A DNA stretch of 64,000 nucleotides from contig CAZXEE010000002.1 of NCBI GenBank assembly GCA_964639785.1, forward strand, positions 79,273 to 143,272, in the 5' to 3' direction. A program made the translations under genes and the position numbers. Source of the DNA: an uncultured Gammaproteobacteria bacterium (GTDB lineage: Bacteria; Patescibacteriota; Patescibacteriia; Patescibacteriales; UBA12465). Positions 1 through 64,000 of the stretch are shown piece by piece. The number at the start of each line of letters is the position of its first letter. Positions within the stretch are counted from its first letter, which is position 1. Below the pieces are notes generated by a model that had not been told where the DNA came from, searched no databases, and was given only the letters and a program-made list of their open reading frames with translations.

Positions 1-1
1 A

Positions 2-274
2 GTAAATGAAGGAAGTTCTGTTTCGTCAGTGTTTATAACCAGTCCGGAAATACCGAAAATGATTCCACAGATGATGGCTATCGGTGAAAAGACCGGTAAC
101 CTTGATAATGTCTTAGACAAGATCAGCATTTTTTATAGCCGGGAATTATCGGCTAAATTGAACAACTTGGGAGTTATTTTGGAACCGTTGATCATGATCG
201 TTTTGGCTATCGGCGTCGGTATTATGGTGGCGGCTATCATTTTGCCGATGTATAATGTTGCGACTAGCTTCTAA
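2..274 (+). CDS. pilC: Type IV pilus / T2SS platform protein, PilC/GspF family, C-terminal fragment (5' end lies outside the window)
   Basis: Frame is open from the window edge. IPQMMAIGEKTGNLDNVLDKISIFYSRELSAKLNNLGVILEPLIMIVLAIGVGIMVAAIILPMYN is the conserved last GspF repeat plus terminal TM helix. Pilin genes follow directly. Confidence 0.8.
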   Translation, partial: VNEGSSVSSVFITSPEIPKMIPQMMAIGEKTGNLDNVLDKISIFYSRELSAKLNNLGVILEPLIMIVLAIGVGIMVAAIILPMYNVATSF

Positions 275-286
275 ACATGATATAAT
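258..286 (+). promoter_or_regulatory. Predicted sigma70-type promoter: TTGCGA, 17-nt spacer, TG-extended TATAAT
   Basis: ttgcga at 258-263, 17-nt spacer, tgaTATAAT at 278-286. Located ~100 nt upstream of pilin copy 1. Confidence 0.5.
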
Positions 287-379
287 TTATATAATTATTT
301 ATAATAATTAATTATTCTTCTAGGTGGTTGGGTTAATTTCTAGGATTAAACCAATGACCTGAAGTAATGATGGGAGGTG

Positions 380-802
380 AATTATGAAAAACAAAAAAGC
401 TTTTACTTTGATCGAATTATTGGTGGTTATCGCTATCATCGGTCTTTTGGCTACTTTGTCAGTCTTAGCCTTGAACAATGCTCGAGCTAAATCTCGTGAT
501 GCCAAGCGCGTGGCTGATATCAAGCAGATCCAGACCGCTTTGGAATTATATTTCAATGACAAGCAATCCTATCCGGATACTGGTTTAGTAGTACCTGGAG
601 AGTCTATTTCCAGCACTTCTACTACCGGTACTTCCACTTATATGCAGGTCATTCCAAGCTCTCCAACTCCTAACGTTCCAACCAGCGTTACCGGTTGCGG
701 CGGTGCTCGCTACACCTATGCTTTGCAGGATGAAGGCAGCTACACTTTACAATATTGTTTAGAAGGCAATGTCGGCGCTATCACTGGCCGAGAATTGCAT
801 AC
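380..802 (+). repeat. Direct repeat copy A (423 bp, 100% identical to 932-1354)
   Basis: Base-by-base comparison of the two pilin genes. Identity starts 4 nt before the ATG and ends 25 nt before the stop codon. Confidence 0.95.
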
Positions 803-827
803 CGCTACTAACGCCGCTCTTTATTAG
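384..827 (+). CDS. Type IV (major) pilin-like protein, copy 1
   Basis: N-terminus MKNKKA|FTLIELLVVIAIIGLLA is a prepilin cleavage/methylation motif with Glu at +5. SD GGGAGGTG at 372-379. 147 aa, two C-terminal Cys. Intrinsic terminator downstream. Confidence 0.9.
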   Translation: MKNKKAFTLIELLVVIAIIGLLATLSVLALNNARAKSRDAKRVADIKQIQTALELYFNDKQSYPDTGLVVPGESISSTSTTGTSTYMQVIPSSPTPNVPTSVTGCGGARYTYALQDEGSYTLQYCLEGNVGAITGRELHTATNAALY

Positions 828-846
828 TTTGATAGCTTATCTTAAA

Positions 847-885
847 GGCCCTCTTGGTTTGTTCCAAGGGGGCTTTTCTGTTTTA
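847..885 (+). terminator. Rho-independent terminator after pilin copy 1
   Basis: Stem 849-857 / 864-872 (ccctcttgg / ccaaggggg, one G-U pair), followed by cttttctgtttt. Confidence 0.7.
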
Positions 886-893
886 AATAATGG

Positions 894-902
894 TGCTATA
901 AT
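894..902 (+). promoter_or_regulatory. Extended -10 promoter element TGCTATAAT
   Basis: tgcTATAAT lies 34 nt upstream of the pilin copy 2 ATG. The -35 region is weak. Confidence 0.4.
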
Positions 903-931
903 AAGAATGTATTAAATTAGTAATAAAAAAT

Positions 932-1354
932 AATTATGAAAAACAAAAAAGCTTTTACTTTGATCGAATTATTGGTGGTTATCGCTATCATCGGTCTTTT
1001 GGCTACTTTGTCAGTCTTAGCCTTGAACAATGCTCGAGCTAAATCTCGTGATGCCAAGCGCGTGGCTGATATCAAGCAGATCCAGACCGCTTTGGAATTA
1101 TATTTCAATGACAAGCAATCCTATCCGGATACTGGTTTAGTAGTACCTGGAGAGTCTATTTCCAGCACTTCTACTACCGGTACTTCCACTTATATGCAGG
1201 TCATTCCAAGCTCTCCAACTCCTAACGTTCCAACCAGCGTTACCGGTTGCGGCGGTGCTCGCTACACCTATGCTTTGCAGGATGAAGGCAGCTACACTTT
1301 ACAATATTGTTTAGAAGGCAATGTCGGCGCTATCACTGGCCGAGAATTGCATAC
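932..1354 (+). repeat. Direct repeat copy B (423 bp, 100% identical to 380-802)
   Basis: See copy A. Offset between copies is 552 bp. Confidence 0.95.
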
Positions 1355-1379
1355 TGCTACCAACGCTTCCTTATACTAG
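936..1379 (+). CDS. Type IV (major) pilin-like protein, copy 2
   Basis: Protein matches copy 1 except Ala145Ser. No SD (taataaaaaataattATG), unlike copy 1. Has its own terminator. Confidence 0.9.
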   Translation: MKNKKAFTLIELLVVIAIIGLLATLSVLALNNARAKSRDAKRVADIKQIQTALELYFNDKQSYPDTGLVVPGESISSTSTTGTSTYMQVIPSSPTPNVPTSVTGCGGARYTYALQDEGSYTLQYCLEGNVGAITGRELHTATNASLY

Positions 1380-1404
1380 TTTGATACTTTGAGTTTGAAT
1401 CTAA

Positions 1405-1437
1405 AGCCCCTGGTTATTCAGGGGCTTTTTTGTTTTT
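1405..1437 (+). terminator. Rho-independent terminator after pilin copy 2
   Basis: agcccctg (1405-1412) / caggggct (1419-1426), followed by ttttttgttttt. Confidence 0.8.
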
Positions 1438-1445
1438 AGCATCGA

Positions 1446-1454
1446 TGATATAAT
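1446..1454 (+). promoter_or_regulatory. Extended -10 element TGATATAAT placed 6 nt before the ATG (candidate leaderless transcript)
   Basis: tgaTATAAT at 1446-1454, then ggaaat, then ATG at 1461. No SD. Confidence 0.4.
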
Positions 1455-1460
1455 GGAAAT

Positions 1461-2333
1461 ATGAGTGAATTATCAACTAAATTTCAAGCTGAACCGTCGT
1501 TCTTGCAATCATTATTATGGTCAGAATTGCAAGCTCGAAATCATTATGCCGGTGAGAAAATTGGTCAGTCTTTTTTTCTGAGAAAGCCCTTGTTTCTTCG
1601 TAAACATTATTTATACGGTTCGCGAATCAAGGCGGAAGATTTGAATTTTATCCAGAAAAATTCCGGAGCTGTTTTTGTCCGCTTTGAGCCTAATTCTTCT
1701 GTTTGGGAAGGGAAAGGGATAAAGACTATTCCGATTCAGCCTGCCAAGACGATTATCTTGGATCTCCAGAAGAGCACCGATGAACTTTTAGCGGCTATGC
1801 ATCAGAAGACCAGATATAATATCCGCTTAGCCGAAAAGAAGGGCGTGAAGATTATTTGTGACAATACTCGGATTAATGATTTTTTATCTTTGATGAAAGA
1901 GACTACTAACCGGGATAATTTCTTTGCCCATAGTGATGCTTATTATCGAAATCTGGCCAGCTTTAACCCGGACTTTATTAAATTATTCTTGGCTGAATAT
2001 GAGGGTCAGATCATTGCTGCCGGATTATTCTGTTTTTGCCAGCCGACTGCCGTTTATATGCATGGCGCTTCATCCAATGAATTTCGGAATGTCATGGCTC
2101 CTTATCTCTTACAATGGACAGTAATCAAGGAAGCCCAGGCTGCCGGTCTGAAATATTATGATTTCTATGGGATCGATAGCCAGAAATGGCCTGGAGTAAC
2201 CAGATTCAAAGAAGGTTTTGGTGGGGAAGAAGTGGATTATGCCGGGACTTTTGATTTAGTGCTCCAACCATTCTGGTATTCTATATATCGCCTAATGCGG
2301 ATGGCTAGAAGGGCCATCAGGAAAAAGATATGA
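1461..2333 (+). CDS. FemAB-family peptidoglycan interpeptide-bridge peptidyltransferase (FemX/MurM-like)
   Basis: YMHGASSNEFRNVMAPYLLQWTVIKEAQAAGLKYYDFYGI...PGVTRFKEGFGGE is typical of the FemAB C-terminal GNAT-like half. 290 aa. Confidence 0.75.
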   Translation: MSELSTKFQAEPSFLQSLLWSELQARNHYAGEKIGQSFFLRKPLFLRKHYLYGSRIKAEDLNFIQKNSGAVFVRFEPNSSVWEGKGIKTIPIQPAKTIILDLQKSTDELLAAMHQKTRYNIRLAEKKGVKIICDNTRINDFLSLMKETTNRDNFFAHSDAYYRNLASFNPDFIKLFLAEYEGQIIAAGLFCFCQPTAVYMHGASSNEFRNVMAPYLLQWTVIKEAQAAGLKYYDFYGIDSQKWPGVTRFKEGFGGEEVDYAGTFDLVLQPFWYSIYRLMRMARRAIRKKI

Positions 2334-2716
2334 TTGAGATTAATAATACTACCAAGGCCAAGATCCCGGCTATCAAGATGAAGCGGATTATTGAGAAGTT
2401 TATTTCAGTCTACAGACTGAAAGATTTCTCTGTTTCTGTAGCGATTATTGGCGACAAGAAGATGCAGGAACTTAACAAGTCATATCGAGGCTTGGATAAG
2501 CCGACTGATGTATTGTCTTTTACCGGTCTGAATGAAATTATCATTGACATCAAAGCCATCGAACGGCAGGCCAAGGAACTCAAGAAAAGCCGTGATTCAG
2601 AGCTGTTTTTCATTTTAGTCCATGGTTTGCTCCATCTGATCGGTTATGATGATAATACCGAGCCGAAACGTCTCAAGATGATCGCTTTAGGCGAAGATTT
2701 TTTGCGCCTTTTATGA
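2330..2716 (+). CDS. ybeY: rRNA maturation endoribonuclease YbeY
   Basis: HGLLHLIGYDD metal-binding motif (canonical form HGxLHLxGYDH). ATGA overlap with the upstream gene. 128 aa. Confidence 0.85.
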   Translation: MIEINNTTKAKIPAIKMKRIIEKFISVYRLKDFSVSVAIIGDKKMQELNKSYRGLDKPTDVLSFTGLNEIIIDIKAIERQAKELKKSRDSELFFILVHGLLHLIGYDDNTEPKRLKMIALGEDFLRLL

Positions 2717-2722
2717 TATAAT
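2714..2722 (+). promoter_or_regulatory. Extended -10 element TGATATAAT overlapping the ybeY stop codon (candidate leaderless start at ATG 2729)
   Basis: Same 9-mer as 1446-1454. TATAAT at 2717-2722, then atggat, then ATG at 2729. Confidence 0.35.
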
Positions 2723-3262
2723 ATGGATATGAAAAAAGCCGCTTTTACTTTAATAGAGCTGATTATCGCGATATCAATCATTGCTGTCGTGGTTGGAGTT
2801 TTTTTGGCTAATTATTATGGCGGCGAAACTCAATCCCAATTGATCAATGCTACTTCCGGCTTGATGCGCGACTTAAGGACGGTGCAGACTAAAGGCGTGG
2901 CCAATACCAGTTATGGGTCAGATATTCCATCCGGTTGGGGTGTTAACTTGGTCAGTAGCAGTTCTAAATATACTATTTTTGCTGATGTCAACGGCAATAA
3001 GGTTTTGGATAGCGGCACTGAAGCGGCGGTTACCAAGGGTTCTAAGGAAATTACTTTGCCGGAAGGAATAACTATTTCCAGTATAACTAATAGTCCGATG
3101 AATATCGTTTTTTATAGCGAACAGGGAGTCTTGAAGGCTTCTATGACTGACGGTTCGGTTTCCCTAGATTCTCCAGTGGAGATCGTTCTACAGGAAGCTA
3201 GTACCGGAGAAACTAAAACTGTTTACGTCAATCCTTTCGGCTTGATCTATTCTAATCTATGA
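2723..3262 (+). CDS. Minor pilin / pseudopilin, FimT/GspH-like (alternative start 2729)
   Basis: MDMKKAA|FTLIELIIAISIIAVV prepilin N-terminal motif. First gene of a four-gene minor-pilin set. Confidence 0.8.
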   Translation: MDMKKAAFTLIELIIAISIIAVVVGVFLANYYGGETQSQLINATSGLMRDLRTVQTKGVANTSYGSDIPSGWGVNLVSSSSKYTIFADVNGNKVLDSGTEAAVTKGSKEITLPEGITISSITNSPMNIVFYSEQGVLKASMTDGSVSLDSPVEIVLQEASTGETKTVYVNPFGLIYSNL

Positions 3263-3789
3263 AATTCGGGAAGATAAAAAATCTTAGAGCTTTTTCGCTT
3301 CTGGAAACGATAGCCGTCTTGTTTATTGTTTCTATCGGTTTGGTGAGCATCTTATCGGTTACGGTTGACAGCGTTCGAGCTCAGAATATGAACAAGAACA
3401 GCTTAGTTGCTTATCACTTGGCGGAAGAGGGTTTGGAGTTAGTCAGGAATATTCGAGATACTAATTTTATCCAGAATAGTACGACGACTCCGATTGCTTG
3501 GAATAGATATATTGAAGCCGGAAAATACCGATTGGATTTTGCCAATTTTCAACCAGTAGCAGTCACTGATATTTCCGAAGCTAAATTGCAGATATCTAAT
3601 GATGAAGAGGCTAATCCTGGGTTTTATTTCCATAACGCTGGTTTCCCGGACAGCATGTTTAGTCGGATGGTCACTATTACTTCCAGCACCACCGCTTCTT
3701 CTTCCGTTTCATCTTTAGTGGAATGGGTAGACCAGGGACAGACTTATCAAGTGGAATTAAAATCGATACTTTATGATTGGAGTTACTAG
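3259..3789 (+). CDS. Minor pilin, PilV/GspI-like
   Basis: NLRA|FSLLETIAVLFIVSIGLVS prepilin-type motif with Glu+5. 4-nt overlap with the upstream gene. Confidence 0.75.
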   Translation: MKFGKIKNLRAFSLLETIAVLFIVSIGLVSILSVTVDSVRAQNMNKNSLVAYHLAEEGLELVRNIRDTNFIQNSTTTPIAWNRYIEAGKYRLDFANFQPVAVTDISEAKLQISNDEEANPGFYFHNAGFPDSMFSRMVTITSSTTASSSVSSLVEWVDQGQTYQVELKSILYDWSY

Positions 3790-4324
3790 AAAACCGGCCT
3801 TTACGTTATTAGAAGTCATCATATCGGTGGCTATCTTTGCGGTGATCGTCTTGGCGGCTACCCAGATTTTCCAGTCGGTAGTTACTTCCCAGGTAAAGAA
3901 TTATACTGAGACGGCTTTGCAGGATGATATTAAATATTCCTTGGAGGTTTTTACCAGGGAAGCAAGAGGGGCGGTCAAGAATACGACCGGGGCGGCAATC
4001 TGCGATAGCCATATTCCTGATGGGCAGACCTATTATACTGATGGTGCCGCTTTATATTTCAAGAATGCCTTGGGTCAATGTGTTACCTATTATGCCCTTA
4101 CTGATTCTGAGGGTACTATCCGTTTGGTTTTAGATCGGGGCTCCGAATCATATTATCTGAGTTCGGAGCGGGTCGATATTGAGACTTTGGGGTTTGTGGT
4201 GGCTGATTCCGTGACCGTCCAACCGCTAGTAACTATGAATTTGTCTGTGAAGTCGGAAGTTAATCCTAATCTGCCGGCTTTGAATATTCAAACGAGCATT
4301 AGTCCTAATTGGCAAGCTAATTAA
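3773..4324 (+). CDS. Minor pilin, PilW/GspJ-like
   Basis: RKPA|FTLLEVIISVAIFAVIV prepilin-type motif. Overlaps the upstream gene by 17 nt. Confidence 0.75.
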   Translation: MIGVTRKPAFTLLEVIISVAIFAVIVLAATQIFQSVVTSQVKNYTETALQDDIKYSLEVFTREARGAVKNTTGAAICDSHIPDGQTYYTDGAALYFKNALGQCVTYYALTDSEGTIRLVLDRGSESYYLSSERVDIETLGFVVADSVTVQPLVTMNLSVKSEVNPNLPALNIQTSISPNWQAN

Positions 4325-4325
4325 T

Positions 4326-5264
4326 ATGAAAAAAATTCCAAAAAAATTACCTGGCAGTGCTTTATTGATATCACTTTTGATACTGACCGGCATCTTTGTT
4401 ATTGCTTTCGGGGCCGGTTTCTTGTCGTTCTTCAATACGAAGAACACCGATGTATATCAGCAATCGACTAAGGCTCGTTTAGCTGCTGAAACCGGTGTCG
4501 AGAGGATCAAGTGGGAGGTCGAACGGAATAATTTTGATATGTTCAGCAATTGTTCTTCCCGGATGTTTGAAACTAAATTAGATGATGGCTCGTATTACTT
4601 AAAATGTTCTTTGGATGCCTCTGGCAAACCTAAGATCCAGGCTATTGGAACTTATAAGAATTTGTCGGTTACTTTGGACTCCGGATATTGCTATGATATC
4701 AACACTGAGTGTACCAGTGATTGTGCTGTCGGTTCTTTGTGTGGTGGCGGTGTCCTTTTTTCTGTTAGCCCTCGGATGATAGCTTCTCCTTCTGGTTGTA
4801 CTTCAAATGACGGCACTGGTTGCGATAATTCTTTTGTAGCTGAAGATAGTTTGAAAATGGCTTGGGATAGTGTTGAGACTAGCGTCCAGACTGATGCCAC
4901 ATCGACTGACGGCAGCGTTAATACCGCTTTGTTGATTGCTGCCGGTGCTGGCCGTTATACTGCTGCGGAGTTTTGTGATCGCTTGACGGTCAATGGTTTC
5001 GATGATTGGTACCTGCCTTCTTTAGCGGAGTCTCATTCTATGTTTTTAAGCGGGCCATATTGCAATAGTACTGACCTCTACTGTCAGCATGGTTCTTCGG
5101 ATTCGCCGCTTGTCGGTGGCTTGACCCAGGCTGATTATTATCAAACTTCCAATGAAAATATTGCTGATGTTTCTCAGAATTGGTTGTTGAATTTTTATAG
5201 TGATATTCAAGAAGCTAATGGCAAGCTTAAAGACTTTTATATCCGTTGTTTGCGCCGTCCTTAA
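4326..5264 (+). CDS. PilX-like minor pilin fused to a Cys-rich region and a DUF1566 (Lcl C-terminal, lectin-like) domain
   Basis: N-terminus LPGSALLISLLILTGIFVIAF is PilX-N like. C-terminus GFDDWYLPSLAESHSMFL...YIRCLRRP matches the DUF1566 W-LP-x2-E...R-C-hR pattern. Confidence 0.7.
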   Translation: MKKIPKKLPGSALLISLLILTGIFVIAFGAGFLSFFNTKNTDVYQQSTKARLAAETGVERIKWEVERNNFDMFSNCSSRMFETKLDDGSYYLKCSLDASGKPKIQAIGTYKNLSVTLDSGYCYDINTECTSDCAVGSLCGGGVLFSVSPRMIASPSGCTSNDGTGCDNSFVAEDSLKMAWDSVETSVQTDATSTDGSVNTALLIAAGAGRYTAAEFCDRLTVNGFDDWYLPSLAESHSMFLSGPYCNSTDLYCQHGSSDSPLVGGLTQADYYQTSNENIADVSQNWLLNFYSDIQEANGKLKDFYIRCLRRP

Positions 5265-7322
<2,058 letters not shown>

Positions 7323-7324
7323 TT

Positions 7325-7618
7325 ATGAGTTTGGAAATATCTGAGATAAAACATGTGGCCGCCCTATCTAAGTTAGGGTTGAGCGAAAAAGAACTGGAGC
7401 ATTACGGCCAGCAGCTGAGTGCTGTCTTGAATTATATTGATCAATTGTCGGAAGTCGATACCAGCGGGGTGGAGGCTACTAATAGGTTGGGGGAGAACTT
7501 CAATGTCTGGGGTGCCGATGAAGCGGTTGTTTGCGATGAAGAAGCTCGGCAGATAGCCTTGGAACAGGCTGCCGGTATTAAGGATGGACAGATCAAAGTC
7601 CCTAGGGTTTTGGAATAA
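7325..7618 (+). CDS. gatC: Asp/Glu-tRNA amidotransferase subunit C
   Basis: 97 aa. IKHVAALSKLGLSEKELEHYGQQLSAVLNYIDQLSEVDT is a typical GatC sequence. Directly upstream of gatA. Confidence 0.9.
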   Translation: MSLEISEIKHVAALSKLGLSEKELEHYGQQLSAVLNYIDQLSEVDTSGVEATNRLGENFNVWGADEAVVCDEEARQIALEQAAGIKDGQIKVPRVLE

Positions 7619-7622
7619 ATTT

Positions 7623-9083
7623 ATGGATTTGAATCAACTGACAATCAAAGAGGCTAGGAAGCTTTTGGATGAGGGCCAGATTAGCTCTGTAGAATTGGTT
7701 ACGGATTGTTTGCGGCGGATAAAGGCCTTTGATCCCGAGCTTAAAGCTTTGATTACTCTTTGTGAAGATCAGGCGCTGGACGCTGCTCGTGAGGCTGATA
7801 GCCGGATAGCTAAGGGAGAGAAAGGCAGCTTGCTAGGCATTCCTTATTTAGCTAAAGATAATTTGCTTACTAAGGGCATCAAGACTACGGCTTCTTCCAA
7901 GATGTTGGAAAATTATATAGCTCCATATGATGCGACTGTCATTTCTCGTTTAGAAAAAGCTGGAGCGGTGCTATTAGGCAAGACTAATCTGGATGAATTT
8001 GCCCATGGCGCTTCGACCGAGAATTCCGCTTTTTTTACCACCAAGAATCCTTGGGACTTAGAACGGGTCCCGGGCGGTTCATCTGGCGGTTCAGCGGCAG
8101 CTGTAGCGGCTGATTTCTGCCTTTTTGCTTTAGGCAGTGATACTGGCGGTTCTATCCGTCAGCCGGCTAGTTTCTGTTCAGTGGTCGGATTCAAGCCGAG
8201 CTATGGCCGGGTTTCCCGCCATGGCCTGATGTCGATGACTTCTTCTACTGATGTTATCGGTCCGATGACTAAGACGGTTGAAGATGCCGCTTTGGTTTTG
8301 GAAGTCATTGCCGGAGCCGATGCTTATGATTCTACTTGTAATCGGAAAGAGGTTGATGAGTATGGCAAAAATATTTCTGATGGTATCAAGGGCTTGAAGA
8401 TTGCTTTGCCTCGGGAGTGTTTCGGGGAAGAATTGTCGCCTGAAGTTCGGAAGATAATGGATGATGCCGTGGCTGAATTGAAAAAGTTGGGAGCGGAGGT
8501 CGAAGAGATCAGCTTGCCGCATACTAAATATGGTATCCCGGTTTATTATATCATTACTCCTTCGGAAATCAGTTCCAATCTGGCTCGTTTCGACGGTTTC
8601 CGTTATGGCTATCGGTCTGAGGTAGAAGAAGGCGAGCCTCTGAATGAAATCTATTTGAAGAATCGGGGCGAAGGTTTCGGTCCGGAGGTGAAACGCCGGA
8701 TCATGTTGGGAACCTATGCTTTGTCAGCCGGTTATTTCGATGCTTATTACAAAAAAGCCCAGTCAGTCAGGATATTGATTAGCCAGGAACTTAACTCAGC
8801 CCTAGAAAAATACGATGTCATATTAACTCCGACTTCGCCGCATGTCGCTTTCAAGATCGGAGAACAGAATCAGGATCCATTGCAGATGTATCTGGAAGAT
8901 ATTTTTGTTTCCGGTCCGAGCTTAGCTGGTTTGCCGGCCGTTTCCGTCCCAGCCGGATTCATTAACGGCCTGCCTTTAGGTTTGCAGATTATCGGCGGCC
9001 GCTTCCAGGAAGAGATGATTCTCAAGGTGGCTAACAGTTTTGAACAGGCGACTGAGTGGCACAAGCACAAAGCTCAAATTTAG
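7623..9083 (+). CDS. gatA: Asp/Glu-tRNA amidotransferase subunit A
   Basis: Amidase signature GGSSGGSAAAVA. I prefer the start MDLNQLTIKEARKLL at 7623 over the ORF-track start at 7584, which overlaps gatC. Confidence 0.95.
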   Translation: MDLNQLTIKEARKLLDEGQISSVELVTDCLRRIKAFDPELKALITLCEDQALDAAREADSRIAKGEKGSLLGIPYLAKDNLLTKGIKTTASSKMLENYIAPYDATVISRLEKAGAVLLGKTNLDEFAHGASTENSAFFTTKNPWDLERVPGGSSGGSAAAVAADFCLFALGSDTGGSIRQPASFCSVVGFKPSYGRVSRHGLMSMTSSTDVIGPMTKTVEDAALVLEVIAGADAYDSTCNRKEVDEYGKNISDGIKGLKIALPRECFGEELSPEVRKIMDDAVAELKKLGAEVEEISLPHTKYGIPVYYIITPSEISSNLARFDGFRYGYRSEVEEGEPLNEIYLKNRGEGFGPEVKRRIMLGTYALSAGYFDAYYKKAQSVRILISQELNSALEKYDVILTPTSPHVAFKIGEQNQDPLQMYLEDIFVSGPSLAGLPAVSVPAGFINGLPLGLQIIGGRFQEEMILKVANSFEQATEWHKHKAQI

Positions 9084-9109
9084 GTTTATATAATTAACCA
9101 ATAATAAAT

Positions 9110-9850
9110 ATGAAACGCCAAACTATTTTTTTAGTAGTTTTCTTAATTACTATCTTAGCCATGGCTGCTTTGATATTCAGCAAGAGAACCAATAACGTTG
9201 ATAATTCATTAGTCTCCCAAGTTGCTCCGAATGAAAGCGAGAGCTTGTTGGCTGGCAATGATTCAGCTATCAATAGCGCTAATGCCCAGACTAATGTTAG
9301 TATCCCGGCAATTTCTAGTAATGATCAGTTGGTGCTTGGCGATGAGAAGGCCTCTCTCAAGATGTTGGTCTATGAAGATTTGAGCAGTGCTTTCAGTTCG
9401 AACTATGATGCTACTTTGGAGCAGTTGGTTAAAGATAATAACGATAAGTTGGCTGTCTATGTCCGCCCTTATTTCGAATCTGATAATACCCTGGCTTTGC
9501 AATATCAGGCAGCTGTGACTTGTGCCGGGGATGAGGGGAAATATGTTGAAATGAGAGACTCGATTTTTAGCCAGAAACCTTTGACTATTGATGACCTGGT
9601 TGACGGAGCCAAGAAATTAGGCTTAAATGGAACTAAGTTTGCCGCCTGCTTGAATAATTCTGAGAATCAAGCTAAAATTGCCAGGTCAGTAGAAGATATC
9701 AGGATGATTGCTGTATTCGGTGCTCCAACTACCATCTTGGATGGGGAAGTGATTACCGGAGCCCGAGCTTTGGCTGATACCAAGAATGGCGAAGGTGAAG
9801 ATATTGAAGGTTTGAAGAATATCGTTAATCGTCATATGGCTGGCAAGTAA
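9110..9850 (+). CDS. Membrane-anchored DsbA/thioredoxin-fold protein lacking the CxxC active site
   Basis: N-terminal TM helix. DsbA-family layout (LVYEDLSSAFSS...VTCAGDEGKY...FAACLNN...FGAPTTILDG), with SSAF at the position where CPxC is expected. Confidence 0.6.
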   Translation: MKRQTIFLVVFLITILAMAALIFSKRTNNVDNSLVSQVAPNESESLLAGNDSAINSANAQTNVSIPAISSNDQLVLGDEKASLKMLVYEDLSSAFSSNYDATLEQLVKDNNDKLAVYVRPYFESDNTLALQYQAAVTCAGDEGKYVEMRDSIFSQKPLTIDDLVDGAKKLGLNGTKFAACLNNSENQAKIARSVEDIRMIAVFGAPTTILDGEVITGARALADTKNGEGEDIEGLKNIVNRHMAGK

Positions 9851-9860
9851 TTGAATACAA

Positions 9861-9947
9861 GGAGAGTTCGCATAGTGGTCGAGTGCGCTCGCTTGGAAAG
9901 CGAGTAAACCTTAACCGGTTTCGGGAGTTCGAATCTCCCACTCTCCG
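9861..9947 (+). tRNA. tRNA-Ser (anticodon GGA)
   Basis: Manual cloverleaf: acceptor GGAGAGT/ACTCTCC, anticodon stem CTCGC/GCGAG with loop TTGGAAA, long variable arm AAACC/GGTTT, T arm GGGAG-TTCGAAT-CTCCC, discriminator G. CCA is not encoded. Confidence 0.93.
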
Positions 9948-9955
9948 CAGTAAAG

Positions 9956-9995
9956 GACGAAGTAGCTCTAAAAGCTCACTTCGTCTTTTGTTTTC
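9956..9995 (+). terminator. Rho-independent terminator after tRNA-Ser
   Basis: gacgaagt (9956-9963) / acttcgtc (9978-9985), followed by ttttgtttt. Confidence 0.7.
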
Positions 9996-10150
9996 GGGCA
10001 TTTTCATCAGTTCGAACCCTGCTATTTTCTCGTTAAGGAGAATTTGCGACTTTTGTATCGGTAAGAGCCATTTAAAGGCTAACATTTCTAATTTTTTATC
10101 TTCCAAAGTCCAGTTCGAGTCCAATGTTCATTTGAAATATTGTTTGTTGT

Positions 10151-10181
10151 TTGCGGAGAGGGGGGGGTAATATGGTATAAT
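10151..10181 (+). promoter_or_regulatory. Predicted promoter TTGCGG, 19-nt spacer, TG-extended TATAAT, with a G8 homopolymer in the spacer
   Basis: ttgcgg at 10151-10156, G8 at 10160-10167, tggTATAAT at 10173-10181. Located 40 nt upstream of the pilin-FISUMP ATG. Confidence 0.45.
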
Positions 10182-10220
10182 AAGGATATTAATAAAAGTT
10201 AAATATTATTTTGTTTTCAT

Positions 10221-11414
10221 ATGAAATCTTCCAAGAAAGCTTTTACTCTCATTGAACTTTTAGTGGTTATAGCCATCATCGGTATCTTGGCAACTATTTC
10301 GGTTGTCGCTTTCCAGAATGCTCGGGCTAAGGCCAGGGATGCCAAGAGAATTGCTGATGCCAAGCAGATGCAGACGGCTTTGGAAATGTTCTTTAATGAT
10401 CAAAATCGTTTTCCGACTGCCGCTGAATTTAATTCCGGTTCTTTAACCATCGGCGACAAGGTGTATATGATGAATCTGCCGGTTGCTCCGACTCCAGCTG
10501 ATGGCAATTGTGATAATGTTTCCAATCAGTTCAGTTATACCGTTGATTCGGCCGGGACTTCATTTACTTTGTCATATTGCCTGGGTAGCAAAACCGGAGC
10601 CCTGGATGGCGGACCGAAATGTCTGACTCGTGATGGTTTTTCTAATTCAGCTTGCGGTGCTAGCGCTTGTACGGCTAATTGTAGCGGTAAGTGTAGCGGT
10701 AGCGATGGCTGTGGTGGAACTTGTCCAGATAATTGTACTGGCGGACAGGTGTGTGTCAGTGGAACTTGTGCCACGCCTCAAGCTTGCGGTGAACAAGTGA
10801 CTATCACTTCTTTAGCTGGTCATACTTGTAATACTGGAGCTCCAGATTATGATACTTGTACTTATAATACTGTACAAATTGGCACTCAATGTTGGATGAC
10901 GAAGAATATGAATGTCGGCAGTATTGTAGCCGGTGCTACTAATCAGACCAATAACAGCACTTTGGAAAAATATTGTTATAATGACTCTTATGGCAATTGC
11001 CAAACCGAAGGAGCTCTTTACCAGTGGGATGAAGCTATGCAATACTCTGTGACTGAGTTAGCTCAAGGAATTTGTCCTGATGGCTGGCATATTCCAACTG
11101 ATGCCGAACAAAATACCCTCGATCAATATCTAAATGACACTACTTGTAATGCTAATCGTATCGGAGCCTGGGACTGTGCTAACGCGGGAACTAAATTACA
11201 GGCTGGAGGCACTTCTCATTTTGAAGGCCTCTTAGCCGGCTTCCGCAATACCAATGGGTCGTTCTACGATCAAGGGACGCACGCGCTCTTCTGGTCATCG
11301 TCTGTTAGTGGACCGGATGCTTGGAATCGGACCTTGGGCACTGGCCGCCCGACCGTTAACCGCAATCGTTTTGACCGAGCCTACGGCTTTTCTGTGCGTT
11401 GTCTTCAGGATTAA
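10221..11414 (+). CDS. Pilin-headed fusion protein: prepilin N-terminus + Cys-rich linker + FISUMP (Fibrobacter succinogenes major paralogous, TIGR02145-type) domain
   Basis: MKSSKKA|FTLIELLVVIAIIGILA. Linker CGASACTANCSGKCSGSDGCGGTCPDNCTGGQVCVSGTC. C-terminus VQIGTQCWMTKNMNVG...ALYQWDEAM...CPDGWHIPTDAEQNTL...GFSVRCLQD. Confidence 0.85.
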   Translation: MKSSKKAFTLIELLVVIAIIGILATISVVAFQNARAKARDAKRIADAKQMQTALEMFFNDQNRFPTAAEFNSGSLTIGDKVYMMNLPVAPTPADGNCDNVSNQFSYTVDSAGTSFTLSYCLGSKTGALDGGPKCLTRDGFSNSACGASACTANCSGKCSGSDGCGGTCPDNCTGGQVCVSGTCATPQACGEQVTITSLAGHTCNTGAPDYDTCTYNTVQIGTQCWMTKNMNVGSIVAGATNQTNNSTLEKYCYNDSYGNCQTEGALYQWDEAMQYSVTELAQGICPDGWHIPTDAEQNTLDQYLNDTTCNANRIGAWDCANAGTKLQAGGTSHFEGLLAGFRNTNGSFYDQGTHALFWSSSVSGPDAWNRTLGTGRPTVNRNRFDRAYGFSVRCLQD

Positions 11415-11417
11415 TTC

Positions 11418-11444
11418 GACTATTTTGACTATTTTGACTATTTT
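11418..11444 (+). repeat. Tandem 9-bp repeat (gactatttt) x3
   Basis: gactatttt gactatttt gactatttt begins 4 nt after the pilin-FISUMP stop. It encodes TIL-TIL-TIF in the PAP2 frame. Confidence 0.9.
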
Positions 11445-11823
11445 TCCGCTCTTGTTATCGATACTCAGTTCAGAAGCTGTGACTTTTTTAGGGAAGTGGT
11501 ACTTCCAAAGATCCCGACCGTCAGCATCGGTCTTCTCGGAGACCGGCTTTTCTTTTCCTAGCGGCCATGCGACTATCGCCGTTTCTTTCTTTGGCTTCTT
11601 GGCCTTTATGATTCTAAGGCTTAATAACGGCCGGAGGTCAGCATTAGTTTATTCTATTACGGCGTTAATAGTCTTTATGATCGGTTTGGCTAGGATCTAT
11701 CTGAGGGCTCATTATTTGAGCGATGTTTTGATCGGTTTTGTTGTTGGTCTTGGCGGTTTACTTTTGGGAGCGGCTTGGACTGATAGGTTGCTTTTAAATG
11801 GAAAGGATGCTAAAAAAGTTTGA
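11425..11823 (+). CDS. PAP2-family phosphatase, apparently N-terminally truncated (possible pseudogene; start uncertain, TTG candidates at 11425, 11434 and 11452)
   Basis: All three PAP2 motifs are present: KWYFQRSRP, PSGH and ARIYLRAHYLSD. Only one helix precedes motif 1, and the only in-frame ATGs lie inside the upstream pilin gene. Confidence 0.5.
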   Translation: MTILTIFPLLLSILSSEAVTFLGKWYFQRSRPSASVFSETGFSFPSGHATIAVSFFGFLAFMILRLNNGRRSALVYSITALIVFMIGLARIYLRAHYLSDVLIGFVVGLGGLLLGAAWTDRLLLNGKDAKKV

Positions 11824-11869
11824 CCTTTTTGGCTATTCCAGCTAAAATTAGCTAATAAATACTAATACT

Positions 11870-13036
11870 ATGAAAACCTTTCGCTTGTCATTGTTGGCTA
11901 TCTCCCTCAGCTTCTTATTTGCTGTTCCGGCTTTAGCTTTTCCGGAATCTAACCTTTCCAGCCGTCTCAGCGGTCGGATACTTTTGGATGTCGATAATCG
12001 GGGTGAGGCTTGGTATGTTTATCCGGGTGATTTTCATCGCTATTATCTCGGCACTCCGGATGATGCCTATACTCTCATGAAGAATCTGTCTTTGGGGGTT
12101 TCCAATGAGAATTTTTCTAAAATAGCCAGCAGTACCTCAGACAGGTTTAAAGGAATGATTCTTCTCAAGCCAGAAGATGCCGGCCGAGCTTATTATGTCA
12201 ATCCTTTAGATAAGTCCTTGAATTATATGGCCAGTTCATCTGATGTTTTGGCTGTGATGCGCCAGTTTGCTCTGGGAATCACTAATAGTGATCTGAAGAC
12301 TATCCCAGTCGGAGAGATAATCTTGGATGAATCCGGTCGTGAAACATCTCGGAAATGGCAATATCTGGGTTGGTGGGGAAAGATCAATGCGAATTATGTC
12401 CCGGTTAAGTCAGAGCCTAGGAATGACGCCAAGAAGCTGGGGACTTTCTTTATCGGGAATGATGTGAAGGTTTTAGGAATCAAGAAGGGCGATGGACGGA
12501 TCTGGTACCAGATCGATGGCGGCCAATATCCTGGAGCTTATCTTGATTCATTATTCGTCAGTGCGATGGCGCAGCCGGTGCCGGAACAGAAGCCTGTTTT
12601 GCCAGCCAAAGTCAAGCCGGGGGATTATTGGATAGATGTTAATATTTCTAAAAAAGTTTTGACTTTATATAAAGGGGAAGAAGCGGTTATGGCTACTTAT
12701 ATCTCAGTTGGGAATAGGAAAACCCCGACTTTAGCCGGATCCTATAACGTCTGGTTGAAAGCGAAGAAGATCAGGATGACCGGAGCACCACCGCTTGCTA
12801 CTCATGAATATGATCTGCCTGATGTCCCTTGGGTGATGTTTTATAAAGGATCGTATTCGGTGCATGGGACGTATTGGCATGATGATTTCGGATCGGAACG
12901 CAGTGCTGGTTGTACTAATGTGACTCAAGGCGATGCAAAATTTATTTTTGAAATGACCAGTCCAAAAATCGGGGAGACTAATCTGGTCCGTTCATCGGTA
13001 ATTAATCCTGGTGTCGTAGTTAATAATCATTATTAA
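11870..13036 (+). CDS. Secreted L,D-transpeptidase (YkuD domain) with two GEAWY modules and an SH3b-like segment
   Basis: Signal peptide ...AVPALA|FP. YkuD catalytic region SVHGTYWHDDFGSERSAGCTNV. N-terminal repeats GRILLDVDNRGEAWYVYP... Confidence 0.85.
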   Translation: MKTFRLSLLAISLSFLFAVPALAFPESNLSSRLSGRILLDVDNRGEAWYVYPGDFHRYYLGTPDDAYTLMKNLSLGVSNENFSKIASSTSDRFKGMILLKPEDAGRAYYVNPLDKSLNYMASSSDVLAVMRQFALGITNSDLKTIPVGEIILDESGRETSRKWQYLGWWGKINANYVPVKSEPRNDAKKLGTFFIGNDVKVLGIKKGDGRIWYQIDGGQYPGAYLDSLFVSAMAQPVPEQKPVLPAKVKPGDYWIDVNISKKVLTLYKGEEAVMATYISVGNRKTPTLAGSYNVWLKAKKIRMTGAPPLATHEYDLPDVPWVMFYKGSYSVHGTYWHDDFGSERSAGCTNVTQGDAKFIFEMTSPKIGETNLVRSSVINPGVVVNNHY

Positions 13037-13045
13037 TCTTATTTT

Positions 13046-13462
13046 ATGGAATATCGCAAATTTCAGACTCAGAGATTCTGGTGGCATCTGGTCTCAGCTC
13101 CTTTTATCTGGTTGCCGCTTATAGCATTACTTATCTTGGATATCATGGTGGAAATTTATCATCAGATTTGCTTCCCAATCTATGGAATAGAAAGGGTCAA
13201 GAGATCCCAATATGTCCAGGTTATGGATAGGAACCGTCTGCAATATCTTGATCCGCTGGAAAAGATCGGCTGTATGTATTGCGGCTATGCCAACGGCGTG
13301 CTGCTTTATTTCAAAGAAATCGCTGGTCGGACGGAAAAATATTGGTGCGGTATCATGCATCAGGCCAAGCCGGGCTTCAAGGTCCAGGCTCATCAGGTAA
13401 AAGCTGACTTCGCCACTTATGGCGATCAGGCTGATTTTGATCGGAAATATCCGTTAAAGTAA
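13046..13462 (+). CDS. Hypothetical membrane protein (conserved-looking Cys motif CMYCGYANG...YWCGIMH)
   Basis: 138-aa ORF with one TM helix (WLPLIALLILDIMVEIY). A terminator follows. I did not recognise a family. Confidence 0.5.
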   Translation: MEYRKFQTQRFWWHLVSAPFIWLPLIALLILDIMVEIYHQICFPIYGIERVKRSQYVQVMDRNRLQYLDPLEKIGCMYCGYANGVLLYFKEIAGRTEKYWCGIMHQAKPGFKVQAHQVKADFATYGDQADFDRKYPLK

Positions 13463-13479
13463 TAGTTTTGAATGTTTTT

Positions 13480-13520
13480 AGCGCATCTCGGATTAGTCCA
13501 GGATGCGCTTTATTTTTTTT
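13480..13520 (+). terminator. Rho-independent terminator
   Basis: agcgcatc (13480-13487) / gatgcgct (13502-13509), followed by a T run at 13510-13520. Confidence 0.8.
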
Positions 13521-13548
13521 GACACCAAAAGAGAAAAAATGCTATAAT
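13519..13548 (+). promoter_or_regulatory. Predicted promoter TTGACA, 18-nt spacer, TG-extended TATAAT, for the signalling operon
   Basis: ttgaca at 13519-13524 and tgcTATAAT at 13540-13548. Confidence 0.6.
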
Positions 13549-13583
13549 TTAAGGATAAAATATGTATTTTTAATTATTTTTTT

Positions 13584-14795
13584 ATGTCTCCAAAAAGTAA
13601 CGATCCGGTTCCAGGAATCTCAGCTAATGAGTTGGACCAGACTAGGGATGTTTATCGTTCCCTCCAAGAAAAATTAGAATATCTGTTCGATTCCTTAGCG
13701 CGAGAAAAGATCAATTTGGAGTTGCAGATGATTGAAGCCAAGAAATTCAAATTAGCCGTGGATAGCGCTTCGGATAATATTATCATTACTGATTCCATGG
13801 GAACTATCTTTTATATCAATAAGGCGACAGAGAGGAATACCGGCTATACTTTTGAAGAAGCAGTGGGAAAGAATCCAGGGGAACTGTGGGGTGGAAAAAT
13901 GGACAAGACTTACTATGCTGAGATGTGGAATAAGATCAAAGTTAAGAAAGAAGTCTTCGTCGGCCAGTTTAACAATGTCCGCAAGAACGGAGAGCAGTAT
14001 GTGGCAGCCGTTGATATCTCTTCGGTTTTAGATGAGTATGGCGAGATATTATTTTTTGTTTCTATTGAGAGGGATATTACTCGTGAGATGGCGATTGAAC
14101 GCATGAAGGATGAATTCGTGGGCTTAGCTTCGCATCAATTGAGAACTCCGTTAACCGGTATCAAATGGTTTTCTGAGTTATTAATCCGCAACAAGTATCA
14201 GAATCTTAACCAAGAACAGCTCGATTTCTTGGAACAGATTAAGATTTCCAACCAGCGCATGATCAAATTAGTTAATGAATTATTGGATATTTCCCATATT
14301 GAGACTGGACAGAAGTTTGAGATCAAGAAAGTTGATCTGAAGGTTAATGACGTTATCAATGAGGTTTTGACTGAGAATATTTCTTTGATTAAGACGAAGA
14401 ATTTGAATATTATCAACAAAATCCCTGATAATTTGTTAATTTTTGCCGATTATGTTAAAATGAGACAAGTTCTATCGAATCTGATCAGCAATGCCAGCAA
14501 ATATACTTCAGAAGGCAAGGATATTACCATTGATACGACTACCGATACTGCCAAAGGAATGGTGATAATCTCGGTGGCTGATCAGGGAATGGGAATTCCG
14601 GCGACTCAGAAAAGCCGTTTATTTGAGAAGTTTTTTCGGGCTGACAATGCTCGTATCCAAGAACCTAATGGCACCGGCTTAGGATTATATATCGCTCGAG
14701 AATTGATGCGAGCCCATGGCGGCGATATGTGGTTTGAGACCGAGGAGAACAAGGGAACTAAGTTTTCATTTTCACTTCCAATTAAGATTAATTAA
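13584..14795 (+). CDS. Cytoplasmic PAS-domain sensor histidine kinase
   Basis: No TM helix. PAS region (IIITDSMGTIFYINKATERNTGYTFEEAVGKNPGELW). H-box LASHQLRTPLT, N box ISNASKYT, G boxes DQGMGIP and GTGLGLYIA. Confidence 0.9.
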   Translation: MSPKSNDPVPGISANELDQTRDVYRSLQEKLEYLFDSLAREKINLELQMIEAKKFKLAVDSASDNIIITDSMGTIFYINKATERNTGYTFEEAVGKNPGELWGGKMDKTYYAEMWNKIKVKKEVFVGQFNNVRKNGEQYVAAVDISSVLDEYGEILFFVSIERDITREMAIERMKDEFVGLASHQLRTPLTGIKWFSELLIRNKYQNLNQEQLDFLEQIKISNQRMIKLVNELLDISHIETGQKFEIKKVDLKVNDVINEVLTENISLIKTKNLNIINKIPDNLLIFADYVKMRQVLSNLISNASKYTSEGKDITIDTTTDTAKGMVIISVADQGMGIPATQKSRLFEKFFRADNARIQEPNGTGLGLYIARELMRAHGGDMWFETEENKGTKFSFSLPIKIN

Positions 14796-14817
14796 GATAA
14801 CTTAAAAATCTAAATAT

Positions 14818-15189
14818 ATGAGAAAAAAAATTCTTATCGTTGAAGATGACGTGTTATTGGTCAAGGCGATCAGCTATGAATTCGAGCAGGAAAATTTCGA
14901 AGTTTTTACTGCTGGAAACGGAGAAGATGGCTTGGCTATGGCCGAACAGCATTTGCCTGATTTGATCTTGGCTGATATCAATATGCCGAAGATGGATGGC
15001 TTGGCTATGCTTAAAGCTTTGAGAGCGACTGAATGGGGCAAGGATATACTGGTTATCATGTTAACCAATTATAGTGATGAACAGAGAGTGCTCGAGGCTT
15101 TATCCCAGAAGGCTTTCTACTATTTGGTAAAGAGTGATTGGGATTTATCTCAGATCGTTGCCAAGGTTAAAGAGAAGCTGGGCAGCTAA
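14818..15189 (+). CDS. Receiver-only (CheY-like) response regulator
   Basis: ILIVEDD...LILADINMPKMDG...IMLTN...YLVKS. 123 aa with no output domain. Confidence 0.9.
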   Translation: MRKKILIVEDDVLLVKAISYEFEQENFEVFTAGNGEDGLAMAEQHLPDLILADINMPKMDGLAMLKALRATEWGKDILVIMLTNYSDEQRVLEALSQKAFYYLVKSDWDLSQIVAKVKEKLGS

Positions 15190-15211
15190 TTAATTTTTAA
15201 CGATTAATAAT

Positions 15212-15955
15212 ATGGGAGACGAAGAAATCAAAGAACTAAATATCAGCAATGATGGCAGTTATCCTTTACATGAAGCGGTCCAGAGAGGAGATATTGAATT
15301 AGTGGCTGACTTGATCAAGAACGGTGCTGATATCAATGACCGTAATCAGGATGGCACTACAGCTTTGATGTTGGCGGCTCGTTTTGGCCAGATCGATATT
15401 GTCGACCTGTTGATCAAGAGCGGAGCCAACGTTAACATGAAAGATAATAATGGCTCAAATGCTTTAATTTTTGTAGCTTTCAATGGCAAGATAGAGATCG
15501 TCAAGATGTTGATCGCTGCCGGTGTCATATTGGATGAATCGTCTCGTCCTGGTGATTTTTCTTCCGTTTTTGCTTCCCAAAGAGCTTTAGTGTTTGCCGC
15601 CCAGAATGGCCACAGCGATATTGTGGGTTTATTAATCAAGAATGGCGTGGATGTTAATGGTCGCAGCCGGAATGGTTTGACGGCTTTAATGGCAGCTGCT
15701 CGCAATAATCATCTGGATACCGTTAAATTGTTGGTGCAATCCGGAGCCGATGTCAATTATAAATCTACTAATGGCACCACAGCTTTGATCAAGGCGGTTC
15801 AGGATGAACACTTAGAAATCGTCAAGTTTTTGGTTGAGAATAAGGCTGATGTCAATGCTGAGAATGAATATCATTCCAGCGCTCTGACTATCGCTCGCAA
15901 TAACCATTATGATGAGATTGAAAAATTATTAGTTGAAGCGGGAGCCAAGAAATAA
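15212..15955 (+). CDS. Ankyrin-repeat protein (about 7 repeats)
   Basis: Repeated G-x-TALMxAAxxGHxxIVxLLIxxGADVN units throughout. No signal peptide. Confidence 0.9.
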   Translation: MGDEEIKELNISNDGSYPLHEAVQRGDIELVADLIKNGADINDRNQDGTTALMLAARFGQIDIVDLLIKSGANVNMKDNNGSNALIFVAFNGKIEIVKMLIAAGVILDESSRPGDFSSVFASQRALVFAAQNGHSDIVGLLIKNGVDVNGRSRNGLTALMAAARNNHLDTVKLLVQSGADVNYKSTNGTTALIKAVQDEHLEIVKFLVENKADVNAENEYHSSALTIARNNHYDEIEKLLVEAGAKK

Positions 15956-15968
15956 TAAATGAAATTTT

Positions 15969-16358
15969 ATGAAAATCTTAGTAATCGACAATGATGCTAG
16001 TATCGGCATAACCATCAAGGCTGCGTTAGGCTTAAATGCTTCTTATGAAGTGGTGGTAGTCTTAAGCGCTAAGGCCGGATTGGAAGAAATGAAGAAAAAC
16101 GAATATAGCTTAGTTTTGATCGACTTTATGATGCCGGAAATCAATGGCGTTGAATTATGCAAGATGATGGCTGCTGATGAGAAGCTGAAAAACATCCCAG
16201 TCATCTTGATTTCTGCTTTGCCGATAGCTTCCGATGTTTTTCAAAAATCAAATGGTAATTTTAATGAAATCAGCGTAGTCAAAGGTCTTTTGGAAAAACC
16301 ATTCAGCGTTTCCGATTTATTAGGAAGAGTGGAGACGGTTTTGAACATGAATAAATAA
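15969..16358 (+). CDS. Receiver-only (CheY-like) response regulator
   Basis: ILVIDND...LVLIDFMMPEING...VILISA...LEKPF. 129 aa with no output domain. Confidence 0.85.
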   Translation: MKILVIDNDASIGITIKAALGLNASYEVVVVLSAKAGLEEMKKNEYSLVLIDFMMPEINGVELCKMMAADEKLKNIPVILISALPIASDVFQKSNGNFNEISVVKGLLEKPFSVSDLLGRVETVLNMNK

Positions 16359-16372
16359 TTTATACTTTATCT

Positions 16373-17716
16373 ATGGAAGAAGTCATTCGTTTCTTTTCAA
16401 TGAAGGTCACTAAGAAGATAATTCCGGTTCTATTGCTTTTGACTTATTTTGCAATCGTTGTCTGGTTCATCTTGCGATATTCTTATCCGCCTCAATCTTA
16501 TTTCTTGATCCTATTCTTCTTATTTTCTAATTTTCCTTCCGCTTTCTTAATAACTTCTAAGAAGAGCGATAAAGAGCTTTTAAACGAATTGAGAAACACT
16601 GAAAAAGCTCTGCAGACTACTTATAAGCATTGGGATAGTCTATTAAGCTTGTTGCCTCAGGCTGTTTTTGGTTATGCTAACAATGAAAAAGGCAATATCT
16701 TGTTCGTGAATGATTTCGGTATCAAATTATTCGGTTATGATGATTTGGATGATTTTAAGCGGATGGGATACTTAGATATCTTTGATAGTTCCCAGAAAGC
16801 GAAGATCATAGCTGAAAGAGACGGCTTGATCGAGACGAAGAGCACGGCTATCAGCGAATATGTCGGCTTGAAGAAGGATGGGACCAGATTCCCGGTAGCC
16901 CTTTATTCCACTCCGATTATGGATTCGGACAACAAGGTGTCTGGCGTCTTAGGTATCTTGATTGATTTATCTGAAATCAAGCGTTTTAAGGACACAATTG
17001 ACCAGCTCCATAGTTTGGATAAGGCTAAGGATGACTTCTTGAATATCGCCGCTCATGAACTTAAGACCCCGTTGACTTCTATCTTGGTGGTCAGTGAAAT
17101 TTTGAAGGCCAAGTCCAAGACTATGGGCGATGGCGAGATTATCAAGGATGTCGACCTGGTCTTCGGTGAGGCTGAACGTCTCAAGAAGATTGTTGATCAG
17201 ATTTTGACGGCTACCAGATTTGAAAACAAACATGTCGTCGTCAAGAATGAAACCTTTGATCTGATCTCATTGATCAAGAATCATTTTATCGTCTTGAAAT
17301 CTTTGACTGAACCTCGTAAGAGCCATATTGAGCTGGATATTACAGGCGGTGAAGAGCAGGCCTTGGTTAGTGCTGATCCGGATAAATTGTTGGAGGTTTT
17401 GAATAATTTTGTAGATAATGCCGTTAAATATGGAACTCCGGGCCAGACAATTATCGTCAGGACGACGATTTCCGCCGGGGAAGTGAAAGTGGAGATCATT
17501 GATCAGGGTGTTGGCATTGAACCGGACAAGATTGGCCGGATGTTCTCGAAGTTCAGTCAATTGGAGAATTCTTTCTCTCGAACTCAGGAGGGTATCGGAC
17601 TAGGTCTCTATATCAGCCGGTTGATTATTGAATCATACAAAGGCCATGTTGGCGTTAATAGCGTCTTGCAGAAAGGTAGCACCTTCTATTTCTCTTTGCC
17701 ATTAATTAAATCATAA
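16373..17716 (+). CDS. Membrane-bound PAS-domain sensor histidine kinase
   Basis: Two N-terminal TM helices, a PAS region, H-box IAAHELKTPLT, and boxes VDNAVKYG, DQGVGIE and GIGLGLYIS. Confidence 0.9.
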   Translation: MEEVIRFFSMKVTKKIIPVLLLLTYFAIVVWFILRYSYPPQSYFLILFFLFSNFPSAFLITSKKSDKELLNELRNTEKALQTTYKHWDSLLSLLPQAVFGYANNEKGNILFVNDFGIKLFGYDDLDDFKRMGYLDIFDSSQKAKIIAERDGLIETKSTAISEYVGLKKDGTRFPVALYSTPIMDSDNKVSGVLGILIDLSEIKRFKDTIDQLHSLDKAKDDFLNIAAHELKTPLTSILVVSEILKAKSKTMGDGEIIKDVDLVFGEAERLKKIVDQILTATRFENKHVVVKNETFDLISLIKNHFIVLKSLTEPRKSHIELDITGGEEQALVSADPDKLLEVLNNFVDNAVKYGTPGQTIIVRTTISAGEVKVEIIDQGVGIEPDKIGRMFSKFSQLENSFSRTQEGIGLGLYISRLIIESYKGHVGVNSVLQKGSTFYFSLPLIKS

Positions 17717-17727
17717 AATATATTCAT

Positions 17728-18054
17728 ATGAATGAAGAATGTATCTATGGAGTAAATTTAAATTCAGAGATTACGCCCGTTATGGTGCGTGATGCTATCG
17801 TGGAATGTTTTTTCAAGGCCCATTGTATCGATTCCGGTTTGGGCGAAGGTGACCCAAGTTCGGTTAAGAAGTATTGTTCCGATCTGATAGTTGAAGCTTT
17901 TGCTAAGACTGGTGGCGATTTCAATAATCCTACCAAAGACTCGATCTTCAATGTTCTGGGCCAGTTGGCTGAGTTTTCTAAGAATTTCCGTGATCCTTCG
18001 GTTATCCGGAAACATTATAACGAAATCATGCGCTTGGTAGAGCGCTTGCCTTAA
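17728..18054 (+). CDS. Small cytoplasmic protein of unknown function, paralog A (108 aa)
   Basis: Roughly 30% identical to the next ORF. Shared motifs VRDA-x4-CF-x3-HC-x-[DN]-[ST]-GL, YC, and NPTK/HPTK. 11-nt gap after the kinase gene. Confidence 0.7.
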   Translation: MNEECIYGVNLNSEITPVMVRDAIVECFFKAHCIDSGLGEGDPSSVKKYCSDLIVEAFAKTGGDFNNPTKDSIFNVLGQLAEFSKNFRDPSVIRKHYNEIMRLVERLP

Positions 18055-18077
18055 TATTTTTTAACCAATCTTTTTAT

Positions 18078-18398
18078 ATGGAAACTGTTTGCGTAGTAAG
18101 CATCATCGAGCCGGTGACTGTCAACATTGTTCGCGATGCCTTGTCTTCCTGCTTTAACCAAGTCCATTGTTCTAATACCGGGTTAGAGGGGGCTGATTCT
18201 AAAACCTTGAACAGCTATTGCGTGGAAATAGTTAAGAAAACATTTTCCGACTTAGGTTTAGATTATCAGCATCCGACTAAAGAGGATTTGATAAAGGCTA
18301 ATGATGCTTTGACTAATTTTGCTAAGAAGTTCCATGACGAGAAGACTATTCAAGAATATTCGGGGAAAATTACTGGATTGATTAGCCGTTTATCGTAA
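18078..18398 (+). CDS. Small cytoplasmic protein of unknown function, paralog B (106 aa)
   Basis: Paralog of 17728-18054. It is the last gene before the terminator. Confidence 0.7.
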   Translation: METVCVVSIIEPVTVNIVRDALSSCFNQVHCSNTGLEGADSKTLNSYCVEIVKKTFSDLGLDYQHPTKEDLIKANDALTNFAKKFHDEKTIQEYSGKITGLISRLS

Positions 18399-18422
18399 TA
18401 TTTTCCAGCTAGATAAAATAGG

Positions 18423-18451
18423 AACAGGCTTTAAGGAGCCTGTTTTTGTTT
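18423..18451 (+). terminator. Rho-independent terminator ending the signalling operon
   Basis: aacaggct (18423-18430) / agcctgtt (18437-18444), followed by tttgttt. Confidence 0.8.
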
Positions 18452-18478
18452 GACAAAAATCATAATATATACTATAGT
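18450..18478 (+). promoter_or_regulatory. Predicted promoter TTGACA, 17-nt spacer, TATAGT
   Basis: ttgaca at 18450-18455 and tatagt at 18473-18478. SD cggagga at 18497-18503 precedes the ATG at 18512. Confidence 0.55.
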
Positions 18479-18511
18479 TAGGAGACTCACTAAAAACGGA
18501 GGATTTTAATC

Positions 18512-19018
18512 ATGAAAAAAAGCGTAGTAATAGTAATTTTGGTCGTTATCGGATTGTTCCTTTCAATGTCAGTTTCTGCTCAAAAGAAAAAAGATCGTTT
18601 TGAACCCAAAAAGCCGAGCGAATATATTATGTTTGCTTTGGATGCGATGGATCATGACAGCAGTTATGTTGAAGCCTTAGAATATATCGACGAGGCGATT
18701 GCCCTTGATGACAGCAATGCCTTTGCTTTCTCGGTCCGGGGCAGTATCTACCTGTTCCAGGAAAGATATGCTTCAGCTTTAATGGATTTCGACAAGTCAA
18801 TTGCTTTGGATTCAACCGATTTCTTTAATTATTTTGGGAGAGCTAAATGCTGGTATTACCTGGGTAATAATCCGGCGGCTTTAACCGATCTGAATCTGGC
18901 AGTTAGCCGAGAGCCATTTGTTGCCGAAGTTTATCTGTGGCGCTCAAAGATCAAGAAGATTCTGGGGGATACGGCCGGATCGGAAGCCGACCTCAAAACT
19001 TATCAGAGAATGATTTAA
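18512..19018 (+). CDS. Secreted TPR-repeat protein
   Basis: Signal peptide (VVIGLFLSMSVSA|Q) followed by TPR-like A-x3-Y/F-x-A-L-x-D repeats. 168 aa. Confidence 0.75.
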   Translation: MKKSVVIVILVVIGLFLSMSVSAQKKKDRFEPKKPSEYIMFALDAMDHDSSYVEALEYIDEAIALDDSNAFAFSVRGSIYLFQERYASALMDFDKSIALDSTDFFNYFGRAKCWYYLGNNPAALTDLNLAVSREPFVAEVYLWRSKIKKILGDTAGSEADLKTYQRMI

Positions 19019-19038
19019 GCAAGAAAAGAAACAAAAAA

Positions 19039-19070
19039 AGGGTCTCTAAAACGAGGCTCTTTTTTATTTT
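19039..19070 (+). terminator. Probable rho-independent terminator
   Basis: agggtctc / gaggctct stem with two G-U pairs, followed by tttttatttt. Confidence 0.55.
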
Positions 19071-19139
19071 TGCCAGCTTGTTTAAAGTCTGTAAAAATAG
19101 TATAATTTAAGCAGAAAATATTAATTTAATCTTGTTTTT

Positions 19140-20684
19140 ATGAACCATAATAGACTTTTCTTCTGGGGCTTAGCTTTGGCTTTATTATTGGGTTTTTGGC
19201 CCGGAGTTAGCCAAGCGGCTTGCGTTGTCCAATTAGTGGCGCGCGATACTAATGGCAATTTTATTCCGAATGTCCGTTTTGAAGTTTATGAACAGACTCG
19301 AGATGTCAATAATCGTTTAAAACCTGGGAAATTATTGGGGAGCGGTGTTAGCGACAAGATTCTGGGCGGGGCTAATGTTACTTTGAGCGGATCCGCCACC
19401 TCTACTTATGCTTTGAGAGTCCAGTCGGTAGTTAAGGATTTTACCAGCTTTTGGTATTATCAGCAGGACTTAAGATGCAATGAATCGGTCCAGACTATAA
19501 AATACTTGAGCGCTATCAAGTTCGTCTTCCGGGATGGCGGCGGAACCTTGAAGCGCAATGTCAGCTTCAATCTTTATACTCAGAAATATGATACGGAAGA
19601 CAAGCCGATAAAAGACAAGAACGACATGGTTGGAACTTTCAATACCGGTGAATCGGGTGAGGTCAAAGTCTATGTGCCGCAGGGTAGTGTCCGCAGTATC
19701 GATGGCAAGATCAGCGATTCTTACGTCATCGAGGTCAGAGATAGCGGCGCTAATTTCGTTAAGTATGATATCGAGGTGATGGATGCCGCTACAACGGAAA
19801 ATGTTTATACTTTTAGTGATTTGAAAGTGGTTTTGAAGGATGCTTCTTCTAAGTTAGTGCCGGAGAAGACCAATATCGATGTCTATCAACAACTCAAGGA
19901 CGTTGATAACAATTATCGTTTAGGAACTAAGCTGGGCAGTTTTGCTATCAATAGCCAGGGATACGGCCTATTCGTTTATCCGGCTGGAACTTATGTCTTG
20001 GTTGTCAAAGATAAGGTTGGTCCCAAAAAAGTCTATCGGATCTGGGATGTTAAGATCAAGGATGGCGTAAGGACCAGTAAGACTTTTACTTTGAATGTTA
20101 TCGACCAGCATGATCAGGGCGGTAGTAGCAGCAATATCGCTAATCGCTTAAAAGGTTATATTGTGCTTCAAACCGAGTCGCATGGCGAAGCTTGGTATAT
20201 TAATCCTCGTGATGCTAAAAGATATTATCTGAAGAATGGCGCTGAGGCTTATAAGATCATGAGCCGTTTGGGATATGGTATCACTAATGCCGGGCTTAAT
20301 AAGGTTAAGCCGGGATTCTTAACCCAAATCGCTTATTTGGATTCTGATAATGATTATCTGCCGGATAAGATCGAAGAATCTTTCGGTACGATAATTGACA
20401 AGCCGGATTCCGATAATGACGGCTATCTTGATGGCAATGAAGTCCGGTCAGGCTATAATCCTTCGGGATCAGGAAAATTACCGATTGATTTAGCTTTTTC
20501 TGGAAACCAGAAGGGAAAGATATTATTACAGGTAGAGAAACAAGGCCAGGCTTGGTATGTCGATCCGCGTGATTCTCGCAGGTATTATATGGCTGATGGC
20601 GATAGCGCTTATGGCGTGATGCGCTATCTAGGCCTGGGTATTACTAATGAAGATTTAGAAACTATTAGCGTGGGCGAGCTTTAA
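19140..20684 (+). CDS. Secreted protein: three prealbumin/CarboxypepD_reg-like beta-sandwich repeats, two GEAWY modules and Asp-rich Ca-binding-like repeats
   Basis: Signal peptide ...PGVSQA|A. Repeated V-x-ARD-x-G-x5-V-x-F-x-Y units. DSDNDYLPD and DSDNDGYLDGNE (thrombospondin type 3-like). GYIVLQTESHGEAWYINP and GKILLQVEKQGQAWYVDP. Confidence 0.7.
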   Translation: MNHNRLFFWGLALALLLGFWPGVSQAACVVQLVARDTNGNFIPNVRFEVYEQTRDVNNRLKPGKLLGSGVSDKILGGANVTLSGSATSTYALRVQSVVKDFTSFWYYQQDLRCNESVQTIKYLSAIKFVFRDGGGTLKRNVSFNLYTQKYDTEDKPIKDKNDMVGTFNTGESGEVKVYVPQGSVRSIDGKISDSYVIEVRDSGANFVKYDIEVMDAATTENVYTFSDLKVVLKDASSKLVPEKTNIDVYQQLKDVDNNYRLGTKLGSFAINSQGYGLFVYPAGTYVLVVKDKVGPKKVYRIWDVKIKDGVRTSKTFTLNVIDQHDQGGSSSNIANRLKGYIVLQTESHGEAWYINPRDAKRYYLKNGAEAYKIMSRLGYGITNAGLNKVKPGFLTQIAYLDSDNDYLPDKIEESFGTIIDKPDSDNDGYLDGNEVRSGYNPSGSGKLPIDLAFSGNQKGKILLQVEKQGQAWYVDPRDSRRYYMADGDSAYGVMRYLGLGITNEDLETISVGEL

Positions 20685-20685
20685 T

Positions 20686-21699
20686 ATGGGAAAGAATAGA
20701 TCAACAATGGGATTTTCTTGGCCGCTGATCGGTAATTCAGCCGCTATTGAGTTTTTAACCAAGAGTTTGGTGAATCGGCGCTTGGCTCAGACTTATATCT
20801 TTGCCGGTCCAGAGAACCTGGGAAAGAATACTATTGCTGACTGTTTTGCCAAGAATTTGCTATTGCTGGATGAGAATCGGCGGGAGAATTTGGTTGATCT
20901 GGATGAGTCAAAATTGATCTTGTCGGGAGACTTCCATGTAGTCGGGAGGGAGCCGGGAAAGAAGAATATTTCCATCGAACAGATCAGGGATCTGATCAAG
21001 ACTTTAGAGATGAGTTCATTTGCTAATTCCTATAAAATTGGTATTATAAAAGAAGCTGAGACTATCAGCGAGCAGGGAATGAATGCCCTTTTGAAGATAC
21101 TGGAAGAGCCTCGGTCCAAGGTGGCAGTCATTTTGATAACGTCACATTTGGAGTCGATTTTGCCGACAATTGTGTCCCGTAGCCAAGTGGTTAATTTTTA
21201 TCCGGTCAAGACAGAAATCATCCACGATTATTTGGTGGATGAATACAAGCTTAATCCGGTGTTGGCCAAGAATCTATCTCGTCTGGCTCTGGGAAGGCCA
21301 GCCTTGGCGATAAAGTTTTTAGAAGATAAGGATTTTTATCAAAGCTACTTAGACAATGTCAATCTATTTTTGGAGGTATTGTCAGTCCAGATTCCAGAAC
21401 GTCTTAAGCTGGTTTCGAAATTCGTTTCCAGTCATAAAGGTGAAGGTGAGTTGACTACAGCGACTAAAAGTTTGCTCAATGTCTGGGAGGCTCTTATCCG
21501 GGATTTATTATTATTAAGCTCCGGCAACGACAACCTGTTGCAGCACGAATTGGCTAAGAATGATCTGTTGAAAGTAAAAGATGGTTATCAGACAGCTGAC
21601 TGGCTCAGGACCCTGAAGCTTTTACAGATGTCCCGAACTTATCTGAAGTCTAATGTTAATGGCAAGAATGTCTTGGAAAATTTAGTTATCAATATTTAA
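20686..21699 (+). CDS. holB: DNA polymerase III delta-prime subunit
   Basis: AQTYIFAGPENLGKNT (degenerate P-loop), NALLKILEEP and TIVSRSQ (SRC-like) motifs. 337 aa. Confidence 0.85.
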   Translation: MGKNRSTMGFSWPLIGNSAAIEFLTKSLVNRRLAQTYIFAGPENLGKNTIADCFAKNLLLLDENRRENLVDLDESKLILSGDFHVVGREPGKKNISIEQIRDLIKTLEMSSFANSYKIGIIKEAETISEQGMNALLKILEEPRSKVAVILITSHLESILPTIVSRSQVVNFYPVKTEIIHDYLVDEYKLNPVLAKNLSRLALGRPALAIKFLEDKDFYQSYLDNVNLFLEVLSVQIPERLKLVSKFVSSHKGEGELTTATKSLLNVWEALIRDLLLLSSGNDNLLQHELAKNDLLKVKDGYQTADWLRTLKLLQMSRTYLKSNVNGKNVLENLVINI

Positions 21700-21710
21700 T
21701 TATAAAATAT

Positions 21711-22826
21711 ATGAACAAAAAATTATTGCTTTCTTCGTTTTTAGCGATTTTTACCTTATCCCTTTCAGGCTGTTCTTTGAGTTTCAATACTCAAGACAAG
21801 GCCGGGAGTGATTTTGGCGGAGTTTTCGTCACGGCTAACAAGGGTGACGTCTGGCGCCAAATGTCGCTCATGCCGACAGTCACTGGTTCTCCTGACAATA
21901 TCGGGCATCTGGATGTCAGTAATTTAGTGGTTGATCCGAGCGATCCGGCGGCAGTTTACATGACGACCCTAAATGACGGCTTATATTATACTTACAATGT
22001 TACTAAGGGTTGGCATCATGCTGATACTTTGCCTCGGGCTACCATTAATGATGTAGCGGTAAATGCCAAGAATAAATGTAATATTTTTGCGGCAATTGGC
22101 AATAAATTATATAAATCAGTCGATTGCAGCCGGAATTGGAGCGAGGTTTATTTTGATAATAATCCAAGTGTCCAAGTTATGGCCGTGGCTGTCGATCACT
22201 ATGACGGCAACAGCGTCTATATCGGCACTTCTCGCGGTGAAGTCATCAAGTCATTGGATGGCGGAGCTACTTGGCGGACCATCCAGAGATTGAATGATGG
22301 CGTTAGACGTATTGCAGTCCACCCGACTGATAGCCGGATTGTCTTTGTAGCTTCAGTTAAGAATGGCTTATATCGCTTCAATTCCAATGAAGCAGTTAAT
22401 CTGGATCAATTGTCGGAATATCAGAATAAGTTCGATGGCACTAATTGGATGGATCTGAATGCTGAATTGAAAGAATTTAACATGGGATTCAATTTTAAAT
22501 CGCTAGAATTCAGCAGTGATAACAATATGTTCTTGGCTAGTGACAAGGTTCTTTTGAAATCAACTGATAGTGGCGCCAGTTGGGCTAAGATCAAATTGAT
22601 CACTCCGGAAAAAGAAACTGCAATCAACGCTTTAGCGGTGAACCCAAAGAATGCCAATGAGATATATTATGTTACTGATACCACCTTCTATCGTTCTGTC
22701 GATGGCGGCAACACTTGGACTACCAAGCAATTGCCGACTACCAGGGGCGGTAATGCCTTGTTGGTTGATCCGGAAAATACTGATGTCATCTATTTGGGCA
22801 TCAAGAAGATAAAAAAAGATAATTAA
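21711..22826 (+). CDS. Lipoprotein with BNR/Asp-box beta-propeller (Ycf48/sialidase-like fold)
   Basis: Lipobox LSLSG|C. Asp boxes SLDGGATW, STDSGASW and SVDGGNTW. Confidence 0.7.
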   Translation: MNKKLLLSSFLAIFTLSLSGCSLSFNTQDKAGSDFGGVFVTANKGDVWRQMSLMPTVTGSPDNIGHLDVSNLVVDPSDPAAVYMTTLNDGLYYTYNVTKGWHHADTLPRATINDVAVNAKNKCNIFAAIGNKLYKSVDCSRNWSEVYFDNNPSVQVMAVAVDHYDGNSVYIGTSRGEVIKSLDGGATWRTIQRLNDGVRRIAVHPTDSRIVFVASVKNGLYRFNSNEAVNLDQLSEYQNKFDGTNWMDLNAELKEFNMGFNFKSLEFSSDNNMFLASDKVLLKSTDSGASWAKIKLITPEKETAINALAVNPKNANEIYYVTDTTFYRSVDGGNTWTTKQLPTTRGGNALLVDPENTDVIYLGIKKIKKDN

Positions 22827-22848
22827 TTTATTTATTCACAAAAATAAT

Positions 22849-23403
22849 ATGAACATCTACTTACAAAACAAACAGGCTGACTTCTCTGGAGTGATTGATT
22901 TTTTTAAGAAGGATATTGCTACCCTGCGTACCGGTCGGGCTAACCCGGCTTTGCTGGACGGAGTCTTTGTCGATGCTTATGGCGTCAAGAATCAGATCAA
23001 TGCTTTAGCTAATATTACCGTGGTTGATTCTCGCAGCATGACCGTTGCTCCTTGGGACAAGAGCGTCATGAAAGATTTAGAAAAAGCTCTGATTGAAGCT
23101 AATCTGGGTGTCGGCGTAGTAAATGACGGAGATAAGATTAGAATCAACATCCCGATGATGACTGAAGAGAATCGCAAGGACTTAGTTAAGAAAGTCAACG
23201 AAAAACAGGAAAAAGCTAAAATTTCTATCCGTCAGATCAGGGAAGAAGTCCGTCACGCCATTGAAGAGGCCGAGGAGAATAAGGAATTCAGCGAGGATGA
23301 AAAATTCAGATATATGAAGGAATTAGATGAAGCTGTAGCTAAGTCCAATGAAGAGATTAAGGAGCTACGCGACAAGAAAGAGAAAGAGGTTATGGAAATT
23401 TAA
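22849..23403 (+). CDS. frr: Ribosome recycling factor
   Basis: 184 aa. LRTGRANPALLDGVFVDAYG...PLNQIA-type signature and a Glu/Lys-rich helical C-terminus. Confidence 0.95.
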   Translation: MNIYLQNKQADFSGVIDFFKKDIATLRTGRANPALLDGVFVDAYGVKNQINALANITVVDSRSMTVAPWDKSVMKDLEKALIEANLGVGVVNDGDKIRINIPMMTEENRKDLVKKVNEKQEKAKISIRQIREEVRHAIEEAEENKEFSEDEKFRYMKELDEAVAKSNEEIKELRDKKEKEVMEI

Positions 23404-23412
23404 TAATTATTT

Positions 23413-24675
23413 ATGATTTTTACTATTATAATATTCATATTAGTCTTGTCCCTTTTGATTTTTGTCCATGAGTTCGGACATTTTTGGACTGCCAGAAGAT
23501 TCAAGGTGGGAGCACCGGAATTCGGTTTCGGTTTTCCGCCTCGGGTTTTTGGTTTCCAATTAGTTAAGGGGAAACGGCTTCAGAAGATATCAGAAACTGA
23601 AAATATCGATGTCAGGGTTTCTAAGAACGAAGATGGGACTCTGGTTGAAAAGATTACTGATGAGAAGCGAGAAGTCGACGTGGTCGTTCCGGTTAAGCGC
23701 TGGCGTTTTATCAAGGGCAACCGGGAATTGACGGAGGCTGATGAAGCTTATGGTACGGTCTATTCTTTGAATTGGATTCCATTGGGTGGCTTTGTTAAAA
23801 TCAAGGGCCAAGATGGGGAAGAGCCTAATGATCCAGATAGCTTTTCGGCTCGTCCGATTTATCAGCGTTTTCTAATCCTCTTTGCCGGCGTTCTGATGAA
23901 TATTGTCTTGGCCATGGCTTTGTTGTCAGTCGGCTTTATGATCGGTTTGCCGCAGAATACGGAGAATGTCCGTCCGGGCGGAACGATGGAAGCCAAGAAA
24001 GTTCAGATCATGGAAGTCTTGCCAGGATCTCCGGCTGAAAAAGCTGGGGTTAGTGTGGGTGACCAGGTGCTGAGCATTAATAATCAAAAGATTAACTCTG
24101 AAGAAGATATTCAGAAATTCTTGTCGGACAAAGCTGGACAAGAAGTATCATTGCGGATCAAGCGTTATAGTGAAGATCAGGAAATCAAGGTTACTCCACA
24201 GGTTCTAGCAGAGACTAATCGGGGTGGCATCGGCGTCATGCTGACTGCTTCAGCTATCGTCCATTATCCTTGGTACCAGGCTATCTGGGAGGGTTCGAAG
24301 ACTGCCATCCTGTTATTATGGGCTATCATCGTAGCTTTCTATGACTTGATTCGGAACTTGATCGTCGGCCATGCGGTCGATGGTGCTGTAGCCGGACCGG
24401 TGGGAATTGCTACCCTGACCGGCCAGGTGGCTCGGATGGGATTCAGCTATTTATTGCAATTTATCTCCCTTTTATCTCTTAACTTGGCAGTCATTAATTT
24501 CTTGCCGATTCCAGCTTTAGATGGCGGTCGCGCTTTGTTCCTGTTGTTTGAGAAGATCAAAGGCCGTCCAGTCAAGAAAGAATTAGAGAATGTCTTGCAT
24601 AATGTTTTTTTCATTCTGTTGATTTTATTGATAGTCTGGATAACCATCAAGGATGTCCTTAAATTTTTCAGTTAA
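23413..24675 (+). CDS. rseP: RIP site-2 zinc metalloprotease RseP
   Basis: HEFGH motif at the N-terminus, a PDZ segment (GSPAEKAGVSVGDQVLSINNQKI), and LNLAVINFLPIPALDGG. Confidence 0.93.
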   Translation: MIFTIIIFILVLSLLIFVHEFGHFWTARRFKVGAPEFGFGFPPRVFGFQLVKGKRLQKISETENIDVRVSKNEDGTLVEKITDEKREVDVVVPVKRWRFIKGNRELTEADEAYGTVYSLNWIPLGGFVKIKGQDGEEPNDPDSFSARPIYQRFLILFAGVLMNIVLAMALLSVGFMIGLPQNTENVRPGGTMEAKKVQIMEVLPGSPAEKAGVSVGDQVLSINNQKINSEEDIQKFLSDKAGQEVSLRIKRYSEDQEIKVTPQVLAETNRGGIGVMLTASAIVHYPWYQAIWEGSKTAILLLWAIIVAFYDLIRNLIVGHAVDGAVAGPVGIATLTGQVARMGFSYLLQFISLLSLNLAVINFLPIPALDGGRALFLLFEKIKGRPVKKELENVLHNVFFILLILLIVWITIKDVLKFFS

Positions 24676-24692
24676 TTTGTTATAAGAAAAAT

Positions 24693-26183
24693 ATGAGAAA
24701 AAAAATCGCTTTCACCCTGATTGAGTTATTGGTAGTTATAGCTATCATTGGAATTTTAGCCACGATTTCGGTCATAGCCCTTTCTAATGCTAGGGCTAAG
24801 TCTCGTGATGCTAAAAGGGTTGGTGATATGAAACAGATTCAGACGGCTCTAGAGTTGTTCTTTAATGATAATGGCAGGTATCCTAACTCTGAAGAGTGGG
24901 CGACTGGTCAAATATTTTCCACTACTACTGATTCTACCTCTACCTATATGCAAATCATCCCAGCAGCAGCCGGTCCGGCTGATGGGGATTGTACTTCTAG
25001 TCAGAACAATTTTTATTATACTCCAACAGAAGACGGCAGTTCTTATCTTATCTCTTTCTGTCTAGGAAATAACACCGGTACTGTCGCTGCCGGTCCGAAA
25101 TGTTTGACTCCTAGTGGAATTTTGGACATCGATTGTTCTCCGGGATGCTTGATTGATTCTGAGGGTTGTTCTTGGAGTCCGTTGGGTTCACTTGCCTTTA
25201 CTTCGACTGAATCTACTGAAACCCACTTGGTTTTTAATAATGGAATTCCTTATATGTCTTATGTTAACGCTAGTAACGCAGAGGCTATGGTAATGAAATA
25301 TGAAAATGATTCCTGGCAGGTTGTTGGTAGTCCTAATTTCTCGGCTGGGCCAACTAGCTTTTTAGAGCTTGCTTTTGATAGTAATAATACGCCTTATGTC
25401 GCTTATGGCGATGGAGCTTTGTCTTATAAGGCAACTGTTATGAAGTTTGATGGCTCGAGCTGGGTAAATGTGGGCACTCCAGGCTTTTCAGCTAGCGGAG
25501 CATCATATACTTCCTTGGCTATCGATAGTAATGACACCCCATATGTTGCTTATACGGATGAAGCTGACCCTAATAGAGGTGTTACAGTGAAAAAGTTTGA
25601 AGGCGGTTCTTGGCAGACAGTTGGTACGGCTGGTTTTTCCGGAGGAAGAGGGCATGAACCTTCCATTGCTTTTTATAACAATGTTCCATACGTCGCTTAT
25701 CAAGACGCTCTTAGCGGTTATGGCGCTACAGTGAAAAAGTTTGAAGGCGGTTCCTGGCAGACAGTTGGTACGGCTGGTTTTTCCGGCGGCGCTGTTTTTG
25801 AAGTCTCTTTACTTTTTGATAATGGAACGCCTTATGTATCTTACCGTGATGGCGGATATAGTTATGGTGCTACGGTTATGAAGTATAGTAGCGATTCTTG
25901 GCAGGTAGTTGGTGCTCCTAATCTTTCAGGGGGGAATGCCATTAGCATTTCTCTAGCTATAAATGATGGAATTCCTTATGTTTCTTATGTAGATAATATA
26001 AATTCTAGTAAATCAGCGGTTATGAGATATAAAGATGGATCCTGGCAAAGCCTTGGTCCGAAAGGATTTTCTGACTTCGCGATAGGATATACATCATTAG
26101 CTTTTTATAATGATGTCGCTTATATGGCTTGTTATGAAAATGGCGGTACAGGAAAGGCTAGTGTATTTAAATTTGATAAATAA
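24693..26183 (+). CDS. Pilin-headed fusion protein: prepilin N-terminus + seven ~48-aa repeats (predicted 7-blade beta-propeller)
   Basis: MRKKIA|FTLIELLVVIAIIGILA. Seven repeats of the pattern PYV(A/S)Y-x8-12-V(M/K)K(F/Y)-x3-SWQxVG-x3-FS. Confidence 0.85.
   Translation: MRKKIAFTLIELLVVIAIIGILATISVIALSNARAKSRDAKRVGDMKQIQTALELFFNDNGRYPNSEEWATGQIFSTTTDSTSTYMQIIPAAAGPADGDCTSSQNNFYYTPTEDGSSYLISFCLGNNTGTVAAGPKCLTPSGILDIDCSPGCLIDSEGCSWSPLGSLAFTSTESTETHLVFNNGIPYMSYVNASNAEAMVMKYENDSWQVVGSPNFSAGPTSFLELAFDSNNTPYVAYGDGALSYKATVMKFDGSSWVNVGTPGFSASGASYTSLAIDSNDTPYVAYTDEADPNRGVTVKKFEGGSWQTVGTAGFSGGRGHEPSIAFYNNVPYVAYQDALSGYGATVKKFEGGSWQTVGTAGFSGGAVFEVSLLFDNGTPYVSYRDGGYSYGATVMKYSSDSWQVVGAPNLSGGNAISISLAINDGIPYVSYVDNINSSKSAVMRYKDGSWQSLGPKGFSDFAIGYTSLAFYNDVAYMACYENGGTGKASVFKFDK
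25584..25786 (+). repeat. Intragenic direct repeat: 59 bp at 25584-25642 and 25728-25786, one mismatch
   Basis: acagtgaaaaagtttgaaggcggttc(t/c)tggcagacagttggtacggctggtttttccgg. The offset is 144 bp, exactly one blade. Confidence 0.95.
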
Positions 26184-26217
26184 AAATTAAATAATTAATA
26201 AAATTAAACATAATCTT

Positions 26218-26538
26218 ATGCAAATCAAAATTAAAGCCAGCAAAATCGAATTAACCGAAGCCATTGAGAATTACATCAACGAAAAGGTTAACATGTTAGA
26301 GAAGTATTTGAACCATGTCGATGTCCTAAATTGCGATTTCGAAATCGAAAAATCTATCGGAGGCCAGAACAAGGGCGATATTTTCAAAGCTGAAATCAAT
26401 TTAGAGGTCCCGGGAGAAATCTTACGGGTTGAAAAAACCGAGCCGGATCTGTATAAGGCGATAGACAAGGTGAAAGATCACTTAGCGGAGATGATCAAGA
26501 AGTATAAGGAGAAGAAGATTGACCGCCGCCGACAATAA
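26218..26538 (+). CDS. hpf: Ribosome hibernation promoting factor (short HPF/RaiA family)
   Basis: 106 aa. IELTEAIENYINEKVNMLEKYL...FKAEINLEVPG...LRVEKTEPDLYKAIDKVKDHLAEMIKKYKEK. Confidence 0.85.
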   Translation: MQIKIKASKIELTEAIENYINEKVNMLEKYLNHVDVLNCDFEIEKSIGGQNKGDIFKAEINLEVPGEILRVEKTEPDLYKAIDKVKDHLAEMIKKYKEKKIDRRRQ

Positions 26539-26553
26539 TAGAAAAAATAAAAA

Positions 26554-26585
26554 GGCCCCGGCTGTTTAGTCGGGGCTTTATTTTT
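26554..26585. terminator. Bidirectional rho-independent terminator
   Basis: gccccg (26555-26560) / cggggc (26571-26576), flanked by an A run upstream and a T run downstream. It lies between convergent genes. Confidence 0.75.
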
Positions 26586-26607
26586 AGCGGTTAAGCTTTT
26601 TGGGTGC

Positions 26608-26796
26608 TTAGGCTACTAAGCTCAGGTGCTCTTTTTTTACATCACTGTTTGGCTGTCCTTCCATCTTCTTGATAGGTTTGGGGGTTTTTAACCATTCCTC
26701 TTTTTTATAGCAGTAATAGCCATAAGAGAAGATAGTTGCTGCTAATATAATTATAAAGGCAATAGCATGCCAAACGGTGATTTCGAAATACTCCAT
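26608..26796 (-). CDS. Hypothetical small single-TM protein (62 aa)
   Basis: ORF with TM helix AIAFIIILAATIFSYGYY. Convergent terminator and two upstream leftward promoters. No SD. Confidence 0.4.
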   Translation of the reverse strand: MEYFEITVWHAIAFIIILAATIFSYGYYCYKKEEWLKTPKPIKKMEGQPNSDVKKEHLSLVA

Positions 26797-26994
26797 AGTC
26801 TGTAAGATTTTTTTTGGTTTTGGTTAATGAACTTTAGATTTTTACGAGATGTTTTTACCTCTCGTTGGGTAATTTGGTTGTTGGGCTAAGGTTAGCCTGT
26901 GTCGTCAATTGGGGTAATATTACCTGTTTTTTCCAATCTTCCTCCTTTCTTTGTTTTGTCGGTTTATATTTATTTCGCTTAACCACGAACTTTG

Positions 26995-27023
26995 ATTATA
27001 GCTGACATATCGGTTATCGTCAA
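26995..27023 (-). promoter_or_regulatory. Predicted minus-strand promoter TTGACG, 17-nt spacer, TATAAT
   Basis: The reverse complement reads ttgacg-ataaccgatatgtcagc-tataat. Confidence 0.55.
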
Positions 27024-27045
27024 GGCTTCGGTTAAATAGGGCTCC

Positions 27046-27074
27046 ATAATATCATATTAATTTAATATTGTCAA
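27046..27074 (-). promoter_or_regulatory. Predicted minus-strand promoter TTGACA, 17-nt spacer, TATTAT
   Basis: The reverse complement reads ttgaca-atattaaattaatatga-tattat. Confidence 0.5.
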
Positions 27075-27144
27075 TAGTTGGCCCTTTATTTTATTCCAAA
27101 TCTATATTATACTTAGTCTGATAATCATTATTTATTATTTTTTA

Positions 27145-27175
27145 GCCATTTTCCTTATATTTTGAGGAAAATGGC
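27145..27175 (+). promoter_or_regulatory. Perfect 11-bp hairpin enclosing the secA RBS and start codon
   Basis: gccattttcct (27145-27155), 9-nt loop, aggaaaatggc (27165-27175). The ATG at 27171-27173 sits inside the 3' arm. Confidence 0.6.
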
Positions 27176-29894
27176 CGATTTCAATTATATGAGTTTTCTA
27201 GACAAATTATTCGGAGATCCAAATGCCAAAATCATCAAGTCTTTGCAGCCGATCATTGATACTATCAATGGATTGGAAGAAAAAATGAAGGCCTTGAGCG
27301 ATGTTGAGCTGAAAGAAATGACCAGCTCTTTCAAAGAGAAGCTGGCTAACAAGGAATGGCCGGAACAGCAAGTTATCTTGGATGAAATTTTGCCGGAAGC
27401 CTTTGCGGTTATCCGGGAAGCTTCTCGTCGGGTTTTGGGACAGCGCCACTATGACGTCCAATTGATCGGCGGCATCATCTTGCATCGCGGTCAGATCGCT
27501 GAAATGAGAACCGGTGAAGGTAAGACCTTGGTGGCTACTTTGCCTTTGTTCTTGAACTCTTTGGCAGGCCGGGGCGTTCATTTGGTGACCGTCAATGATT
27601 ATTTGTCTAAGGTTGGTGCCGGTTGGATGGCTTCAGTCTTTGATTTCTTAGGTTTGACTTGTAGTGTTGTGGTTCATGACGCCGCTTTCATATATGACCG
27701 TGATTATATCGATGACACTCAATTTGATGAACGCTTGCAGCATTTCCGCAAGATTCCACGTCAGGAAGCTTATGCTTGCGACATTACTTATGGTACCAAC
27801 AATGAATTCGGTTTCGATTATTTGCGTGACAATATGGTCCCTTCCTTGGATTCTGCCGTTCAGAGACCGCTCCATTATTCCATCGTTGATGAAGTCGATT
27901 CAATCTTGATTGATGAAGCCCGGACTCCTTTAATCATCAGCGGTTCGATTGATGAGAAGACTGATAAGTATTACAAGTTTGCTGACTTGGTGGAACGCTT
28001 GGAGGAGAATGAGGATTATAATGTAGACGAGAAGATGCGAGCTGCCACCTTGACTGAGGCCGGCGTCGACAAGATGGAGAAATGGTTGGGCGTGGACAAT
28101 ATCTATGTCGAAGGCGGAGTTCGGGAGATCCATCATATTGAACAAGCCCTTAAGGCTCGGGTGCTTTTCCGAAAGGATAAGGATTATGTCGTCAAAGATG
28201 GCGAGATCATTATTGTTGATGAATTTACCGGCCGTCTGATGCCTGGCCGCCGTTATAGCGAAGGCTTGCACCAAGCGATTGAAGCGAAGGAAAAGGTGGA
28301 AATACAGAGGGAATCACAGACTTTGGCTACGGTTACTTTCCAGAACTATTTCCGTATGTATACCAAATTAGCCGGTATGACCGGTACGGCCGTTACCGAA
28401 GCGGAGGAGTTCCACAAGATCTATGGCCTGGAAACCATCGTTATACCTACTAATCGTCCGATGGTCAGGGAAGATTTAAACGATTTGATTTATCGGACTG
28501 AGGAAGGCAAGTTTATGGCTGTTATTGAAGAGGTCAAGGAGCGTAACGCTAAAGGCCAACCGGTATTGATCGGTACTATTTCTATTGAAAAAAATGAAAT
28601 GTTAGCTGAAATGATGCAGCGAGAAGGCTTGCGCCCAGAAATGTTGAATGCCAAAAACCATTTCCGTGAAGCGGAAATCATCGCTCAGGCTGGTAAGAAG
28701 GGAGCTATCACTTTAGCCACTAACATGGCTGGACGCGGTGTCGATATTATCTTAGGCGGTAACCCAGCTGACTCGAAAGAGCAGGAAGAGGTTAAAGCTT
28801 TGGGCGGTTTGCATGTTATTGGTACCGAGCGTCATGAATCTCGCCGTATTGATAATCAGCTTCGTGGCCGAGCTGGTCGTCAGGGCGATCCGGGTTCTTC
28901 CCAGTTCTATGTCTCGACTGATGATGATTTGATGCGGATCTTCGGCGGTGACCGGATGAAAAAGATGATGTCGACTTTGAAGGTGCCGGAAAATATGCCG
29001 ATCCAGAATTCTCTCTTGTCCCGTACCATTGAATCAGCTCAGAAGAAAGTGGAGGGCAATAACTTCGATATCCGCAAACACTTAGTGGAATATGATGATG
29101 TCATTAACAAGCATCGAGAAGCTATCTATCGCAAGCGGAAAGAAATTCTGGAGATCCATGAAGGAAAATTCAAGACTGATAGCGGCAAGACCTTGTCGGA
29201 TATCACTTTGGAAATGGTGGCCGGTGAGATTGCGGCCGTAGTCAATTTTCATACCCCGGGAGAAAGTGTTAGCGAATGGAATTTCCAAGAGATCTCTGAA
29301 ACTTTCAAGACTATTGTCAGTGTTGATAATGTCAAAGACCAGATTGCCAATTTCAAGACCAGGGAAGAAATTATTAATTTTTTAGTCAAATTGGCTGATG
29401 ACAGATACACCAAGATGCAGGCAGCCTTCAAGGCGGTCAATATTAATTTTGCCGAAGTTGAGAAGGGGATCCTGATCCGCTCTATCGATACCCTTTGGAT
29501 AGAGCATTTGGAAACTATCGATTATCTACGTCGTGGTATCGGTTTGCGCGGCTATGGCCAGCACGATCCGTTGGTAGAATACAAGAAAGAAGCCTATCTG
29601 ATGTTCAATGAATTGAATGAATTGATCCAGAAACAGGTGGTCTATTCCATCTTCAAGACCGGAGAGGCTTTGGGCGGATTGTCAGCCGAGAAAGTGGCTG
29701 CTATTTCCACTGTCAATGAGAATCGCAAATTGAATTTCTCCGCTCCGGAAAAGACCGCTGTCGAACAGCATTCCCATCAGAACTTAGACTTGGTCCACGA
29801 AAAGGCCAAAAATGAAGAAGGTGAGAAGGTGGGCCGGAATGATCTTTGTCCTTGCGGTAGCGGGAAGAAGTACAAGAAGTGCTGCGGGAAATAA
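27171..29894 (+). CDS. secA: Preprotein translocase ATPase SecA
   Basis: DEAD motor (MRTGEGKTLV, DEVDSILIDEARTPLIIS) and C-terminal SEC-C zinc motif CPCGSGKKYKKCCG. I prefer the ATG at 27171 over the ORF-track TTG at 27162. Confidence 0.97.
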   Translation: MADFNYMSFLDKLFGDPNAKIIKSLQPIIDTINGLEEKMKALSDVELKEMTSSFKEKLANKEWPEQQVILDEILPEAFAVIREASRRVLGQRHYDVQLIGGIILHRGQIAEMRTGEGKTLVATLPLFLNSLAGRGVHLVTVNDYLSKVGAGWMASVFDFLGLTCSVVVHDAAFIYDRDYIDDTQFDERLQHFRKIPRQEAYACDITYGTNNEFGFDYLRDNMVPSLDSAVQRPLHYSIVDEVDSILIDEARTPLIISGSIDEKTDKYYKFADLVERLEENEDYNVDEKMRAATLTEAGVDKMEKWLGVDNIYVEGGVREIHHIEQALKARVLFRKDKDYVVKDGEIIIVDEFTGRLMPGRRYSEGLHQAIEAKEKVEIQRESQTLATVTFQNYFRMYTKLAGMTGTAVTEAEEFHKIYGLETIVIPTNRPMVREDLNDLIYRTEEGKFMAVIEEVKERNAKGQPVLIGTISIEKNEMLAEMMQREGLRPEMLNAKNHFREAEIIAQAGKKGAITLATNMAGRGVDIILGGNPADSKEQEEVKALGGLHVIGTERHESRRIDNQLRGRAGRQGDPGSSQFYVSTDDDLMRIFGGDRMKKMMSTLKVPENMPIQNSLLSRTIESAQKKVEGNNFDIRKHLVEYDDVINKHREAIYRKRKEILEIHEGKFKTDSGKTLSDITLEMVAGEIAAVVNFHTPGESVSEWNFQEISETFKTIVSVDNVKDQIANFKTREEIINFLVKLADDRYTKMQAAFKAVNINFAEVEKGILIRSIDTLWIEHLETIDYLRRGIGLRGYGQHDPLVEYKKEAYLMFNELNELIQKQVVYSIFKTGEALGGLSAEKVAAISTVNENRKLNFSAPEKTAVEQHSHQNLDLVHEKAKNEEGEKVGRNDLCPCGSGKKYKKCCGK

Positions 29895-29895
29895 T

Positions 29896-30354
29896 ATGGA
29901 TACGCCTAATAAAGAACTGAGACCTAGAGGAGGAGTTGGTGTTTATATTATTAATGATAAGAAAGAAATTTTATTATCATTAAGAAGTTCTGTGCATGCT
30001 CCTGGATATTGGTGTCCGCCCGGTGGTCATATTGAGTACGGAGAAAGCTTTTTTGAGACAGCATCTAAAGAATCTAAAGAAGAAGTTGATCTAGAAATAA
30101 AGGCAATAAAAGTTATTGGCGTAACTAGTGATGTTTATCCTGATGAACTTAAGCATTATATAACAGTTCATATTTTAGCTACTGAATATGCTGGTTGTCC
30201 TAAGTTGATGGAGCCTGATAAATTTTCCGATATGAAATGGTTTCCCTTGAGCCAGCTTCCGCAAAATATTTTTCCGGCTGTTAGCAATTTTTTAAATAGT
30301 GATCCTGATTGTTTTTGTGCTAGCGGAAAAAAGTATAGCGAATGTTGCAAATAA
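29896..30354 (+). CDS. Nudix hydrolase with a C-terminal SEC-C-type metal-binding motif
   Basis: Nudix box GHIEYGESFFETASKESKEEVDL (K replaces the usual R). C-terminus CFCASGKKYSECCK. ATG lies 1 nt after the secA stop. Confidence 0.8.
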   Translation: MDTPNKELRPRGGVGVYIINDKKEILLSLRSSVHAPGYWCPPGGHIEYGESFFETASKESKEEVDLEIKAIKVIGVTSDVYPDELKHYITVHILATEYAGCPKLMEPDKFSDMKWFPLSQLPQNIFPAVSNFLNSDPDCFCASGKKYSECCK

Positions 30355-30355
30355 T

Positions 30356-30562
30356 ATGATTAAGCTGGGTAAATATCGACATTATAAAGGCGGGGAATAT
30401 GAAGTAATTGGAGTGGCGAAGCACTCTGAGACATTAGAGGAGTTAGTCGTTTATAGAGCCTTATATGACGAGCATCAGATATGGGTTAGACCATTGGAGA
30501 TGTTCTTGGGGGAAGTGGAGGTTGATGGCAAGAGAATTCCACGATTTAGTTTTGTTGGCTAA
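30356..30562 (+). CDS. DUF1653-family small protein
   Basis: YRHYKGGEYEVIGVAKHSETLEELVVYRALYDEHQIWVRPLEMF matches the DUF1653 signature. 68 aa. Confidence 0.75.
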   Translation: MIKLGKYRHYKGGEYEVIGVAKHSETLEELVVYRALYDEHQIWVRPLEMFLGEVEVDGKRIPRFSFVG

Positions 30563-30595
30563 GATTTATAATTTTTACATTAAAATAAAAAATAT

Positions 30596-30988
30596 ATGAA
30601 ATCAGTAGTCGTCTGTGGCAGCTCTCGCTTTGCTTCAGAAATAGGCGAATTTTCTAAGAAATTGAAAGATTTAGGCGTGGTTGTTTTTGAACCGCACCTT
30701 TATCGGGCTTCAGGCGGAGTTTGGAGTGAGATCAAGGATTTTGATAAAAAATTCGTGGCCCTAGGACTGGTTCACGATCATTTCTATAAGATGAGGATGG
30801 CGGATGTCGTCTATGTTTATAATCAAGACGGTTATGCCGGAGTCAGTACTAACATGGAAATCGGATATGCGGTCGCTTTGAATAAGCCGATCTATGCTTA
30901 TGAAGAAGCTGATAGCGAACCTTGCCGCAAATGCGTCTTTAGCGGGGTGGTTAAGACCCCGGAAGACTTATTAGATTATTTAAGGTAG
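30596..30988 (+). CDS. Nucleoside 2-deoxyribosyltransferase-like (NDT/DNPH1-like fold) protein
   Basis: N-terminus VVVCGSSRF and GVSTNMEIGYAVALNKPIY, resembling the NDT-family D/S-x-G-T-x2-E-x-G-x-A motif. 130 aa. Confidence 0.5.
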   Translation: MKSVVVCGSSRFASEIGEFSKKLKDLGVVVFEPHLYRASGGVWSEIKDFDKKFVALGLVHDHFYKMRMADVVYVYNQDGYAGVSTNMEIGYAVALNKPIYAYEEADSEPCRKCVFSGVVKTPEDLLDYLR

Positions 30989-30996
30989 ATAATTTT

Positions 30997-32511
30997 ATGA
31001 AGAAAATATCTCTACCAAATTTGGCTTTCTCTCGCCGGCGCCAGTCGGTGCGTTTTTTTATGGATAATCCTTTTTTAGTCCAGGATAATATCTTCCGCTA
31101 TCTGATCAAGAAGGGAAAGCGGACTGAGTGGGGCCAGAAATATAATTATAACAAGATCAAGAGTGTGGCTGATTTTCAGGATCAGGTTCCGATCAGCCGC
31201 TATGAAGATCTGCAGCCGGAAATCGAGCGCTTATTGCGAGGCGAAGACTATGTCCTGTGGCCGGACAAGATTGAATATTTTTCTAAGTCATCAGGAACTA
31301 CCGGCAGCAAGAGCAAATATATTCCAATCAGCGATGTGGCTTTGCGAGATAATCATTATTTAGGGGGCCGTAGCTTGTTCGCTACTTATTTTGCCCAGAA
31401 TCCAGGTTCTAATATTTTTTTGGGGCAGAATTTCGGTTTAGGCGGCAGCCGTCAGAAAGCGGATATTGGCATGGATAAATATATAGCTGACGTTTCAGTC
31501 ATCATCATGAAGAATTTGCCTTGGTGGGCAAGACTGCATCGCAGTCCTCGTTTCAGCGTAGCGGCGATGGCCGAGTGGGAAGCAAAATTGAACCAGATCG
31601 CTGAGATTATAGCCTATCAGAACATCGTCAGTATTTCCGGCGTACCGTCTTGGAACTTGATATTGGCTCGGAAGATATTGGAGATTACTGGCAAGAATAA
31701 TCTGATGGAAGTCTGGCCTAATCTAGAGCTCTTTATCCATGGCGGTATCAGCTTTGCACCTTATCGAAAGCAATTTGAGGAGCTTATTCCGAGTGATAAG
31801 ATGAATTATTTGGAGGTTTATAATGCCTCAGAAGGATTTTTTGCTTTTCAGGATGACTTGAGCCGGCGCGACATGCTGTTGTTCTTAAATGGCGGCGTTT
31901 TTTATGAATTTATTCCATTGGAAGAATTGTCTAAAGATAAGCCTAGGGCTTTGACCTTGAAGGACGTAGAGCTTGATAAGAATTATGCTTTGCTTATTTC
32001 CACTAATGCCGGTTTGTGGCGCTATCTCATCGGTGACACGGTTAAATTTACTTCTCTTGAACCGTTTCGGATTGTGGTTAGCGGCCGGACTAAGAATTTC
32101 ATTAATGTTTGCGGTGAAGAATTAATGGTTGATAATGCTGATATGGCTTTGAGCCGGGCTTGCGGAGCTTGCAGAGCTGTCTTGAAAGATTATACGGCGG
32201 CACCGGTCTATATGGAAGAAGGGAAGCAGGCTCGCCATCAATGGTTGTTAGAATTCAATCAAGCGCCGGAGAATCTGGATTCATTCGTAAATACTTTTGA
32301 TGAGGAGCTCAAGAAATTGAATTCTGATTACGAGGCGAAGCGCTACAAAGATTTCAATCTGGCCCTACCGGAGATTATCATCGCCCGTCCCGGATTGTTC
32401 TATGATTGGCTGAAATCCAGAGGGCGCTTAGGCGGACAGAGCAAGGTGCCGCGTTTGGTCAATGGTCGGGAATTGATGGATGAGTTAATCCAGCTCAACC
32501 GGTCTCTCTAG
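30997..32511 (+). CDS. GH3-family (auxin-responsive GH3-like) adenylating acyl-acid amido synthetase homolog
   Basis: FSKSSGTTGSKSKYIP adenylation motif and a length and layout typical of bacterial GH3 proteins. 504 aa. Confidence 0.8.
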   Translation: MKKISLPNLAFSRRRQSVRFFMDNPFLVQDNIFRYLIKKGKRTEWGQKYNYNKIKSVADFQDQVPISRYEDLQPEIERLLRGEDYVLWPDKIEYFSKSSGTTGSKSKYIPISDVALRDNHYLGGRSLFATYFAQNPGSNIFLGQNFGLGGSRQKADIGMDKYIADVSVIIMKNLPWWARLHRSPRFSVAAMAEWEAKLNQIAEIIAYQNIVSISGVPSWNLILARKILEITGKNNLMEVWPNLELFIHGGISFAPYRKQFEELIPSDKMNYLEVYNASEGFFAFQDDLSRRDMLLFLNGGVFYEFIPLEELSKDKPRALTLKDVELDKNYALLISTNAGLWRYLIGDTVKFTSLEPFRIVVSGRTKNFINVCGEELMVDNADMALSRACGACRAVLKDYTAAPVYMEEGKQARHQWLLEFNQAPENLDSFVNTFDEELKKLNSDYEAKRYKDFNLALPEIIIARPGLFYDWLKSRGRLGGQSKVPRLVNGRELMDELIQLNRSL

Positions 32512-32586
32512 TTTGATTTTTCTTCCAAAAATAGCTAAAATGTAGATAGGCGATAAGCTGTAAAATTTAATACATAATTTAAAAAT

Positions 32587-33060
32587 ATGCCTAAGAAATT
32601 TAAGCTGAATTACATCATCATTCCTTTTATCACCATCCTCGTAGCGGTTATCGGAAGTATGATAACTTCGTTGGGTATGAGCTGGTATAAAGGATTAACT
32701 TTGCCAGCCTTTACTCCGAGCGGTTCCTTTATCGGCATGGTCTGGACAACCATTTTTATCTTGTCTACGATTTCAGCCTTGTTGTTTTATAATAAGCCGG
32801 ACCGGTCTCCTTATTTTGTTATTACTGCCTTGTTATTCTTCAATAATGCTTTCTTGAATATCCTTTGGAGCTCATTATTCTTCGGAGAGCATATGATGGG
32901 ACTGGCCTTGATCGAGGTTGTGGTCTTGAATGTTGTTAATTTATCCATGATCATCTTAATGTGGGAAAAACATCGGACTGCATCATTGTTGCTTTTCCCA
33001 TATTTTATCTGGGTCTGTGTGGCAACTTATTTGAATTATGCCATCTGGGCTATAAACTAA
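32587..33060 (+). CDS. tspO: TspO/MBR tryptophan-rich sensory protein
   Basis: Five TM helices. WYKGLTLPAFTPSGSFIGMVWTTIFIL and NILWSSLFFG motifs. 157 aa. Confidence 0.85.
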   Translation: MPKKFKLNYIIIPFITILVAVIGSMITSLGMSWYKGLTLPAFTPSGSFIGMVWTTIFILSTISALLFYNKPDRSPYFVITALLFFNNAFLNILWSSLFFGEHMMGLALIEVVVLNVVNLSMIILMWEKHRTASLLLFPYFIWVCVATYLNYAIWAIN

Positions 33061-33064
33061 AGAT

Positions 33065-33511
33065 ATGTTGAGGTTCGGTGAAAATCGCCATATCAATAAT
33101 CCTTCCCAACTCGACTTGTTTCGAGATGGATCCGGGCGGGATGAAAAACCCAAGGACGATTATGCCGAGCTATATACTCCGGAGGCGATAGCTGAGGAGC
33201 GGGAGAGGGAAGAAGAGATAATTAATGAAACCTTGAACCGGGGAGATTGGGAGAGAAAGAAACAGGATGAAGAAGTGGAGGAGGCCAGCCGGCATGCCGA
33301 CTATCAGAGTTATTTGGAATGGGAGGAAAATAATTGGCATAGATTTGTTCCGTCCGAGCCAGCTTTGCCGGATATTTTTTCGGACAAGGGTCCTGATGAT
33401 AAGGTGGCGATTGATCCGGACGAAGAAGCGGACAAGCCCGGATATGAATTATATGGTCGTTTTAGCCAGTACAAGGATCAGTATAAAACCCATCCAAAAG
33501 GAAAAAAATAG
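33065..33511 (+). CDS. Hypothetical acidic protein (148 aa)
   Basis: ORF only. Glu/Asp-rich and probably disordered. A terminator follows. Confidence 0.45.
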   Translation: MLRFGENRHINNPSQLDLFRDGSGRDEKPKDDYAELYTPEAIAEEREREEEIINETLNRGDWERKKQDEEVEEASRHADYQSYLEWEENNWHRFVPSEPALPDIFSDKGPDDKVAIDPDEEADKPGYELYGRFSQYKDQYKTHPKGKK

Positions 33512-33521
33512 CTTTTTGATT

Positions 33522-33549
33522 AAAAATAGGGACAATACCCTATTTTTTT
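33522..33549 (+). terminator. Rho-independent terminator
   Basis: ataggg / ccctat stem extended by A/T pairs, followed by a T7 run. Confidence 0.7.
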
Positions 33550-33628
33550 GATATTCTCTTGATTTTTGGAGCTATTTTCGCTATGATGTCCAAGTATCGT
33601 AATTAAATTTAATAATAATAAAATCAAT

Positions 33629-36562
33629 ATGGCAGAAGATAATAAACCAGGAGCTTGGCAGAATCCTTTTCCGGCAATGGAAGAAGAAGTCTTGAATTTC
33701 TGGGAGAAATCTAAAACTTTTGAGAAATCAATGGCCAAGGAGGCTCCGGCAGGAAATTTCGTCTTTTTTGAGGGACCGCCTACAGCCAATGGTATTCCGG
33801 GAATTCATCATGTTCTGGCTAGGTCATTTAAAGATGTCATGCCTCGATATAAGACCATGCAGGGTTATTCCGTACAACGTAAAGCTGGCTGGGATACTCA
33901 TGGCTTGCCGGTTGAGCTACAGGTGGAAAAACAATTGAATATTTCCGGAAAGCCGGACATTGAAAAATATGGTATCGCTGAATTCAATCAACAGTGCCGG
34001 GAAAGCGTTTGGAAGTTCAAGGATGAATGGGAAAGACTGACCAAGAGAACTGCTTATTGGGTAGATATGAATAATCCTTATATCACTTATGAGAATTATT
34101 ATATCGAATCTTTATGGTGGATTATCTCTCAGGTTCATGAAAAAGGACTCTTGTATAAAGGCCATAAGGTGGTGCCGCATTGTCCTCGTTGTGGCACGGC
34201 TTTGTCTACTCATGAAGTAGCTCAGGGATACAAGAAGGTTCAGGAGAATTCTGTCTTCTTGAATTTCAAGGTTGTGTCCGGTAATGAATCAGTGGGTGCC
34301 GGCGATATTCTGATCGCTTGGACTACTACTCCTTGGACTCTGCCTGGCAACGTCGCTTTAGCCGTCGGTGAGAATATCGAATATGTTCGAGTGGAACATG
34401 GTGGCAAGAATTATATCTTAGCCAGCAAGAGGCTGGAGGATGTCTTCGCCGGTTTAGATTACAAAGTGACAGGGAAGTTGGATGGAGAAGATTTGGTGGG
34501 ATTGAAATATCAGCCATTGTTCGATATTGAATCAATCAAGAATAGCGGCCAGAAAGCTTATGTCGTCGTTTCCGGTAATTTTGTGACTACGGAAGACGGT
34601 AGCGGTATAGTCCATACGGCGGTAATGTACGGCGATGAGGATTATCAGTTAGGAGAAAAGGAAGGGCTGCCCAAGGTTCACACTGTTGATGAGTCGGGAA
34701 AATTCAATGATTCTGTCTCAGCTTATGGTTTGACTGGTAAGTTTGTTAAGTCGGCAGGAACTGAAAAAATAGTTATCGATTACTTGAAAGAATCCGGATT
34801 ATTATTCAAAGAATCCATGTATGAGCATGATTATCCTTTCTGTTGGAGATGTGATACTCCGCTTTTGTATTATGCAAAAGATTCCTGGTTCATCAAGATG
34901 ACAGCTATAAAAGATGAATTGATTGCTAATAACAGTAAGGTTAATTGGGTTCCAGATCATATTAAGGAGGGCCGTTTCGGCGAGTGGCTGTTGAATGTTA
35001 AGGATTGGGCTATCTCTCGTGAGAGATACTGGGGAACTCCTCTGCCTATCTGGGAGTGCTCCGGCTGCGACCATCTTGAGGTCGTTGGCAGCGTAGAAAA
35101 GCTCGGCGCTTTGAGCGGACAATCAGTGACCCTGGAATCAGATATCCATCGTCCGGCTATTGATAATTATCAATTTGCTTGTCCAAAATGCGGCGGCAAA
35201 ATGAATCGGGTCAAGGAAGTCTTTGATTGTTGGTTTGATTCCGGCGCTATGCCTTTTGCCCAGCATCATTATCCGTTTGAAAATAAAGAATTGATTGACG
35301 GGGGAAAACAGTTTCCAGCCGATTTTATCTGCGAGGCTATTGACCAGACTCGCGGTTGGTTCTATACCTTATTGGCTGTCAGCACCCTTTTGGGTAAGGG
35401 TAATTCTTATAAGAATGTCATCTGCTTAGGACATATCAATGACAAATTCGGCAAGAAGATGAGTAAATCGAAAGGTAATGTCATTAGTCCTTGGGATGTC
35501 ATCAATCAGTATGGTGTCGATGCCGTTCGTCAGCATATGTATACCATTAATCAGCCGGGTGAGGGTAAGAGATATGACCTGGATGATGTCAAAGATGTCT
35601 TCCGGCAGAACATCATGCTGCTTTGGAACGTCTATAAATTCTATGAAATGTATGCCGTCGAAGTTAAGGGTGAGATTGTCCGGCCGAAGACTGACAACGT
35701 TTTGGATGTTTGGATTCTGGTCAAATTAGATAAGCTGATTGCTAAAGTGGGAGGCGAGTTAGATCAATATCATGTTTATGAAGCTGCTCGGGAAATTCCT
35801 TCATTCATCGATGAACTTTCTACTTGGTACCTGCGCCGCAGCCGCGATCGTTTTAAGAGTGAAGACGAAGCAGACAAGAATCTGGCTTTGGCCACTACCA
35901 GATATGTCCTCTTGGAATTATCCAAGGTGATGTCTCCATTTATGCCGTTCATCGCTGAAAATCTTTGGCAGAAGATGTCCGGCTTTAATTTTACTGATGA
36001 GAACAAGAGCGTCCATCTAGAAAAATGGCCTCTAGCTTCTAGCGTCGGCGATCAGGAACAGAAAGTTCTGGATAGTATGGCTTTGGTCAGGAGAGCGGTT
36101 GAATTAGGCTTAGCTAAGCGTGATGAGGCTGGAATCAAGATTCGTCAGATGCTTAATTCAGCTACGGTGAAATTTAATATTCCGCTGGATGAGGTTTATC
36201 ATTCTTTGATCTTAGACGAGCTTAATATTAAGAGCTTGGATTGGCAGAATGGCGGGGAGGAGATGTCATTGGAATTGGACACCGTTATTACCCCTGAATT
36301 GAAACAGGAGGGCTTAAAAAGAGAATTGGTCCGTTTCATTAATATGATGCGGAAAGACGCCGGCTTGAGCTTGGGCGACAAAGCCTTAGTCTATATTTCA
36401 ACTGCCAATGAAGACCTAAAAAATGTCATAAAGTCAGCTAAAACTGCGCTTTTGAAAGATACTCTGAGTGATGATATAATAGAAGGTGAAGGTGAGGGCT
36501 TGGCTAAGAATGTCAAAATTGATGGCAGTGAAGTCAAGCTATCCTTGATTAAAAACAGTTAA
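33629..36562 (+). CDS. ileS: Isoleucyl-tRNA synthetase (type 2-like)
   Basis: PTANGIPGIHHVLAR (HIGH region), KMSKSKGN, and CP1 editing domain (WTTTPWTLPGN). 977 aa. Confidence 0.97.
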   Translation: MAEDNKPGAWQNPFPAMEEEVLNFWEKSKTFEKSMAKEAPAGNFVFFEGPPTANGIPGIHHVLARSFKDVMPRYKTMQGYSVQRKAGWDTHGLPVELQVEKQLNISGKPDIEKYGIAEFNQQCRESVWKFKDEWERLTKRTAYWVDMNNPYITYENYYIESLWWIISQVHEKGLLYKGHKVVPHCPRCGTALSTHEVAQGYKKVQENSVFLNFKVVSGNESVGAGDILIAWTTTPWTLPGNVALAVGENIEYVRVEHGGKNYILASKRLEDVFAGLDYKVTGKLDGEDLVGLKYQPLFDIESIKNSGQKAYVVVSGNFVTTEDGSGIVHTAVMYGDEDYQLGEKEGLPKVHTVDESGKFNDSVSAYGLTGKFVKSAGTEKIVIDYLKESGLLFKESMYEHDYPFCWRCDTPLLYYAKDSWFIKMTAIKDELIANNSKVNWVPDHIKEGRFGEWLLNVKDWAISRERYWGTPLPIWECSGCDHLEVVGSVEKLGALSGQSVTLESDIHRPAIDNYQFACPKCGGKMNRVKEVFDCWFDSGAMPFAQHHYPFENKELIDGGKQFPADFICEAIDQTRGWFYTLLAVSTLLGKGNSYKNVICLGHINDKFGKKMSKSKGNVISPWDVINQYGVDAVRQHMYTINQPGEGKRYDLDDVKDVFRQNIMLLWNVYKFYEMYAVEVKGEIVRPKTDNVLDVWILVKLDKLIAKVGGELDQYHVYEAAREIPSFIDELSTWYLRRSRDRFKSEDEADKNLALATTRYVLLELSKVMSPFMPFIAENLWQKMSGFNFTDENKSVHLEKWPLASSVGDQEQKVLDSMALVRRAVELGLAKRDEAGIKIRQMLNSATVKFNIPLDEVYHSLILDELNIKSLDWQNGGEEMSLELDTVITPELKQEGLKRELVRFINMMRKDAGLSLGDKALVYISTANEDLKNVIKSAKTALLKDTLSDDIIEGEGEGLAKNVKIDGSEVKLSLIKNS

Positions 36563-36581
36563 TAATTAATAACACAAAAAT

Positions 36582-37148
36582 ATGTCAACTACTCTCTGGG
36601 TTGTCTTAGGGATTGTCGCTCTTTTGATTTTAGTCTTGGTTTCCATGTACAACGGTTTGATCCGTTTGAAGAACCGGGTTGAGGAAGCTCGGAGTGATAT
36701 GGATGTCCAGATGAAACGCCGTTATGATTTGATTCCAAATTTAGTCGAAATCGTTAAGGGCTATGCCGCTCATGAGCAGGCAACCTTAGAAAAAGTGATC
36801 AATGCTCGCAATCAAGCGATGGCTGCTAATTCCAAGGGAAGTGCTGCTGAGCAGATCCAGGCTGAAAATAATTTATCTTCAACCTTGAAATCGATCTTTG
36901 CCTTGTCGGAAAATTATCCGGATCTGAAAGCTAACCAGAATTTTTTGGAATTGCAACGGGAGCTAACTGACACCGAAGACAAGATTATGGCCTCTCGCCG
37001 TTTCTATAATGGCAATGTCCGTGATTTCAATACTAAATTGCAGGTTTTTCCAACTAATATCATTGGAAAGCAATTAGGCTTCCTGACTTATCCTTTCTTT
37101 GAGATTACTGAAGAAAAACAGAAAGAGCCGGTAGCCATTAAGTTTTAA
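36582..37148 (+). CDS. lemA: LemA family membrane protein
   Basis: N-terminal TM helix. YNGLIRLKNRVEEARSDMDVQMKRRYDLIPNLV...RRFYNGNVRDFNTKLQVFP. Confidence 0.92.
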   Translation: MSTTLWVVLGIVALLILVLVSMYNGLIRLKNRVEEARSDMDVQMKRRYDLIPNLVEIVKGYAAHEQATLEKVINARNQAMAANSKGSAAEQIQAENNLSSTLKSIFALSENYPDLKANQNFLELQRELTDTEDKIMASRRFYNGNVRDFNTKLQVFPTNIIGKQLGFLTYPFFEITEEKQKEPVAIKF

Positions 37149-37168
37149 TTAAACTTAAATCCAATATT

Positions 37169-37303
37169 ATGAATCAATCTTTAGCGGATGTTGCTCCTCA
37201 AGCGGGCAGCGGTTTCACCTTCGGTGATTTTTTGCCGATTCTCGGAATCTTAATCTTGGGTGGCGTCGTCTTCTTGCTGGTGAAAAAATATTTTTTCGAC
37301 TAA
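37169..37303 (+). CDS. Unlisted small ORF: 44-aa single-TM protein between lemA and htpX
   Basis: Manual translation gives MNQSLADVAPQAGSGFTFGDFLPILGILILGGVVFLLVKKYFFD. It fills the lemA-htpX gap, starting 20 nt after lemA and ending 3 nt before htpX. Confidence 0.4.
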   Translation: MNQSLADVAPQAGSGFTFGDFLPILGILILGGVVFLLVKKYFFD

Positions 37304-37306
37304 TCT

Positions 37307-38218
37307 ATGACTCTCTATAATAATGTCAGTTCTAACAAGCGTAAGACTTGGATGCTTTTGTTCGGCTTCTCGATATTTATTATCTTGGTAGCCTATGTTT
37401 TCGCTTTTGCCATGGATGAACCGGCTATCTTGTATGCCGTAGTCTTTTTCAGTATCATTTCCAGTTTTGTCAGCTATTGGTGGAGCGATAAGATAGTATT
37501 GGCGATGAGCGGAGCCCATGAAGTTGTCCATGATTCTAATCGCGAGCTTTATCACATTGTGGAGAATCTTTGTATTACGGCCGGTCTGCCTCAGCCTAAG
37601 ATATATTTGATTGAGGATAGTGCACCGAATGCTTTTGCTACTGGCCGGGATCCGAAACATGCGGTAATCGCTGTTACCTCCGGTCTTTTGGACAAGCTGG
37701 ATAAGGCGGAGTTGGAGGGGGTTATTGCCCATGAATTATCACATATTGGAAATCGCGATATATTATTGGCCACCATCGTTACCGTTTTAGTCGGCATAGT
37801 AGTCTTATTGGCCGATTGGTTCATGCGGTTCAGCTTATTTGGTAATCGGAAAGATGATGATAATCGGGAAAATGGCCAATTGGCGGCTATTGTTACTATC
37901 ATCGCTATCATCTTAGCTATTCTAGCCCCATTCTTTGCTTATATGATGCAGTTCGCCATTTCTCGGAAGCGGGAATTCTTGGCTGATTCTAATGGAGCTT
38001 TGTTGACTCGGTATCCGGAAGGATTGGCTCGGGCGCTGGAGAAGATATCAGCCGATAGTGAGCCCCTGGAAGTGGCTAATCGGGCTACAGCCCATCTATA
38101 TTTCTCATCTCCATTCAAGGAGAATGAAGGCCGGAAGATATCTTGGCTTACTAAGATGTTTATGACCCATCCGCCGGTAGAGGAAAGGGTCAAGGCCTTG
38201 CGCGATTCGGAAAAATAG
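37307..38218 (+). CDS. htpX: M48-family zinc metalloprotease HtpX
   Basis: HELSHIGNRD zinc motif, four TM helices, C-terminal THPPVEERV. Confidence 0.93.
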   Translation: MTLYNNVSSNKRKTWMLLFGFSIFIILVAYVFAFAMDEPAILYAVVFFSIISSFVSYWWSDKIVLAMSGAHEVVHDSNRELYHIVENLCITAGLPQPKIYLIEDSAPNAFATGRDPKHAVIAVTSGLLDKLDKAELEGVIAHELSHIGNRDILLATIVTVLVGIVVLLADWFMRFSLFGNRKDDDNRENGQLAAIVTIIAIILAILAPFFAYMMQFAISRKREFLADSNGALLTRYPEGLARALEKISADSEPLEVANRATAHLYFSSPFKENEGRKISWLTKMFMTHPPVEERVKALRDSEK

Positions 38219-38338
38219 TGTATATAAATAAATCTAAATAAAATAATTAATACCTAATTGAATTTCGGTTGCCGGAGCGGAATCTGGATTATAATCTAAA
38301 ACAAGCGGTTTTAAATTGTAATTTCGATTTCTGCTTGG

Positions 38339-38367
38339 AACCAGCCGAATTTTAAGGTTGGTTTTTT
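38339..38367 (+). terminator. Terminator-like hairpin plus U-tract ending 6 nt before the pyk ATG
   Basis: aaccagcc (38339-38346) / ggttggtt (38356-38363, one G-U pair), then tttttt. It could terminate htpX or attenuate pyk. Confidence 0.5.
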
Positions 38368-38373
38368 GTTGTT

Positions 38374-39417
38374 ATGAACACCAAAATCATAGCTACTATC
38401 GGCCCCAAATCTCAGGATTATGAGATTTTGAAGGCGATGGTGGTCGGAGGAGTAAATATCGTTCGGATTAACTTTTCTCACGCCACTCCAGAGCAATACC
38501 ATGTCATCAAGGCTAATCTGGATAAGATCAAGGCTGAAACTGGTCTGGAAGTTAAAGTTCTTTTTGATCTTCAGGGTCCTCGGATCCGGGTAGGAAAGTT
38601 AGCTCATGAAGTTGAGATGCGCGAAGGCGAAGTCTATTCTTTCTTGTATAATACTGGAAATGTCGATAATTTTGAGATCCCGATCGATGACGACGGCTTA
38701 GCTGAGGATATCAAGGTAGGCGAGCCATTCTTCTTGGCTAATGGGGATTTGGAATTAAGAGTGGTGGATATCAAGGATGGAGCTATCATGGCTCAGGTTG
38801 AGAGAGGCGGATTATTATTATCCCGCAAGGCTATCAATATCCCGAAGACCGTTTTGAATCGTGACGTTTTGACCCCCAAGGATTTAGAAGATATCAAATT
38901 TGCACTTGAGGTCAAGCCGGATTATGTCGCTATGTCTTTCGTGCAAACCGGTGACAATGTCAGACGTTTGCGCGAATTATTGGGAGATAGCGGAATTGGT
39001 ATTATCGTCAAGATTGAGCGTGGCACCGCCTTGGATTGTATTGATGATATCATCAGGGGGTCAGATGGCGTAATGGTGGCTCGAGGCGATTTAGGTATCG
39101 AAGTTCCTTTAGAAGATCTGCCAATCATTCAGAAGAACTTGATCCGCCATGCTCATTGGCATGACAAGCCAGCTATCGTCGCTACCCAGATGATGATCTC
39201 TATGGTCAACCATCCTCGTCCTACTCGGGCTGAGGTGAGTGACGTAGCCAATGCTATCTTTGACGGCGCTGATTCTTTGATGTTGTCAGATGAAACAGCG
39301 GCTGGCGAATATCCGGTAGAAACCGTCAAGACTATGAAAAAGATTATTGATCGGACTAATAATTATTTCAATAATCGTAATTATTTTGAAGATACTGGTA
39401 TCACTTATAAGAAATAG
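38374..39417 (+). CDS. pyk: Pyruvate kinase, short form lacking the C-terminal regulatory domain
   Basis: NTKIIATIGPKS, MVARGDLGIEVP and ATQMMISMV...PTRAEVSDVANAI motifs. Only 347 aa. Confidence 0.9.
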   Translation: MNTKIIATIGPKSQDYEILKAMVVGGVNIVRINFSHATPEQYHVIKANLDKIKAETGLEVKVLFDLQGPRIRVGKLAHEVEMREGEVYSFLYNTGNVDNFEIPIDDDGLAEDIKVGEPFFLANGDLELRVVDIKDGAIMAQVERGGLLLSRKAINIPKTVLNRDVLTPKDLEDIKFALEVKPDYVAMSFVQTGDNVRRLRELLGDSGIGIIVKIERGTALDCIDDIIRGSDGVMVARGDLGIEVPLEDLPIIQKNLIRHAHWHDKPAIVATQMMISMVNHPRPTRAEVSDVANAIFDGADSLMLSDETAAGEYPVETVKTMKKIIDRTNNYFNNRNYFEDTGITYKK

Positions 39418-39433
39418 GCTTGGTTAGTATATT

Positions 39434-39463
39434 AAAAAGAGGCGGTTTTTACCGCCTCTTTTT
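39434..39463 (+). terminator. Rho-independent terminator after pyk
   Basis: agaggcgg (39438-39445) / ccgcctct (39452-39459), followed by ttttt. Confidence 0.85.
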
Positions 39464-39530
39464 GGTTGACAATGATAGCGGCAAAAGGTTAAACTATAAG
39501 TGTAATTAATAAATATTTTGGCTTAAATAA

Positions 39531-40550
39531 ATGAAAAAAAATGAAGGAAAATTGAAAGTCGCCTTAGCTTCAATGCCGCCTTTTGTTTTTGGTTCAGATA
39601 GCCGGTATTCCGGTTTTGAAGTTGAATTATGGGAAATGATCGCCAAGGAGATCGGAGCTGATTTTGAGTATGAGAAGCATGATTTTCAGGAGTTGATTCC
39701 TCTGGTGGCAGCTCGGAAAGCTGACCTGGCTTTTGCTTCCATAACTATTAATGAAAAAAGGGAAGAAGTGGTTGATTTCTCTCATCCGACTTTCGATTCC
39801 GGCTTACGCATTTTGTTATCGAAGAATCGGAAGAACGTAAATCTGGTTAGCACTATCAAGTCTTTTTTTGTTTCAGGTAAAAAACAATTATTCAAGCCAT
39901 TCTTATTTTTGTTAGGGATAATATTTATCTTCGGAAATGTCCTTTGGCTGGCTGAAAAAGGCGGCGTCATATCCGGATCATATTTTCCTGGAATCTTTCA
40001 GTCTATCTGGTTGTCCTTATGTATCATGATTGGTAATGCGGGTAATTTTTTCGTTTATGGCGTTACTTCTTGGGCGGGAAGATTGGTTGTAACCATGGAG
40101 AAGATTACCAGTCTAGCGATACTCGGTATCTTGATCGGAGAATTGACCGCTTTTCTTACTACCAGAAAAATCAAGTTCAATATTTCTGGTCCGGATGATT
40201 TGCGCGATCGGAAGGTGGCGACGGTAAAGGGGACTACGAGTGAAGCAGTTTTGCGTGATTTAGGAGCTGTAGTCGTTTCCACCTTGACCATTGAAGAAGC
40301 TTATGACAAGCTCAAGGATAATCAGGTTGAGGCTGTAGTCTTTGATTCTCCAATCCTGATACATTATGCTATGCAGGAAGGCTCTAGCTGGTCTTATGTA
40401 GTCGGCGATGTGTTTGAAAGACAGAATTATGGTTTTGTTATGCATAAATCCAGCCCTTTGCGCAAGGTTATTAATTTAGCTATCTTATCGCTCAAGGAAA
40501 GCGGATATTATGAAGCCTTATACCAGAAATGGTTCGGCAAGAGGAAATAA
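39531..40550 (+). CDS. Ionotropic glutamate receptor-like ligand-gated channel (S1 - M1 - pore loop - M2 - S2 architecture)
   Basis: SBP type 3 lobe (KADLAFASITINEKREEVVDFSHP) is interrupted by TM LFKPFLFLLGIIFIFGNVLWL, pore-loop GIFQSIWLSLCIMIGNAG and TM GRLVVTMEKITSLAILGILIGELTAFLTT. The domain then resumes (KVATVKGTTSEAVL...VFDSPIL). Confidence 0.75.
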   Translation: MKKNEGKLKVALASMPPFVFGSDSRYSGFEVELWEMIAKEIGADFEYEKHDFQELIPLVAARKADLAFASITINEKREEVVDFSHPTFDSGLRILLSKNRKNVNLVSTIKSFFVSGKKQLFKPFLFLLGIIFIFGNVLWLAEKGGVISGSYFPGIFQSIWLSLCIMIGNAGNFFVYGVTSWAGRLVVTMEKITSLAILGILIGELTAFLTTRKIKFNISGPDDLRDRKVATVKGTTSEAVLRDLGAVVVSTLTIEEAYDKLKDNQVEAVVFDSPILIHYAMQEGSSWSYVVGDVFERQNYGFVMHKSSPLRKVINLAILSLKESGYYEALYQKWFGKRK

Positions 40551-40641
40551 TCGTCCTTTGATATCGGGCTTGTTTGATGGCCTTAGCCCTGTTTGTAAAG
40601 GTCTGAGGTAATCAAATGAGTCAAACCAAAAATCACAGAAA

Positions 40642-41118
40642 ATGGAAAATATCAAAGAAAGCGATCTTTTTAAACATTATTCGGATATTATTGACGGGAA
40701 TTGCTTGTCAGTTTCCGGAGATGTGTCAGAAATCAAGGAAAAATTAGCTGAATGGTTGGAGTTCCAAGATCAGATTTTCAATCAAGCTTCATGGTGGAAA
40801 CTATTCAAGCGGAATTGGTGTGTCAGGCACAACAAGTATCAATCTTTTGATCCTTTTATTTCCAATGATCCGCCGGAACATAGCGTCGGATCTTGTTCGG
40901 AGATATTCCTAAGGGATGTCTTTACCAATCCTTTTCCTTCCTCGTATGACATGGATGATTGGGCTCTTTCGATAAAGCTAGCTGATATCTTTATCCTAAA
41001 AGGGGTAACTAGGAGAGCTTCTTCGAATTTCTTCGTTCATGTCAAAAATCATTTCGTCAATCATCGGATGGTCCGAGGAGTCATCCAATTTGACATCTAT
41101 CGCGTTAAAAATTATTGA
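40642..41118 (+). CDS. Hypothetical protein (158 aa)
   Basis: ORF followed by a strong terminator. I recognised no family. Confidence 0.45.
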   Translation: MENIKESDLFKHYSDIIDGNCLSVSGDVSEIKEKLAEWLEFQDQIFNQASWWKLFKRNWCVRHNKYQSFDPFISNDPPEHSVGSCSEIFLRDVFTNPFPSSYDMDDWALSIKLADIFILKGVTRRASSNFFVHVKNHFVNHRMVRGVIQFDIYRVKNY

Positions 41119-41127
41119 GCTTACCTC

Positions 41128-41155
41128 AAAAACTGCGGCTAACCGCAGTTTTTTA
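41128..41155 (+). terminator. Rho-independent terminator
   Basis: aactgcgg (41131-41138) / ccgcagtt (41143-41150), followed by tttttt. Confidence 0.85.
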
Positions 41156-41174
41156 TTATATTTATGGACTTTTT

Positions 41175-41203
41175 TTGACTTTTCTGTTCATCTTTTGTAT
41201 ACT
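41175..41203 (+). promoter_or_regulatory. Predicted rnpB promoter TTGACT, 17-nt spacer, TG-extended TATACT
   Basis: ttgact at 41175-41180 and tgTATACT at 41196-41203. Confidence 0.6.
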
Positions 41204-41207
41204 AGGG

Positions 41208-41582
41208 TTAGTTGGGATAGGCGGATAGCCGCCCTTTGCTTTGGGCATCGGGAGGAAAGTCCGGACTCCTGGGCCTCTTTAGGCCAGCGATAGTGGGTAA
41301 CGCCCACCGGACCCTTCCGAGGGTTTAGGGAAAGTGCCACAGAGACTATACTAATCCGTCTTCGGGCGGATGAAAGGTGAAAAGTTGGCTATTCATAGCC
41401 TTCGCCCTCTGGCGACAGAGGTGCGTGGTAAACCCTATCGGGGAGCAAGAACAAACCTTATCCTTCGGGCTAAGGAAAAAGTAGTTCGCCAGACCTTAAT
41501 AGTAATATTAGGGCTAGATAAATGGCTATCCAGGGAAATTGATTTTTCCCGGACAGAATCCGGCTTATAGCCTTTCTCAATC
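41208..41582 (+). ncRNA. rnpB: RNase P RNA, bacterial type A
   Basis: Conserved blocks GGAGGAAAGTCCGGAC, AGTGCCACAGA, GGTAAACCC and ACAGAATCCGGCTTA. P1 pairing gttgggataggc / gcctttctcaat. End coordinates are approximate, within a few nt. Confidence 0.9.
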
Positions 41583-41658
41583 ATGCAGAAATCAAAAAAC
41601 AAAGATCAAACATTTTGATTTTTGCCTTTTGCCTTTTGTTTAAAAATTAATTTACAAT

Positions 41659-43107
41659 ATGAAAAAATCTGAGTTTATTTTCTCGTTACTTTTAGTCCCT
41701 TTGGACTATCTGATGATTTTTTTAGCCGGAATCTCTGCTTATTATCTGCGTTTCTCTGAATTTACGATTGGTATCCGGCCCGTCCAGTTCGATTTCAATA
41801 TCGCATCTTATAACTTGGTCGTCTTGGTGGTTGGCGTTATCTGGGTGATAATCTTCGCCTTAAGCGGTCTTTATGCCATTTCTAATCCGCGTAAGATCGC
41901 TCAGGAAATTTGGGGCGTAATCGTGGCTTGTTCTTTAGGTTTAGTGGTGGTAGTGGTTTATATCTTCTTTGTCCGGGAAATGTTCAATTCTCGGTTCATA
42001 GTCTTAGCCGGCTATTTGTTCGCTATCCTTTACGTGATAATCGCTCGATTATTGGTACGTTATTTACAGAAGATGCTTTTCCATTATGGCATCGGAGTCC
42101 GTAAGGTTATTTTAGTGGGAGCCGCTAAAACTGCGGATAGCTTGGTTCATGAATTCTTCTCTCATCCTCGTTCCGGTTATGAAGTGGTCAAGAGGGTTAG
42201 GGATTTTTCTTTGGACACCGTGCATGAATTAGATGATTTTATCAAAGAATATGAATCAGGGAAGATCGAGCATCGTGGTGATGCTGTAATTGACGAGATT
42301 ATCCAAGCTGATCCTAATATGAGCAAGGTAGAGACTTTGCGTCTTTATGATTTTGCCAATGATCATCATTTGGTTTTCAAATACGTAGCTGACTTATTGG
42401 GAGTCAAAGTGTTGCGGACTGAAGTTTCGGAAATTGCCGGTATCCCAGTGGCTGAAGTGAAGAGAACTACTTTAGAAGGTTGGGGCACTATTACCAAACG
42501 CTTAGTGGATGTCGTCTTGTCCGGTTTGATAATCATCCTAATCTCTCCAATCTTGTTGATCACTATGATAGCTATCAAGTTGGATTCTCACGGACCGATC
42601 TTCTTTTCTCGACGAGATGACGGCTCTTATCTTTATCGTATCGGACGCGGCGGCAAGCCGTTCAAATATTTTAAATTCCGTTCTATGATCCCGGGTACTG
42701 ATAATATGCGTTACAAGGAATTAGCTGACAGGAATGTCCGAGGCGATGGTCCGATGGTTAAGATCAAGGATGATCCTCGGGTGACTCGAGTAGGAAAGTT
42801 TATCCGTCGCTGGAGTATCGATGAATTGCCGGAATTATTCCTAGTCTTTATCGGCCGGATGAGTCTTATCGGTCCTCGGCCTCATTTGCCGGAAGAAGTG
42901 GCTAAATATGAACAGCATCACCGCAAGACTTTGACTATTAAGCCGGGCATCACCGGTTTGGCCCAGGTTTCCGGTCGGAGCGACTTGGCTTTTGAAGAAG
43001 AAGCTAAATTGGATATCTATTATATCGAGAATTGGTCCTTACTTCTGGACCTGTCTATTCTATTAAAAACTCCTTTTGCGGTCTTGAAACACCGCGAAGT
43101 AGAATAA
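41659..43107 (+). CDS. Polyprenyl-phosphate glycosylphosphotransferase (bacterial sugar transferase, WbaP/EpsL-like)
   Basis: Multi-TM N-terminus. C-terminal domain KRLVDVVLSGLIIILISPILL...PRPHLPEEV...KPGITGLAQVSGRSDL. Confidence 0.9.
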   Translation: MKKSEFIFSLLLVPLDYLMIFLAGISAYYLRFSEFTIGIRPVQFDFNIASYNLVVLVVGVIWVIIFALSGLYAISNPRKIAQEIWGVIVACSLGLVVVVVYIFFVREMFNSRFIVLAGYLFAILYVIIARLLVRYLQKMLFHYGIGVRKVILVGAAKTADSLVHEFFSHPRSGYEVVKRVRDFSLDTVHELDDFIKEYESGKIEHRGDAVIDEIIQADPNMSKVETLRLYDFANDHHLVFKYVADLLGVKVLRTEVSEIAGIPVAEVKRTTLEGWGTITKRLVDVVLSGLIIILISPILLITMIAIKLDSHGPIFFSRRDDGSYLYRIGRGGKPFKYFKFRSMIPGTDNMRYKELADRNVRGDGPMVKIKDDPRVTRVGKFIRRWSIDELPELFLVFIGRMSLIGPRPHLPEEVAKYEQHHRKTLTIKPGITGLAQVSGRSDLAFEEEAKLDIYYIENWSLLLDLSILLKTPFAVLKHREVE

Positions 43108-43110
43108 AAT

Positions 43111-44244
43111 ATGAAAGTAGCTTTAGTCCATGACCACCTAGCTCAAGATGGGGGCGCTGAAAAAGTCCTGCAGGTTTTTGCTGGTATGTATCCGGAGGCT
43201 CCGATCTACACCCTTCTTTATGAGAAGAATAATGCTAACAAGAATTATAAAGGGAAAACGATTGAGACTTCGGTTATTCAGAAATTACCAGGCGGGGTTA
43301 GACATTATCAATGGTATCTGCCATTTATGCCGCTGGCAGTGGAATTCTTCGATTTGAATGAATATGACTTGGTCATATCTGATACCAGCTCTTTCGCTAA
43401 AGGTGTAATCACCTCACCGCATACTCTCCATGTCTGCTATTGCCATACTCCGACCAGGTATCTTTGGAGCGATACCCATCAATATATCAATGAGCTGAAG
43501 TATAATAAGTGGATGAAAAAGATTATCTCTTTGATCCTGACTCGGATCCGGATGTGGGACAAGCTGGCGGCTGACCGGGTAGACGTCTTTATCGCTAATT
43601 CCAAAACTGTCCAGAAGCGAATCACTAAATATTACCGCCGGGATAGCGTAGTTATCTATCCGCCGGTAGAGACTGAACGTTTCAGCGTAGCTAGCGTTGA
43701 TCCGATGAAGCAGGATAAGCCATATTTCTTGATCGGTTGCCGCTTAGCGCCTTACAAGAGAGTGGATATCACTATTGAAGCTTTCAAGGCTTTAGGCGAA
43801 GAATATCGCTTGAAGGTCTTCGGTGACGGCGTCGATATGAAGAGATTGAAAAAGATTGCCGGCGACTCCGGTAACATTGAATTTATCGGTCGGGTTAGCG
43901 ATGAAGAGAAAGCCGACCTTTATAGCAATGCTTTGGCTTTTATCAACCCGCAGGAAGAAGATTTTGGCATCACTCCGGTGGAAGCTATGGCTTCTGGCCG
44001 TCCAGTCTTGGCTTATCGTAAGGGAGGAGCGACGGAAACGGTAAAAGAAGGGGAAACTGGATTATTCTTCGATGAACAGACTTCAGAAGCGATTGCCGAT
44101 ATCGTGCACAAATTTTATACGAAAACCAGAGAAGGGGAATATCATTGGGATAGCGCTGCTATCCGCCAGCATGCCGAGGCTTTTTCTGTAGCTAATTTCA
44201 AGAGACAGATAACGGAATTCATTTCTCAGCACTATAAAAAATAA
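43111..44244 (+). CDS. Glycosyltransferase, GT4 family
   Basis: GT-B C-terminal motif EDFGITPVEAMASGRPVLA (E-x7-E). 377 aa. Confidence 0.85.
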   Translation: MKVALVHDHLAQDGGAEKVLQVFAGMYPEAPIYTLLYEKNNANKNYKGKTIETSVIQKLPGGVRHYQWYLPFMPLAVEFFDLNEYDLVISDTSSFAKGVITSPHTLHVCYCHTPTRYLWSDTHQYINELKYNKWMKKIISLILTRIRMWDKLAADRVDVFIANSKTVQKRITKYYRRDSVVIYPPVETERFSVASVDPMKQDKPYFLIGCRLAPYKRVDITIEAFKALGEEYRLKVFGDGVDMKRLKKIAGDSGNIEFIGRVSDEEKADLYSNALAFINPQEEDFGITPVEAMASGRPVLAYRKGGATETVKEGETGLFFDEQTSEAIADIVHKFYTKTREGEYHWDSAAIRQHAEAFSVANFKRQITEFISQHYKK

Positions 44245-44289
44245 AAGAGACAATTATTAGTTAATTGCCTCTGATTTTTTTGGATTTTT

Positions 44290-44406
44290 TTAGCATCTGA
44301 TTCTGTCAAAAATATTATCGACGACGATCAATAATAGGAATATTTTCCAACAGAACCAAAGCTTTATCATTTTGAAAAAAACATCGATTTTTTCTTTTAT
44401 TTTCAT
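44290..44406 (-). CDS. Unlisted small ORF: 38-aa hydrophobic peptide on the minus strand between the two GT4 genes
   Basis: Manual translation gives MKIKEKIDVFFKMIKLWFCWKIFLLLIVVDNIFDRIRC. SD-like aagggggtaatcATG. A hairpin at 44246-44285 plus a T run follows on the minus strand. Confidence 0.3.
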   Translation of the reverse strand: MKIKEKIDVFFKMIKLWFCWKIFLLLIVVDNIFDRIRC

Positions 44407-44462
44407 GATTACCCCCTTTTTATATATCGATAATATTACCCCAATCAATTTAATTTAGCAAT

Positions 44463-45617
44463 ATGCCTAAGATCGGAATCGATATCCGAACCCTGATGGA
44501 TAAGCATTATAGTGGTGTTTCGGAATATACCTTCAATCTAGTTAATGAATTTTTGCGTTTAGACCGGAATGATGAATTCCGACTGTATTATAATTCCGGT
44601 CATGACATCTCGGATCGTTTGCCAGTCTTTTCTGAAAAGAACGTCCAGGTTTTCGGTACCCGTTATCCGAATAAGATCTTTAATTACGCCTTACAGAAGC
44701 TTCTTGGTTATCCTAAGATCGACCGGGTGATCGGCGGGGCGGATGTTTTTTGGAGTCCGCATATTAATTTCTTGTCGTTAACGAAAGCTCCCCATAGTTT
44801 TTTGACTATTCACGATCTGTCCTTTTTGCGTTATCCAGAGTTTTTTAATAAGCGGAAAAATTTCTGGCATCGATTGATCAATGTGAAAAATCTGGCAGAT
44901 AAGTTCGATCATCTGATCGCTGTTTCTCAAAATACTAAGAATGATATCGTGGAACTTTTGGGGGTTGATCCTGACAAGGTGACAGTGATCCATTCGGGCA
45001 TTGATAGCGATTATCGTCCGGTTGATGACATGGAAAAGATCGAGCGGGTCCGTTACAAATACCAATTGCCCAAGAAGTTCATACTATATCTGGGTAACGT
45101 CGAACCGCGTAAGAACCTAATCGGCCTAATTAGGGCTTATAACGAATTACGCCATGACCATCCGGAAGCAGCTGATATCAAATTGGTCGTGGCTGGAGCT
45201 ACCGGATGGAAAATCAAGGATATTTTTAATGAATTGAATAGTTCCGAATATCGTGATGATATTAAGTTTTTGGGTTATGTCGATAAGGCGGATAAACCGG
45301 CTTTGTATAGCTCTTGCTTAGTTTTTGTCTATCCTTCTTTTTATGAAGGCTTCGGCTTTCCACCGCTTGAGGCTATGGCTTGCGGCGCTCCGGTTGTCAC
45401 TAGCAACATCTCCAGTTTGCCGGAAGTGGTCGGCTCAGCCGCTTTGACCGTCGACCCCTATAATTTCGGAGCGATCGCTCGAGCTATCTGGCAGATATTA
45501 TCAGACGAAGAACTGGCGGAAAGGTTGAAAAGGGAAGGCTTGGAGCGATCCAAGTGGTTTAATTGGGAAAATGCGGCCCGCCGATACTTGGATCTGTTTT
45601 CTGGAAATATAAAATAA
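44463..45617 (+). CDS. Glycosyltransferase, GT4 family
   Basis: [20 protein letters not shown] motif. 384 aa. Confidence 0.85.
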
Positions 45618-45622
45618 ATAAG

Positions 45623-46708
45623 ATGGATAAGAAAGCAAACAAGAAAAAAAGAGTCTTGGTGGCGATGTCCGGCGGAGTCGATTCTTCGGTGGCGGCCAAG
45701 ATGTTGCTAGACCAGGGCTATTCTGTGACCGGAGTCTTTTTGCATTTTTGGAAGGAGGGCGGTGCAACTATGGCGGAAAATAAATGCTGTTCTATGGAAG
45801 CTTTGAATGATGCCCGGAGGGTGGCCAAAGAAATCGGTATCGAATTATATACCCTTGATTTTAGGTCGGCTTTCAAGCTGGCTGTCGTGGACAATTTCTT
45901 GTCAGAGTATCAGAAAGGACGGACCCCCAATCCTTGCGTCTTGTGTAACAAGAAGGTAAAGATCGGGCGTTTGTTGAAATCAGCTTTGGCTATGAAGTTT
46001 GATTATGTAGCCTCGGGACATTACTTGAAGATCAAGAAGGTTGGCAATAAATACCGTCTTTATCGCGCTGTGGATAAGAACAAAGATCAGTCCTATTTCC
46101 TCTACACTTTTGATCAGAAAGAATTATCTCATCTGTTATTCCCGTTAGCTAATTATAAAAAACCCCGGGTCAGGGAATTGGCCAAGAAGTGGAATCTGCC
46201 AGTTGCAGAAAAGAGTGAAAGCCAGGAAATCTGTTTTATACCGGGCAAACATCATAATGATTTCTTAAAAAAATATATTTCGCTTCATCCTGGCGATATC
46301 AAGCTGATGGATGGAACCGTTCTGGGTAAACATCAAGGGTTATCGCTTTATACTATCGGCCAGAGACGCGGGATCGAGATTGGTGGTACCGGCCCTTATT
46401 ATGCCGCTAAGTTCGATTGGAAGAATAATATCTTATATGTCGTCAAGGATTTTGATGATCCGATTTTTTATAAAGATAATTTGTCAGCTAAGAAGGTGAA
46501 TTGGATTAGCGGTCGGGAACCGAAACTCCCTTTCGCTTGTTCGGCTGTTATCAGGTATCGGCATCCGGCAGTGAAGTGCACAATCGTGTCTAAGAATTCT
46601 CGAGGCTACAAAGTGGTGTTTAATAAGCCTCAGAGAGCTATTACCCCCGGACAAAGTATCGTGTTTTACCAGGGCCAAGAAGTTTTAGGTGGGGGAATTA
46701 TTGACTAA
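45623..46708 (+). CDS. mnmA: tRNA 2-thiouridine(34) synthase MnmA
   Basis: PP-loop VLVAMSGGVDSSVAA, catalytic NPCVLCN, and DQSYFLY. I prefer the start at 45623 over the ORF-track start at 45563. Confidence 0.95.
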   Translation: MDKKANKKKRVLVAMSGGVDSSVAAKMLLDQGYSVTGVFLHFWKEGGATMAENKCCSMEALNDARRVAKEIGIELYTLDFRSAFKLAVVDNFLSEYQKGRTPNPCVLCNKKVKIGRLLKSALAMKFDYVASGHYLKIKKVGNKYRLYRAVDKNKDQSYFLYTFDQKELSHLLFPLANYKKPRVRELAKKWNLPVAEKSESQEICFIPGKHHNDFLKKYISLHPGDIKLMDGTVLGKHQGLSLYTIGQRRGIEIGGTGPYYAAKFDWKNNILYVVKDFDDPIFYKDNLSAKKVNWISGREPKLPFACSAVIRYRHPAVKCTIVSKNSRGYKVVFNKPQRAITPGQSIVFYQGQEVLGGGIID

Positions 46709-46764
46709 ATAATGAATTTGTGGTATTATTATTTTAATAAATATATAAATATAACAATAAAAGT

Positions 46765-47361
46765 ATGGGTTTCAATGAGGGCAAATTAAAGCCAAGCGAG
46801 GGTGAAATGTTTGGCAATCCTTATGGCGAGAACGATTATAACGTTCCAGGACATGAGGATGAATATTTGAATAAGAATGATTATAGCGGTAAAACTTTCA
46901 GCACGAAAAAATTTGAGACAGCTGAGGACGTCGTCGATGAAGGGGCTGAGAGTGGTATTTATAAGCAGTTCGAGGGTGAGGATCTGAGTCCGGAAGAATC
47001 AGCTGACCGCGAAGCTCAGCTTAAGGACCTTTATGACGATGAGACTGAGTTCATGCGCAAAGCTATCAACAAGTTGGATGCGGTCGAATTTAATACCTTG
47101 TTTAGCTTCTTGAAGTCTATCGATGAGAATGGTGAGCGTCAGTACTATATTGGCAGCCGAGATGATAAAGGAGATTTCATTAGTCCCATAAAATCATTTC
47201 CTAGGGATATTTGTGATCTGATCAAGAAAGTAAATGGCCAGGAAGCCATGATTCATTCTTTGGAACATGTTTATGATGAAGATGGCGAGTATCTCGGTTC
47301 CAACCAAGAATCAGTCAAAGCCAGCTCGATTAAGTTCAAAGCGCCTAAGCCGGAAAAATAG
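46765..47361 (+). CDS. Hypothetical acidic protein (198 aa)
   Basis: ORF only. A terminator follows. Confidence 0.45.
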   Translation: MGFNEGKLKPSEGEMFGNPYGENDYNVPGHEDEYLNKNDYSGKTFSTKKFETAEDVVDEGAESGIYKQFEGEDLSPEESADREAQLKDLYDDETEFMRKAINKLDAVEFNTLFSFLKSIDENGERQYYIGSRDDKGDFISPIKSFPRDICDLIKKVNGQEAMIHSLEHVYDEDGEYLGSNQESVKASSIKFKAPKPEK

Positions 47362-47382
47362 ATAAAGAAATTGTTTAGATAT

Positions 47383-47415
47383 AAAAAAAGAACTCTTAGT
47401 TAGAGTTCTTTTTTG
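47383..47415. terminator. Bidirectional rho-independent terminator
   Basis: aagaactct (47388-47396) / agagttctt (47402-47410), with an A run upstream and a T run downstream. It lies between the + CDS and the convergent tRNA-Leu. Confidence 0.8.
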
Positions 47416-47419
47416 TTTG

Positions 47420-47503
47420 TGCCGCGGGAGGGAATCGAACCCTCATGGCATCGCTACCACACGAGTTTGAGTCGTGCGCGTCTACCAATTCCGCCACCGC
47501 GGC
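47420..47503 (-). tRNA. tRNA-Leu (anticodon CAA)
   Basis: Reverse complement GCCGCGGTGGCGGAATTGGTAGACGCGCACGACTCAAACTCGTG...GAGGGTTCGATTCCCTCCCGCGGCA. Anticodon stem CACGA/TCGTG with loop CTCAAAC, long variable arm, discriminator A. Confidence 0.93.
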
Positions 47504-47542
47504 TCTTGTATCACGCTTCTTATCATAGCAAAAAAAATATAA

Positions 47543-47571
47543 TTGTCAAAGGGGAATAAATAGGTTATAAT
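47543..47571 (+). promoter_or_regulatory. Predicted parAB promoter TTGTCA, 17-nt spacer, TATAAT
   Basis: ttgtca at 47543-47548 and tataat at 47566-47571. Confidence 0.55.
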
Positions 47572-47597
47572 ATTTTTGCTAAATAGATTATAAAAAT

Positions 47598-48362
47598 ATG
47601 GGTAAAATCATCTCGGTCGTCAACCAGAAAGGTGGGGTGGGAAAAACTACTACCGCTATCAATTTAGGTGCTTATTTGGCTAATCTTGGCCAACAAGTGC
47701 TATTAGTTGATGTTGATCCACAGGCCAATGCTACTTCTGGCCTAGGAATTGAGCACCGCAAGCTGGATAAGGGTATTTATGATGCTTTGATCGGCCAGAA
47801 AACCATCTCGGAAATCACTAAAAGGACCTTGCAGAATAATTATTATCTGGCTCCGGCCACTTTATCTTTGGCGGGAGCGGCAGTGGAATTGATTAATATG
47901 GAAGACCGGGAATTCCGGTTAATGCGCCTATTGCAGAGCGTCAAGGATGATTATGATTTTATTATCATCGATGGTCCGCCATCTTTGGGCCTTTTGACAA
48001 TCAATAGTATGGTAGCGGCTGACGAGATCCTGATACCGGTCCAGAGCGAGTATTATGCCTTGGAAGGTTTAAGCCAATTATTGGAAACTATCTTCTTGAT
48101 TCAGAATAACCTGAAGCCTTCTTTGGGAATCATGGGAGCGGTGATTACTATGTTTGATCGCCGTAACCGTCTGTCGGAATTGGTTAAAGGGGAATTGCAT
48201 CAGTATTTTCCGAATCGGGTTTTTGAATCGGTTATTCCACGCAGCGTCCGCTTAGCCGAAGCTCCGAGTTATGGCCGAACCATATTGCAGTATGATCCTA
48301 AATCGAGCGGTGCCAAGGCCTATGAAGACTTAGCTAAAGAAATTATCGCTTTGAAAAAATAA
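47598..48362 (+). CDS. parA: Chromosome partitioning ATPase ParA/Soj
   Basis: Deviant Walker A NQKGGVGKTTT. DYDFIIIDGPPSLG. 254 aa. Confidence 0.95.
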   Translation: MGKIISVVNQKGGVGKTTTAINLGAYLANLGQQVLLVDVDPQANATSGLGIEHRKLDKGIYDALIGQKTISEITKRTLQNNYYLAPATLSLAGAAVELINMEDREFRLMRLLQSVKDDYDFIIIDGPPSLGLLTINSMVAADEILIPVQSEYYALEGLSQLLETIFLIQNNLKPSLGIMGAVITMFDRRNRLSELVKGELHQYFPNRVFESVIPRSVRLAEAPSYGRTILQYDPKSSGAKAYEDLAKEIIALKK

Positions 48363-48380
48363 TTATTAATACCTAAAAAT

Positions 48381-49247
48381 ATGCCTCAAGGACTGGGTCG
48401 CGGACTATCTTCGCTCATCCCTAAAAAAATCAATAATACTTACGCTGACTTTGATGTTAAAGATGATAATCTGGAAATTTCTGATCGGAGCCGGATAGTA
48501 TATATCGATCCTTCCAAGATCGTGGCTAATCCGTATCAGCCTCGCCAGGATTTTTCCGGCAATGCTTTGGATGATCTGGTGAAATCCATCAAAGAGCATG
48601 GCATTATCCAGCCGTTGGTAGTCACCAAGAGTGACGGCGGATATGAATTGATTGCTGGTGAAAGGCGCTTGCGCAGTGCCAAGGTCTTGGGCTTAAAGGA
48701 AGTCCCGGTTATTATCCGTGAGGCTAATCGTCAAAAAAAATTAGAACTGGCTTTGATTGAGAACTTGCAGAGAGAGAACTTGAATCCGGTGGAAACTGCT
48801 ATCGCTTATAACCAGTTGATTAATGAATTCAATCTGACTCAGGAAGATGCGGCTGTCAGGGTAGGAAAATCACGTTCGACCGTGGCCAATGCTTTAAGAC
48901 TACTGCAATTACCGGCCGAAGTCCAGTTAGCCTTGATTGAGAAGAAGATTACCGAAGCCCATGCCAAATACTTGTTAGGCTTGGAATCTCCGGCTAAGCA
49001 ATTGTCAGTTTTCAAGAAGATCTTGCACCAGGGATTGTCAGTGCGGGACACCGATCAATTGATTAAGAATATCGGCGGCACTAAAGGCGCTGTGGTGAAG
49101 TCCGATTATCGCGATCGTTCCCGGTCTGAGAAGCTATCCCATTTCTTCGGGGCCAAGGTGGAAATCAAACGCCAGAAGCATGGCGGTCAGATCGTTATCA
49201 GTTTTGCCGGCGATGAGGATTTGGATGAGATTATCAGAAAGATATAA
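48381..49247 (+). CDS. parB: Chromosome partitioning protein ParB/Spo0J
   Basis: IQPLVV...YELIAGERRLRSAKVLG box, followed by an HTH (QEDAAVRVGKSRSTVANALRLL). Confidence 0.95.
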   Translation: MPQGLGRGLSSLIPKKINNTYADFDVKDDNLEISDRSRIVYIDPSKIVANPYQPRQDFSGNALDDLVKSIKEHGIIQPLVVTKSDGGYELIAGERRLRSAKVLGLKEVPVIIREANRQKKLELALIENLQRENLNPVETAIAYNQLINEFNLTQEDAAVRVGKSRSTVANALRLLQLPAEVQLALIEKKITEAHAKYLLGLESPAKQLSVFKKILHQGLSVRDTDQLIKNIGGTKGAVVKSDYRDRSRSEKLSHFFGAKVEIKRQKHGGQIVISFAGDEDLDEIIRKI

Positions 49248-49327
49248 GAAATTTTTTTTACAATATTGTTGGCTAAAAAAGTCTGTAAATTTAATTTATA
49301 GACTTGTTTAGCTTATTAGACCAATCT

Positions 49328-52300
49328 ATGTCATTCGTGCATCTGCACAATCATACCCACTATTCGCTCCTCGATGGTTTGACCAAACCGGAGCAATTGG
49401 TGGCGCGAGCCAAAGAACAAGGCTCTCCGGCCGTGGCCATTACTGACCATGGTGTTATGTATGGCGTGATTGAGTTCTATCAGAAATGCCAGAAGGCCGG
49501 CATCAAGCCGATTATCGGAGTGGAAGCTTATCTGGCTCCTAATTCCCGGCATGACAAGAATACCAGAGAGGATGCCCGCAACTTCCATCTGTTGCTATTG
49601 GCTAAGAATAATGAGGGCTACAAGAATCTGATCAAGCTGACTTCTATCGCCCATCTCGAAGGCTTCTATTACAAGCCTCGGATCGACTGGGAGCTTCTGC
49701 AACAATATCATGAAGGATTGATTGCTTGCACAGCTTGTTTGGGTGGAGAGATTCCACGTTTGATTTCGGCTGGAAAATTGGACAAGGCGCGGGAGAGAAT
49801 CATGGAATACCAGAATCTTTTTGGAGAGGGTAATTTTTATTTGGAAATCCAAGACCATCCGGAATTGGAAGGACAGGATCAGATCAACAAGCAGTTGATC
49901 GCTTTTTCCAAAGAGCTTGGCATTCCATTGGTAGCGACTAACGATTCGCATTATTTATACAAGGAGCATGAAGAAGCGCAAGACATCCTTTTGTGCTTGC
50001 AGAACAAGAAGAAGCTGGAGGATACTGACCGCATGAAGATGATGGGGCATGGAGATTATTCTGTCCGGAGCAATGAAGAAATGATTGCCGCTTTCAAGGA
50101 TACTCCGGAAGCGATTGCCAATACCTTGAAGATTGCCGATATGTGCAATGTCGAAATCGAATTGGGCAATACCCAATTGCCTTATTTTGAGGTTCCGGAA
50201 GGCCATGATGGTAACTCCTATCTGCGCGAGTTATGCGAGAAAGGCTTGAAAAAACGCTATGGTTTGGTTGGGGACAAGGTAGTTGTCGAGGGTTATCCCG
50301 AATTATCATTGGATGAAGTTGAAAAGATCAAATCCCGGATGGACTATGAATTGGAAGTGATTACCAAGATGGGTTGGCCTTCATATTTTTTGATTGTGGC
50401 TGACTTCGTCAATTGGGCTAAGGATAACAAGATCGTGGTCGGTCCTGGCCGTGGTAGCGCTGCCGGATCATTGGTTTGTTATCTGATTGGGATCACCAAT
50501 CTTGACCCTCTCAAGTATGATTTGTTATTCGAGCGTTTCTTGAATCCGGAACGTATCTCAATGCCTGATATTGATTTGGATTTTGCTGATATCCGCCGAG
50601 GGGAAGTGATTGAATATGTAGAAGGGAAATATGGGCAGGATCATGTTTCCCAGATTATTACCTTCGGAACCATGGCGGCCAGAGCGGCTGTCCGTGATGT
50701 CGGTCGGGTGCTCAATGAACCGTATGATTATTGTGACCGGATATCCAAGATGATCCCGATGTTTTATAAGTTGGACCAGGCTTTGAGTGAAGTTTCTGAA
50801 TTGAAAGAAATCTATCAGAACGAACCGGCGGCTAAGCGGATTCTGGATTATGCCAAGACCTTAGAAGGCGTGGCTCGGCATTCCTCGGTGCATGCTTGCG
50901 GCGTACTGATTACTAAGAATCCTTTGACTGACTATACTCCGATCCAATATGTTTCTTCTTCTGATAAGGAAGTCGTTTGCCAATACTCGCTTCATCCGAT
51001 TGAGGATCTGGGATTATTGAAAGTTGATTTCTTGGGTCTTAAGAACTTGACGATCATTGAATCCGCTTTGCGGATTATCAAGAATACCAGGGGAGTGGAG
51101 ATAGATATCGACAAGATCCCATTGGATGATCCAGATACTTATAGTTTATTTCAGCATGGTGAAACCACCGGCGTCTTCCAGTTTGAAAGTTCCGGCATGA
51201 AGCGCTATCTGCGCGAATTGAAACCGAATGAATTCGAAGATATTATCGCTATGGTGGCTTTGTACCGACCGGGCCCGATGGAGTGGATTCCGGAATATAT
51301 TTCCGGCAAGCATCAGACTAAGAAGATCGCTTATCTGCATCCGAAATTGGAGTCGATCTTACAGAAGACTTATGGCGTCGCGATTTACCAGGAACAGGTC
51401 ATGCAGATTTCCCGTGAATTGGCCGGTTTCAGTAAAGGTGAGGCTGACACTTTGAGAAAAGCGATGGGTAAGAAGATTCCTACTTTGTTGGCTGAGCAGA
51501 AAGAGAAATTCATCGCCGGTTGCGTTAATAATGGGATTGAAAAAGAGTTAGCCGAGAAAGTCTTTTCATTTATCGAGCCTTTTGCCGGTTACGGCTTCAA
51601 TCGGAGCCATGCCGCTTGCTATGCCTTAATCGGATACCAGACGGCTTATCTGAAAGCTCATTATCCGGCTGAATTCATGGCTGCCTTGCTGACAGCCGAC
51701 CAGAATGATATTGATCGGATCGCTATCGAGATTGATGAATGTCGCAAGATGGGTCTCAAGATCATGCCTCCGGATGTCAATGAATCATTCGTTACTTTTA
51801 CGGTGGTGACTAGCGGTACGACGGAAAACAAAGCTGTCTCAGAGAATGAAAAAACTGACACCATCCGTTTCGGTTTGGGAGCTGTGAAGAATGTCGGTGG
51901 CCATATCTGTGATGTGATCATCGAAGAGCGAAAAGCCAATGGCCCCTATACTAATATTTTTAATTTTTTGGAAAGAATCGGCGACCGCGACCTCAACAAG
52001 AAGTCGATGGAAAGCTTGATCAAAGCTGGCGGTCTGGATTCTTATGGCGAGAGAGGGGAATTATTGGCCAACTTGGAGATGATGCTTAATTTCAACAAGG
52101 AGAATGTCAAAATGAAGAGTAGTCGGCAGGTCAGCTTATTCTTCGATACGCCGAATCTTTATGAAGCTAGCTATCCCAAGCTGGTTCCGGCTCCAGCTGC
52201 TCTGGAAAAGGATTTTCTTCGTTGGGAGAAAGAGCTTCTTGGCCTTTATATTACCGAGCATCCTTTGAATCATTACGTCCAATATTTTTCCGGTTTCATC

Positions 52301-52951
52301 ATTCCTCTTATCGAGTTGAAAGGGCATGAGCAGGATTTTGGCGTTAATACCGCCGGGGTAATATCAGTCGTCAAGAAGATTATTACCCGTAGTAACCAGA
52401 CCATGCTGTTCGTGAAGATCGAGGATGCTATCACTAATATCGAGTTATTGGTTTTTCCGAAGCTGTTGCAAGAAACAGCGGACATCTGGCAGGTTGGAAA
52501 GATAGTGCTATGCCGTGGAAAAGTCTCTGACAAAGATCAGGAGACCAAGTTATTGGTTGACAAGGTGATGGTTCTCGATGAGGATAATCCGGTCAAAAGC
52601 ATTGATGATTTCAAGCGGGTATTATTGGATAGCAAAGATGATATAAGGAATAGGTATCGTTATGCTAAAAAGCCTGTGGCTAAGCCGGAAATAGCAGAAG
52701 CTCCCGCCGCATCAACAGCAATTGCACCGGATTTACGGATTATATTCGTTCGGAATTTAGATAGCGGCGAATTAGACCGCTTGCGCAGCTTATTCTTAGC
52801 TCATCCGGGAGACAGTTCAGTCTATTTCAAGATCAAGAATGGAGAGAGCGATAATATCTTGAAGACCGGATTCAAGGTAAATTACAATCCGGAGCTGATT
52901 GAGGCTATTAAAACTGATTTTGCTGGAGCCCTCAATGTTGTTGAAAGTTAA
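49328..52951 (+). CDS. dnaE: DNA polymerase III alpha subunit
   Basis: PHP domain FVHLHNHTHYSLLDG, palm/fingers motifs (PDIDLDF, GLLKVDFLGLKNLT) and OB fold. I prefer the ATG at 49328 over the ORF-track TTG at 49304. Confidence 0.97.
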   Translation: MSFVHLHNHTHYSLLDGLTKPEQLVARAKEQGSPAVAITDHGVMYGVIEFYQKCQKAGIKPIIGVEAYLAPNSRHDKNTREDARNFHLLLLAKNNEGYKNLIKLTSIAHLEGFYYKPRIDWELLQQYHEGLIACTACLGGEIPRLISAGKLDKARERIMEYQNLFGEGNFYLEIQDHPELEGQDQINKQLIAFSKELGIPLVATNDSHYLYKEHEEAQDILLCLQNKKKLEDTDRMKMMGHGDYSVRSNEEMIAAFKDTPEAIANTLKIADMCNVEIELGNTQLPYFEVPEGHDGNSYLRELCEKGLKKRYGLVGDKVVVEGYPELSLDEVEKIKSRMDYELEVITKMGWPSYFLIVADFVNWAKDNKIVVGPGRGSAAGSLVCYLIGITNLDPLKYDLLFERFLNPERISMPDIDLDFADIRRGEVIEYVEGKYGQDHVSQIITFGTMAARAAVRDVGRVLNEPYDYCDRISKMIPMFYKLDQALSEVSELKEIYQNEPAAKRILDYAKTLEGVARHSSVHACGVLITKNPLTDYTPIQYVSSSDKEVVCQYSLHPIEDLGLLKVDFLGLKNLTIIESALRIIKNTRGVEIDIDKIPLDDPDTYSLFQHGETTGVFQFESSGMKRYLRELKPNEFEDIIAMVALYRPGPMEWIPEYISGKHQTKKIAYLHPKLESILQKTYGVAIYQEQVMQISRELAGFSKGEADTLRKAMGKKIPTLLAEQKEKFIAGCVNNGIEKELAEKVFSFIEPFAGYGFNRSHAACYALIGYQTAYLKAHYPAEFMAALLTADQNDIDRIAIEIDECRKMGLKIMPPDVNESFVTFTVVTSGTTENKAVSENEKTDTIRFGLGAVKNVGGHICDVIIEERKANGPYTNIFNFLERIGDRDLNKKSMESLIKAGGLDSYGERGELLANLEMMLNFNKENVKMKSSRQVSLFFDTPNLYEASYPKLVPAPAALEKDFLRWEKELLGLYITEHPLNHYVQYFSGFIIPLIELKGHEQDFGVNTAGVISVVKKIITRSNQTMLFVKIEDAITNIELLVFPKLLQETADIWQVGKIVLCRGKVSDKDQETKLLVDKVMVLDEDNPVKSIDDFKRVLLDSKDDIRNRYRYAKKPVAKPEIAEAPAASTAIAPDLRIIFVRNLDSGELDRLRSLFLAHPGDSSVYFKIKNGESDNILKTGFKVNYNPELIEAIKTDFAGALNVVES

Positions 52952-53017
52952 AAAAAATGTTATAATTCTAAATAATAAATTTCCTTTCTTAAATAAAAAT
53001 CATTTAAATTTAAAACT

Positions 53018-54541
53018 ATGACTTTGAGCAAGAAAAGCCATAAGCCGGCCGGAGTCCATAAGACTAGCCATAAGGCTCATGCTCGGCAGGCAAGCAGCGA
53101 AGCTGATGCCGCCAAAGAGCTTTTATCAATGGTAGAACAACCACACTTGGAAAAGATATCTCCGGTTGAATCCGTGGATGTCGAACCGGCTCCTGTAGCT
53201 GTTGAAAGCGCTCCTAGCATCACAGAAAGCGTTCCCGAGACTACCCAAAGCGCGCCTCAACCAGCTAGCGCTCCGCTTAATGATGCTTTTGATTCTCGCA
53301 AGCAATTTTTTCAGATGATGTCTGAGCAGGTCAATCAGGCCAAGAGTTCAATCGAACCTAGCACTGATGAGTTGGATAAATTGGCTGAAAGCGCAGATAG
53401 TAATGCGGCTGGGAATATGATTGTTAATCGCTCAGTCAATACTTATCGGAAATTAGCTTTCCGTTTTGTCGCTTTAGCTTGCGTCCTAGTCTTGGTAGTC
53501 TTGTATTTTGTAATGGTTAAGTTGACGGTAGTAGTTAGCCCGAGCAAACAGACAGTCAATGAGAGCTTGATAGTCGATGTTTATGGTGCTAATCAAGCGG
53601 CTGACAATGAACGTTCTGTAAAAGGCAATATTACCCGGATTGAAGTTGAAGAAAGCGGCATTTATTCCGCTAGCGGTGAAGAGGTTAAAGGTGAAGAGAT
53701 TTCCGGCAAGGTTAAGATAATCAATAACTACACCAAGAGCCAGGCTTTAGTGGCCACTACTCGCTTGTTAAGTGCTGATAATAAATTGTTCCGCCTTAAG
53801 AACGCTGTTACTGTGCCGGCCGGCGGTTCAGTTGAGGCTGATGTTTATCCTGACAAACCGGGAGCTGATATGGCCATCGCACCGACTAAATTCATCATTC
53901 CGGGATTATGGGCTGGTTTGCAGGATAAGATTTATGCTGAAAGCTCAGTTGCTTTCACTTATAACACCATTTCAGAAAAATATATCACCCAGGCTGATGT
54001 TGATAAGACTACTCAGGAATTGAATGATTTACTAGTCAAGAAGGTTAAGGATAAGGTAGGGGCCAAGAATGGTTATGACCAGGTAGTTTATCAGACTAGC
54101 TCGAGTACAGCCCAGATCGAATTAGTAGATGCTAAGGTGGGTGATAAGAAGGGCCAGTTTACAGTTAAGGCCAAGAATATCGTCAATGTCATTTCTTTCT
54201 CTAGTGAGGATGTCGTCAAGATTGCCCAGAAAAAATCAGCTTCAACCGCTTCCGGTGACAGCACTTTGACTGAAATTGATCGTTCTAACTTGCAATATCA
54301 GCTGGAAAGTTATAATGTTCAGGATAATATGGCTACTTTGAAAGTCGATTTTACTAGCCGGGTCGCTTCCGCTGATTCCGATTTTGTCGATAAGAGCAAG
54401 TTGGTTAATCTGAATCAACCTCAAATCGAGAATTATTTGAAAGGCATCAAGGAGATTGATAGTTTTGAACTTCATTTTTTCCCAAGCTTCCTGAAGCGTT
54501 CTCCAGCCTTGGTTGATCGGATCTATGTGGAAGTTAAGTAA
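53018..54541 (+). CDS. Hypothetical bitopic membrane protein (disordered Pro/Ala/Ser-rich N-terminus, one TM, ~340-aa extracytoplasmic domain)
   Basis: TM helix FVALACVLVLVVLYFVMV. I recognised no family. Confidence 0.5.
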   Translation: MTLSKKSHKPAGVHKTSHKAHARQASSEADAAKELLSMVEQPHLEKISPVESVDVEPAPVAVESAPSITESVPETTQSAPQPASAPLNDAFDSRKQFFQMMSEQVNQAKSSIEPSTDELDKLAESADSNAAGNMIVNRSVNTYRKLAFRFVALACVLVLVVLYFVMVKLTVVVSPSKQTVNESLIVDVYGANQAADNERSVKGNITRIEVEESGIYSASGEEVKGEEISGKVKIINNYTKSQALVATTRLLSADNKLFRLKNAVTVPAGGSVEADVYPDKPGADMAIAPTKFIIPGLWAGLQDKIYAESSVAFTYNTISEKYITQADVDKTTQELNDLLVKKVKDKVGAKNGYDQVVYQTSSSTAQIELVDAKVGDKKGQFTVKAKNIVNVISFSSEDVVKIAQKKSASTASGDSTLTEIDRSNLQYQLESYNVQDNMATLKVDFTSRVASADSDFVDKSKLVNLNQPQIENYLKGIKEIDSFELHFFPSFLKRSPALVDRIYVEVK

Positions 54542-54568
54542 GATAGATTGAAAAAATATTTTTCTTAG

Positions 54569-54603
54569 ATTAAGATTTAGTCCATTATGGGTTAAATCTT
54601 AAT
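54569..54603 (+). terminator. Perfect 11-bp inverted repeat (possible terminator, weak T-tract)
   Basis: attaagattta (54569-54579), 13-nt loop, taaatcttaat (54593-54603), followed by ttgtatt. Confidence 0.35.
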
Positions 54604-54618
54604 TTGTATTATAATCAT

Positions 54619-54969
54619 ATGAATAATTTCGAAAGACAACCTTATGATGAAAATCGGAAGAATTATGAGAAGAGCGTCAGCGAGTTCAGCAAATTCTTCT
54701 TGGACCATTCTAGCGATGGTCTGTGGATCGGGAAGAGCGAATTCGGAAGCGAGGGTGAGGAAGACAGGGTTAAGCGTTTGCAGGTCCGTTTAGAAGAATT
54801 AGTTGAAAAAGCCACTAAGCGCTTAGGTTATAAAGTGGATGAGGCTAAATTGATAAATGACGCTTATCGCCATATCCTGAACATGAAGAGCTCCGGTGAA
54901 TTGCCGGATAATAATATATTAGATAATTTCTGCGCTGAAATCGAAGAGCGCCTAGACCAAGCAGCCTAA
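54619..54969 (+). CDS. Hypothetical protein (116 aa from ATG 54619; the ORF-track start is TTG at 54604)
   Basis: ORF only. Ends 2 nt before rlmN. Confidence 0.45.
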   Translation: MNNFERQPYDENRKNYEKSVSEFSKFFLDHSSDGLWIGKSEFGSEGEEDRVKRLQVRLEELVEKATKRLGYKVDEAKLINDAYRHILNMKSSGELPDNNILDNFCAEIEERLDQAA

Positions 54970-54971
54970 CT

Positions 54972-55973
54972 ATGAATATCAATAATTTTTATGAAGTCCT
55001 TAAGGGTGAGCCGGCTTATCGCTTGAAACAAGCTCAGAAGTTGCTTTTCAGCGACCTGATAGACGATTGGAAAAAGGCTAGTAATCTGCCTTTGGCCTTG
55101 CGAGAAAAGCTTAATGCTGAATGCCCGATCAATATTCAGGCCAAGGTTCTGGCTGCTCGGGACAAGAAATCTTTCAAGGCTCTAATTACTTTGTCTGATG
55201 GGGCTAAGATCGAAACAGTCCTGATGCGCCATAAGGAAGGGAGGGAAACGGTTTGTGTTTCTTCCCAAGTCGGCTGTCCTTTAGGCTGTTCTTTTTGCGC
55301 TACCGGCGCCTCTGGCTTTACTCGCAATCTGACCAAGAATGAGATCGTTGAGCAAGTTATCTTCTGGGCTCGTTATCTGAAAGATAATTTTAAGTCGACT
55401 ATCAATAATGTGGTGTTCATGGGTATGGGTGAGCCTTTCTTGAACTATGACCAGGTAATGAGCGCTATCAGGATCTTGAACGAGGCTGACGGCCTGCATA
55501 TCGGCGCTCGCCACATCTCGATTTCTACCGCCGGATTAGTTGATGGCATCAAGCGCTTGGCCAAGGAAAAGTTACAGGTTAATCTGGCTATTTCTTTGCA
55601 TAGTGCTCATGAGAAGATCAGGTCCGACCTGATGCCGATCAGCCAAAAGTATCCTATTAACCAATTATTGCGGGCAGTCGATTATTATATCGACAAGACT
55701 AACCGCCAGGTAATGTTCGAATACATGCTGATCAAGAATGTCAACGATAGCGATGAATCCGCTGAGCGTTTAGCCGCTATCATGGCTAAGCCGCTTTATG
55801 TAGTCAATCTGATAAACTATAATGAAACTTCAGTCTTCCATCCGGTGGATGAGAAGACCTTCAAGAATTTTGAGAATATCTTGAAGAAGAGGAAGATAAA
55901 GGTGACCAGCCGTTATCGCTTCGGTTCGGATATCGCTGCGGCTTGCGGACAGTTAGCGGCCAGGAAGAAGTAG
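54972..55973 (+). CDS. rlmN: 23S rRNA / tRNA adenine-C2 methyltransferase RlmN (radical SAM)
   Basis: CVSSQVGCPLGCSFCATG radical-SAM cluster motif. C-terminal catalytic Cys in DIAAACGQL. 333 aa. Confidence 0.93.
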   Translation: MNINNFYEVLKGEPAYRLKQAQKLLFSDLIDDWKKASNLPLALREKLNAECPINIQAKVLAARDKKSFKALITLSDGAKIETVLMRHKEGRETVCVSSQVGCPLGCSFCATGASGFTRNLTKNEIVEQVIFWARYLKDNFKSTINNVVFMGMGEPFLNYDQVMSAIRILNEADGLHIGARHISISTAGLVDGIKRLAKEKLQVNLAISLHSAHEKIRSDLMPISQKYPINQLLRAVDYYIDKTNRQVMFEYMLIKNVNDSDESAERLAAIMAKPLYVVNLINYNETSVFHPVDEKTFKNFENILKKRKIKVTSRYRFGSDIAAACGQLAARKK

Positions 55974-56099
55974 TTTCATCTTGACTTCTATGAAAAGTTG
56001 TGGTTTATTATTCTTATTATGAAAGAAATAAGCACTATTTTAGTAATCGGCGTCTGCTATCTAGTAATCAAGCATTTATTGGCTGGTATTGCTTTTTAG

Positions 56100-56320
56100 G
56101 GCTGGATAAGCTATCATATAAGTAATCTTATCGGATGATTGTTATGGCCACCAACCATAATAGCCGGATTTTCTGGCTAACCCCTTTAAATTAAAAGGGA
56201 TCTAAATTGCAGATAGGATTAGATTAAGAGCCTCGATCCGTTCGAGGAAACTAGATGGAACCGCGAGAAGATCTCGTTCTAGTAATTCATTATTTGGATT
56301 ATTGGAACGAGATTTTTTTA
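56100..56320 (+). promoter_or_regulatory. T-box riboswitch leader of thrS (the 5' boundary is uncertain)
   Basis: T-box core aaactagaUGGAaccgcgag at 56248-56267. Antiterminator: A1 56251-55/56278-82, 7-nt bulge UGGAACC, A2 56263-68/56272-77. Competing terminator atctcgttc (56271-79) / gaacgagat (56305-13) plus U7. Confidence 0.85.
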
Positions 56321-56341
56321 TTTATAAACTAAAATAAATAT

Positions 56342-58090
56342 ATGGAAAAAGAAAAAACACCGATTGAGGTTAAGCGCCATTCGTTGGCCCATCTGATGGC
56401 CGCGGCTATCTTGGATATCTGGCCGAATGCCAAGCTGGCTATCGGTCCGGCGATTGAAAATGGTTTTTATTATGACATCGATTTCGGCGATGAGAAGATC
56501 AGTGATGCTGACTTCAGGGAAATTGAGAAAAAGATGTCCCATCTCTTAAAACAGAACCTGCCTTTTGTCAGAGCAGAAAAGAATATTGATGAAGCTCTGG
56601 CTGAATTCAAAGCGGCCGGGGATATTTACAAAGCGGAATTGATCGAAGGCTTGAAAGAACAAGGAGAATCGGTCGTCAGTATCTATACTGTCGGCAAGTT
56701 CAGCGATCTTTGCCGCGGTCCTCATGTCGAATCGACCAACAAGATATTGGCCGGAAGTTTCAAGCTGAATAAATTGGCTGGGGCTTATTGGCGCGGTGAT
56801 GAGAAGAACAAGATGTTGACCCGTATCTATGGCTTGGCTTTTGATACCAAGGAAGAGCTTGATGCTCATCTGAATCTGTTGGCAGAAGCGGAAAAGCGGG
56901 ATCATCGCAAGCTGGGTAAGGAATTGGATCTGTTTATGATGCATGAGTATGCTCCTGGTATTCCGTTCTTCTTACCGAAAGGCATGACCGTCTTACTGGA
57001 ACTTACCAAGTTCGCTCGAGAGTATTCTTATGGCGAAGGTTATCATGAAGTTCGGACTCCGCAGCTATTGAATGCTGATCTTTGGAGAACTTCAGGCCAT
57101 TGGGACCATTATCAAGAAGATATGTTCTGTCTGCATCACGCTGAAGATAATATTGATATGGGTATCAAGCCGATGAACTGTCCGGCTCACATGTTGGTCT
57201 TCAAGCGGGATATCCATTCATACAAAGAATTGCCTTTGCGCATTGCTGAGACTACCACTTTGTATCGCAATGAGAAATCCGGTACTTTGCAGGGTCTGAC
57301 TCGGGTTAGGAGCTTGAGCCAGGATGATACTCATATCTTTGTCCGTCCGGACCAGATTATGTCCGAAATCTCTAATCTATTGGAAAAAATCAAGAATATT
57401 TATAACGTTTTCAATCTGCAAATCGATGAGATCCATCTCTCAACTCGTCCGGAGAGCTTCTTGGGAGAGAAGGCTACTTGGGATCTGGCCGAATCCAACT
57501 TGAAAGAGGCTCTGGAGAAGGCCGGTCTTAATTATCAGATCAACGAAGGCGATGGCGCTTTCTATGGTCCGAAGATCGATGTGAAGGTCAAGGATGCCCT
57601 AGGAAGATTGTGGCAATTAGCTACCATCCAATTGGATTTCCAATTACCACAGCGTTTCGATCTCCATTATGACGATGCTGATGGCACCCAGAAAGTCCCA
57701 GTCGTTATCCATCGCGCCTTATTGGGTTCTATGGAGAGATTCATGGGAATTATCATTGAACATTATGCCGGCGCCTTGCCTTTGTGGCTCGCTCCGGTCC
57801 AGATCAAGTTATTGTCTGTCGGTGAAAAGCACATCGAATTCTGCCGGAAGCTGGAAAAGGAATTCAAGTCATTCGGTTTGAGAGTAGAAGTCGATGATCA
57901 CAATGAGACTGTCGGCAACAAGATCAGAAAATCTACCCAGGAGAAGATCCCGTATCTGTTGGTAATCGGAGACAAGGAAATTGAATCTGACAACTTGGCC
58001 GTTAGGGAACGGGGAAGCCAGGAGAATCGGGAAATCGGCAAGGATGAGTTTATCAAGGAAGTATTGGAAAGGATCAAGCTAAAGAAATAG
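56342..58090 (+). CDS. thrS: Threonyl-tRNA synthetase (no N-terminal TGS domain)
   Basis: Starts in the editing/second additional domain (KRHSLAHLMAAA). Class II core HRKLGKELDLF, FRNEKSG-like TLYRNEKSGTLQGLTRVR. Anticodon-binding C-terminus. Confidence 0.96.
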   Translation: MEKEKTPIEVKRHSLAHLMAAAILDIWPNAKLAIGPAIENGFYYDIDFGDEKISDADFREIEKKMSHLLKQNLPFVRAEKNIDEALAEFKAAGDIYKAELIEGLKEQGESVVSIYTVGKFSDLCRGPHVESTNKILAGSFKLNKLAGAYWRGDEKNKMLTRIYGLAFDTKEELDAHLNLLAEAEKRDHRKLGKELDLFMMHEYAPGIPFFLPKGMTVLLELTKFAREYSYGEGYHEVRTPQLLNADLWRTSGHWDHYQEDMFCLHHAEDNIDMGIKPMNCPAHMLVFKRDIHSYKELPLRIAETTTLYRNEKSGTLQGLTRVRSLSQDDTHIFVRPDQIMSEISNLLEKIKNIYNVFNLQIDEIHLSTRPESFLGEKATWDLAESNLKEALEKAGLNYQINEGDGAFYGPKIDVKVKDALGRLWQLATIQLDFQLPQRFDLHYDDADGTQKVPVVIHRALLGSMERFMGIIIEHYAGALPLWLAPVQIKLLSVGEKHIEFCRKLEKEFKSFGLRVEVDDHNETVGNKIRKSTQEKIPYLLVIGDKEIESDNLAVRERGSQENREIGKDEFIKEVLERIKLKK

Positions 58091-58109
58091 TTTTAGATAA
58101 AAAGAAAAA

Positions 58110-58138
58110 AGAGAATGATTGGTTCATTCTCTTTTTTT
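58110..58138. terminator. Bidirectional rho-independent terminator
   Basis: agagaatga (58110-58118) / tcattctct (58124-58132), flanked by an A run and a T run. It lies between convergent genes. Confidence 0.8.
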
Positions 58139-58149
58139 AATGTTTTGCG

Positions 58150-58563
58150 CTATTCCTCAGCTTCTTTGTCGCTGACATATTCCAGGCGATCATTGTTGTA
58201 TTCTGAAGTCATTGCCCGAATATGGATTTTTTTGATCGGAACTTTGGTTTGGAACAGGAACCTTCTGATGGTAACCATCTTTTCCGGGTTGTTCCTTTGT
58301 GTTTCTTGGAAATTTGTTTCGTCCACTTCCGGGTCATTCAACCAGCAGCGGGAATTATGATAGGAGAGATACAAATAGAACAATTGTTCTTTCTTTTTGG
58401 GAGGGTTCTTTTTATCTTCTTCTTTCATTTTATCCCTTTCCTCTTTATTTTTTTTCTTTTCCTTTTCTTTTTTGGCTGTTTTGGAATTTCTTCCTAATAA
58501 TTTAATCTTGAAGGCGGGAGCTAAACCGCTCTTCACTATCCTTCTTTTGGCTTTATACTTCAT
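58150..58563 (-). CDS. Hypothetical protein with a Lys/Glu-rich low-complexity N-terminal half (137 aa)
   Basis: Strong SD on the minus strand (aaggaggaccgcgctATG), a convergent terminator, and a structured-looking C-terminal half. I recognised no family. Confidence 0.6.
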   Translation of the reverse strand: MKYKAKRRIVKSGLAPAFKIKLLGRNSKTAKKEKEKKKNKEERDKMKEEDKKNPPKKKEQLFYLYLSYHNSRCWLNDPEVDETNFQETQRNNPEKMVTIRRFLFQTKVPIKKIHIRAMTSEYNNDRLEYVSDKEAEE

Positions 58564-58721
58564 AGCGCGGTCCTCCTTGTTTTTTGTTAGGTACTAGGTT
58601 AATTATGGCTATATAATAGCATATTTTACTATTTTAGTCAATGGATTAATGGGGAAAATGATAAAAGAGCTTATTTTCACCTCTTTTTTTATTCCCAGAT
58701 TTATATTATACTGATTATCAT

Positions 58722-59942
58722 ATGAAGATTAAACAGAAATTAGAATTATTGGCTCCGGCCGGTAATCCGGACAAGATGAAGACCGCTTTCGCCTATGGCG
58801 CTGACGCGGTCTATTTAGGTATTCCTGAGTTTTCTCTCCGGGTCAGGATCAATGACTTCGACTTCAAGGGGGTGGAGAAGGCTATCGAGTATGCTCATTC
58901 CTTGAAGAAGCGGGTCTATGTCACTGTCAATATCTTTGCCCATGAGAAACATATCAAGCTCCTACCCAATTATCTCAAGAAATTGAATAGGGTCAAGCCG
59001 GATGGCATTATTTTGTCTGATCCGGGGGTTTTGGAACTGGTCAAGAAGTACCTGCCTAAGGTGATGATCCATCTCTCAACCCAAGCTAATTGTACTAATG
59101 GTGCAGCGGTGAAATTCTGGTATAAGCAGGGGGTACGACGGATCATTCTGGGTCGGGAAGTGACTTTAAAAGAGATTAAAGAGATTCACAAGGCTTGCCC
59201 GCGGATGGAATTGGAATATTTCGTCCATGGCGCGATGTGCATGGCTTATTCCGGTCGCTGTTTCTTAAGCAAGGATATGGTTGGGCGCAGCGCTAATCTG
59301 GGTGATTGTGTTCAGCCTTGCCGTTGGGAATACGAGGTCTTTATCAAGCCGCATGGACATAGTGAGGTGTTGGAGTTAGTGGAAGAGACTCATGGTACCT
59401 ATCTGTTAAATTCTAAGGATCTATGTCTTTTGAAATATCTGCCGGAGTTGATCAAGGCCGGAATAACTAGCTTCAAGATTGAGGGTCGGGCTAAAAGTGC
59501 TTATTATCTGGCTAATATCATCGGTATTTATCGATCCGCCTTGGATGATATCAAGAAGATTCCGGCTTTATCGGGAGAACTGAACACAAAAATTACTCAC
59601 CGTGGTTATACCACCGGATTCTTGCTGGGTGACAAGGCTGAGCAGAATGTGGCCAATTCTCACAATATTCCTGATTGGGAATTCTGCGGGCAAGTTATCA
59701 AAAGTGATGCTGAAAAGATTTTAGTCCAGGTTCATAATACCATTAAGGCCGATGACCAGTTGGAGCTTGTCTTGCCTTTTTATGATATAATTAAGTTCAA
59801 GGCCGGAGAGATGACTGATTTCAAAAGCGGCCGGAAAACCGTTGAGGCCCATGGCGGCGGAGGCGGACAAAAGGTGTATATAAATAATTTATCTGGCCGG
59901 GAAGTTCCTGTTTTGGCTGTCTTGAGACGGAAGATAAAATAA
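58722..59942 (+). CDS. Peptidase U32 family protein (collagenase-like / RNA hydroxylation-associated family)
   Basis: LELLAPAGNPDKMKTAFAYGADAVYLG N-terminus and E-x-F-x-HGA-x-C-x-A-x-SG-x-C motif (EYFVHGAMCMAYSGRC). Confidence 0.88.
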   Translation: MKIKQKLELLAPAGNPDKMKTAFAYGADAVYLGIPEFSLRVRINDFDFKGVEKAIEYAHSLKKRVYVTVNIFAHEKHIKLLPNYLKKLNRVKPDGIILSDPGVLELVKKYLPKVMIHLSTQANCTNGAAVKFWYKQGVRRIILGREVTLKEIKEIHKACPRMELEYFVHGAMCMAYSGRCFLSKDMVGRSANLGDCVQPCRWEYEVFIKPHGHSEVLELVEETHGTYLLNSKDLCLLKYLPELIKAGITSFKIEGRAKSAYYLANIIGIYRSALDDIKKIPALSGELNTKITHRGYTTGFLLGDKAEQNVANSHNIPDWEFCGQVIKSDAEKILVQVHNTIKADDQLELVLPFYDIIKFKAGEMTDFKSGRKTVEAHGGGGGQKVYINNLSGREVPVLAVLRRKIK

Positions 59943-59948
59943 TCGATT

Positions 59949-60527
59949 ATGATTTCATACTTAAGAGGAAAAATCATTTATAAGAATAATGGCTCATTGA
60001 TATTGGATGTGGCTGGTGTTGGGTATGGCATCTCTTTAAGTGAGAGATTATTACAGGAAGTGAAGGTCGGATTAGAGGAAGCTTTCTATATCTATCATCA
60101 TATCCGTGAAGACGCTTCTGATTTGTATGGGTTTAAAAGCGTTGAAGACTTAGAATTATTTAATCTGCTCTTGTCGGTATCAGGCATCGGACCAAAGTCA
60201 GCTTTAGGGGTCTTGTCAGCGGCAACTTCGCCAGAGATTGTCCAATCTATCGCTCGAGGAGATTCTTTGCTTTTGACTAAGGTTTCAGGGATTGGAAAGA
60301 AGACAGCTGAACGCTTGGTTCTGGAGCTGAGGAGCAAGGTTGTCAAATTAGGCGGTGCTTCTATGGATGATTTTGGCCTTAATTCGGCGGGTAGCGATGA
60401 AATCGATGCCTTGATGGCCCTGGGGTACTCTTTATTGGAAGCGCGCGAGGCTTTGAGGGCGGTTTCTCCTAGTATTATTGATAGTCGGACTCGGCTCAAA
60501 GAGGCCTTGAAAAATATGAGAAAATAA
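59949..60527 (+). CDS. ruvA: Holliday junction DNA helicase subunit RuvA
   Basis: MISYLRGKI...GVGYGI, HhH motifs LLSVSGIGPKSALGVL and KVSGIGKKTAERLVLEL, and C-terminal domain III. Confidence 0.95.
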   Translation: MISYLRGKIIYKNNGSLILDVAGVGYGISLSERLLQEVKVGLEEAFYIYHHIREDASDLYGFKSVEDLELFNLLLSVSGIGPKSALGVLSAATSPEIVQSIARGDSLLLTKVSGIGKKTAERLVLELRSKVVKLGGASMDDFGLNSAGSDEIDALMALGYSLLEAREALRAVSPSIIDSRTRLKEALKNMRK

Positions 60528-60542
60528 GGTAGCGTATAATCT

Positions 60543-61775
60543 ATGAAACAATCACAATTATTTACCAAAACGACTAAAGAAACCCCTAAGGATGAAACCA
60601 GCTTCAATGCCCAGGTTTTGATTCGGGCTGGCTTCATCGACAAGGTGGGCGCCGGTATTTATAATTTCCTGCCACTGGGATTAAGGGTCTTGAATAAGAT
60701 TAATAATATAGTCAGGGAAGAGATGGCCGCTGTTTCCGGTCAGGAGGTCTTGATGACCGCTTTGACCCCGAAAGAAGTTTGGCAGGCCACTAACCGCTGG
60801 GATAATTTCGATGCTTTGTTCAAGTTAACAGGTAACGATGACAAGGAATATGCTTTAGGTGCTACTCATGAGGAAATAGTTACCCCATTGGCTAAAAAAT
60901 TTCTATGCTCATACAAGGAATTGCCGAAATCAATCTATCAGATCCAGGTTAAGTTTCGGAATGAGAAAAGAGCTAAGGCTGGATTATTGCGCGGCCGGGA
61001 ATTTTTGATGAAGGATATGTATTCCTTCCATGTCGATCAGGCTGATCTGGATAAATATTATGAAGAAGTTAAAGCGGCTTATTTCCGTATTTACGAAAGA
61101 TTGGGTTTGAAGGATCTAACTTATTTAACCTATTCTTCCGGCGGAGCTTTTTCCAAGTTTTCTCATGAGTTTCAGACTTTAACCGAGGCTGGTGAAGACC
61201 GCATCTATATCTGCCCAGATTGCCGAGTAGCTGTTAACAGGGAGATAATTGAAGAACATAATTTCTGTCCAGTTTGCAATCGCTCTGATTTGACTGAGGC
61301 TAAGGCGATCGAGGTTGGTAATATCTTTAAGTTGGGCACTAAATTTTCCAGCGCTTTCGATATGAAATATATGGATAACAACGGACAGGCTCAGGAGGTT
61401 ATCATGGGTTGCTACGGTATGGGTCCGAGTCGGGTGATGGGAACTATAGTGGAAGTCTTTAATGATGAAAAGGGAATTATCTGGCCAGAAAGCATTGCTC
61501 CATTCAAGATTCATTTATTGTCTTTGAAAGAGAATGAAGCGGCTGAAAAGGTTTATGCTGAATTAATTAAAAATAATATCGAAGTGCTGTTTGATGACCG
61601 GGAGGATATCGGAGCTGGACAGAAATTCGCCGATGCCGACTTGATCGGTTGCCCGTATCGTTTAGTTATCTCAAGCAAGACCTTGCAAGCTGGCGGAGCT
61701 GAGCTTAAGGCTCGTACCAGCGATCAGATGGAAATAATTCCATTAGATCAAATTATCAATAAACTTAGCAATTAA
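60543..61775 (+). CDS. proS: Prolyl-tRNA synthetase, bacterial-type core without the INS editing domain
   Basis: SFNAQVLIRAGFIDKVGAGIYNFLPLGLRVLNKI. Motif 2 FRNEKRAKAGLLRGREFLMKD. SHEF...GED, then a CxxC-x14-CxxC knuckle directly before IEVGNIFKLGTKFS. 410 aa. Confidence 0.9.
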   Translation: MKQSQLFTKTTKETPKDETSFNAQVLIRAGFIDKVGAGIYNFLPLGLRVLNKINNIVREEMAAVSGQEVLMTALTPKEVWQATNRWDNFDALFKLTGNDDKEYALGATHEEIVTPLAKKFLCSYKELPKSIYQIQVKFRNEKRAKAGLLRGREFLMKDMYSFHVDQADLDKYYEEVKAAYFRIYERLGLKDLTYLTYSSGGAFSKFSHEFQTLTEAGEDRIYICPDCRVAVNREIIEEHNFCPVCNRSDLTEAKAIEVGNIFKLGTKFSSAFDMKYMDNNGQAQEVIMGCYGMGPSRVMGTIVEVFNDEKGIIWPESIAPFKIHLLSLKENEAAEKVYAELIKNNIEVLFDDREDIGAGQKFADADLIGCPYRLVISSKTLQAGGAELKARTSDQMEIIPLDQIINKLSN

Positions 61776-61779
61776 TACC

Positions 61780-62829
61780 ATGTTTGGAAATTTATTAGCA
61801 AAATTCAGCCGTTTCGGTCATGACTTAGGGGTTGATTTAGGTACTAAGAATACTCTGGTTTATGTCGATAAAAAAGGCATTATTATTAACGAACCGAGCG
61901 TGGTTGCTATTAACAGCCGGACCACTGAAATCTTGGAAATTGGCCGTGAAGCTAAGAAGATGGTCGGCAAGACCCCGGGCCATATCCAGACTATCAAGCC
62001 ATTGATCGATGGCGTTATTTCTGATTTTGAAGTGACGGAAAAGATGTTGAAATATTTTATCAAGAAAGTCCATAATGAGAATTTTTCTTTGATTCCTCGT
62101 CCTCGGGTGATCATTGGTATTCCGCTTGATATCACTGAGGTGGAGAAGAAGGCGGTAGAAGACGCTGCTAAGTCAGCCGGAGCCCGTAAAGTCTATCTGG
62201 TGGAAGAAGTTATGGCTTCAGCTATCGGTGCTCGCTTGCCGGTTTTGGATGCGACCGCCAATATGGTGGTTGATATCGGTGGCGGCACTACGGATATCGC
62301 AGTTATTTCTTTGGGCGGCGTCGTTTCTTATAAGTCCCTCCGTTTTGCCGGCAATGAATTGGATAATAATATTATCGATTATATCCGTGAGGAATTTAAT
62401 TTATTGATCGGAGAACAGTTGGCTGAAAAGATCAAGGTTCAACTGGGTTCAGTTATTCCTTTTGACGAACCGCGTGAAATGGAAGTCCGCGGCCGTGATT
62501 TGATCAATGGTTTGCCTAAATCTATCATAGTTACAGACGTTCAGGTTAGAGAGGCTATCAGCCGGACAATCAGCAAGATGGTTGATAATATCAAATTGAC
62601 TCTGGAATCAACTCCGCCGGAGTTAGTTTCTGATATCTATGAGAGCGGCATTTATCTGACTGGCGGCGGCGCTTTGCTTTATGGCTTAGCCGATTTGATT
62701 TCAGCGGCAGCTAAGATCCCGGTAGTCGTAGTCGATGATCCTCTGACCTGTATGGCTCGAGGCACCGGTCTTTTATTCGCCGATGACAGGCTCTTGGAAA
62801 AGGTTATGGTTTTGCCGAATCTGATGTAA
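61780..62829 (+). CDS. mreB: Rod shape-determining actin homolog MreB
   Basis: DLGVDLGTKNTLVY, DIGGGTTDIAVISLGG and GIYLTGGGALL motifs. 349 aa. Confidence 0.96.
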   Translation: MFGNLLAKFSRFGHDLGVDLGTKNTLVYVDKKGIIINEPSVVAINSRTTEILEIGREAKKMVGKTPGHIQTIKPLIDGVISDFEVTEKMLKYFIKKVHNENFSLIPRPRVIIGIPLDITEVEKKAVEDAAKSAGARKVYLVEEVMASAIGARLPVLDATANMVVDIGGGTTDIAVISLGGVVSYKSLRFAGNELDNNIIDYIREEFNLLIGEQLAEKIKVQLGSVIPFDEPREMEVRGRDLINGLPKSIIVTDVQVREAISRTISKMVDNIKLTLESTPPELVSDIYESGIYLTGGGALLYGLADLISAAAKIPVVVVDDPLTCMARGTGLLFADDRLLEKVMVLPNLM

Positions 62830-62830
62830 T

Positions 62831-63640
62831 ATGCCTAAGAACAGAATTAAACAACATACAAAAATAATAGTAGTTGCCGGACTACTTATTTTTTTTCATT
62901 TTATCGGACTTTTATCGCCGTTTGAAAAAATATTAATCCGGATTAGCCAGCCGGTGTTCGGGAAGTTATATGGTTTTGGTTCCGGTTGGAGGGAAGAGCA
63001 TAACCAGGCGGCTTCCCAAATCGATCTGAATGCCAAGGTTAATGATTTGGAGAGTCAGGTTAGCAGCTTGGTGGTGGAGAATGCTCGGCTCAAAGAATTG
63101 GAAGATGAAAATCAGAAGTTGAGAGAGTATCTTAATTTCTTTGGTGAAAAGAAGAACGATTATGTTCTGGCTAATGTCACTTCTCAAGAAAATTTCTTAG
63201 ATGCCGTCAAATATGGCCAGAATATCATTATCAACAAGGGCAGCAAGAATAATTTGATTCCTGGTTTGGCGGTTATCAACGGCCAAGGCGTAGTGGTGGG
63301 AAAGGTGTTGGAGGTTAAGGAGAATTCTTCTCGGGTCTGCTTGCTGGTCAATAGCTCTTGCAAGTTAGCGGTTAGCGTCTTGAATCAGAATCGGACCATC
63401 GGCGTGACTGAGGGTGATCTGGGATTAACCGTCAAGATCAATTTTGTCGGTCAGACGGAAAAAGTTAATCAGGGCGATATCGTGGTGACTTCAGGCTTGG
63501 AAAAAGATATCCCAGCCGGTTTAGTATTAGGACGGGTCAGCCAGATTAACAATAATGAGAATGATGTCTGGCAGAATATCAATGTCGAACCTCTGGTTAA
63601 TTTCGATAACTTAGGAGTAGTCTCAGTGGTTTTACCTTAG
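62831..63640 (+). CDS. mreC: Rod shape-determining protein MreC
   Basis: N-terminal TM helix, coiled coil (LESQVSSLVVENARLKELEDENQKLREYL), and beta-barrel domains (VVTSGLEKDIPAGLVLGRV). Confidence 0.9.
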   Translation: MPKNRIKQHTKIIVVAGLLIFFHFIGLLSPFEKILIRISQPVFGKLYGFGSGWREEHNQAASQIDLNAKVNDLESQVSSLVVENARLKELEDENQKLREYLNFFGEKKNDYVLANVTSQENFLDAVKYGQNIIINKGSKNNLIPGLAVINGQGVVVGKVLEVKENSSRVCLLVNSSCKLAVSVLNQNRTIGVTEGDLGLTVKINFVGQTEKVNQGDIVVTSGLEKDIPAGLVLGRVSQINNNENDVWQNINVEPLVNFDNLGVVSVVLP

Positions 63641-63650
63641 CCATAAGATT

Positions 63651-64000
63651 ATGAAAAAATATTTCTCTGCCATCCTTTATATTGCCTTTTTATTAATTGC
63701 TGTCTTTTTTCAGTTATCGTTAGTCAATTCCTTGCCTTATGTTTATAGTCGGATCAATCTAATCCTTCTGGCCTTGATCCTATTCTTGTTTTTCTTTGAT
63801 TTCCGGAAAGTTATATTTTTGGCTTTGGGCTTGGGACTATTGATGGACATTTTTTCTTTCCAATTTTTTGGGTTTTATAGCTTAACTTTATTTTTGACGG
63901 TTTTTCTGGCTGACTTCTTGTTGGCTAATTGGTTTACCAACCGTTCGGCTTACTCTTTTTTAGCTCTGACTTTCTTCACCACCTTGTTTTATAATTTTGT
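63651..64000 (+). CDS. mreD: Probable MreD (3' end lies outside the window)
   Basis: ATG at 63651 and open to the window end. Polytopic hydrophobic sequence (MKKYFSAILYIAFLLIAVFFQLSLV...) in the canonical position after mreC. Not in the ORF track because no stop is reached. Confidence 0.65.
   Translation, partial: MKKYFSAILYIAFLLIAVFFQLSLVNSLPYVYSRINLILLALILFLFFFDFRKVIFLALGLGLLMDIFSFQFFGFYSLTLFLTVFLADFLLANWFTNRSAYSFLALTFFTTLFYNF

Follow-up and report, generated by a model that had tools for sequence, protein, structure and literature searches.

A signal-less GluR0-like protein of Patescibacteria with a decayed potassium filter and a predicted cytoplasmic amino acid-binding domain

The window analyzed here, a stretch of 64,000 nucleotides, encodes a protein that, judging from its sequence and modeled fold, is a member of the iGluR/GluR0 superfamily, in which it would serve as a stand-alone pore-loop channel subunit. 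We propose that it represents a GluR0/iGluR-type channel of Patescibacteria (CPR) which would sit inverted in the membrane, be gated by cytosolic amino acids, and have a decayed K+ filter. We give this reading as a whole a probability of roughly 60%. The proposal could extend well beyond one protein. On balance, we favor the view that the entire CPR/Patescibacteria GluR0-like radiation was secondarily flipped, including its TVGYGD members, the derivative without GYG, and one or more additional pore types. Such a flip would have involved the loss of the signal peptide and the relocation of about five positive charges.

The gene and its parts are listed in Table 1. A first-pass annotation, made from the DNA alone, had described this open reading frame as an S1-M1-P-M2-S2 protein, and all the segments that it quoted are found exactly as given. 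The profile searches agree with it for the binding domain: SBP_bac_3 gives a single split match over residues 12 to 337 (E = 8.4e-31), and Lig_chan-Glu_bd (PF10613) matches residues 14 to 99 above its cut-off (45.2 bits versus 30; E = 1.2e-11). The expected match to the channel profile Lig_chan (PF00060) was obtained over residues 155 to 228 at E = 2e-6, but its 28.1 bits fall 2.7 bits under the gathering score of 30.8. The AF2 model (pLDDT 91.5) has two lobes and a helical insert at residues 117 to 215. When this model was searched with Foldseek, the top 50 matches were dominated by LBD-TMD chains of AMPA receptors (E from 1e-23 to 4e-22), with 372 to 395 aligned columns and TM-scores of 0.5 to 0.68, and the whole chain superposes. 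The Pfam matches, the model, and these structural matches thus all support the proposed layout. The protein ends with the last helix of S2; it has no M4 and no amino-terminal domain.

Table 1. The channel gene, the parts of its product, and elements of its upstream flank (positions in the window)
Feature	Position	Strand	Basis
Terminator-like hairpin with A and T runs on its flanks, between the pyruvate kinase and channel genes	39431..39466	+	Direct folding
Sigma-70-like promoter candidate: TTGACA, 18-nt spacer, TAAACT	39466..39495	+	Consensus match, 10/12; about 35 bp 5' of the ATG
Signal-less iGluR/GluR0-like S1-M1-P-M2-S2 protein, complete CDS	39531..40550	+	339 aa plus stop
S1 half of the clamshell, residues 8-100; T72 and invariant R77-E78	39552..39830	+	Lig_chan-Glu_bd, 45.2 bits; alignment to 2pyy and GlnBP
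S1-M1 linker with pre-M1 helix, residues 101-116, Lys/Arg-rich (KNRKN...K...KK)	39831..39878	+	AF2 helix 105-115
M1 transmembrane helix, residues 117-142, invariant E142 at its end	39879..39956	+	AF2 helix 117-142
Re-entrant pore helix, residues 151-167, YFPGIFQSIWLSLCIMI	39981..40031	+	AF2 helix 151-167; G154 and W160 clade-invariant
Selectivity-filter loop, residues 168-180, GNAGNFFVYGVTS, GYG signature lost	40032..40070	+	AF2 non-helical; G168 and Y176 kept
M2 inner helix, residues 181-215, gate-region GELTAFLTT, then basic RKIK segment	40071..40175	+	AF2 helix 181-215; aligned to GluA2 M3 ...NLAAFLTV
S2 half of the clamshell, residues 222-337, invariant D272	40194..40541	+	94 bits to the 2pyy S2 region

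The binding domain has kept the residues associated with amino acid recognition. R77, D272, and P274 are invariant in 94 sequences, and R77 and D272 align with an Arg and an Asp in both 2pyy and GlnBP, the Arg being the alpha-carboxyl ligand and the Asp the alpha-amino ligand (Ger et al. 2010, PMC2950845). The alpha-amino acid ligand triad T72/R77/D272 appears to be intact. Among solved structures, 2pyy is the best relative of this domain (E = 4.8e-42); PDB entries 1ii5 and 1iit match at E of about 9e-20.

The absence of a signal peptide, already pointed out in the first-pass annotation, is a property of the whole clade. The protein has no hydrophobic N-terminal segment; 7 residues precede the first beta-strand of its binding domain, and an in-frame TAA stands immediately 5' of the ATG. 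About 100 CPR homologs (approximately 338 aa) share this start and begin at the first beta-strand, and the 29 CPR-type genome loci have only 0 to 27 in-frame codons between the upstream stop and this strand. In contrast, the non-CPR homologs all have signal peptides, with classical ones in at least 47 non-CPR loci. Some MAGs that bear the label Gammaproteobacteria or Bdellovibrionales contain signal-less genes. Since the homologs of other phyla all keep one, the family seems normally to need it. As a control, classical Sec or lipoprotein signals are found on exported proteins of this window, which also encodes SecA.

The loss of the signal peptide is accompanied by a reversal of the charge bias around the membrane helices. 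We counted Lys and Arg residues (K+R) around M1 and M2, on the side of the binding domain and on the side of the loop. The signal-less proteins (n = 103) have 6.0 to 7.0 on the binding-domain side versus 2.1 to 2.6 on the loop side, and the signal-bearing ones (n = 14) have 3.8 versus 5.7. The same pattern is found locus by locus: the binding-domain side is the more positive one in 27 of the 29 signal-less loci, and the loop side in 47 of the 49 signal-bearing ones. The shift is concentrated in the linkers. The net charge is +3.6 before M1 (+0.3 in signal-bearing homologs) and +1.7 after M2 (0.0 in signal-bearing homologs), the opposite loops of the signal-less proteins are neutral, and the two groups do not differ in the bulk charge of their binding domains. 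The difference has a Mann-Whitney p of 1.6e-11, a value that is pseudo-replicated, each group being largely a single clade; for this reason, the correlation between signal peptide and charge may reflect very few evolutionary events. Two CPR proteins (L026 and L038) show no bias. We considered whether AT-richness could be the source of the lysine-rich linkers and rejected it: CPR loci with 46 to 55% GC keep the bias, and the opposite loops contain fewer K+R than those of GC-rich homologs. In this comparison with about 200 relatives, by the positive-inside rule and given the absent signal peptide, the binding domain is most likely cytoplasmic, with the pore loop entering from outside. This orientation, that of K channels, had been suggested from the missing signal peptide, and the change of K+R bias with the signal peptide now gives it independent comparative support.

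The pore itself is in a derived state. As noted earlier from the DNA, there is no TVGYG filter of the K-channel type: the loop reads IGNAGNFFVYG, and the protein has no match to Ion_trans_2 (PF07885) at E<=1, whereas sister CPR proteins do carry a GYG filter and match this profile. From W160 to the Gly-Arg pair at the start of M2 (G183-R184), the loop exceeds that of TVGYGD relatives by about 2 residues. The CPR proteins form a graded series of filters, from TVGYGD to TDSFGD-like forms to the longer GYG-less loop, and K-filter and GYG-less paralogs can occur together on one contig (L084). The pairwise scores of the P-to-M2 segment follow the same gradient: they are 170 to 182 with the protein's own clade, 117.5 with the CPR TDSFG type, 89.5 to 103 with the CPR GYG type, 69.5 with Desulfobacterales GluR0-like proteins, 67.5 with rat GluA2, and lowest, at 34.5 to 47.5, with the Group 2 proteins of Ger et al. 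In trees built from the binding domain only, the protein lies inside the signal-less CPR clade, the bootstrap of which is modest (38 to 44 of 100; NJ, 215 columns), with signal-bearing GYG proteins of Acidobacteria as its sister. Hence, the graded series, the pore scores, and the trees lead us to conclude, by comparison of sequences, that the GYG-less loop is the product of secondary decay within a Patescibacteria clade. An ancestral TVGYGD filter would have given TDSFGD-like forms and then the longer GYG-less loop, TVGYGD being retained in sister CPR paralogs. Group 2 proteins (cyanobacterial and alphaproteobacterial, with a TQADEMP loop) branch as a clade of their own in the binding-domain trees and have the least similar pores, which argues that GYG was lost independently in the two groups. 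As the TVGYGD filter has decayed, the channel is probably no longer K+-selective. It could conduct cations non-selectively, or its conduction could be altered or weak; conduction is not assured since, within the membrane domain, conservation is lowest in the filter loop.

These data bear on two other readings of the pore. The first-pass annotation called the loop eukaryote-like, which could mean that the protein is a bacterial representative of the lineage ancestral to eukaryotic iGluRs. The similarity of S1 to GluA2 is that given by the Lig_chan-Glu_bd match. The GluA2 pore and gate strings that the annotation cited are accurate and lie in register, HMMER pairing GIFQSIWLSL with GIFNSLWFSL and ELTAFLT with NLAAFLT (chains 4u5f_A and 9mrk_A), and the gate ILIGELTAFLT matches SYTANLAAF at five of nine positions (L, A, and F identical; Ile/Thr and Thr/Ala similar by HMMER). 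Moreover, the P-to-M2 segment shares 21 of its 60 residues with rat GluA2, and Lig_chan is the sole pore-domain profile of Pfam to match. However, a specific affinity with eukaryotes is unsupported. The K-filter relatives are closer in the pore, with scores (89.5 to 117.5) above that of GluA2, which is about that of the Desulfobacterales proteins, and they score higher on the eukaryote-derived Lig_chan profile (31.7 to 41.2 bits, above its gathering score) than the protein's own clade (18.7 to 29.0 bits). The TAFL gate motif is also present in CPR K-type relatives; the GIFxSxW pore helix and the TAFLT gate are features of the whole family. The membrane segment alone matches GluA2 chains at a statistically non-significant E of 0.45 to 0.65; searched against the PDB, it gave no iGluR match and only weak spurious ones (TRH receptor and RAP1). 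In a search of 1.84 billion proteins, its 78 matches were all bacterial proteins of 149 to 490 aa, mostly with TVGYGD, and included no eukaryotic or eukaryote-sized iGluR. The selectivity loop is also 3 to 4 residues longer than that of GluA2, requiring a 3-residue gap in the HMMER alignment, and has Gly and Asn at the GluA2 QQ positions, so that the Q/R-site Gln is absent. With the binding-domain trees nesting the protein within a GYG-bearing CPR radiation, and with neither an amino-terminal domain nor an M4 helix in the protein, we regard an ancestral link to eukaryotic receptors as highly improbable. The pore loop could also have degenerated to the point that the membrane domain does not conduct, leaving a membrane-anchored amino acid-binding sensor or scaffold. 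The filter loop indeed varies more than any other part of the membrane domain: its mean identity is 0.40 in the clade, compared with 0.66 in CPR relatives of the K type and 0.99 in the GYG forms that bear a signal peptide. The K-channel signature and the Ion_trans_2 match have gone, and paralogs such as those on the L084 contig would let one copy change function. Yet M1, the pore helix, and M2 together are conserved much like the binding domain (0.54 to 0.61, with M2 at 0.61, versus 0.63), and G154, W160, G168, Y176, W181, G183, and R184 are near-invariant in 63 clade members, which suggests that the membrane domain is still under selection. The TAFLT gate motif is kept, and the model predicts a canonical M1-P-M2 unit with high confidence. 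Furthermore, GYG is also absent from Group 2 and from eukaryotic iGluRs, and the latter conduct. We therefore judge a non-conducting pore to be decidedly unlikely.

The orientation and the gene itself could also be read differently. The protein could have kept the classical orientation, as an extracellular amino acid sensor and channel like GluR0, if M1 acted as a reverse signal-anchor translocating the 115-residue S1 without a cleavable signal peptide. Long N-terminal domains are occasionally exported without a signal peptide, as with the N-terminal tail of ProW in Escherichia coli. CPR bacteria rely on amino acids supplied from outside, and from this general knowledge, an outward-facing sensor would be biologically sensible for them. 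The net charge of S1 (-3.1) is no bar to export, and binding domains are external in all experimentally characterized members of the family (PMC13099474). Against this, the charged pre-M1 and post-M2 linkers and the neutral opposite loops disfavor the translocation of either flank, S1 is a folded alpha/beta domain with about 12 K+R in 93 residues, the homologs of other phyla have all retained their signal peptides, and the exported proteins of the same genome have ordinary ones. An external binding domain is thus unlikely in our view, though it deserves serious attention. Very little credence, in turn, can be given to an artefact, i.e., a truncated gene, a pseudogene, or a binding-protein/permease fragment of an ABC transporter, although "polar amino acid transport system substrate-binding protein" is the name given to the homologs in public databases. 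The same start and length recur in over 100 full-length homologs, in-frame stops lie directly upstream in many genomes, and the gene is preceded by a terminator hairpin and a promoter-like site of its own. The confident AF2 model matches LBD-TMD structures of iGluRs and not ABC permeases. The upstream stops across genomes, the model, and the Foldseek matches led us to reject a permease fragment or a pseudogene.

We thus retain the inverted channel with a cytoplasmic binding domain, for which a mechanism can be envisaged. The clade would have lost the N-terminal signal peptide while positive charges moved from the pore-side loops to the binding-domain linkers of M1 and M2. The resulting orientation would be that of KcsA, opposite to that of Synechocystis GluR0 and of all eukaryotic iGluRs. 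With respect to the M2 bundle crossing, the binding domain would keep its place, and for this reason, gating could operate as in iGluRs: a cytosolic alpha-amino acid would close the clamshell via T72/R77/D272, so pulling the M2 gate open. The channel would be a tetramer, as assumed from homology. Its physiological role could be to couple an ion flux to the cytosolic amino acid pool.

Comparison with known systems places the protein closest in layout to Synechocystis GluR0 (slr1257) and the Group 1 of Ger et al., which share its compact S1-M1-P-M2-S2 organization, without amino-terminal domain or M4, and its Arg and Asp ligand pair. The TVGYGD filter of this group is found in the nearest pore relatives of the protein. 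Unlike GluR0, the protein lacks a signal peptide (residues 1 to 19 in Synechocystis GluR0; bioRxiv 10.1101/2021.01.27.428399), GYG, and an Ion_trans_2 match, and its charge bias is opposite. The orientation of GluR0 was first mapped experimentally in 2026, when PhoA fusions placed both the N and the C termini of the signal-bearing Synechocystis protein outside (PMC13099474). Group 2 of Ger et al. 2010 (e.g., GluR0 of Nostoc punctiforme, PDB 2pyy), with homologs in Cyanobacteria, Alphaproteobacteria, and Armatimonadetes, resembles the protein in having a pore loop that is not of the K type, but differs by its signal peptides, its loop-side positive bias, and a shorter loop containing Gln (WWAAATLATQADEMPK). 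AMPA-type iGluRs (GluA1-4 LBD-TMD) are the best whole-chain structural match (Foldseek E of about 1e-23) and have the GIFxSxWxSL pore-helix and xLxAFLT M3 gate motifs in register. They differ in having an amino-terminal domain, M4, a signal peptide, the Q/R-site Gln, and a loop shorter by 3 to 4 residues, and in their membrane orientation, which is opposite to the one predicted here. Among channels of the K+-channel fold in canonical orientation, MthK (RCK), MloK1 (CNBD), and KirBac are gated by a cytoplasmic ligand-binding domain on the inner helix. The sensor of our protein is instead a clamshell of the periplasmic-binding-protein type, rather than a C-terminal RCK, CNBD, or Ig-like domain; it is tethered to M1 as well, the channel being inserted within the sensor, and there is no K filter.

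To our knowledge, external sensing of the ligand is common to every characterized iGluR, including Synechocystis GluR0 and human NMDA receptors, as is a pore inverted with respect to that of K channels. The origin of this inversion is a long-standing question. If our reading is correct, these proteins would be the first channels of the iGluR family to have their amino acid-binding clamshell in the cytoplasm and a pore oriented as in K channels. Ion channels gated by intracellular amino acids would constitute a new physiological class, found in ultra-small symbiotic bacteria. Together with their approximately 40%-identical signal-bearing relatives, they would also make a natural matched pair in which to study how the pore of iGluRs became "upside down," and because such similar homologs appear to be oppositely oriented, the determinants of orientation become directly testable. 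A natural, stepwise decay of the K+ filter, independent of the eukaryotic and Group 2 pores, would also inform the evolution of selectivity. Databases label these homologs as substrate-binding proteins of ABC transporters, and the channel part has been overlooked. Our search for literature on iGluRs of CPR/Patescibacteria or on cytoplasm-facing iGluRs returned nothing; the sole precedent is a single sentence by Ger et al. 2010 (PMC2950845), which raises the opposite orientation and leaves it untested.

The DNA around the gene offers some further observations. The hairpin upstream (Table 1) folds at -23 kcal/mol (z = -7.15), a value equalled by 0 of 200 shuffles in direct folding. A simple terminator scan did not detect it, since its T run pairs into the stem. 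This terminator-like element could set the channel gene apart as its own transcription unit. The promoter candidate is to be read as a consensus match only, the count of promoter-like sites across the region being not above shuffle expectation. No conserved neighborhood that could hint at function was found, in the window or around the homologs P0013 and P0047, which lie among unrelated housekeeping genes. Both L084 paralogs have a small HTH_3 gene directly upstream, which was considered as a paired regulator and rejected: it recurs only in the close relatives L003 and L083, and the window lacks it. The window also holds no second copy of the channel gene. In the window, the upstream neighbors are a gene for an HtpX-like M48 peptidase and that of pyruvate kinase, and an unannotated 158-aa ORF, the RNase P RNA, and a sugar transferase gene lie downstream.

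The protein encoded by the query gene is almost certainly a genuine member of the iGluR/GluR0 family. All the protein segments quoted in the first-pass annotation were found exactly as given in its ORF, and its GluA2 pore and gate strings are right and in register with the query in the HMMER alignment. In Pfam, one interrupted SBP_bac_3 match spans residues 12-337 (E 8.4e-31), Lig_chan-Glu_bd matches residues 14-99 (45.2 bits, cut-off 30), Lig_chan matches residues 155-228 slightly under its cut-off (28.1 bits, E 2e-6, cut-off 30.8), and Ion_trans_2 has no match. NCBIfam gave only partial matches to amino-acid-binding proteins, with scores far under their cut-offs. The closest solved structure is 2pyy, the ligand-binding core of a bacterial iGluR from Nostoc punctiforme (E 4.8e-42), followed by eukaryotic delta, NMDA, and AMPA receptors (~1e-15), with alignments that span the membrane part. 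The AlphaFold2 model (mean pLDDT 91.5, from a 94-sequence alignment) has M1, the pore helix, the loop, and M2 all inserted in a two-lobe domain, and Foldseek aligns the whole chain over about 380 columns with LBD-TMD structures of AMPA receptors (E about 1e-23). The fold and this match rule out an ABC-permease-like fragment and show no extra N-terminal helix, the two outcomes named beforehand as counting against a channel.

Features of the query protein, its window, and related loci
Feature	Location	Strand	Size	Remarks
Query channel CDS	window 39531-40550	+	339 aa	
Pre-M1 helix	query residues 105-115			AlphaFold2
M1	query residues 117-142			AlphaFold2
Pore helix	query residues 151-167			AlphaFold2
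Extended loop after pore helix	query residues 168-180			AlphaFold2
M2	query residues 181-215			AlphaFold2
Family form (i)			361 aa	classical signal peptide; TTVGYGD filter
Family form (ii)			about 338 aa	signal-less; TTVGYGD
Family form (iii)				signal-less; MSTDSFGD
Family form (iv), query's clade				52-64% identical; longer GYG-less loop, (I/L)G(S/L)(D/P)G-x-x-F-VY
GluR0-like paralog, K-filter, Ion_trans_2-positive	L084:1939-3115			
GluR0-like paralog, GYG-less	L084:7779-9038			
Third signal-less pore type	L031, L033, L036, L037, L044: match about 4001-4999 in each			GGVGGFYPES
Odd family member	L032: match 4001-5002			filter GMLGYGG; also P0155
Pyruvate kinase	window 38374-39417	+	347 aa	PK barrel domain, residues 2-318
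ORF immediately 3' of channel gene	window 40642-41118	+	158 aa	no Pfam match
Class A RNase P RNA	window 41213-41583	+		203.7 bits
Spurious ORFs over RNase P RNA	window 41039-41293, 41370-41570			
Spurious ORFs over RNase P RNA	window 41188-41340, 41435-41602	-		
Direct repeat	window 380-679, 932-1231		>=300 nt	100% identical, spacing 552
Duplicated pilin-like ORFs	window 384-827, 936-1379			

The first-pass annotation had inferred from this single gene that a missing export signal would invert the membrane orientation. We now find a clade-wide pattern by two predictors, and the orientation itself stays predicted. The TAA stop said to precede the ATG directly is there, in frame, and the absence of a signal peptide recurs throughout the CPR-type loci. 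Scanning a single genome for each GTDB species gave 80 loci. Those of CPR type leave just 0-27 in-frame codons from the upstream stop to the start of the first beta-strand, a count independent of gene calling. Every locus of Desulfobacterales, Acidobacteria, Cyanobacteria, Alpha-/Betaproteobacteria, Armatimonadetes, and Marinimicrobia has a classical hydrophobic signal. As controls, the exported proteins of the window carry textbook Sec or lipoprotein signals, with SecA encoded there, and an N-terminal anchor is present on an SBP_bac_1 protein encoded by a related CPR genome.

The positive-inside rule, a second and independent predictor, splits the family as the signal peptide does. Signal-less proteins (n=103) average 6.0-7.0 K+R on the binding-domain-side linkers versus 2.1-2.6 on the M1-P/P-M2 loops, and signal-bearing ones (n=14) 3.8 versus 5.7. 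Among the genome loci, the binding-domain side is the more positive in 27/29 signal-less cases (2 ties) and the loop side in 47/49 signal-bearing ones. All these statistics are phylogenetically pseudo-replicated, the two states being in essence two clades. The shift is concentrated in the linkers, where net charge in signal-less versus signal-bearing proteins is +3.6 versus +0.3 (pre-M1) and +1.7 versus 0.0 (post-M2); S1 and S2 have the same bulk charge in both. Base composition is excluded as the cause, the bias being kept in CPR loci of 46-55% GC. We put the probability of a cytoplasmic binding domain, as predicted from these two sequence signals, at about 0.65-0.7.

The work of Ger et al. 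is earlier than the CPR genomes. It defined prokaryotic Groups 1 (K filter) and 2 (no K filter), reported no signal peptide in 4/22 channels, and put forward three explanations, all untested, among them that such channels are "oppositely oriented" (Ger et al. 2010, PMC2950845); our literature search on CPR/Patescibacteria iGluRs or cytoplasm-facing iGluRs found nothing beyond it. For the signal-bearing GluR0 of Synechocystis, PhoA fusions show both the N and the C terminus to be extracellular, the reverse of KcsA (PMC13099474). In a tree rooted on soluble glutamine-binding proteins, the signal-less proteins form one clade, sister to signal-bearing GYG proteins of Acidobacteria, so that signal loss is most parsimoniously derived. 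Support is modest: the clade has a bootstrap of 38-44/100, and CPR are basal in 21/100 replicates of the binding-domain tree.

The pore loop had also been described as eukaryote-like, a description that does not survive four concordant tests. The resemblance to GluA2 involves the pore helix (GIFxSxW) and the gate (TAFLT), both of them found family-wide, and the membrane piece alone does not match GluA2 significantly (E about 0.5). Lig_chan, a eukaryote-derived profile, scores K-filter relatives higher (31.7-41.2 bits) than the query's clade (18.7-29.0 bits). Under BLOSUM62, the P-to-M2 segment of the query aligns with members of its own clade at scores of 170-182, with the TDSFG type at 117.5, with CPR GYG types at 89.5-103, with GluR0-like proteins of Desulfobacterales at 69.5, with rat GluA2 at 67.5, and with cyanobacterial/alphaproteobacterial non-K Group 2 at 34.5-47.5. 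A membrane-segment search of 1.84 billion representative proteins returned 78 matches, all of 149-490 aa and most with TVGYGD, none of them a eukaryote-sized receptor. Finally, the loop exceeds that of GluA2 by 3-4 residues and lacks a Gln at the Q/R position. Trees built on binding-domain columns only, and hence independent of the pore, nest the query among the signal-less CPR proteins, a long way from Group 2, which makes its GYG loss a separate, derived event. We therefore reject a eukaryote-like pore and prefer a lineage-specific decay of the K+ filter.

A big-database search found 276 homologs, the named ones all from Patescibacteria/CPR (Nomurabacteria, Uhrbacteria, "Patescibacteria group"). 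The family alignment forms a graded series of four forms, in which the TDSFG forms are plausible intermediates of GYG loss. The K-filter and GYG-less paralogs on one contig, about 6 kb apart (locus L084), indicate that the two types are not simple replacements; they may divide functions or co-assemble. A small HTH_3/XRE-family gene lies immediately 5' of each (the two products are 36-38% identical), a pairing also seen at loci L083 and L003, only in that sub-lineage and not in the window. The genome scan added a third signal-less pore type, with WWT(V/T)x(M/L)MxG(V/A)GG(F/T/S)YP(E/D)S replacing TVGYGD, in very AT-rich genomes (28-31% GC) with a likewise inverted charge bias (+4 to +7). The odd family member (locus L032, protein P0155) has 77-82 open codons upstream yet no convincing hydrophobic signal, a weak charge bias (+2) in favour of the binding-domain side, and a branch adjoining the signal-less clade; it may be an intermediate state. 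Six MAGs labelled "uncultured Gammaproteobacteria" or "Bdellovibrionales" (L004, L013, L030, L031, L036, L044; 28-46% GC) carry a signal-less CPR-type gene and are probably mislabelled or misbinned Patescibacteria; if the labels hold, the signal-less form exists outside CPR. Databases name homologs (P0007, P0013, P0027, P0034, others) "polar amino acid transport system substrate-binding protein" or "transporter substrate-binding domain-containing protein", leaving the channel insert without annotation in public sources, and a truncated UniRef name starting "Extracellula…" may be wrong for the signal-less clade.

The ligand triad is intact across 94 sequences (R77 and D272 invariant, T72 near-invariant), and R77/D272 align with the Arg/Asp pair of 2pyy and of GlnBP, the ligands of the alpha-carboxyl and alpha-amino groups (Ger et al. 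2010, PMC2950845). Hence, the predicted ligand is an alpha-amino acid. Its links to M1 and M2 join the binding domain to the pore exactly as in iGluRs, so that clamshell closure could pull the gate, as it does there, in either orientation. If the binding domain is cytoplasmic, the gate at the bundle crossing would lie on the cytoplasmic side too, the pore loop would enter from outside, like KcsA, and the channel would act as a reporter of the amino-acid pool in the cytosol. Within the query's clade, identity is 0.61 in M2 versus 0.63 in the binding domain, and G154, W160, G168, Y176, W181, and G183 are near-invariant anchors; by these measures, selection still acts on the membrane domain. Since the filter loop is its most variable part (identity 0.40), K+ selectivity has probably been lost. 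The pore may be non-selective, differently selective, or poorly conducting, and the odds that it conducts without K+ selectivity seem roughly even.

The query gene is solitary, with a strong terminator hairpin and a promoter-like site upstream, and no conserved gene neighbours of query-type genes were found in the window or the related loci compared. Other genomes showed no link between the downstream 158-aa ORF and the channel. The nearby pyruvate kinase is short, with no Pfam match (E<=0.001) to the C-terminal alpha/beta domain. The window looks CPR-like in its bacterial RNase P RNA and numerous type-IV-pilin-like genes. Its perfect direct repeat (>=300 nt) reflects the tandem duplication of a type-IV-pilin-like gene encoding 147 aa, the products differing near the C terminus only, and further prepilin-type N termini (xFTLIELxxxIAIIG) occur in the ORFs at 2723, 3773, 10221, and 24693.
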